From Candidatus Hodarchaeota archaeon (GTDB lineage Archaea; Asgardarchaeota; Heimdallarchaeia; Hodarchaeales; Hodarchaeaceae), in the NCBI GenBank assembly GCA_029856365.1, contig JAHQWW010000036.1:1-28925 (forward strand): a DNA stretch of 28,925 nt. The letters are read 5' to 3'. Below, piece by piece: positions 1 to 28,925 of this stretch. The notes below the pieces were generated by a model that saw only the letters and a list, made by a program, of their open reading frames with translations, was not told where the DNA came from and made no database searches. Every line of letters begins with the position of its first letter. The first letter of the stretch is position 1. Position numbers and translations under genes: made by a program.

Positions 1-147
1 CAATAAATTATTAATTAATGGGGGTTTCCAGTGGAAGGAAAGGTAGGGGTGGGAAAATATCATAACATGAATTTCTTAACATGTGAAACTTTTAATTAAT
101 TCAAAAAAATTTATATTTTAATCAGTAGAGATTTTTTGAAATAATTA

Positions 148-930
148 GTGATGAGAATGGTCTTAAATATAGCTCACCGAGGAGGAGCAGGTTTAGCTCC
201 TGAAAATACTCTTTCATGTTTCGAACAGGGTATAATCTTTGCAGACATGGTAGAATTTGATGTTCAACCTTCTAAGGATTCCCAGCTCATGGTTTATCAT
301 GATCGTAATGGGATAGAAAGAACAACTAATGGGAAAGGAAAGGTACCAGATCTTACATTTGATTACCTAAGATCCTTAGATGCAGGGAGCTGGTTTGATC
401 AAAAGTTCAAAGGAGAAAAAATTCCTACTCTCTCAGAGGTATTAGAAAGAATATCATCCACAAATATCCAATATAACATAGAGTTAAAGTACTATAATCC
501 TAAATCGAGTTGGTTTGAAGATGAGATCATTAGTTTTGTTAAGAATTTCAGAATAGAAGATAAAACAGTGATAACAACAAGATATGTTGAAAATATTATC
601 AGATTAAAAGAAATAGATCCCACTATTGATTGTGCGTTGCTACAGAAAGAACGTACACCGAATGAATACTTCAAGCTTTTATTAGAATTAGATCTGAATA
701 CTGCTCAGATACGTTCATCAGCACTGGAACCTTCTTTCTTGAATATATGCCATGAAAAAGGCATTAGAGTGTTTTATTTTTATGCAGATGAACCAGATAA
801 AATGAAGAAAGTGATTAATCTAGGGGTGGACGGGATATTAACTAATTATCCTGATCGACTGAAGCAGATCCTCGCCAAGGAGTTCGAAGAATCTTCATCA
901 GCGCTCGAGGAACTTCATGGTAAGTTCTAA
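148..930 (+). CDS. Glycerophosphodiester phosphodiesterase (GDPD/UgpQ family)
   Basis: Motifs IAHRG, APENTL, VEFDV, VYHD, NIELK and GVDGILTNYPD. The true start may be ATG 157. The last ~18 codons derive from a duplicated antisense vWA fragment. Confidence 0.93.
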   Translation: MMRMVLNIAHRGGAGLAPENTLSCFEQGIIFADMVEFDVQPSKDSQLMVYHDRNGIERTTNGKGKVPDLTFDYLRSLDAGSWFDQKFKGEKIPTLSEVLERISSTNIQYNIELKYYNPKSSWFEDEIISFVKNFRIEDKTVITTRYVENIIRLKEIDPTIDCALLQKERTPNEYFKLLLELDLNTAQIRSSALEPSFLNICHEKGIRVFYFYADEPDKMKKVINLGVDGILTNYPDRLKQILAKEFEESSSALEELHGKF

Positions 931-997
931 CGACAGTATAACGTCCGCTTCCAAGGCAGGGTAAATCTTTACAGGCCTGTTAACCCCACTTCTTACC
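875..997 (-). pseudogene. Degenerate direct duplicate of the 3' end of the vWA gene (copy of 1406-1528)
   Basis: Ungapped manual alignment gives 105/123 identical nt. The minus strand reads GKKWG*QACKDLPCLGSGRYTVVRTYHEVPRALMKILRTPW, with an internal stop. Confidence 0.9.
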
Positions 998-1060
998 CCA
1001 ATCTTTGGTTGACGCTATTATCGTGGCAACAACTGATTGGAGGTTAATCAAAAACCAATC

Positions 1061-1228
1061 TTACTGAACTCTTCTACTAAATACTAATCCATAGGGATCA
1101 TCAGCATTCCCATACAGTATCCTGCCAAAAATGCCCATTAAAGCAAACCCAAATAAAAATAAGCCTAAGAACCCGTTCTCAAAAAATAAATTGTATATTC
1201 CAATCAATATAACTAATACGGTTATCAT
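1061..1228 (-). CDS. Putative 55-aa small membrane protein
   Basis: Manual translation ATG..TAA: MITVLVILIGIYNLFFENGFLGLFLFGFALMGIFGRILYGNADDPYGLVFSRRVQ. Two hydrophobic stretches. Shorter than any ORF listed in the track. Confidence 0.4.
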   Translation of the reverse strand: MITVLVILIGIYNLFFENGFLGLFLFGFALMGIFGRILYGNADDPYGLVFSRRVQ

Positions 1229-1402
1229 ACCAATGAAATCATGATTGTTCTTCTATTAATTTTCCTCACTGTTTTTTCTTTCTTTAACTTGATCCAATTT
1301 TAATAAATCTATACGCTTATATAAGATTTTTTTTGTTGACCCATATTTCAAATATATAATTGAGGAGTAGAACTGAAATAATAAACCAAATGGAGTTAAT
1401 GT

Positions 1403-2473
1403 CTACCAAGGAGTTCGAAGAATCTTCATCAGCGCTCGGGGAACTTCACGGTAAGTTCTAACAACAACGTAGCGTCCGCCTCCAAGACGAGCTAAGTCTT
1501 TACAAACACGTTCACCCCACTTCTTACCTCCTGGTAAATTCAATACGTGCAATTTTTCAAATTTCCTACATAAGTAACGTGGGTCATCTCCTTTATTATA
1601 AGCTCCATCGGTAAGCAATATTGCCCATTTGAATCGTGTTTTTAAGCTCTGTAATTGTAATGCCCCCATTCTCAATGCGTCTTCAATATTTGTATATCCT
1701 ACTGCTTCTAAATCTAGTATCTTATCCATGATGTCTTGTATTGCTAGTTCATCTTTGATACCTTTGATCAAGAATGCTTTAGTATTGAATGCAATGACCC
1801 CAAATTTATCGTGTCGCATTGAATAAGCCATAACCGCAGCAGATAAAGCTGCATTAATATTACGTTCCCCCACCATTGAGCCACTAGCATCTAAGATAAG
1901 TACTCCATTCTTTTTCCTTTCACGTCGTTCGATACCAACGATATCACTTCTTCTCAAGGCAGGGATACCAGTTGGATATTTTTCCAACAATTGATCCATG
2001 GTTGCATCTAAGTCAAAATCACTTTCAGGTTGATATTCACCTCGGACTGGTAAGTCTCCTCTTAAGCCCTCTGAAGCAATTCGGAGTGATAATTTTAATA
2101 TAGACATCCGTGTTAGTCGTTTCAAGATCTTCCTACGTTTGATATCAATGATGCCTCGCATAACAAAATAGAGACGTGGGGTATAAATTCCACCTGTTCC
2201 TGCGACACGACCTAGTGAGACGAGTCTTTCGGTATTCAATGTATTTGAAACAGCATATTTATTGATTTTAGCTAATGACATTAAAGCAGGAAGATTCTCA
2301 TGTTCAATAGCGGATTCTGTTAACCGTTCAATACTAGCTAAGTCTAATTTATCGAGTTTTGGTAAAGTGTCCCCTGCAGCAATAGCAGCTTCAGCGAGGT
2401 CCTCTAGCTTTAATCGGCCAAAAAGACGTATATTTTTATCGTAATCCCGAGAGTTTGCTCGGGATTTATCTAT
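1403..2473 (-). CDS. von Willebrand factor A (MIDAS) domain protein, probably translated as the -1 frameshift extension of the upstream AAA+ ORF (track start 2281 is likely internal)
   Basis: MIDAS residues DASGSM, GYTN and LLTDG. The frame stays open for 64 codons upstream of ATG 2281 to the AAA stop, with no ATG/GTG/TTG. Confidence 0.85.
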   Translation of the reverse strand: MDKSRANSRDYDKNIRLFGRLKLEDLAEAAIAAGDTLPKLDKLDLASIERLTESAIEHENLPALMSLAKINKYAVSNTLNTERLVSLGRVAGTGGIYTPRLYFVMRGIIDIKRRKILKRLTRMSILKLSLRIASEGLRGDLPVRGEYQPESDFDLDATMDQLLEKYPTGIPALRRSDIVGIERRERKKNGVLILDASGSMVGERNINAALSAAVMAYSMRHDKFGVIAFNTKAFLIKGIKDELAIQDIMDKILDLEAVGYTNIEDALRMGALQLQSLKTRFKWAILLTDGAYNKGDDPRYLCRKFEKLHVLNLPGGKKWGERVCKDLARLGGGRYVVVRTYREVPRALMKILRTPW

Positions 2474-2479
2474 AAAAAA
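2443..2479 (-). promoter_or_regulatory. Candidate -1 programmed ribosomal frameshift signal (slippery heptamer plus stimulatory hairpin)
   Basis: Minus strand CG[T TTT TTA] TAGATA AATCCCGAG-CAAACT-CTCGGGATT. Heptamer at 2479-2473, 6-nt spacer, perfect 9-bp stem 2466-2458/2451-2443. Confidence 0.75.
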
Positions 2480-3339
2480 CGATCTTCGTCCCCTGAGAGA
2501 ATCGCTTCAACAATTTCATGAATTACGTCTTCAATTGGTCTCTCTACTCCATCTTCCAATTCAATTTTGGTAGCGAGAGTCATGATAGACATTTCAGAGA
2601 CCGTTTCTAGATTTAAACTTTTTACAAGGTTCAATATTTTTGCAAGATCAATTGCTCCACGAATTGAGGAACCTCGCCGTATTTCAGGATGTTTACGCGT
2701 TGCTCTAGCTATTTTTGTTGCTGTTTCTGAAATTAATCTATCCTCCGTTCCAATACCCGATTTTTGTTCAACAATATCGAGCTCTTCTTCATAAGCTTGA
2801 TGTTCTAATTTAATCCAGACAAATCGATCTTTCAATGCCTCTGAAAGGACAGTCGTCCCAATATATGACTCTGGATTTTGTGTTGCTACAACAAGAAAGC
2901 CATCTGATGCCCTAATAACTCCTAATTTCGGTAATATCAATAATCCTTCATCCATAGAAGGAAGTAACACGTTTTGGGTCCCCTCAATTAATCGATTAGC
3001 TTCATTAATGAATAAAATAGATCCGTTTTTCATTGCTAACGTTAATGGACCTGGAACGAAAGCATCCCAAATCCAACCTTTTTCAACTACTAAAGGAGGT
3101 TCAAAATGACCAACTAATTTGCTTTCAGTGTAACGTTCATCACCATCAATCCGAATGAAACCCTGGTCGAAGTATGCGGCAACTGCATGAGCTAATGTTG
3201 TTTTCCCAACACCTACAGGACCTTCAATGATGATATGTTTACCTGCTTGCTTTCCTAGGATGAGCTTACGGAGCGAACTGTATCGCCCTACAACTCCAAA
3301 TTTTTCTTGAATTTCTGAAATTGCTTTCTCAATGTCCAC
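2470..3339 (-). CDS. MoxR-family AAA+ ATPase (CbbQ/NorQ/CoxD-like)
   Basis: Walker A GPVGVGKT, FVPGPL, Walker B variant LFINEANR, VVATQNP, ALKDRF, sensor-2 SIRG. GTG start preceded by AGGTGA. Confidence 0.92.
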   Translation of the reverse strand: MDIEKAISEIQEKFGVVGRYSSLRKLILGKQAGKHIIIEGPVGVGKTTLAHAVAAYFDQGFIRIDGDERYTESKLVGHFEPPLVVEKGWIWDAFVPGPLTLAMKNGSILFINEANRLIEGTQNVLLPSMDEGLLILPKLGVIRASDGFLVVATQNPESYIGTTVLSEALKDRFVWIKLEHQAYEEELDIVEQKSGIGTEDRLISETATKIARATRKHPEIRRGSSIRGAIDLAKILNLVKSLNLETVSEMSIMTLATKIELEDGVERPIEDVIHEIVEAILSGDEDRFL

Positions 3340-3658
3340 AAAGTGTCACCTATATATTATTGAAAGGAACTTTAGCATTCTAATCAAGGTAATTAATCCA
3401 AATAGATAGCATGCTCTCTCAATCTCCTTTTCTAGATGAGAACAAATGATTTAACTATCTATTTTATTAAACCAGCAAAGGTACACCTACTCTGCTTTCA
3501 ACTTAATTATTTTGCTCTTTGTATCGTAGTTATTGTCATGAATTCATATAGAAATAATGATTTTATAGCTACTAAAAAACAATTAAAGTCAGAAAGAAAG
3601 TTATAGTGCAATAATTTCTATTCTTAGAAACTGTTTTACTGTTTTTAGACAAAAAAAG

Positions 3659-3795
3659 CGCCGAGGGTGGGATTTTCAATCATAGAAGCCACTTCTCTGA
3701 AGTTTGAACCCACGAGTGCAAAGCACACTAGATTTCTCGGAATGAGAAATTCCGACTCGAGTCTAGCGCCTTATTCCGAGCTTGGCTACCTCGGC
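3659..3795 (-). tRNA. tRNA-Ser(CGA) with two introns (37/38: 3734-3755; T-loop 59/60: 3673-3702)
   Basis: Acceptor GCCGAGG/CCTCGGC, discriminator G, anticodon stem CTAGA/TCTAG with CT-CGA-G, long variable arm, T-stem GTGGG/CCCAC. The cloverleaf is restored only after removing both inserts. Confidence 0.88.
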
Positions 3796-3816
3796 TTTTT
3801 TTAATGCCAATGAGAA

Positions 3817-3901
3817 TGCGGGGAGTGGGATTTGAACCCACGAACGCCTACGCGACTAGGATCTGAACCTAGCTCCTTTGACCTGGCTGGGAGACCCCCG
3901 C
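3817..3901 (-). tRNA. tRNA-Leu(CAG)
   Basis: Acceptor GCGGGGG/TCCCCGC-A, anticodon arm CTAGG-TTCAGAT-CCTAG, long variable arm, GTGGG-TTCAAAT-CCCAC. Confidence 0.93.
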
Positions 3902-4091
3902 AAATTGCGTCAGGAATTGAATGGGTTATACATATTTTAGGTATATTAAAGTAAGACAACTAAATATGATTGTGACATGATTCCAATTTTTCTTTTTGAT
4001 TGTACTTGCTCAAATAATAAAAGGTGAACATCGAGGAAGATTTATTAAATATGATTATAATTTTTCTCTTGTAGTTAAATAATTCAGAGAA

Positions 4092-6836
4092 ATGAAACCA
4101 ATGAGCAGAAAACCGAGAAAAACAACCGAAGCAATGCGACAGTATTACAATATTAAAGACACTCACAAAGATACTATTGTGTTTTTTCAATTAGGAGATT
4201 TTTACGAAACATTCAATGAAGATGCTAAAATAACTTCTAAAACCCTCGATATAACGCTTACATCAAGAAGTATGGGGGCAAGTGGAGAGAGAATTCCATT
4301 AGCTGGGGTTCCTGTTAAAGCCATTGATTCATACTTAAAAAAAATGGTCGATCAAGGGTATAAAATAGCGATTGTTGATCAATTAGAAGATGCGAAGAAT
4401 GTTCCTTCAGGGAAAATTGTAAAAAGAGGAGTTACGCGTGTTGTAACACCAGGAACAGTTTTTGAACCTTCAATATTGGATAAAGACACTAATAATTTTC
4501 TTTTAAGTTTGGTTGCTAATGAAAAAAAGCAGTCAATTGGCTTATCATTCGTTGATATCTCCACAGGGGAATTTTTAATTGCAGAATTCAAAGAAAATGT
4601 AGTTGATAATTTTCAGGATGAATTTTCTCGTTTCAGTCCTCGAGAAGTAATTTTTCCTGACATTCAACTGAAAGGAAAATTACAAACAACATTAGAAAAA
4701 ATAATCACCTCTACTTCCCAGACCGTGGTATATCCTGTAAATGAAACTCTTTTCAATTTCGATACAGCCCAACAAACGCTATTGAATCATTTTGAAGTTA
4801 GATCATTGGCAGGGTATGGCTGTGCTTCAATGGTTGAAGGGATTCGAGCCGCAGGTGCGATCATTTCATACCTAAATATGCTTAAAAAAGACTATCCGAG
4901 TAATATATCGTCTCTTCGAACTCTAGACAATCGTAACTACTTAATACTCGATGCTAATACTCAAAGGAATCTTGAAATCACTGAGAATGCTTTCGATGGA
5001 AAGGTAGAAGGTAGCTTACTTTCTATTTTTACTGATATTAATACTAGCATGGGTGTTAGATTACTACGTAGGTGGTTATTGCAACCTTTACGTAATACAA
5101 GCGTAATTAACGATCGTTTAGATGCAATAGAACAGTTCAAGCAGGATTTATCTGTAATACAAGAAATAGCTGACCTACTTTCTAATATAGCTGATTTTCA
5201 AAGATTAGTAGCCAAAATAAAGTATCACTCTGTAAATGCTAGAGACTTAATCTCTCTGAGAGACTCATTGATTTTTTGTTTAGATATAAAGACTTTCTTA
5301 AAACAAAGTGGATTAAAAAGCTCTATTTGTCATAGAATCAATGATTTTAACGTTTCAGATCTTATCAGTGTTATCGAACTGATAGATAGCGGAATACACG
5401 AATCACCACAAGCCTCAATTCGTGACGGGGGCATTATAAAGCCAAGCTATAATGAAGATTTACTTCAATTATATGAATTAAAGAACAACCAAAGTGAAAT
5501 ATTACAAGAGATTGAGGATCAGGAGCAAGCACGGACATCCTTCAATATTAAATTGGGTTATAACTCAATTCATGGATATTATATAGAAGTCACAAAAGCT
5601 CAATTACGTGATGCAGGAGAAGAGGCGATTCCATCTGAATATGTACGACGACAAACATTAGTTAATGCAGAACGTTTTATCACCCCTGAATTGAAAGAAA
5701 TAGAAGAAAAAATATTGAATGCAGATGAAAGGATAAAAGAACTAGAATATCAATTCTTTTGCGAAATTCGTGAAACAATTTCCCAAAAAGTTGCTACAAT
5801 TCGTAGTTATTCCGAATTAATCGCTGAATTGGATGTATTAATTTGTTTCTCCTTTACAGCACTTAAAAATGATTTTTGTAAACCTAACTTCATTGAGAAA
5901 CCAATTATCTCAATTACTGATGGTCGTCATCCTGTAGTCGAACATTTACAAAAGGAGACTGGGTTCGTTCCTAATAGTGCTAATTTAGGGAATAAGGAAC
6001 TTCACATAATAACTGGGCCTAATATGTCTGGGAAATCTGTTTTCATTAGACAAGTGGCCCTTATAGTGTTAATGGCTCAAGCTGGGTCATATGTTCCCGC
6101 AAAGACATGTAAATTAGGAATAATAGATAAAATTTTCACTCGTGTTGGTGCATTTGATAGACTAGCGTTTGGGCAATCTACTTTTATGCTTGAGATGCTT
6201 GAAACAGCGCATATACTCAATAATTCTACTCCAAATTCTTTAATAATTCTAGATGAAGTAGGACGCGGGACTAGTACCTTTGATGGATTATCCTTAGCAT
6301 GGGCAATTGCAGAACACATTGCTAAGGAGAAAAAAAGTAAAACACTATTTGCTACACATTATCATCAGCTCAGCGAATTGGAAAATCATTATTCGACTAT
6401 CAAAAATTTTCATCAAACCGCTAAAGTACGCAATGGGAAGCTTGTCTTACTTTATAAAATTAAGGAGGGCTCGACTGATCATTCATTTGGAATTAGCGTT
6501 GCTAAAATGGCTGGAATTCCAAAAACAGTTATTATTGAGGCTCAAAAGAAACTATTAGATCTAGAGGCAACCTCTGATACAACAGAATTACCTCGTCATA
6601 AAGGAAGAACAGAATCTCAACCTAGACAGCTATCCCTTGCTGAAGCTCTTTCAAAAAGCGTTGGTCAACAACAACTAGAAAGAGAAATAAAAAATCTCAA
6701 GTTTGAGATTCTTGCATTCTTAAAAAACTATACGGATATTGATATCAACTATAAAACGCCAGTAGAAGCACTTCAACAACTTGGACAATTAGTCAAAGAT
6801 ATGCGAGAATTAGGAAAGAAGATCCAGGAGAAGTAA
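4092..6836 (+). CDS. mutS: DNA mismatch repair protein MutS (MutS1)
   Basis: Mismatch-binding GDFYE motif, VTPGT, GRHPVVE, Walker A TGPNMSGKS, STF, ILDEVGRGT, FATHYH. Confidence 0.97.
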   Translation: MKPMSRKPRKTTEAMRQYYNIKDTHKDTIVFFQLGDFYETFNEDAKITSKTLDITLTSRSMGASGERIPLAGVPVKAIDSYLKKMVDQGYKIAIVDQLEDAKNVPSGKIVKRGVTRVVTPGTVFEPSILDKDTNNFLLSLVANEKKQSIGLSFVDISTGEFLIAEFKENVVDNFQDEFSRFSPREVIFPDIQLKGKLQTTLEKIITSTSQTVVYPVNETLFNFDTAQQTLLNHFEVRSLAGYGCASMVEGIRAAGAIISYLNMLKKDYPSNISSLRTLDNRNYLILDANTQRNLEITENAFDGKVEGSLLSIFTDINTSMGVRLLRRWLLQPLRNTSVINDRLDAIEQFKQDLSVIQEIADLLSNIADFQRLVAKIKYHSVNARDLISLRDSLIFCLDIKTFLKQSGLKSSICHRINDFNVSDLISVIELIDSGIHESPQASIRDGGIIKPSYNEDLLQLYELKNNQSEILQEIEDQEQARTSFNIKLGYNSIHGYYIEVTKAQLRDAGEEAIPSEYVRRQTLVNAERFITPELKEIEEKILNADERIKELEYQFFCEIRETISQKVATIRSYSELIAELDVLICFSFTALKNDFCKPNFIEKPIISITDGRHPVVEHLQKETGFVPNSANLGNKELHIITGPNMSGKSVFIRQVALIVLMAQAGSYVPAKTCKLGIIDKIFTRVGAFDRLAFGQSTFMLEMLETAHILNNSTPNSLIILDEVGRGTSTFDGLSLAWAIAEHIAKEKKSKTLFATHYHQLSELENHYSTIKNFHQTAKVRNGKLVLLYKIKEGSTDHSFGISVAKMAGIPKTVIIEAQKKLLDLEATSDTTELPRHKGRTESQPRQLSLAEALSKSVGQQQLEREIKNLKFEILAFLKNYTDIDINYKTPVEALQQLGQLVKDMRELGKKIQEK

Positions 6837-6840
6837 TCGA

Positions 6841-8655
6841 ATGGCCAGAATTCGTCTATTAGACCCAATTTGTATCAGTAAAATTGCTGCAGGTGAGGTA
6901 ATTGAGCGTCCAGCGTCCGTTGTCAAAGAATTAATTGAAAATGCCATTGATGCGTCGGCTAAAGAAATTAGAATTGTAATTAAAAACGGTGGGAAGGATC
7001 TAATTGAGGTAAAAGATAATGGGACAGGGATCCCTTCAGAAGATCTTCCTTTAGCCATCAAACGTCATGCTACTAGTAAGATTGGCTCTGAACATGATCT
7101 AGATTCAATTTCTACAATGGGTTTCCGTGGAGAAGCCTTATATTCGATTGCTTCCGTCTCAAGATTCTCTATTATTAGTCGAACAGCCAAAGATGAACTA
7201 GCGAAATGTATCACGGTAGAAAGTGATCTGGAAAAATGTCAGATTTCAGATGAAGTGATGGCCTCACCAGGAACCCTTGTTCGAGTACGTGATCTGTTTT
7301 TTAATTTCATTGTACGACGGAAATTCCTGAAAAAAGCCTCAGTCGAACAATCCCACATCTATGAGGTTGTTGCTCAAAACGCTATAGGACATCCTCAAAT
7401 TGCTTTCACTTATATTGTAGATGAGGAAATTGAATTTCAAACTATGAAGAGTAAAAGTCATTTATCTGCTATTAAAGAAACATTTGGTCAAGAATTAGCT
7501 GGATCTCTTCTAGACATTGGTATAGTTCAGCGCGATAATGTCCTAATTCATGGGTATCTTAGTAAACCTGGACATCATAAGCGAAACAGGAAGTATCAAC
7601 ACTTTTTTTTGAATAGAAGACGTATTTCTTCCAAAATTTTTCAATCCGCTTTAGAAGAGGGATATGGTTCATACCTGATGAAACGCGAGTTTCCTGTTGC
7701 ATTCCTGTTCTTGGAACTCGATCCTCAATACTTTGATGTAAACATACACCCTCAAAAACGAGAAGTCCTTTTCTATAATGAAAAAGAGTTAATGATAGCA
7801 ATCAGTTCAACCGTGGCACATTGTCTCAAAACCCAAGACATAGTTCCATACCTTAAATCACGAACAAAACGAGAGAGACCGACGAAACTAGCACTTGGAG
7901 AAGCGAATGCAGTAACAGCATCATCAACACACCGAGATATCGGGCTATTGGGGAAAAAACAACAAATAAGTATTCACCCTGACGAGAAATCCTCTGAGTT
8001 ACCGACTTCTTTAGAAAGTACTGAAACCCAACTATTTGAGGTTTCAATCGAAAAACAGGCAATAAAAGATTTTTTCGAATCAGATTTAAAATTCCGAGGT
8101 CCTCTCGGAAAAGAATTCTTGCTACTTGAAGATTTATCAAATCATGACTTAATCGTCCTTGATTTCCATGCGGTACACGAGCGAATTAACCTAGAAAAGT
8201 TTACAGCGACGTTTAAAGCTAATAAAGTGAGATCTCAAACATTCCTTAAACCTTTTCGATTATTTTTAACTCCTGAGCAGCGAATACTCATAATGGATTC
8301 TCTCTCTCATCTTAACAACCTAGGATTTGATTTTAGAGTTGCAAAAGGAGATAAACAGAAGATTGAAGTCTTTGCTATTCCTAGAATTCTTGGAAAAACC
8401 GATTTAAAACAATTCTTGAATGAATTATTAGATACTCTTCCTGAGAAGGTTATTGGGGATCAAATTAATGAGATTCTGAGTTTAATAGCATGTCATGCTT
8501 CTTATCGCGCAGGAGACGTTTTATCGTTCCAACAAACAAAAGATCTTTTACAACAACTCGTACAAACCGAAAATCCTAATATCTGCGCTCACGGTCGGCC
8601 AACGTATATTAGAATACCATATCAAGACTTTTTAAAACAAGTAAGAAGAATATAA
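6841..8655 (+). CDS. mutL: DNA mismatch repair endonuclease MutL
   Basis: IAAGEVIERPASVVKELIENAIDA, DNGTGI, RHATSK, GFRGEAL, DVNIHPQK. Endonuclease motifs DFHAVHER, ACH and CAHGRP. Confidence 0.97.
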   Translation: MARIRLLDPICISKIAAGEVIERPASVVKELIENAIDASAKEIRIVIKNGGKDLIEVKDNGTGIPSEDLPLAIKRHATSKIGSEHDLDSISTMGFRGEALYSIASVSRFSIISRTAKDELAKCITVESDLEKCQISDEVMASPGTLVRVRDLFFNFIVRRKFLKKASVEQSHIYEVVAQNAIGHPQIAFTYIVDEEIEFQTMKSKSHLSAIKETFGQELAGSLLDIGIVQRDNVLIHGYLSKPGHHKRNRKYQHFFLNRRRISSKIFQSALEEGYGSYLMKREFPVAFLFLELDPQYFDVNIHPQKREVLFYNEKELMIAISSTVAHCLKTQDIVPYLKSRTKRERPTKLALGEANAVTASSTHRDIGLLGKKQQISIHPDEKSSELPTSLESTETQLFEVSIEKQAIKDFFESDLKFRGPLGKEFLLLEDLSNHDLIVLDFHAVHERINLEKFTATFKANKVRSQTFLKPFRLFLTPEQRILIMDSLSHLNNLGFDFRVAKGDKQKIEVFAIPRILGKTDLKQFLNELLDTLPEKVIGDQINEILSLIACHASYRAGDVLSFQQTKDLLQQLVQTENPNICAHGRPTYIRIPYQDFLKQVRRI

Positions 8656-8666
8656 AGGATTTCAAA

Positions 8667-9278
8667 CTACAGATTGGTCAGAAATCCAGATGAATTAATC
8701 CCGTGTTCTCGCTGTAAGATATAACGATCATGGTCAAAAAATGTAACAAGAATTCGGTTGGGGTCTCGTGATTTTTCAAATAGGAAATGCCAATCTAAGT
8801 ATTGGAGAGTAAGACTTTGAAGGAAAGGACGAACAGTATTATCAAAACTACGTGCTTGATTTGTTAAAATAACAGGAAAATTAACTCTTCGTGAAATACT
8901 CTTAATTTGCGCTAAAATATATGAGTTGAGATGAATACTATCTTCATTTTTAAGATTAGTGTGTCTAAAAACATCATCAATAAATAGAATAGAATCTTGT
9001 GAATGGAGTTGTATATTGAGATCATCAAATAATAGAGCTTCTTCTTTAAGTGTTTTCGGCTGAAAAACAATCATATTTTGTAATAGATGTTTAATCGATT
9101 TAAGTCGTACAATCGGGAAATTACCACCAGTATCAATTAGATAAATAGGATTACATCCTTCTTCTAACTTTTTACGAATAATTTGAATTAAAAACGTTGT
9201 TTTATAAGTTCCAGGAAGACCATACAATTGAACAGCGATATTTTGTTTTTGCAAAAGGGAAAAGAGTGGAGCTTCCAT
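8667..9278 (-). CDS. RecA-superfamily ATPase, RadB/Rad51-paralog-like (no N-terminal domain)
   Basis: Walker A YGLPGTYKT, LIDTGGNF, Walker B LFIDD, VILTNQ. 203 aa. Confidence 0.75.
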   Translation of the reverse strand: MEAPLFSLLQKQNIAVQLYGLPGTYKTTFLIQIIRKKLEEGCNPIYLIDTGGNFPIVRLKSIKHLLQNMIVFQPKTLKEEALLFDDLNIQLHSQDSILFIDDVFRHTNLKNEDSIHLNSYILAQIKSISRRVNFPVILTNQARSFDNTVRPFLQSLTLQYLDWHFLFEKSRDPNRILVTFFDHDRYILQREHGINSSGFLTNL

Positions 9279-9422
9279 TGTTTGGACTTCTTTCTTTGTT
9301 GTTTATATTCCCTAAGAAGTAATTTAAAAAAATTAATTGAGTTCACATATAATAATCTGTGAAAGATCTATTTTTATCTTTGATGAAAAAAGGAGTAATA
9401 AGTTATTTCACTGATATCAGGG

Positions 9423-10244
9423 TTGGTTTTGCCAGTAAATTATCGAATTGCCATTCAAACAGATGATATGCGATTTTATCACAAAATATCGAAGTTATTC
9501 AAAGATTCCCCTTTAATAGCCAATTTTTTCGCACTTAATCAGTCAATTCCTTCTCAAAAGTATGATCTAATTATCACAACACAAGAGTCGATGAATCATA
9601 TAAATGATTCTCCAATTCTCCAACTCAGGTTCGAACAGATTCAACCACATCTTGTTACAAATATAATTGGAATTATTGTAAGAAAAAAAGAACCAAGGTT
9701 CAGACTATTAATCGTGGGAGTTGATCCTGGTAAACATATAGGACTGGCAGCAATTTGTGATGGAATGATTTTAGCTGCAGAAAGAAGTAGATTACTTCAA
9801 TTAACTAATAAAATAGAGGAATATTTAATCCTATTTCCTAGTGAAAAGGTGGTTATTCGTATCGGTGACCAACCTACTTCTATATCAAAAGTAGTGTTCA
9901 ACAAACTTTTTACCGTTTTTGGGAATCAAGAAAGTATTAAACTCGAGATAGTACAAGAAGCGTATTCAAGCTCCAAAAAAATACCACCAGATGTATCATT
10001 TGGTCCTGATGAAACAGCTGCAATTACTATAGCTCATCGTTCTGGAAAAACAAAAAAACACCTGGTAAGAAGCATGATTCCCAAAGGTAGAATAAAGGAA
10101 ATCAAAAAATGGAGTCGAAATTTATCAAATAATCGGATCACTTTAGATACAGAACTAGCACAATCTGTAGCATTAGGAGATATATCCATAGAAGAAGCAA
10201 TAAAGCAAAAAGAAAGGCAATTAGAGGCCAAAAAAAATGACTAG
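9423..10244 (+). CDS. Hypothetical protein with a YqgF/RNase H-like central domain
   Basis: IVGVDPGKHIGLAA strand-loop motif, RIGD, E..SS and D..AA..IA elements typical of the RNase H-like fold. Overlaps the nadM start. Confidence 0.6.
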   Translation: MVLPVNYRIAIQTDDMRFYHKISKLFKDSPLIANFFALNQSIPSQKYDLIITTQESMNHINDSPILQLRFEQIQPHLVTNIIGIIVRKKEPRFRLLIVGVDPGKHIGLAAICDGMILAAERSRLLQLTNKIEEYLILFPSEKVVIRIGDQPTSISKVVFNKLFTVFGNQESIKLEIVQEAYSSSKKIPPDVSFGPDETAAITIAHRSGKTKKHLVRSMIPKGRIKEIKKWSRNLSNNRITLDTELAQSVALGDISIEEAIKQKERQLEAKKND

Positions 10245-10761
10245 AGAACGAGGACTTTTTGTTGGAAGGTTTAATCCATTCCACAAGGGTCATCTGAAAG
10301 CTGTTCAGCATATCCTAGAACAGGAAGAAGAAATAATAATTGCAATCGGTAGTACTCAGCAGTCTCATACTGTTTCTGATCCGTTCACCGCTGGTGAAAG
10401 ATTATTGATGATTCGAGCAGCAATAACAGAAGTAGATATTCAATTGGAGCGTGTTTACATGGTTACCATTCCAGACATACATCGAAATTCTGTGTGGGTG
10501 AGTCATTTATGCAGCTACTGTCCTCCCTTTACTCGAGTGTATACGAATAACAGTCTTACTCGTCGTCTGTTCATGGAAGCAGGAATGGAGGTAAGACCTA
10601 CTGGTCCTTTTAACCGTGTTGATTATAAAGGTGCTCAAATTCGGAAACATATGGTCGAAGGAACCGAATGGCATCATATGGTTCCAAGAGCAGTTTGGGA
10701 TGTTATCGAATCTATAGATGGATTAAACCGTTTACAGGATATTATTCATGAATTAGACTAA
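10237..10761 (+). CDS. nadM: Nicotinamide-nucleotide adenylyltransferase
   Basis: GRFNPFHKGH (HxGH), IGSTQQSH, PFTAGER, WVSH. Confidence 0.93.
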   Translation: MTRERGLFVGRFNPFHKGHLKAVQHILEQEEEIIIAIGSTQQSHTVSDPFTAGERLLMIRAAITEVDIQLERVYMVTIPDIHRNSVWVSHLCSYCPPFTRVYTNNSLTRRLFMEAGMEVRPTGPFNRVDYKGAQIRKHMVEGTEWHHMVPRAVWDVIESIDGLNRLQDIIHELD

Positions 10762-10802
10762 AATCGTTTTCTAGCGTTATTCTAAGTCAAGGATATCTGT
10801 TT

Positions 10803-11906
10803 ATGCCATCTACAAACCCTTTTCGTTCTATTATTCCTGTCCCTAGAGCAGATAAGCTATTTTTGATGGCACACAACAATGTTATGAAGACTTCAATCAG
10901 AGGAACATCCGAAAGTGTTCCTCCATTGCAAAGAATTCGAAAAAAAGAGGCCACGCGTATTGAATTATTATCCAAGGAATTACGAAATCGATTATTCCGA
11001 ATTGTAGAAGACTTTCCTCGCATGGATGCCGAGATTATTACTGGGTTCTACGTAGAAATCTTAGATCTTAGTTTCGGATTAGATAAAATACGAAAAACCT
11101 TAGGATCTTTCTCTGGTGCCGCTGATGTTGTTTGGAAGATCAAACGTGAGCATCTTGGGGCTGTTTGGAACGCGAGATCAGTTTTAGCCGCTAAAACCAT
11201 ACGTAGAGCAGCTTTTGGTCGAATGAAATCCGTTATCATTAAATTAGATGCTAGATTAGAATTTATAGAAGGCGTAAGAGCCCGTATGCGTGGAATGCCT
11301 GGAATTGATTTAGATCAGCCAACAATATGTATTGCAGGATATCCAAATGTTGGAAAAAGCTCTTTAGTGAATGCAGTAACATCTGCAACACCTGAAATAG
11401 GAGCATACCCTTTTACTACTAAGGAAGTAACCCTAGGTCATTTGAAAATCCCTATCTTTGTATCATCTATATCAGAACGACCAATTAGTCATATTTCGTG
11501 CCAAATTGTTGATACCCCAGGAATTTTAGATAGATCATTAACTGAAATGAAAGAGATTGAATTACGAGCCATTGCGGCATTAAAAACCTTAGCAACAGCC
11601 ATAGTCTTCATTTTTGATTTCACCCAAGAAACTTCTATTACTTCCCAAATAAATCTCTTAGATCAGATTTCTCAGAATTTTCGAGAGGTTCCTCTTCTTC
11701 TAATTTGTGGGAAAGAAGATTTACTTAATGAAAGTCAAAAAAAGCAACTTCAAGCATTCTGGGAACAGAATTTTCCACAAAAAGTCTTACACTTACTGTC
11801 AATGAACAATAAAGAGGAAATTAGGCAGCTTCTAATCGTTTTTTTTGAAGAGAATAGGACACAAATTCAACAGATCATGAAGAAAAGAAAAATTGGAGAA
11901 ATCTAA
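10803..11906 (+). CDS. Nog1-family (OBG-like) GTP-binding protein
   Basis: N-terminal helical NOG1 region, G1 GYPNVGKSS, G2 YPFTT, G3 DTPGILDR, G4 variant GKED. Confidence 0.9.
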   Translation: MPSTNPFRSIIPVPRADKLFLMAHNNVMKTSIRGTSESVPPLQRIRKKEATRIELLSKELRNRLFRIVEDFPRMDAEIITGFYVEILDLSFGLDKIRKTLGSFSGAADVVWKIKREHLGAVWNARSVLAAKTIRRAAFGRMKSVIIKLDARLEFIEGVRARMRGMPGIDLDQPTICIAGYPNVGKSSLVNAVTSATPEIGAYPFTTKEVTLGHLKIPIFVSSISERPISHISCQIVDTPGILDRSLTEMKEIELRAIAALKTLATAIVFIFDFTQETSITSQINLLDQISQNFREVPLLLICGKEDLLNESQKKQLQAFWEQNFPQKVLHLLSMNNKEEIRQLLIVFFEENRTQIQQIMKKRKIGEI

Positions 11907-12742
11907 TGCAGAAGTACGCAATTTGTTTAGGTTATTTACCTATATTGAACTATTCAGGATTCAGTGATCAATTGCATGATCCTCAGAATATATTTACGCT
12001 TGTAATTTCAGCATTAAAAAATGCACGACTAATTGATCCCACTCTTACTTCAAAAATACGTTTTGCTAGTCGTACTGATCGTGGAGTAGGAGCATTAAGC
12101 CAGATTATATCGTTAAATTCCAAACAAGTTCCCATACTGACTGAGATTAACTCATATCTACCTGAATCGATTCGAGCTTTAGGAATTGCTAGTGTATCTT
12201 CTGATTTTCAACCCAGACGAGATGCTATTTTACGTACATATTCCTACTTCTTGACTACTAGTAAAGATTTTGATTATCCTCTTGCCCGTAAAACTCTAGC
12301 AATGTTGATGGGAAAACACGATTTTCGTAATTTTGCGAAACAAGATAATAAGAAAGAAAAAGGAACATTTAAAACAATTGAAGTTGCTGAAATCTTACCA
12401 CTAGGTAATTGTACCTATCAAATTCGAATATCAAGCAAGTCATTTCTTTGGCAAATGGTCCGGAGAATTATTGGTCACTTAATTGAATTAAATAATGGCA
12501 GATGTGATTCAGAATATACCAATCATCTTCTAGCCTCAAAGATTGTTAAGTTTAAACCTAACGCTGCTCCATCTGAGAATCTAGTGTTGGAAAGTGTCCA
12601 TTATAAGGATGTACAGTTTCAATATGATCAAAAAAGTCTTCTAACATTTCAAAATACATTAACAGAGCAATTAATGACATTTAAAGCAAAAACAGCTCTT
12701 TTTAATTTTATTACTACTCATGTACAAGAAAAAATGAGTTGA
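11906..12742 (+). CDS. truA: tRNA pseudouridine(38-40) synthase
   Basis: ASRTDRGV catalytic motif, RTYSY, GKHDFRNF, SFLWQMVRRI. Confidence 0.9.
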   Translation: MQKYAICLGYLPILNYSGFSDQLHDPQNIFTLVISALKNARLIDPTLTSKIRFASRTDRGVGALSQIISLNSKQVPILTEINSYLPESIRALGIASVSSDFQPRRDAILRTYSYFLTTSKDFDYPLARKTLAMLMGKHDFRNFAKQDNKKEKGTFKTIEVAEILPLGNCTYQIRISSKSFLWQMVRRIIGHLIELNNGRCDSEYTNHLLASKIVKFKPNAAPSENLVLESVHYKDVQFQYDQKSLLTFQNTLTEQLMTFKAKTALFNFITTHVQEKMS

Positions 12743-12748
12743 GGTGGG

Positions 12749-12776
12749 TTCATGAGCGTTGATACACGTTCATGAA
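12749..12776 (+). terminator. Hairpin between convergent truA and ahcY (possible terminator or 3'-end stabiliser)
   Basis: TTCATGAGCGT-TGATAC-ACGTTCATGAA, an 11-bp stem with one G-U, 6 nt after the truA stop. Confidence 0.35.
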
Positions 12777-12863
12777 AATGAATTTTTAGTAATTAATCCT
12801 TTTCATCTTTTCCATTTCAGTATGCTAACTTCAAATATAAAAATAAGAAATAGAAATGGAGTA

Positions 12864-14207
12864 TTAAGTCCCTACGCGCCAACTAGAAAGATATTTTTCC
12901 TGTTCTGGTGTTAAAACTTCAAGATTGATACCAATTGCCTCACATTTCAAATATGCCACATTACTATCAATATCATCAGGGATTTGAATGACATTCCCAC
13001 CAATATTTTTGAGCTGCTCTTTATTCTCTACGATATATTCTGTAGCAAGAGCCTGAAGGGCAAAGCTCGTATCCATAATTTCAGGACTATGTCCTTCCGC
13101 TGCTGCAAGATTGATGAGTCTACCTTCACCAAGTAGATTTATTTTTTTTCCATCTTTGAGGGTATATTGATCGACAAATGGACGGATTCGCACTTTATCA
13201 ACAGCTAGTGATTCTAAATCTGGAATATTAATTTCCACATTGAAGTGACCAGTGTTACTTAGGTTACAATTGGTCTTCATCACTTCAAAATGTTCTTTTC
13301 GAACAACATCCTTACACCCCGTAGCTGTGATAATAATATCAGCAATCTTTGCCGCTTCGATCATGGGCATTACTTCCATGCCTTCCATGACAGCTTGAAG
13401 GGCAGCATGTGGTTCAATTTCTGTGATGATAACCCGTCTTGCCCCCATGCCTTTAGCACGCATTGCAACCCCTTTTCCACAATGGCCATACCCAGCAATC
13501 ACGAATACTTTGGAAGCAATTAGATCTGCTGTTGCTCTTAAAATACCATCAATACTGGATTGACCTGTGCCATAAACATTATCAAATAGATTTTTACTTG
13601 GGGAAGAGTTGGTCGCCATGATAGGATATAACAAAGCTCCATCATCTGCCATAGCCTGAAGTCTAATGATTCCTGTAGTTGTTTCTTCTGCTCCGCCCCA
13701 TACTCCATCAATAATATCAGTATCGTCGCCAAGGACTTTCTTGACGATTTCAATTTCTTCATCAGTTTCCCCACGCTTTAATTTATGAAGAATTGAGACT
13801 AGATCTGCTCCATCATCAATTGTAATGTGTGGTTGAGATTTAATGACATTGGCAATAGCTCGATAGTAACCTTCCGTGTCCATAAATTTCCAAGCATACA
13901 CGTTGACTCCTTTTGAAACAAGTGCAGCAGTGATCTCATCCTGAGATGATAACGGATTTGATGCACAGAGATAAACTTCTGCTCCACCTGCTAGCCATGC
14001 TTCACATAATTGTGATGTTTCTTTTGTAACATGAAGACATGCTCCGATCCGTACCCCTTTAAAAGGTTTTTCATCTTCAAATCGCTTTTTAATGAGCTGA
14101 AGAACTGGCATTCGACTTGCTGCCCATTCCATGGTTCTTAATCCTTCTTCTTTTAAGGAAAGATCTTTGATTTCATAATTTTCTCTTTTTTCGGTTTCAA
14201 TCGTCAA
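12864..14207 (-). CDS. ahcY: S-adenosyl-L-homocysteine hydrolase
   Basis: ACLHVT, SNPLSSQD, IDDGAD, EETTTG, FDNVYGTGQS, GYGHCGKG, GHFNVEI, EGRLINLAAAEGH. TTG start after GGTGA. Confidence 0.97.
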   Translation of the reverse strand: MTIETEKRENYEIKDLSLKEEGLRTMEWAASRMPVLQLIKKRFEDEKPFKGVRIGACLHVTKETSQLCEAWLAGGAEVYLCASNPLSSQDEITAALVSKGVNVYAWKFMDTEGYYRAIANVIKSQPHITIDDGADLVSILHKLKRGETDEEIEIVKKVLGDDTDIIDGVWGGAEETTTGIIRLQAMADDGALLYPIMATNSSPSKNLFDNVYGTGQSSIDGILRATADLIASKVFVIAGYGHCGKGVAMRAKGMGARRVIITEIEPHAALQAVMEGMEVMPMIEAAKIADIIITATGCKDVVRKEHFEVMKTNCNLSNTGHFNVEINIPDLESLAVDKVRIRPFVDQYTLKDGKKINLLGEGRLINLAAAEGHSPEIMDTSFALQALATEYIVENKEQLKNIGGNVIQIPDDIDSNVAYLKCEAIGINLEVLTPEQEKYLSSWRVGT

Positions 14208-14353
14208 AAAAAATCACCAAAAATAATTTGTGTATTGTGTTATACTTCGGTTAAGAGAATTAAATTTTAAGTATAATAGCTCAGTGAAGCTAATATTGAT
14301 ATTAAACAAGATCATAATATATAAAATACTAGATTTTTGATACCAATTTTTAT

Positions 14354-15274
14354 ATGCAGAATAACAATGACTACAAATTGAATGAGAGGATCCTTTGTAG
14401 ATTAAGTTTTAGGAAAAATCCCTCCCTTCGAGGGGCTGCGGAAGAGATTGGGATTTCTTCTTCCAAATTACGAAAAAAAGTAGCCAAAATGCGAAAAGAG
14501 AAGATTATCCTGTCATGGTGTTTAGTAATAAACCCAATGTCAATGCAGGAACAGAAAATTTTCTTCTTTTTATTAAAAACAAACCCAAATGAACCTAAAG
14601 TAGTTACAAAATTATTAGAAAATTATGATTTGAGTAAATTAAGTCATCTTGAGGGAATTACTGGAGAATATTCATTAATTGGCAAATTTCATTTTCCCAA
14701 TGCTTCAGAATTTTTATTTTCATTAGATCATTTATATAAGCTAGTAGGTGAAACAGGTTTCAAAAAATATCAGTTACTTGAAGTTATTAAGGTATATAAA
14801 GAGCAGGGAATTCCCTGTCCAGAGACTAGTAAACAGCTAAAGTCCTACGAAGTAAAGAGATTAAAAAAAATTCAGTTTTTTTGCCATAAAACAGAATTCC
14901 CTCCATCAACTTATCAAATAGCAAAAAAATTGGGGGTCAGTCAACCTGTTATTTACCGTCAATTGAAGAATTGGAAAGAGGAAAAAGTAATTTTAGGCTA
15001 TTCTTTGCACTCATCATTTTGGAAAAATAATTATTTACACTCCTATATCCAAATTAAAGCACCGTTAGGAGAGTATCAGTCTCTAATTAATTTTTGTCTA
15101 CAAAATAAACGCGTAATAAATATCTATCGTACAAATCAAGAATATTCTCTTCTGTTAAAAACCCGCCATCCAAACTTGGCCGATTTAAATAATTTTCTAA
15201 AAACAACTTACCAACAGGCTGAAGTGGAGGATACTCTGACGAGAATTGTCTTGGATCTCTTGAGAGAAAGTTAA
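14354..15274 (+). CDS. Tandem-duplicated Lrp/AsnC-family transcriptional regulator
   Basis: Two HTH segments (SLRGAAEEIGISSSKLRKKV; STYQIAKKLGVSQPVIYRQL), each followed by a RAM-like domain (ITGEYSL; TNQEYSL). Confidence 0.8.
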   Translation: MQNNNDYKLNERILCRLSFRKNPSLRGAAEEIGISSSKLRKKVAKMRKEKIILSWCLVINPMSMQEQKIFFFLLKTNPNEPKVVTKLLENYDLSKLSHLEGITGEYSLIGKFHFPNASEFLFSLDHLYKLVGETGFKKYQLLEVIKVYKEQGIPCPETSKQLKSYEVKRLKKIQFFCHKTEFPPSTYQIAKKLGVSQPVIYRQLKNWKEEKVILGYSLHSSFWKNNYLHSYIQIKAPLGEYQSLINFCLQNKRVINIYRTNQEYSLLLKTRHPNLADLNNFLKTTYQQAEVEDTLTRIVLDLLRES

Positions 15275-15308
15275 AAGTGAAACCAGAAACAAATAATCAA
15301 TCTGAATT

Positions 15309-16046
15309 TTATTTACTTGTTTCTTTCAAATATAAGGGGCCAAATGTCGTGTAAAGGATGGCGATGAAAAGAATAGCACTAAGGGTGAGATAATAAGGGA
15401 AAAACACGAAAATTAGAACGACTACTCCAGTAATACCAATTGCTACCATATCGGGCTTTTTACCTCGCTTTGGAGTCGGATATTTAATAGTTAATATCAT
15501 TAAAAAACCAGTAGTAATAGTTATCAATGTGAGGGGGATTCCATTTGACCAAAAAAACCATGACATTTCAGAAAGATTTGCAAGAACAGCACTAGATCCA
15601 ACTAATAGTGCTGCAGCAGGGGAAGGAAGGCCATCAAAATGAATTTCTGTAGGATGAGTTGCAAAACGTATTAATCGTGCCCATCCGCAAAAAGAATAGA
15701 ATCCTGCAACTATTAAAGCTAAAATCGAGCTATAGTCAGTAATTTCATTTCCTATAAGCGGTGAATTAAGTAACATAATACCAGGAAGAATAGCGAAAGT
15801 AATGATATCTCCTATTGAATCAGAGTAAGCTCCTAGTGTAGAGCTTATTGGCGCCCTTTTTGCGACTTTTCCATCAAGATAGTCAAATATTGCTCCAAAA
15901 ATCAATAGTTGCATTGCGAGGTAAGGAAGGTAGTTAGAAAAATATATAGACACTATAACTCCAATAAAACCACATAGACCATTTAAAGCTGTAAATAAGA
16001 ATGCTAGAAGTGTATATTTATTGACTAGTGACAAATCTCGCACCAT
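15309..16046 (-). CDS. pssA: CDP-alcohol phosphatidyltransferase, archaetidylserine/phosphatidylserine synthase
   Basis: DYLDGKVAK...GAYSDSIGDIITF motif, RLIRF, FDGLPSPAAA. Multiple TM segments. Adjacent to psd. Confidence 0.88.
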   Translation of the reverse strand: MVRDLSLVNKYTLLAFLFTALNGLCGFIGVIVSIYFSNYLPYLAMQLLIFGAIFDYLDGKVAKRAPISSTLGAYSDSIGDIITFAILPGIMLLNSPLIGNEITDYSSILALIVAGFYSFCGWARLIRFATHPTEIHFDGLPSPAAALLVGSSAVLANLSEMSWFFWSNGIPLTLITITTGFLMILTIKYPTPKRGKKPDMVAIGITGVVVLIFVFFPYYLTLSAILFIAILYTTFGPLYLKETSK

Positions 16047-16058
16047 GAAGAAGAGCTA

Positions 16059-16703
16059 TTAGGTTAAATCTTTCAATCTTGCTATCGGTGATTGTCCTGC
16101 GATCACTTTACTCTTTTTCTGAACTAAAATTTCAAATTTTTTGGGGGGGAAATGAACATCGACCTCACTTCCATAATAAATCATTCCAAGTCGTTCACCT
16201 TGCTGAATTTGATCACCAAGTGAAAGATAACTTGTACAACGCCGAGCAACGATTCCAACAATTTGAACAACAAGAAATTCTCCTATTGAATTAACAATTT
16301 GAATTGTTTGACGCGCATTTTCATCTGTTCCTCGTCGAATAAATGAAACAAATGGCCAATGCTTTCCCTCTTGTTTATTAATGTCTGTAATGGTTCCCGA
16401 AACAGGATTTCGAGTGACATGGACATCGAAAAGAGACATACGAATCCTGATGATTCCTTTTGAGGTATCAATCTCGTAGATTTTTCCATCTGCAGGAGCT
16501 AAAATAGAATGGTGATCAAAGTTAATCTTGCGGTTGGGATCCCTAAAGAAGAAAAGATGTCCACATAATCCCAAGAACAAAATGGGTAGTAAAAATATCA
16601 AAGAAGGAAAAACTAGGCTATAAAACACTAAAACTAGGAAAAGTGTTATCAGTGCTAAGGTGACATTCTCATGTCCTGGAGCTATAGACACTATAGGAGC
16701 CAT
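16059..16703 (-). CDS. psd: Archaetidylserine/phosphatidylserine decarboxylase proenzyme
   Basis: FFFRDPNR, APADGKI, DVHVTRNPVSG, EN, and self-cleavage motif GMIYYGSEVD. Confidence 0.9.
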   Translation of the reverse strand: MAPIVSIAPGHENVTLALITLFLVLVFYSLVFPSLIFLLPILFLGLCGHLFFFRDPNRKINFDHHSILAPADGKIYEIDTSKGIIRIRMSLFDVHVTRNPVSGTITDINKQEGKHWPFVSFIRRGTDENARQTIQIVNSIGEFLVVQIVGIVARRCTSYLSLGDQIQQGERLGMIYYGSEVDVHFPPKKFEILVQKKSKVIAGQSPIARLKDLT

Positions 16704-16706
16704 GTA

Positions 16707-19700
16707 TCACGCAATCCCAAAATCACTTGGTTTCATCTCATTTTGAACAAAATTCAAACATTTTTTATATAATCCATTGAATTCCTCATCAAAAACCCAT
16801 TTTAGACTAGCAATATCAGCTAAAACGGGAAGAGAAGTCATTTTTTCAAGAGGAACTCCTGCTTTATGGTTTTCACGCATTTTATGATAAAATTGTATGA
16901 TTATGTGGAGCATTTTGTACTGCTTATCTAAAGCACAGTAAGAGTCTTCGGAATAAGCGTTTTGCTGGAGGAAATCTTCACGAATCATTTTAGCAGCCTG
17001 AAGAATGATTTTTTCTGATTCTGGTAATGCATCGGGGCCTATAAGTTGTACAATCTCTTGTAACTCTTTTTCTTTCTGAAGAAGTGCCATTGACTCCTCT
17101 CTGCGCATGTTAAAGTCTGATGCAATATTTTTATGATACCAATGTGCTAATGAATCGATATAAAGGCTATAACTCTCCAACCAAGAGATAGCGGGGAAGT
17201 GTCTGGAACGTGCTAATGGATAGCTTAATGCCCAAAAAACTCTTACTGTCTTCAGGGTATTTTGAGTCACTGGTTCAGAAAAATCTCCTCCTCCAGGAGA
17301 AACTGCTCCGACAGCGGAAATACTGGCTTTGTGACCAGAAAGTGTTTCAATTCTCCCAGCTCGCTCATAAAACTCGGCTATTCTGGATGCAAGATAAGCA
17401 GGATAACTTTCTTCTCCAGGCATTTCCTCCAAACGACCTGAAATTTCTCGAAGAGCTTCAGCCCAACGGCTTGTGGAATCGGCCATTAAAGCGACATCAT
17501 ACCCCATATCTCGATAATATTCTGCTATAGTAATCCCCAAATAAATAGACGCCTCACGTGCGGCAACAGGCATATTAGAAGTGTTTGCAATAAGAACAGT
17601 TCGTTGCATTAGCTTCTCACCAGAACGTGGGTCTTCTAGATCTGGGAAATCCTTTAAAACCTCAGCCATCTCGTTACCACGTTCTCCACACCCGACATAA
17701 ACAACTACAGTTGCATCAGACCATTTGGCTAATTGATGTTGAGACACAGTATTGTGTAATGTGAAAGGTAGTATTCCACCAACAAAATTATGTGTTATAT
17801 CAACAGTAAGATCATAAACAGGTTTTGTTTCTTCGATGAGTTCGATTGATATTATTTTGTCAAAATAAACTTCTTGTGAAAGGCGGATAACAGCATCAAG
17901 TGTTTTATTTGTTGGGATATTAATTTGATATTCCTCTAAAGTGCTTGAAATTTGTTGTAAGGTTGATAGTGTAGGAGTTTGCCCTTTCTTAGTGTAATTA
18001 CTCAATCGAATACCTTTACGCTGTCGAAGTACATCATAACCAGCATTTTCTTTGACTTCATGGTGTAATCGAACCAGAACTTGATTACCTATTGGTACAA
18101 CGTCGCGACCAACGAAATATTGTGTATTCTTTGCAGCATAAGAATAGAGCGGGATTAATTTGCTGTATTGATGAACCTCAGTAAATTTAAATATTCCTGC
18201 AAGGAGCTCAGCCTCTTTTCCGTCAAGGTAATAGATAAAAGAGTTTCCTTTTATCTTTACTTTATAAATCAGACCTAGACGTGTCAATAAATATCCTAAA
18301 TCACTAAAGAGGTTCTTACTAACAGTACTAAACTCGATTGTGTATCGATAAAAAGATCCATCTCCTGCAAAATATCCTGAAAGGAAATGTACTAATAAGT
18401 CATCTGAACCCCTTCGGATTGCTTGAGGTATCCTCACATTGTATGTTTTTTTCTCTTTTGGAATTCCGAGATAATAAAGGAATTTTTTAAGCGATTCGTT
18501 TCGAATACACGCGTAGGGAGTCTTTTCTGAATCGTCTTGACCGATTTCAACGTCTAAGTCAAATATAATTTCAGTTAAAATAGAAAATCGTTGAAGAATA
18601 TCATCATTATTATTATAAAGATAAATCCCTCCTTTTTTACCTTTTATATGACCATCAGCAACAAAAAGTCCAAACCATTCAGCTAATTCTTTTGTGAATG
18701 AATTGGGTATCTGAAATGGATCTGATTGACGTTCTGATTTTACAAGTTTTACAGGTATTAAGGGAGCTTTTGCTAATTTGGCAAGGTTCTTTAGGAAGTT
18801 CAACGTAGGTTTATTTCTAAGCAACCAATATCCAATGAAAACATCATAAGAAACATTTAATTTTACAGCTATTTGCTTTAAGGTCATTTTTTGCCTAAGG
18901 TGCTTGATTAGTCCTATCATTTTTTGCAATGCTTGCTGATCAATTACTCGTAAAGAGAGATCAACATCATAACAATTGAATTTTGTTTCCTCGCCCTCGA
19001 TACTTATCTTTCGAGGAACAATAAGATTGTCTCCAATTTTTAGATCTTTTGCTGCTGTTTCTTCAATGGATTCGCCATCGAATTTGAAGAGTTTATGGAT
19101 AGGAGTGATTTTAACAACCCTTCCACTTCTTGTTTTAATTTTCACAATAGCATTTGTACTTCCACGATAAACGTGAGTGGCTTTCTGCGAGCTGTATTTT
19201 GTTCCGTCAAATGATATCACTGATAAGGGTCTTATTAGATGAACTAATGTTTCAGTTTCTGAGTCTTCCTCGATTATGCCATTATTCTCCATATGATAAT
19301 CATATATATGCTTGATCGGGATACTATCACCCGATTCTAAAAGAACAGGCGTATCACCTGTTACACACTTCCCTGTCCCAAATCCTCCTGGTATAGCAGC
19401 CACACCCCCTTTAGCGATCGGGAAAAAAGTGTCGTATATACGTTGGCCTGTAATTAGTGGAATATTTGCTTCCAATTTTCTTTTAAATGGACGTGCGTTT
19501 CTAACAGGCCATGTTTGCTTCATTGTTATTGGTAATGCAAATGGGTATTGTCCTTCAGCATCAATTTGAGCAATTGTTTCTGATATTGAATATTTATCAG
19601 GAGCAGCGATATCAGTAACTTTTGCAATATTTATATCAGGAGGAATCATTATTTTGTGAGTTACCATTCTAGATTCTCGTACTTCTCCAATATGCGAACC

Positions 19701-20117
19701 ACCATAGACTGTATCTCCTTTAGTTACTAATGGTTTAAAATCCCATTTCTTATCCAAGTCTAACGGAGCAGATGTGAGACCACGAGTAATGAAATCACCT
19801 TCTTCTAATTGAAGAGCTGGCAAAGGTCGCTGGATACCATCATAAATTCGGGTAATTAACCCTGGACCGAGCTCTGCGCTTAGAGGTTTCCCTGTCGCTA
19901 CTGCTTCCTCTCTTGGTTTTAAACCAGTAGTCTCTTCATAAACTTGAACAGTTGAGATGTGTCTATTTCCAGATTGATTGATTCGGATAATCTCTCCAAT
20001 TAGCTGTTCTTCACCAACCCTAACGATTTCATAAAGTTGAGCACGATTCATACCACTAATTTCCACTACAGGGCCAGAAATTCTTACAATTTTACCTATT
20101 TGAACTTTTGAGGTCAA
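16707..20117 (-). CDS. atpA: A/V-type ATP synthase subunit A with a 539-aa intein (mature protein ~597 aa)
   Basis: [22 protein letters not shown]-loop GGFGTGK|T split by the intein, [35 protein letters not shown]. Confidence 0.96.
17751..19367 (-). mobile_element. Intein with LAGLIDADG homing endonuclease in AtpA
   Basis: Begins CVTGDT after GFGTGK, block B TPIHKLF, LAGLIDADG-like motifs WFGLFVADG and [10 protein letters not shown], block F VYDLTV, ends LHN before Thr+1. 1617 nt. Confidence 0.95.
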
Positions 20118-20348
20118 AGCAGAATCCTTCTGATTTAATAAGATCTAGCTAATTAACAGCTGATATGATCACTTGGAAACTAGGAGACATTCTTACGAAA
20201 AGGGTTATTGCGAACATTAGTAAAGAAATTAAAAATCTTATTTTAATTTGATTGAAATACCTTCATGATCATGATATAAGATTAGTGTACTTAGAGAGAA
20301 AACTCAGGTTATTAAAAATGATTCAATCTATGGTAATTTTATTCATGG

Positions 20349-20543
20349 GAGGTCATCAACTAGCTCGTTGTCGAAGCTAGTCTCCATTGTGAGGGCTATA
20401 ACCCGACAACCTCTATTACATCAGCAGTAAGAGTCTTTGGGAGTGCTTTTATCAGGATATTGTAACCCACTGCACTTATTCCCTGAATTAGCTGATTGAT
20501 CCCTGAAATTATCAGTTAAAAACCTTTTAAGGGGCCTGATAAT
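20349..20543 (-). ncRNA. Candidate structured RNA or leader upstream of atpA, family not recognised
   Basis: Several helices that pair fully only on the minus strand through G-U pairs (GAGGUUGUC/GAUGACCUC, GCAGUGGG/CUUACUGC), plus ACUAGCU/AGCUAGU and AUUAUCAG/CUGAUAAU. GC-richer than flanks, no ORF in the track. Confidence 0.4.
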
Positions 20544-20885
20544 CAATTCATTTTCATTCTACTTTTATTTTCTCTCTCCAACACTTTCTTGCTCTTGTTC
20601 TGTTATCTCCTGTTTTTTTCACACTTCATTTTATTTATTTGAGACGAAAACAATCTTTTCAACTTGGTTTTACATCTTTTAACACTATTTCTTTTAATAT
20701 TAAAGACATATAAGTCCTCGTCGTGGTTTAGATCTACAATAACGTGAAAGTCTCTGTTTGGGGCAACAAAGAGATCAAAAGGACGGAGTATCGAACAATT
20801 ATTGTTTTTAAGAGCCTCATTTTAATCCCCCAAGAAAACAATTTTATTAAAGAAAAAAATAATAAATTCAGTTTATATTTCTCCT

Positions 20886-21485
20886 GTGGAGACTCTCAAG
20901 ATGACGGCTGAAAAGATGGATATAACTCCAGATTCTTTGAAGAAAGTGGCTAAAAGAGTAAAAATAGAAGAAGAGCTTAAAAACCTGAAAATTAAAATAG
21001 AAAAGCTCAAAATTCGTGCTGAGATTGAAGAGATTGATGTTAGTGAAGAAATAAAGAAACTTGATCAAGAGATCGCGAAATTAACCAAGGACAGGAAGGA
21101 ACATGAACCTTTAGAGTACCCTTTTTTAAATCTTATAAACAAACAAACGAAGCTAGAAGAACGTTTAAAGAAGTTAAATGATAAAAAAGGTGAGATTCAA
21201 GCTACAGTTTATGAATCTCTTAAAAATGAATATTTAGGAGAGAAAGAGGCAATAACACAACAAATTAATCAAGCTACAGATCAATTAAGAGAAATGAAAC
21301 AGGGGGCTTCAAAGGGAGCTCAGTCCTTGAAATATAGTATTGAAGAGCTTTCTGTCAGGAAAGAAATTGAGGAAATACCAGAAGAAGTTTATAATCAACG
21401 GATCTCAAATCTAAAGAGCGAACTGGCACAATCAGAGGAATTAAAAGAAGCTGTTGACTTTTTGTTAAAAATGGTGAGGAACTAA
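20886..21485 (+). CDS. Coiled-coil protein, possibly CdvA-like
   Basis: E/K-rich heptads. RLKKL..KKGEIQATVYESLKNEY and EELSVRKEIEEIPEEVY resemble CdvA-like coiled-coil repeats (recognition from memory only). Confidence 0.6.
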   Translation: METLKMTAEKMDITPDSLKKVAKRVKIEEELKNLKIKIEKLKIRAEIEEIDVSEEIKKLDQEIAKLTKDRKEHEPLEYPFLNLINKQTKLEERLKKLNDKKGEIQATVYESLKNEYLGEKEAITQQINQATDQLREMKQGASKGAQSLKYSIEELSVRKEIEEIPEEVYNQRISNLKSELAQSEELKEAVDFLLKMVRN

Positions 21486-21809
21486 TTGACCTCAGGATTT
21501 TCGAATCGATTAAAAGAGGCCAAGGAATTAGTAAAAAATCAAAGCGTGAAGAGGTATATAATTAGCGAAAATAATGACCAAAAAGTGGAACGATGGGTTG
21601 TTGTGGGAAAAACAAGAGAATATCTTACAATGATAGATCCATATTGGTGTCGTTGTTACGATTTTCAGCATAGCGTGTTGAACAACGAGGTATCTCAATG
21701 TAAACATAATATTGCTGTTCAAATCGCGCTTCAAGAAAATAAATATGATATATTTTACCTCAATAAAGAAGAATATAATTTTGTTCGCTCTGCCTTCCTC
21801 TTATCTTGA
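21486..21809 (+). CDS. SWIM zinc-finger protein
   Basis: WVVVGK..EY followed by WCRCYDF...CKH (CxC-xn-CxH). TTG start preceded by GGTGAGG. Confidence 0.85.
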   Translation: MTSGFSNRLKEAKELVKNQSVKRYIISENNDQKVERWVVVGKTREYLTMIDPYWCRCYDFQHSVLNNEVSQCKHNIAVQIALQENKYDIFYLNKEEYNFVRSAFLLS

Positions 21810-21882
21810 AGGAATGGAACTGCAAACCTATTAGAATATGGATCTATTGTTGAGAGAATGCTTTATTCTTTACCTAATTTTT

Positions 21883-22866
21883 CTATTCTAACTTCGTCTC
21901 AAAAAGATGGAATAAATATTTCTTAATAGATCGAATCTCCAGCAATGCAGAGTTGTATCCTGCTGCACTATCATGTCCACCTCCAGTTCCCCCAAAACGA
22001 TCTATTAGATTAGGAATGATATCTCTTCCGAGAGACAAGCCTGTTTCCTTTGGAAAATTCTGTGTTGTCCTGAAACTTATCCTAGTTTCCTGCTTTCGAT
22101 TGGCAATAACAATTGCAATATCTCCTCCTAAAAAGATCAGTGAACGAGCCGCTGCCGCCTCAAATGAACTTACATAAGAGAAAAGTAAGATTTTATCATT
22201 AATTTGGTGTCGTTTCATACGTTGGGCTGCTCTAATACAAGCCAATTTTTCTGAGTAAGAACGAGAGGAAGAAAAAAGGTTTAAAGTTTCAGAATAGGCG
22301 TCAGAATTATTACGAAGAAGAAAATTAACACAATCAAATAATTCACGATCAGCATACAAAAATCTTCTTGTATCAAAGACAATTCCTGCAAGAAGGCTCT
22401 TAATAATCTGCGGAGTTAGAGAGACCTTTGCATGATAGTACAGAGATGCAATGATTTCAGCAGTTGCTCTAAAAGTTTCAAGTTGAAAATCAAATGTTAC
22501 TTCTACTTCCAATACGGTACGGATGTGATGGTCTATAATTACAAATTGATTTTTTGAAGCGATTAAATTGGAATCTATGTTATTGGTATCAAGGAGAATA
22601 AGTAGTGATGGAGGTGTTACCTGATCAATCTTAATGGGGTCAAATTGAAAATTAGAAATATCAAGTAGTTTTTCTCCCAAAGTACTCAATTCTGGTTCAA
22701 GAGTTCGAATTATTAGATTAGGATTTATAACACGAATTAAATGGGTTAGGGCAATAGCTGATCCTACAGCATCAAGATCAGCTTGGGAATGCATTACCAA
22801 AATTACCATATTCTGATATTCACGAAGAAATTCAAAAAACTTGTCATAAGAGGGGATAATTCTCAA
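21883..22866 (-). CDS. DHH/DHHA1-family phosphoesterase
   Basis: H..ADLDAVGS, ILLDT, IIDHH, GIVFDT, ISFR, GGGHDSAAG. Confidence 0.9.
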   Translation of the reverse strand: MRIIPSYDKFFEFLREYQNMVILVMHSQADLDAVGSAIALTHLIRVINPNLIIRTLEPELSTLGEKLLDISNFQFDPIKIDQVTPPSLLILLDTNNIDSNLIASKNQFVIIDHHIRTVLEVEVTFDFQLETFRATAEIIASLYYHAKVSLTPQIIKSLLAGIVFDTRRFLYADRELFDCVNFLLRNNSDAYSETLNLFSSSRSYSEKLACIRAAQRMKRHQINDKILLFSYVSSFEAAAARSLIFLGGDIAIVIANRKQETRISFRTTQNFPKETGLSLGRDIIPNLIDRFGGTGGGHDSAAGYNSALLEIRSIKKYLFHLFETKLE

Positions 22867-22879
22867 TATTTCTCTTTCC

Positions 22880-23437
22880 TTACTTATTATTTAATAATAC
22901 CTCAATTTCTGCATGTAAACGTCGCACTCTCTTGAGAATTGGGTGTGATCGGATGAGGTGTTTGCTATATCGATCAATTATTTCATCAATGGATAAAATG
23001 GGTTCTTTTTTTGAAACATTATCGGCATAAGTTATTATTTTTTCCTCTAAAGTCACCGGTAGATAATTTTGAAAAGGTAATCCAAGTTTAACCGCTTCAT
23101 GTTTAGTAATTCCAGCAAATAAATGATTCTCTGCGATTTTTGCTACTTCTTCAGGAAAACCTTCTTTTCGTATCAATCGAGCGCCTATTATCCCATGATC
23201 TATACGATGTGATTTACATCGCCCAATGTCATGAAGTAGAGCACCAGCAAGAATGAAATCACAGTTTATCGAAATTTTTTGTGCCTTTATTCGTTTTGCA
23301 ACTCTCAATGCTGTTTGAGCTGTTTGAATTGAATGAGAAATGACATTTGAAGGTGTTGAGTAACGTAGAAGCAGTTGAATGCAAGTAATATAATTTGGAA
23401 AAGTGGTCATTTGTGAAATTCCCCTTGATATAGTCAT
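22880..23437 (-). CDS. HD-domain (HDIG) metal-dependent phosphohydrolase
   Basis: HS, GALLHDIGR, HGIIGA, NH, EEKIITYAD. The start may be ATG 23410. Confidence 0.88.
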   Translation of the reverse strand: MTISRGISQMTTFPNYITCIQLLLRYSTPSNVISHSIQTAQTALRVAKRIKAQKISINCDFILAGALLHDIGRCKSHRIDHGIIGARLIRKEGFPEEVAKIAENHLFAGITKHEAVKLGLPFQNYLPVTLEEKIITYADNVSKKEPILSIDEIIDRYSKHLIRSHPILKRVRRLHAEIEVLLNNK

Positions 23438-23516
23438 GGTTATATTGTGAAATATTGTCTTACATCTGTTCTTATAACATAATGATGTACTTGGTAAGGT
23501 TGTTCGTAATTTCTTA

Positions 23517-23636
23517 AAGGGTATGGGTTTAGGATTATTTAGTACAAAGGCTATTGTAGAAAACTATGGAGGGGAAATTTCACTTAACTCCAAAGTGGGT
23601 CATAGCTTAGAGTTTTCAGTAATAATTTCAATTTAA
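23517..23636 (+). pseudogene. Remnant of a histidine-kinase HATPase_c C-terminus
   Basis: KGMGLGLFSTKAIVENYGGEISLNSKVGHSLEFSVIISI* matches the G2 box and terminal strands. An in-frame stop lies ~14 codons upstream. No N, G1 or H boxes. Confidence 0.7.
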
Positions 23637-23785
23637 TACCAAAATAAGGTCGTGATTAACCGTCGAAAAGACATTATAGCTTTCTTAGATATTATTAAAC
23701 AAGAAAAACTTAAATCACAATCATCCTTTATTCTTATTGAAGTGAAATCCTTATATGATAACGTTTATTGATGATAGCTCAATAT

Positions 23786-23861
23786 AGGGACGTGGTCTAG
23801 TCTGGTGTAAGATTCCCGGTTCGGGATCGGGTGATCGGGGGTTCAAATCCCCCCGTCCCTA
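23786..23861 (+). tRNA. tRNA-Pro(CGG)
   Basis: Acceptor AGGGACG/CGTCCCT-A, anticodon arm CCCGG-TTCGGGA-TCGGG, GGGGG-TTCAAAT-CCCCC. Confidence 0.92.
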
Positions 23862-24072
23862 TTTTCTGGTTTTAAAAAAAATGATCAGGAGTATTATATT
23901 ACTAAGATATTTATTCCTCATTTTTTAACTAAGAATTTCTGATCATTTTTAGTTTCTGCTACTTCCATTCACTGTTATGATGTTTCTCAAAAAACACCAT
24001 TGATCAATCCCCTTAACAATTCCACCATAAAATGACATCTTGGGTTTCATTGTCAGCTTTTTTAGAAAGAAA

Positions 24073-24471
24073 TTAGAGATCTTCGAACCCTTCTTTTACT
24101 TCCTCCACTTCATCCTTGGATTCTTCATCTGTTTCAATAGTGGGCTTAAGAGTTGCTATAAATTCCGAATATCGTGTGAGAAGCTGTTCAATTTGGTCAT
24201 CTGATAAGCGATCACCAGTTACTACTCGTATGTCAACTGGTGTTTTAGGATTAACATTAACAAGTTGGACTACAAGTATTCGGGGAAGTTTAAACTCCTC
24301 CTTTAGAGTTTGGATTACTTCCTCTGAATAAGCAGCAGCACGAGAAAGTTTTTCAGCATGTTGTGCTGTAACTCGTTGGACGTAATTAATACCCGTTTCT
24401 TCTCGTATTTTCAATAAATCATGCACTTGCCCTAGAGGAATAGGTTTTTCTTCTATAACTTTTCTTACCAT
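24073..24471 (-). CDS. rpoF: RNA polymerase subunit F (Rpo4)
   Basis: KVIEEKPIPL..V..LL, NYVQRVT..HA, QLVNVNPKT..DIR. Directly downstream of rpl21e, as in the conserved archaeal cluster. Acidic tail. Confidence 0.85.
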   Translation of the reverse strand: MVRKVIEEKPIPLGQVHDLLKIREETGINYVQRVTAQHAEKLSRAAAYSEEVIQTLKEEFKLPRILVVQLVNVNPKTPVDIRVVTGDRLSDDQIEQLLTRYSEFIATLKPTIETDEESKDEVEEVKEGFEDL

Positions 24472-24505
24472 TTTTAATTAACAATCCTCAATTAGAATAA
24501 GTTAT

Positions 24506-24799
24506 TCATGTTTGTGCTTTTAGGTGTTCGGGTCGTGCAATAATTTTTTTGGAGCTCTTTCCATCAGAAACTTGGATTAGATATGCCTGTCCACGTTTTT
24601 CAAGGATTTTCCCAGTTTTTCCATGAAATCTCCTATGGGGCCGTCCTTTTTGGACGCTGGGTTCAATAACAATATTAACTTTGGAGTTTACTTTATAATT
24701 TGCTAGTGTTCGGGATAGAGAAGGTAAACCACGTTTTCTCGGATGTTTGGAGAATATTTTTCGTGTCCTAAAGTTCATACCTTTTGATTTTTTGACCAT
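24506..24799 (-). CDS. rpl21e: 50S ribosomal protein eL21
   Basis: SKG...TRK, PSVQKGRPHRRFHGKTG, RPEHLK. Confidence 0.96.
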   Translation of the reverse strand: MVKKSKGMNFRTRKIFSKHPRKRGLPSLSRTLANYKVNSKVNIVIEPSVQKGRPHRRFHGKTGKILEKRGQAYLIQVSDGKSSKKIIARPEHLKAQT

Positions 24800-24944
24800 T
24801 CTGTCTTACTCCTAAGTTTGCGAGTTATTTTCTGTTTTTCAAGTCCTTTGGGGAGCTATCGGCTTCAGTGACACCATTAAAAAGGATTTTTCTTAACATA
24901 TTTTTGGATTTCTTTCGTTATTAATGGATTCTTCTAAAGTATCA

Positions 24945-26300
24945 CTAAAGAGAATCTTTATCATTGAAAACCTCAACAACATCGAGTTGAATGACATTAG
25001 CAGTGATGTTGAGACGCTCCGAGAGGTTCGGTTGGGTTCTCCCCTCGTCTCCACTGATTAGTTCTTTTACATATAATCCTCCTTCGCAAACTATATAGAG
25101 TGTTAATTGATGTGGTTCTATTTTCTTAATTTGAAATGATTTTACTCTTCTTGATCGAACTTTATCAGCCCGTCGGTGAACTACTCGAATTGGGGTTCGT
25201 TGTTGGATAAGTAAATCGGAGAATTCGTTTTCTATGGCTTGAATTTCAGTTTTTCCTAGTTTTAACGGGGAGTTCAAAGAAATAATAACTCTATATCCTT
25301 TTGCATTTCTGCTAGATCGTGTTTTCAGTTCTCTAACTTTAGCTCTGTTTGTTAATCCCTCAATTTTAATTTCAACTTTTCCCACAGCGTTTTTATTGAT
25401 TTCTCTTTCTAGCATTTTAAAATCCAGATTTCTTTTCTTAGGTTCAGAAATCTCAAGAACAAATGGACGTCCATTTCCTAACATCCGTGCATCAATATCT
25501 TCTCTTCCTGAACCATGAAATTTGCTTGCTATACCTTTAGCTGCTGATAGAATGGGTTCTGAAATAAATTCTTCCACTGACTCTTGATACATTTTACCTG
25601 TAAAATTGCAATATTCACATCCTTTACCATGACACTTACGACAGAACCATTTGGATTGTGGAATTCCACGTTTGAATTTTCTGTATCTACCTAAGATAAA
25701 TAGTGGATTACTTTTTATTTTTATCTGGTTATTCATTAAATCAAACGTTAAAACAATGTCTGGGGCTTTAAATTCCACTAGAGCATCATCAATCTGTTCC
25801 TGCAATCGTTTTCCTATTTCTCGATTGAATTCAGACTTAATTGATTCTCCAAATTCAAGATTATAGGCGCCTCGAATAGTATCTTCTTTATCTATTATAA
25901 AAGGAGGGAATTGACTTCCTACAAGAAATGTGGAAAATTCATATTCACTTAGGGCTTTAAGGGCATCAGTTGTCAAAGTTTTTAATTTATAGGAAGATAA
26001 GTTATCTTGGCAAATGTCGCAGGGGGTGTCAACAGGTTGAGTATCAGGAAAAAATCGTTTTATTGACACTGATCCAATATTAAAGTCTTTAGAGAGAAGA
26101 GATGACGAATTAGGAGGTTCAATTGCTAATAAACGATGATTATTTTCCCATTCCATTAGGAGTAATATTTTTAGTGCTTCACCTCGTTTGGTATTCGACA
26201 ATCCTGTCAATAGATTGCCAAATTGCCGACCTAGACACGAGTTGCAGCAATGTATATCCCTAACTAATTGGCTAACCTTGCTAAGGATTGATGATTCCAT
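24945..26300 (-). CDS. pus10: tRNA pseudouridine(54/55) synthase Pus10
   Basis: CNSCLGRQF, KSEFNREIGK, GRYRK..RGIPQSKW, GREDIDARMLG.GRPF, QRTPIRV.HRRAD, GGLYVKELISGD. Confidence 0.95.
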   Translation of the reverse strand: MESSILSKVSQLVRDIHCCNSCLGRQFGNLLTGLSNTKRGEALKILLLMEWENNHRLLAIEPPNSSSLLSKDFNIGSVSIKRFFPDTQPVDTPCDICQDNLSSYKLKTLTTDALKALSEYEFSTFLVGSQFPPFIIDKEDTIRGAYNLEFGESIKSEFNREIGKRLQEQIDDALVEFKAPDIVLTFDLMNNQIKIKSNPLFILGRYRKFKRGIPQSKWFCRKCHGKGCEYCNFTGKMYQESVEEFISEPILSAAKGIASKFHGSGREDIDARMLGNGRPFVLEISEPKKRNLDFKMLEREINKNAVGKVEIKIEGLTNRAKVRELKTRSSRNAKGYRVIISLNSPLKLGKTEIQAIENEFSDLLIQQRTPIRVVHRRADKVRSRRVKSFQIKKIEPHQLTLYIVCEGGLYVKELISGDEGRTQPNLSERLNITANVIQLDVVEVFNDKDSL

Positions 26301-26531
26301 AAATAATACCCTTCAGTTATAATCAACAGGAATCAAAACAAAAGTATTATTCGGTTTTTGACTTTTTAATAGTCAGAACTATGGATTTAATCCTCCAATA
26401 GTATGATATTCCCACTTTACAGTTATTTTTTTACTTTTTTCTAACGAAAATATAAGTAAATATACAAATTTTTCAAATAGACGTGTAAAAATAATTCTTT
26501 TAATCTGAAGATTAGAAGTTGAGATATTAAT

Positions 26532-27062
26532 ATGAGGCGTTTTTTAATAATATCAAACAGTGTAGACACTTCTAAACCTCTTTCTCTTAATTCATTAACT
26601 GGATACGGCCGACTGGATGTATTATGCCGTTGTATTTCCTCTGCTTTTTTTCTTTCAAATGATTTTAGGAAAGATGTCATTCTTGAAATTTATTTTCGGA
26701 TTAACGGGAAAATTTTAGAGATTCGAGGTGATAGTGTTCGAGGAATAAATCCAGATGAAAGAGCGATAGCAGGAGTATTAAAGCGAATATTCAAAGAACA
26801 TCCGCATCCAGGGATACGATTTTATCCTAGTACTCTAGAGGGTTATCTTGAAGGGCAAAGTCCCCTTGTACTTGATATGAAAGGAGAATATTCTACTCTA
26901 ATGCTGAAAAAACATGTTTCCTTTATAATAGGTGATCAAATAGGATTCATAGAAGAAAATTGGCAATTTTTTTCAAAACTACCAAAATTTTCCCTGGGTT
27001 CACATGAATATTTAAGTTCTCAAACAATAACCATTCTCAATTATCTCTTAGATACCCTCTAA
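26532..27062 (+). CDS. trmY: tRNA (pseudouridine54-N1)-methyltransferase (SPOUT)
   Basis: GRLDVLCRC, AFFLSNDFRKDV, NPDERAIA, FIIGDQIG, SLG. Confidence 0.88.
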   Translation: MRRFLIISNSVDTSKPLSLNSLTGYGRLDVLCRCISSAFFLSNDFRKDVILEIYFRINGKILEIRGDSVRGINPDERAIAGVLKRIFKEHPHPGIRFYPSTLEGYLEGQSPLVLDMKGEYSTLMLKKHVSFIIGDQIGFIEENWQFFSKLPKFSLGSHEYLSSQTITILNYLLDTL

Positions 27063-27295
27063 TTAGAAATAAGAAATCTAATCCCCTTTAAAAATTGATC
27101 CTCATTTATACAACATTTGACACTTGTAAATGAGGATTTTTCTCTGAAATAAAATTTATTAATTGCTAAAAAGTGTTCGTTCATAATTCATTACCTCCAC
27201 TGTTCACAATCGTTGAGGCTGAAAAAGTTAATTATTGGTATAAAGTGGGTTTTATTTAGTATAGTAAAATAAACCACTTATGAGGTCTAATGTAA

Positions 27296-28660
27296 ATGCT
27301 TGATTCTTTGAGTTTATCATTACGAAATGCCATCATGAAAATTCGTGGTGCAGCCATTGTTGATGAAAAAATAATAAACGATTTTATACAGGATTTGGAG
27401 AATGCCCTTCTTTCTGCTGATGTTAATCTAGAGTTGGTTCTTAATGTTACAGAACAAGTACGAGAAAAAGCACTCAAAGATCAAGTTCCTATGGGGGTGA
27501 GTAGGCGTGACTATACTCTTAAAGTTATTTATGATGAACTTACTAGATTACTTGGTAAGAGACACGTTCCACTTCGTTTAAATCCTAATGAAATTTCAGT
27601 TCTTATGTTCATTGGTATTCAGGGATCAGGTAAAACAACAAGCATAGGTAAAGTAGCTAATTATTTTCAAAAAAGAGGCTATAAAGTTGGGGTTATAGGG
27701 GGAGACACATTTAGACCAGGTGCTTTAGCTCAACTTCAACAATATAATGCTCCTATTAATGTTGAGGTTTATGGGGATGAGAAGGAAAAAAAATCATCAA
27801 AAGTTATTAAGAATGGATTGAATTATTTTAAGGAGAAAAAAAATGTCAATCTCGTTTTAATAGATACTGCTGGGCGACATAAGGAGGAGAAATCTTTATT
27901 AAAGGAAATGCAGGAAATTGCAAAAATTGCTAAGCCTACTGAGATTATTTTAGTGGTTGATGCAACGATAGGTCAGCAAGCTCGAGCACAGGCTGATGCT
28001 TTCAATCGTACAACACCCATTGGATCAATTATTTTAACAAAACTTGACGGTTCAGCCAAAGGTGGCGGGGCTGTCTCTGCTGTTGCAATAACAGGAGCAA
28101 AAATCCGATTCTATGGTGATGGGGAAAAGATCCAGGATTTGGAGGAGTTTAATCCGACCCGTTTCGTTGGGTCACTATTAGGTATGGGAGATATCGAGGG
28201 GTTAATACAAAGTGTAAATGAAGCATTTGATGAGGAAGATACAGCTGAGCTTCGCGATGCTTTCAAAAAAGGGAAGCTAACATTACGACATTTCAAAATA
28301 CAATTGGAGAGTGCTAGTAAACAATCATCTATCGGAAAATTAGTTTCAAAAATTCCAGGAATGAGTGCTCTGACTGGAAAGCAGCCGATATTAGAAGCAG
28401 AGGGCCAAAAAAATATCAAACGGTTCATTGCAATATGTAATTCAATGACCGAAGAAGAATTGGATAATGCCCGTGTGATTAAAGGTAGACGTATCCAGAG
28501 AATTTCGAAAGGGTCAGGAACATCCCCCCAAGAGGTTAAACTTCTTTTAAATCAATTTAACCAAGCAGTGAAGCAGTTAAAAATGATGCGGAAGATGCGA
28601 GGACGCCGCGGAGCTCCCCCAGGAGGGATTCCGCCTGGTTTAGAGGGAATGTTTGGTTAG
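27296..28660 (+). CDS. srp54: Signal recognition particle 54 kDa protein
   Basis: [49 protein letters not shown] domain [16 protein letters not shown]. Confidence 0.97.
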
Positions 28661-28711
28661 ATATTGATGGACAATTATATTTGATCATAGATCCTAGATA
28701 GGAAATAAGAA

Positions 28712-28851
28712 TGCTCCGACCGGGATTTTCCGTTCACAAACATCGTGTTTGTCTCTTTTGAACCCGGGTCACAGGGGAACTCCTGAGAATACCCTATCTG
28801 GTGGCTCTCATTGAGAGCCCTGAATGATGGGCCGAGCTACACTATCGGAGC
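28712..28851 (-). tRNA. tRNA-Glu(CTC) with two introns (37/38: 28778-28811; T-loop 59/60: ~28726-28756)
   Basis: Acceptor GCTCCGA/TCGGAGC-A, anticodon stem CAGGG/CCCTG with mature loop CTCTCAC, BHB (CTCT/GGAG, bulges CAA and TTC, TGAGAG/TTCTCA), T-stem CCGGG/CCCGG. Confidence 0.88.
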
Positions 28852-28925
28852 GCTAAAATTTTTCTTTAAGCTTCAATTAAGGTAGGTCTTGATAATATTT
28901 GAGCTAAGATTCCAATAAATACTCT

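Follow-up and report, generated by a model that had tools for sequence, protein, structure and literature searches.

A putative programmed −1 frameshift linking a MoxR-class ATPase to its von Willebrand factor A partner in Asgard archaea

Are the overlapping reading frames at positions 1403–3339 of this DNA two genes, or one gene that is read in two ways? The window analyzed here is the whole stretch of 28,925 nucleotides (contig JAHQWW010000036.1 of Candidatus Hodarchaeota archaeon, an Asgard archaeon of the class Heimdallarchaeia whose close relatives bear the names Hodarchaeales or Ca. Hodarchaeum), and all features described below lie on its minus strand. The ORF of a MoxR-class AAA+ ATPase is adjoined by that of a von Willebrand factor A (vWA) protein, whose frame is −1 relative to the ATPase frame and opens 34 nt upstream of the ATPase stop. 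The original prediction held that one message gives rise to both the ATPase and an AAA-vWA fusion. Sequence comparison supports this, and none of the outcomes that would have refuted it and could be examined in this way, such as a seventh T in the slip run, was met. Programmed −1 ribosomal frameshifting, predicted to yield a 289-aa NorQ/CbbQ-like ATPase and a 645-aa ATPase-vWA fusion, is regarded as highly probable, in the absence of RNA or protein evidence.

Layout of the locus and identity of its two halves

The 0-frame ORF (2470–3339) starts with GTG and encodes the NorQ/CbbQ-like ATPase, whose short product would comprise 289 aa; Pfam families AAA_5 and AAA_3 match above their cut-offs. 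A Shine-Dalgarno-like AGGTGA lies 5′ of the GTG (3346–3351), and its GGTGA core is found in 7/7 relatives checked. The Walker A motif (GPVGVGKT, 3199–3222), sensor I, the arginine finger, and sensor II of MoxR-class AAA+ proteins are all present. The canonical Walker B pattern hhhhDE is not met, as the motif reads ILFINE (3001–3018) with an asparagine replacing the aspartate. This asparagine is invariant in the family, and the N-E pair in 54 fused homologs. The adjoining vWA half carries an intact metal ion-dependent adhesion site (MIDAS) with DxSGS at 1877–1891 and GYTN and TDG further on; the D, S, G, and S are invariant in 61 orthologs. The best structural matches, for which a natural fusion was used on the ATPase side, are NorQ/CbbQ for the ATPase half and NorD for the vWA half.

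Two other affiliations were considered and rejected. A ChlI/ChlD-type ATPase is not supported: among the NCBIfam models, ChlD scores 29 bits (cut-off 500), cobaltochelatase 25 bits (cut-off 779), and ChlI 19 bits (cut-off 467), and the best PDB folds are NorQ/CbbQ. The large chelatase subunit CobN/ChlH was not found in this genome, which is 84% complete. A JGI label names the vWA part “Mg-chelatase subunit ChlD”. A likeness to midasin/Rea1 had also been put forward, and it stands in the generic sense that H2-insert AAA domains and a MIDAS domain share one chain. Midasin, however, strings six AAA domains along a single chain of >4700 aa, compared to the single AAA domain here. It heads the PDB sequence search by summing these six domains, the best of which reaches 30 bits vs 46 bits for NorQ. 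With NorQ/CbbQ and NorD as the best folds, a special ancestry shared with midasin finds no support.

The junction itself shows the features that had been claimed for it. The ATPase ORF ends in CGT TTT TTA TAG, with six T at 2479–2474 and an A at 2473, which places a U_UUU_UUA heptamer (2473–2479) in register directly against the stop codon. This heptamer ends just 3 of the 2457 long ORFs of the genome (a chance estimate). It is followed by a 6-nt spacer (2467–2472) that includes the TAG; among relatives, the spacer length is kept while the identity of the stop varies (TAG, TAA, TGA). The putative stimulatory hairpin (2443–2466, 9 bp, 6-nt loop) hence begins 6 nt after the heptamer, inside the range of 5 to 9 nt for stimulatory structures. 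Its folding z-score is −4.4, and 0/200 shuffles of its 46-nt context were equally stable. U_UUU_UUA followed by a stem-loop is the viral-type −1 cassette of HIV-1 gag-pol. The proposed HIV-like signal is thus present here with a perfect 9-bp hairpin, but the plain hairpin turned out to be specific to this lineage.

Beyond the heptamer, the −1 frame continues through 64 codons without ATG, GTG, or TTG (2282–2473). The next standard start is ATG 2281, which lacks an SD-like motif; both points agree with what had been noticed in this sequence alone. The rest of the −1 ORF (1403–2281) is annotated as a 292-aa vWA gene and matches Pfam VWA_2 and VWA_CoxE. The count of six T, not seven, was confirmed in the genome and in junction-bridging contigs from four public sequencing runs (one possibly of the source sample), all without an indel in the run. 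An Rfam search of the junctions gave no match, and the usual 16S 3′ end motif gave no match resembling an rRNA gene. A scan for sigma-70 promoters and terminators stayed at chance level and is not applicable to archaea.

Conservation of the slip site and of the start-less stretch

The observed conservation of the junction reaches from the genus to most of the phylum. T_TTT_TTA is identical in the 19 genomes of the genus in which the junction is present (this one counted) and in two more of the same order, and thus in 21/21 Hodarchaeales genomes with the junction. The vWA ortholog was detected in 77/83 genomes of the class and 187/300 of the phylum, with none found in families f11 (0/76) and f8 (0/4). 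About 130 orthologous junctions were extracted. The −1 phase was found in 110 of them, from 18 Asgard families, and because of kinship among relatives the effective sample is about 18 families. Closed chromosomes, including those of cultured strains, show it too. All 14 genomes of family f27 are −1, among them the cultured Promethearchaeum syntrophicum and Lokiarchaeum ossiferum, in both of which the junction reads A_AAU_UUU. The accessions are QEE14636.1 for the ATPase of P. syntrophicum MK-D1 and UYP46123.1 for L. ossiferum; in MK-D1, the predicted trans-frame peptide is ENFSITAE, and the fused product would measure about 660 aa.

An in-register heptamer stands at the end of the ATPase frame in 101/110 −1 junctions (77 strict XXX-YYY heptamers, 23 G_GAU_UUU, and one A_AAC_CCU). 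The strict form was sought in the last three sense codons, with one locus having it slightly further upstream. As background, the criteria are fulfilled by 1.7% of windows within the same ATPase genes and by 4.7% of the ends of long ORFs in the present genome. The remaining nine junctions have an imperfect heptamer or only a U_UUU tetramer. Depending on the lineage, the heptamer is U_UUU_UUA/C, G_GAU_UUU, A_AAU_UUU/C, G_GGU_UUU, or A_AAC_CCU, always in the same register. Because the heptamers differ in this way, the property that is conserved is, as far as sequences can tell, the re-pairing of tRNAs and not one particular sequence. Within the genus, CGT TTT TTA is codon-invariant across 16 genomes. 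Elsewhere in the same genomes, a single codon is kept in 12 of 365 amino-acid-invariant columns (0/47 Leu, 0/28 Arg, 1/14 Phe). The predicted slip signal is therefore conserved beyond the need of the protein.

The hairpin is maintained in 18 genomes, in which 92% of cells are paired, five pairs are invariant, two show two-sided changes, and the loop is variable. Covariation within the genus is modest, as its score was reached by 16/500 shuffles. Two codons of the hairpin core, TCC and CGG, are codon-frozen in 16 genomes. Many other Asgard families harbor a kink-turn-like element instead of a plain hairpin. The pattern sought combines a canonical stem, a 3-nt bulge of the form RNU, and tandem GA pairs, some 8 nt downstream of the slippery sequence. 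It occurs in one or more loci of 13 other families, mostly 8 nt past the slip site and against a background of 2.1%; in f14 it takes a permuted orientation (16/16). It was absent from all 19 genomes of this genus, which rules out a kink-turn at the present locus, and from f2, f3, f4, f9, and f13. Families f3, f9, and f13 lack a clear structure downstream. A GA...GAUGA motif recurs after the slip sites of relatives.

Coding selection is observed directly on the start-less stretch. In codons 13–64 of the −1 frame, all of them 5′ of the annotated ATG, variation at codon positions 1/2/3 is 17/2/52, and 87% of the differences are synonymous in the −1 frame vs 11% and 3% in the other two. These 64 codons thus appear to evolve as protein, and in the −1 frame only. 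The prediction that the −1 phase, heptamer, coding linker, and hairpin would be conserved in orthologous loci was accordingly upheld. AlphaFold models a disordered linker over residues 1–18, followed by helices 23–33 and 45–57 (pLDDT 81–92) that belong to the N-terminal helical domain of the vWA part, and the same layout of linker and helices is obtained for a modeled natural fusion. According to these models, the stretch folds together with the downstream domain, and a start at ATG 2281 would delete both helices. Among 12 aligned sequences, the methionine of ATG 2281 occurs only in the genus (f1) and in one f2 genome; it is most likely an internal residue. Purifying selection is strong on the ATPase and vWA halves alike.

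Fused and +1 relatives, and what else could explain the junction

Natural in-frame fusions had been named as something to look for among the orthologs, and they exist. At least 300 longer homologs were found. The closest (P0121–P0124) measure 647–655 aa, compared to 645 aa for the predicted fusion here, with identities of 61–66% in the AAA and 65–68% in the vWA part, and are co-linear with the split pair. They nest within the Hodarchaeales clade (support 100, quick tree). When the frameshifted Hodarchaeales locus L247 is aligned to two close fusions, a single 1-nt gap remains, and it lies at the junction. L247 has kept U_UUU_UUA and, at the same spacing, a hairpin of different sequence, with its ATPase stop about 37 codons further on. 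This alignment shows, at the level of sequence, that the AAA-vWA fusion is a real protein architecture, and it disfavors reinitiation at the stop. The slip site is lost in all three close-fusion junctions that were read. Several fused homologs lack any slip site, which weakens the claim that a fixed product ratio is essential; ratio control may not be required everywhere, and some lineages may be able to do without the short product.

Relatives in the +1 phase comprise family f4 (11/11), f22, and a more distant paralog in f23, all with UUU UUU CGN (14/14). In the five codons past the motif in f4, 83% of the differences are synonymous in the +1 frame and 0% in the 0 frame. Apart from the motif, these genes rarely use CGG. 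In f24 (Njordarchaeales by the name of P0126), all four genomes have an in-frame fusion whose ATPase part still ends with UUU UUU CGN, and a +1 stop follows 2–10 codons later; a separate gene for a close ATPase was not detected in these genomes, which are incomplete. Six other fused genes, of which two are Njord-like and four belong to a single Bathyarchaeia clade, have the sole in-frame UUU UUU C of their whole ORF at codon 287–293. In total, ten fused genes have retained UUU UUU C at this position, and a stop in another frame follows 2–10 codons on. A slip there would, by inference, release a short ATPase; the direction of slipping at the sites of these relatives (+1 or −2, or −1 in some of the fused genes) is undetermined. 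A paralogous pair in the present genome (contig C19, ATPase 36% identical) is −1 as well. All 20 paralogous loci examined have this phase, most of them with A_AAA_AAN and a GC-rich hairpin.

Could the vWA part be a separate protein after all, started by termination-reinitiation at a codon overlapping the stop or at a near-cognate one, for instance ATA 2473? The common NTGA overlap likewise yields a −1 phase, and a −1 frame that is coding almost from the stop onward is equally compatible with an early start. An ATG or TTG indeed overlaps a TGA stop in 13/110 junctions. In the other 97, however, the overlapping codon is ATA (37), CTA (31), TTA (18), GTA (8), or CTG (3), and TGA is the rarest stop (16/110). 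Purine-rich GGAGG stretches lie 3′ of the stop in several families, and in f4 an ATG follows the stop by 10–13 nt in 10/11 genomes, but the +1 coding selection in f4 precedes this ATG and one f4 genome does without it. Reinitiation would have no need of a heptamer, yet the synonymous sites there are frozen. In L247, conserved residues of the vWA frame precede a stop that is far downstream, yet the heptamer and hairpin have not moved. It can further be inferred that a stable hairpin 4 nt past the supposed start would impede initiation. Two separate proteins are therefore considered improbable.

Slippage could also take place during transcription, if the RNA polymerase inserted an extra U at the T6 run under the influence of the hairpin. 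This is an accepted alternative at homopolymer sites (PMC3711429), and a T6 run followed by a hairpin is found here as well as in f2, f3, and f5. The runs cited for realignment, however, are longer (A>7 or T>8; PMC3711429), and most Asgard families have four T (G_GAU_UUU, A_AAU_UUU) or none (A_AAC_CCU). The codon register with the ATPase frame is always kept, which is relevant to tRNAs but not to a polymerase, and polymerase slippage is given very little credence. A sequencing or assembly error, or a fused gene in decay, would be conceivable at an error-prone homopolymer in a family with in-frame fusions. Against it stand the four runs without an indel, the same site in 21 Hodarchaeales genomes, the −1 phase in closed chromosomes including cultured strains, and purifying selection on both halves. 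Since independent genomes share the site, an error is already refuted, and this reading as a whole can practically be dismissed.

Proposed mechanism and known systems

In the favored reading, −1 frameshifting on the ribosome, translation would initiate at GTG 3339, and termination at TAG 2472 would have the majority of ribosomes release the 289-aa ATPase. Some would pause at the hairpin 6 nt downstream with tRNA-Phe and tRNA-Leu on UUU UUA. The paused tRNAs could then re-pair one base back, by which the stop is bypassed and 356 more codons would be translated. The putative slip product is a 645-aa protein with the order ATPase, linker, helical domain, and vWA domain and with the junction DRF(L/F)IDK. 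By analogy with NorQ/NorD, both products may assemble into a mixed ring with about one vWA adaptor, the ratio being set by the efficiency of slipping. The slip itself, its efficiency, and the assembly of mixed rings are inferred, as opposed to the anatomy of the junction, its conservation, the coding selection on the start-less codons, and the existence of co-linear natural fusions, which are observed. The complex would most likely act as a MoxR-type remodeling or cofactor-insertion chaperone; its activity is untested and its client unidentified.

The closest precedent is the frameshifted chlD (fs-chlD) of Mg/Co chelatases (PMC3711429, PMC9227772; reviewed in PMC5009743), in which one gene provides an AAA+ subunit and an AAA-vWA fusion, with 10–63% frameshifting in E. 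coli reporters (PMC3711429). Some fs-chlD genomes are without the large subunit CobN/ChlH (PMC9227772). Both systems combine a clade-7 AAA+ subunit with an AAA-vWA fusion, have natural fusions, and exist in −1, +1, and plain-fusion versions; fs-chlD includes archaeal members in Methanocaldococcus and Methanococcus. The present system differs in its NorQ/CbbQ-like ATPase, in a slip site that is U-rich and not A_AAA_AAR, and in a signal that is spread over most of one archaeal phylum. It is thus predicted to work like frameshifted chlD but in a different ATPase family.

MoxR AAA+/vWA pairs are known as NorQ/NorD, CbbQ/CbbO, and CobS/CobT (PMC9976466; bioRxiv 10.64898/2026.10.09.757910), and NorQ and NorD occur at a ratio of 6:1 (PMC9976466). 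As at this locus, the AAA protein is encoded next to a MIDAS-bearing vWA protein, and such pairs give the best structural matches to both halves. They are encoded by separate genes, however, whereas no independent start exists here for the vWA part, which would be attached to a subunit of the ring. The asparagine in Walker B and the unidentified client are further differences.

The signal has the X_XXY_YYZ site, short spacer, and 3′ structure of HIV-1 gag-pol and Saccharolobus fucA1, but it resides in a chromosomal gene that is conserved across families. According to a 2021 review, fucA1, which is in frame in most Sulfolobales, is the sole chromosomal −1 case reported and demonstrated in archaea, and archaea have never been systematically screened (PMC8211752). 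The +1 motif UUU_CGN is known from influenza PA-X and amalgaviruses (PMC5052127) and truncating frameshifts from dnaX and copA (PMC3711429; PMC5009743); these resemble the loci of relatives only. No description of the present system was found in literature on frameshifting combined with MoxR, Asgard, von Willebrand, or kink-turn/L7Ae, the coverage of which is incomplete. An effect of L7Ae and kink-turns on frameshifting is not apparent from the titles and abstracts of the papers listed on this subject.

A broader reading can be offered only tentatively, with somewhat less in its favor than against it. The need to obtain two proteins from a single gene, the short ATPase and its fusion to vWA, may go back to the common ancestor of Asgard archaea and have been kept since, while the means of meeting it would have been rewired in at least three ways. 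In the first, ribosomes would slip by −1 into the vWA frame, with a plain hairpin here and, in many other families, a kink-turn of the L7Ae type. In the second, the vWA frame would be entered by a +1 slip at a UUU_CGN site resembling that of PA-X. In the third, the two parts would be fused in frame, and slipping at the same site would release the short ATPase. If this holds, archaea would have their first chromosomal frameshift shared across a phylum, and one that might respond to a protein.

Apart from this, the junction has been conserved by most families of the Asgard archaea, the archaeal group nearest to eukaryotes, and a second AAA+/vWA family would join chlD in deriving two subunits from one gene. 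Its presence in the cultured P. syntrophicum and L. ossiferum makes Asgard frameshifting on signals of the eukaryotic and viral type directly testable. Such a frameshift also means that vWA gene starts are misannotated in well over a hundred Asgard genomes; public annotations begin the orthologous vWA ORF at four different places, giving products of 292, 314, 334, or 336 aa.

Junction phase in paralogs and relatives

The genome that contains the main locus (G000) harbors a second, paralogous AAA/vWA pair on another contig, C19, which lies at about 19283-21150 (L234:384-2248, plus strand, in the extracted locus) and is joined by a -1 junction. This junction carries two heptamers, U_UUU_UUC and A_AAA_AAA, together with a GC-rich hairpin. 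The -1 phase of the paralogous pair was found in all loci examined (20/20).

A +1 phase is found in a set of related AAA/vWA loci (L023-L025, L123, L126, L130, L133, L134, L138, L143, L146, L198, L207, and L208), every one of which has UUU UUU CGN at the junction. In Njordarchaeales and in a single clade of Bathyarchaeia, the fused in-frame genes also retain UUU UUU C where the ATPase part ends. In the fused ORFs of L210-L213, L240, and L242-L246, the motif is located around codon 287-300 and is accompanied by nearby out-of-frame stops, which makes it a candidate truncating frameshift site. One locus, L097, was excluded from the junction counts. Its ATPase gene seems to be broken far upstream of the junction, which is probably an assembly error or a pseudogene in a single genome of low coverage.

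Distribution and the ATPase Walker B motif

With the alignment query, no vWA ortholog was found in the Asgard families f11 (0/76) and f8 (0/4). The Walker B motif of the ATPase at the main locus reads ILFINE (window 3001-3018). Its asparagine is invariant across 54 homologs, and the family may therefore handle ATP or Mg differently.

Gene neighborhood and a degenerate vWA copy

The main locus is neighbored by tRNA-Leu(CAG) (3816-3902, minus strand), a glycerophosphodiesterase (GDPD) gene (148-930, plus strand), and mutS-mutL (4092-8655, plus strand). This context is retained within Hodarchaeales only and does not point to what the client might be. In L245 (78-4449) and L246 (256-4639), cdc48 lies immediately upstream of the Njord-type fused gene, separated from it by a gap of 7-16 nt, and a functional tie to protein quality control is possible.

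About 400 nt downstream of the vWA gene lies a degenerate copy of its final 41 codons (875-997, minus strand), which is about 80% identical, contains an in-frame TAA, and overlaps the oppositely oriented GDPD gene at its 3′ end. A similar extra short match is present in another genome, G021.
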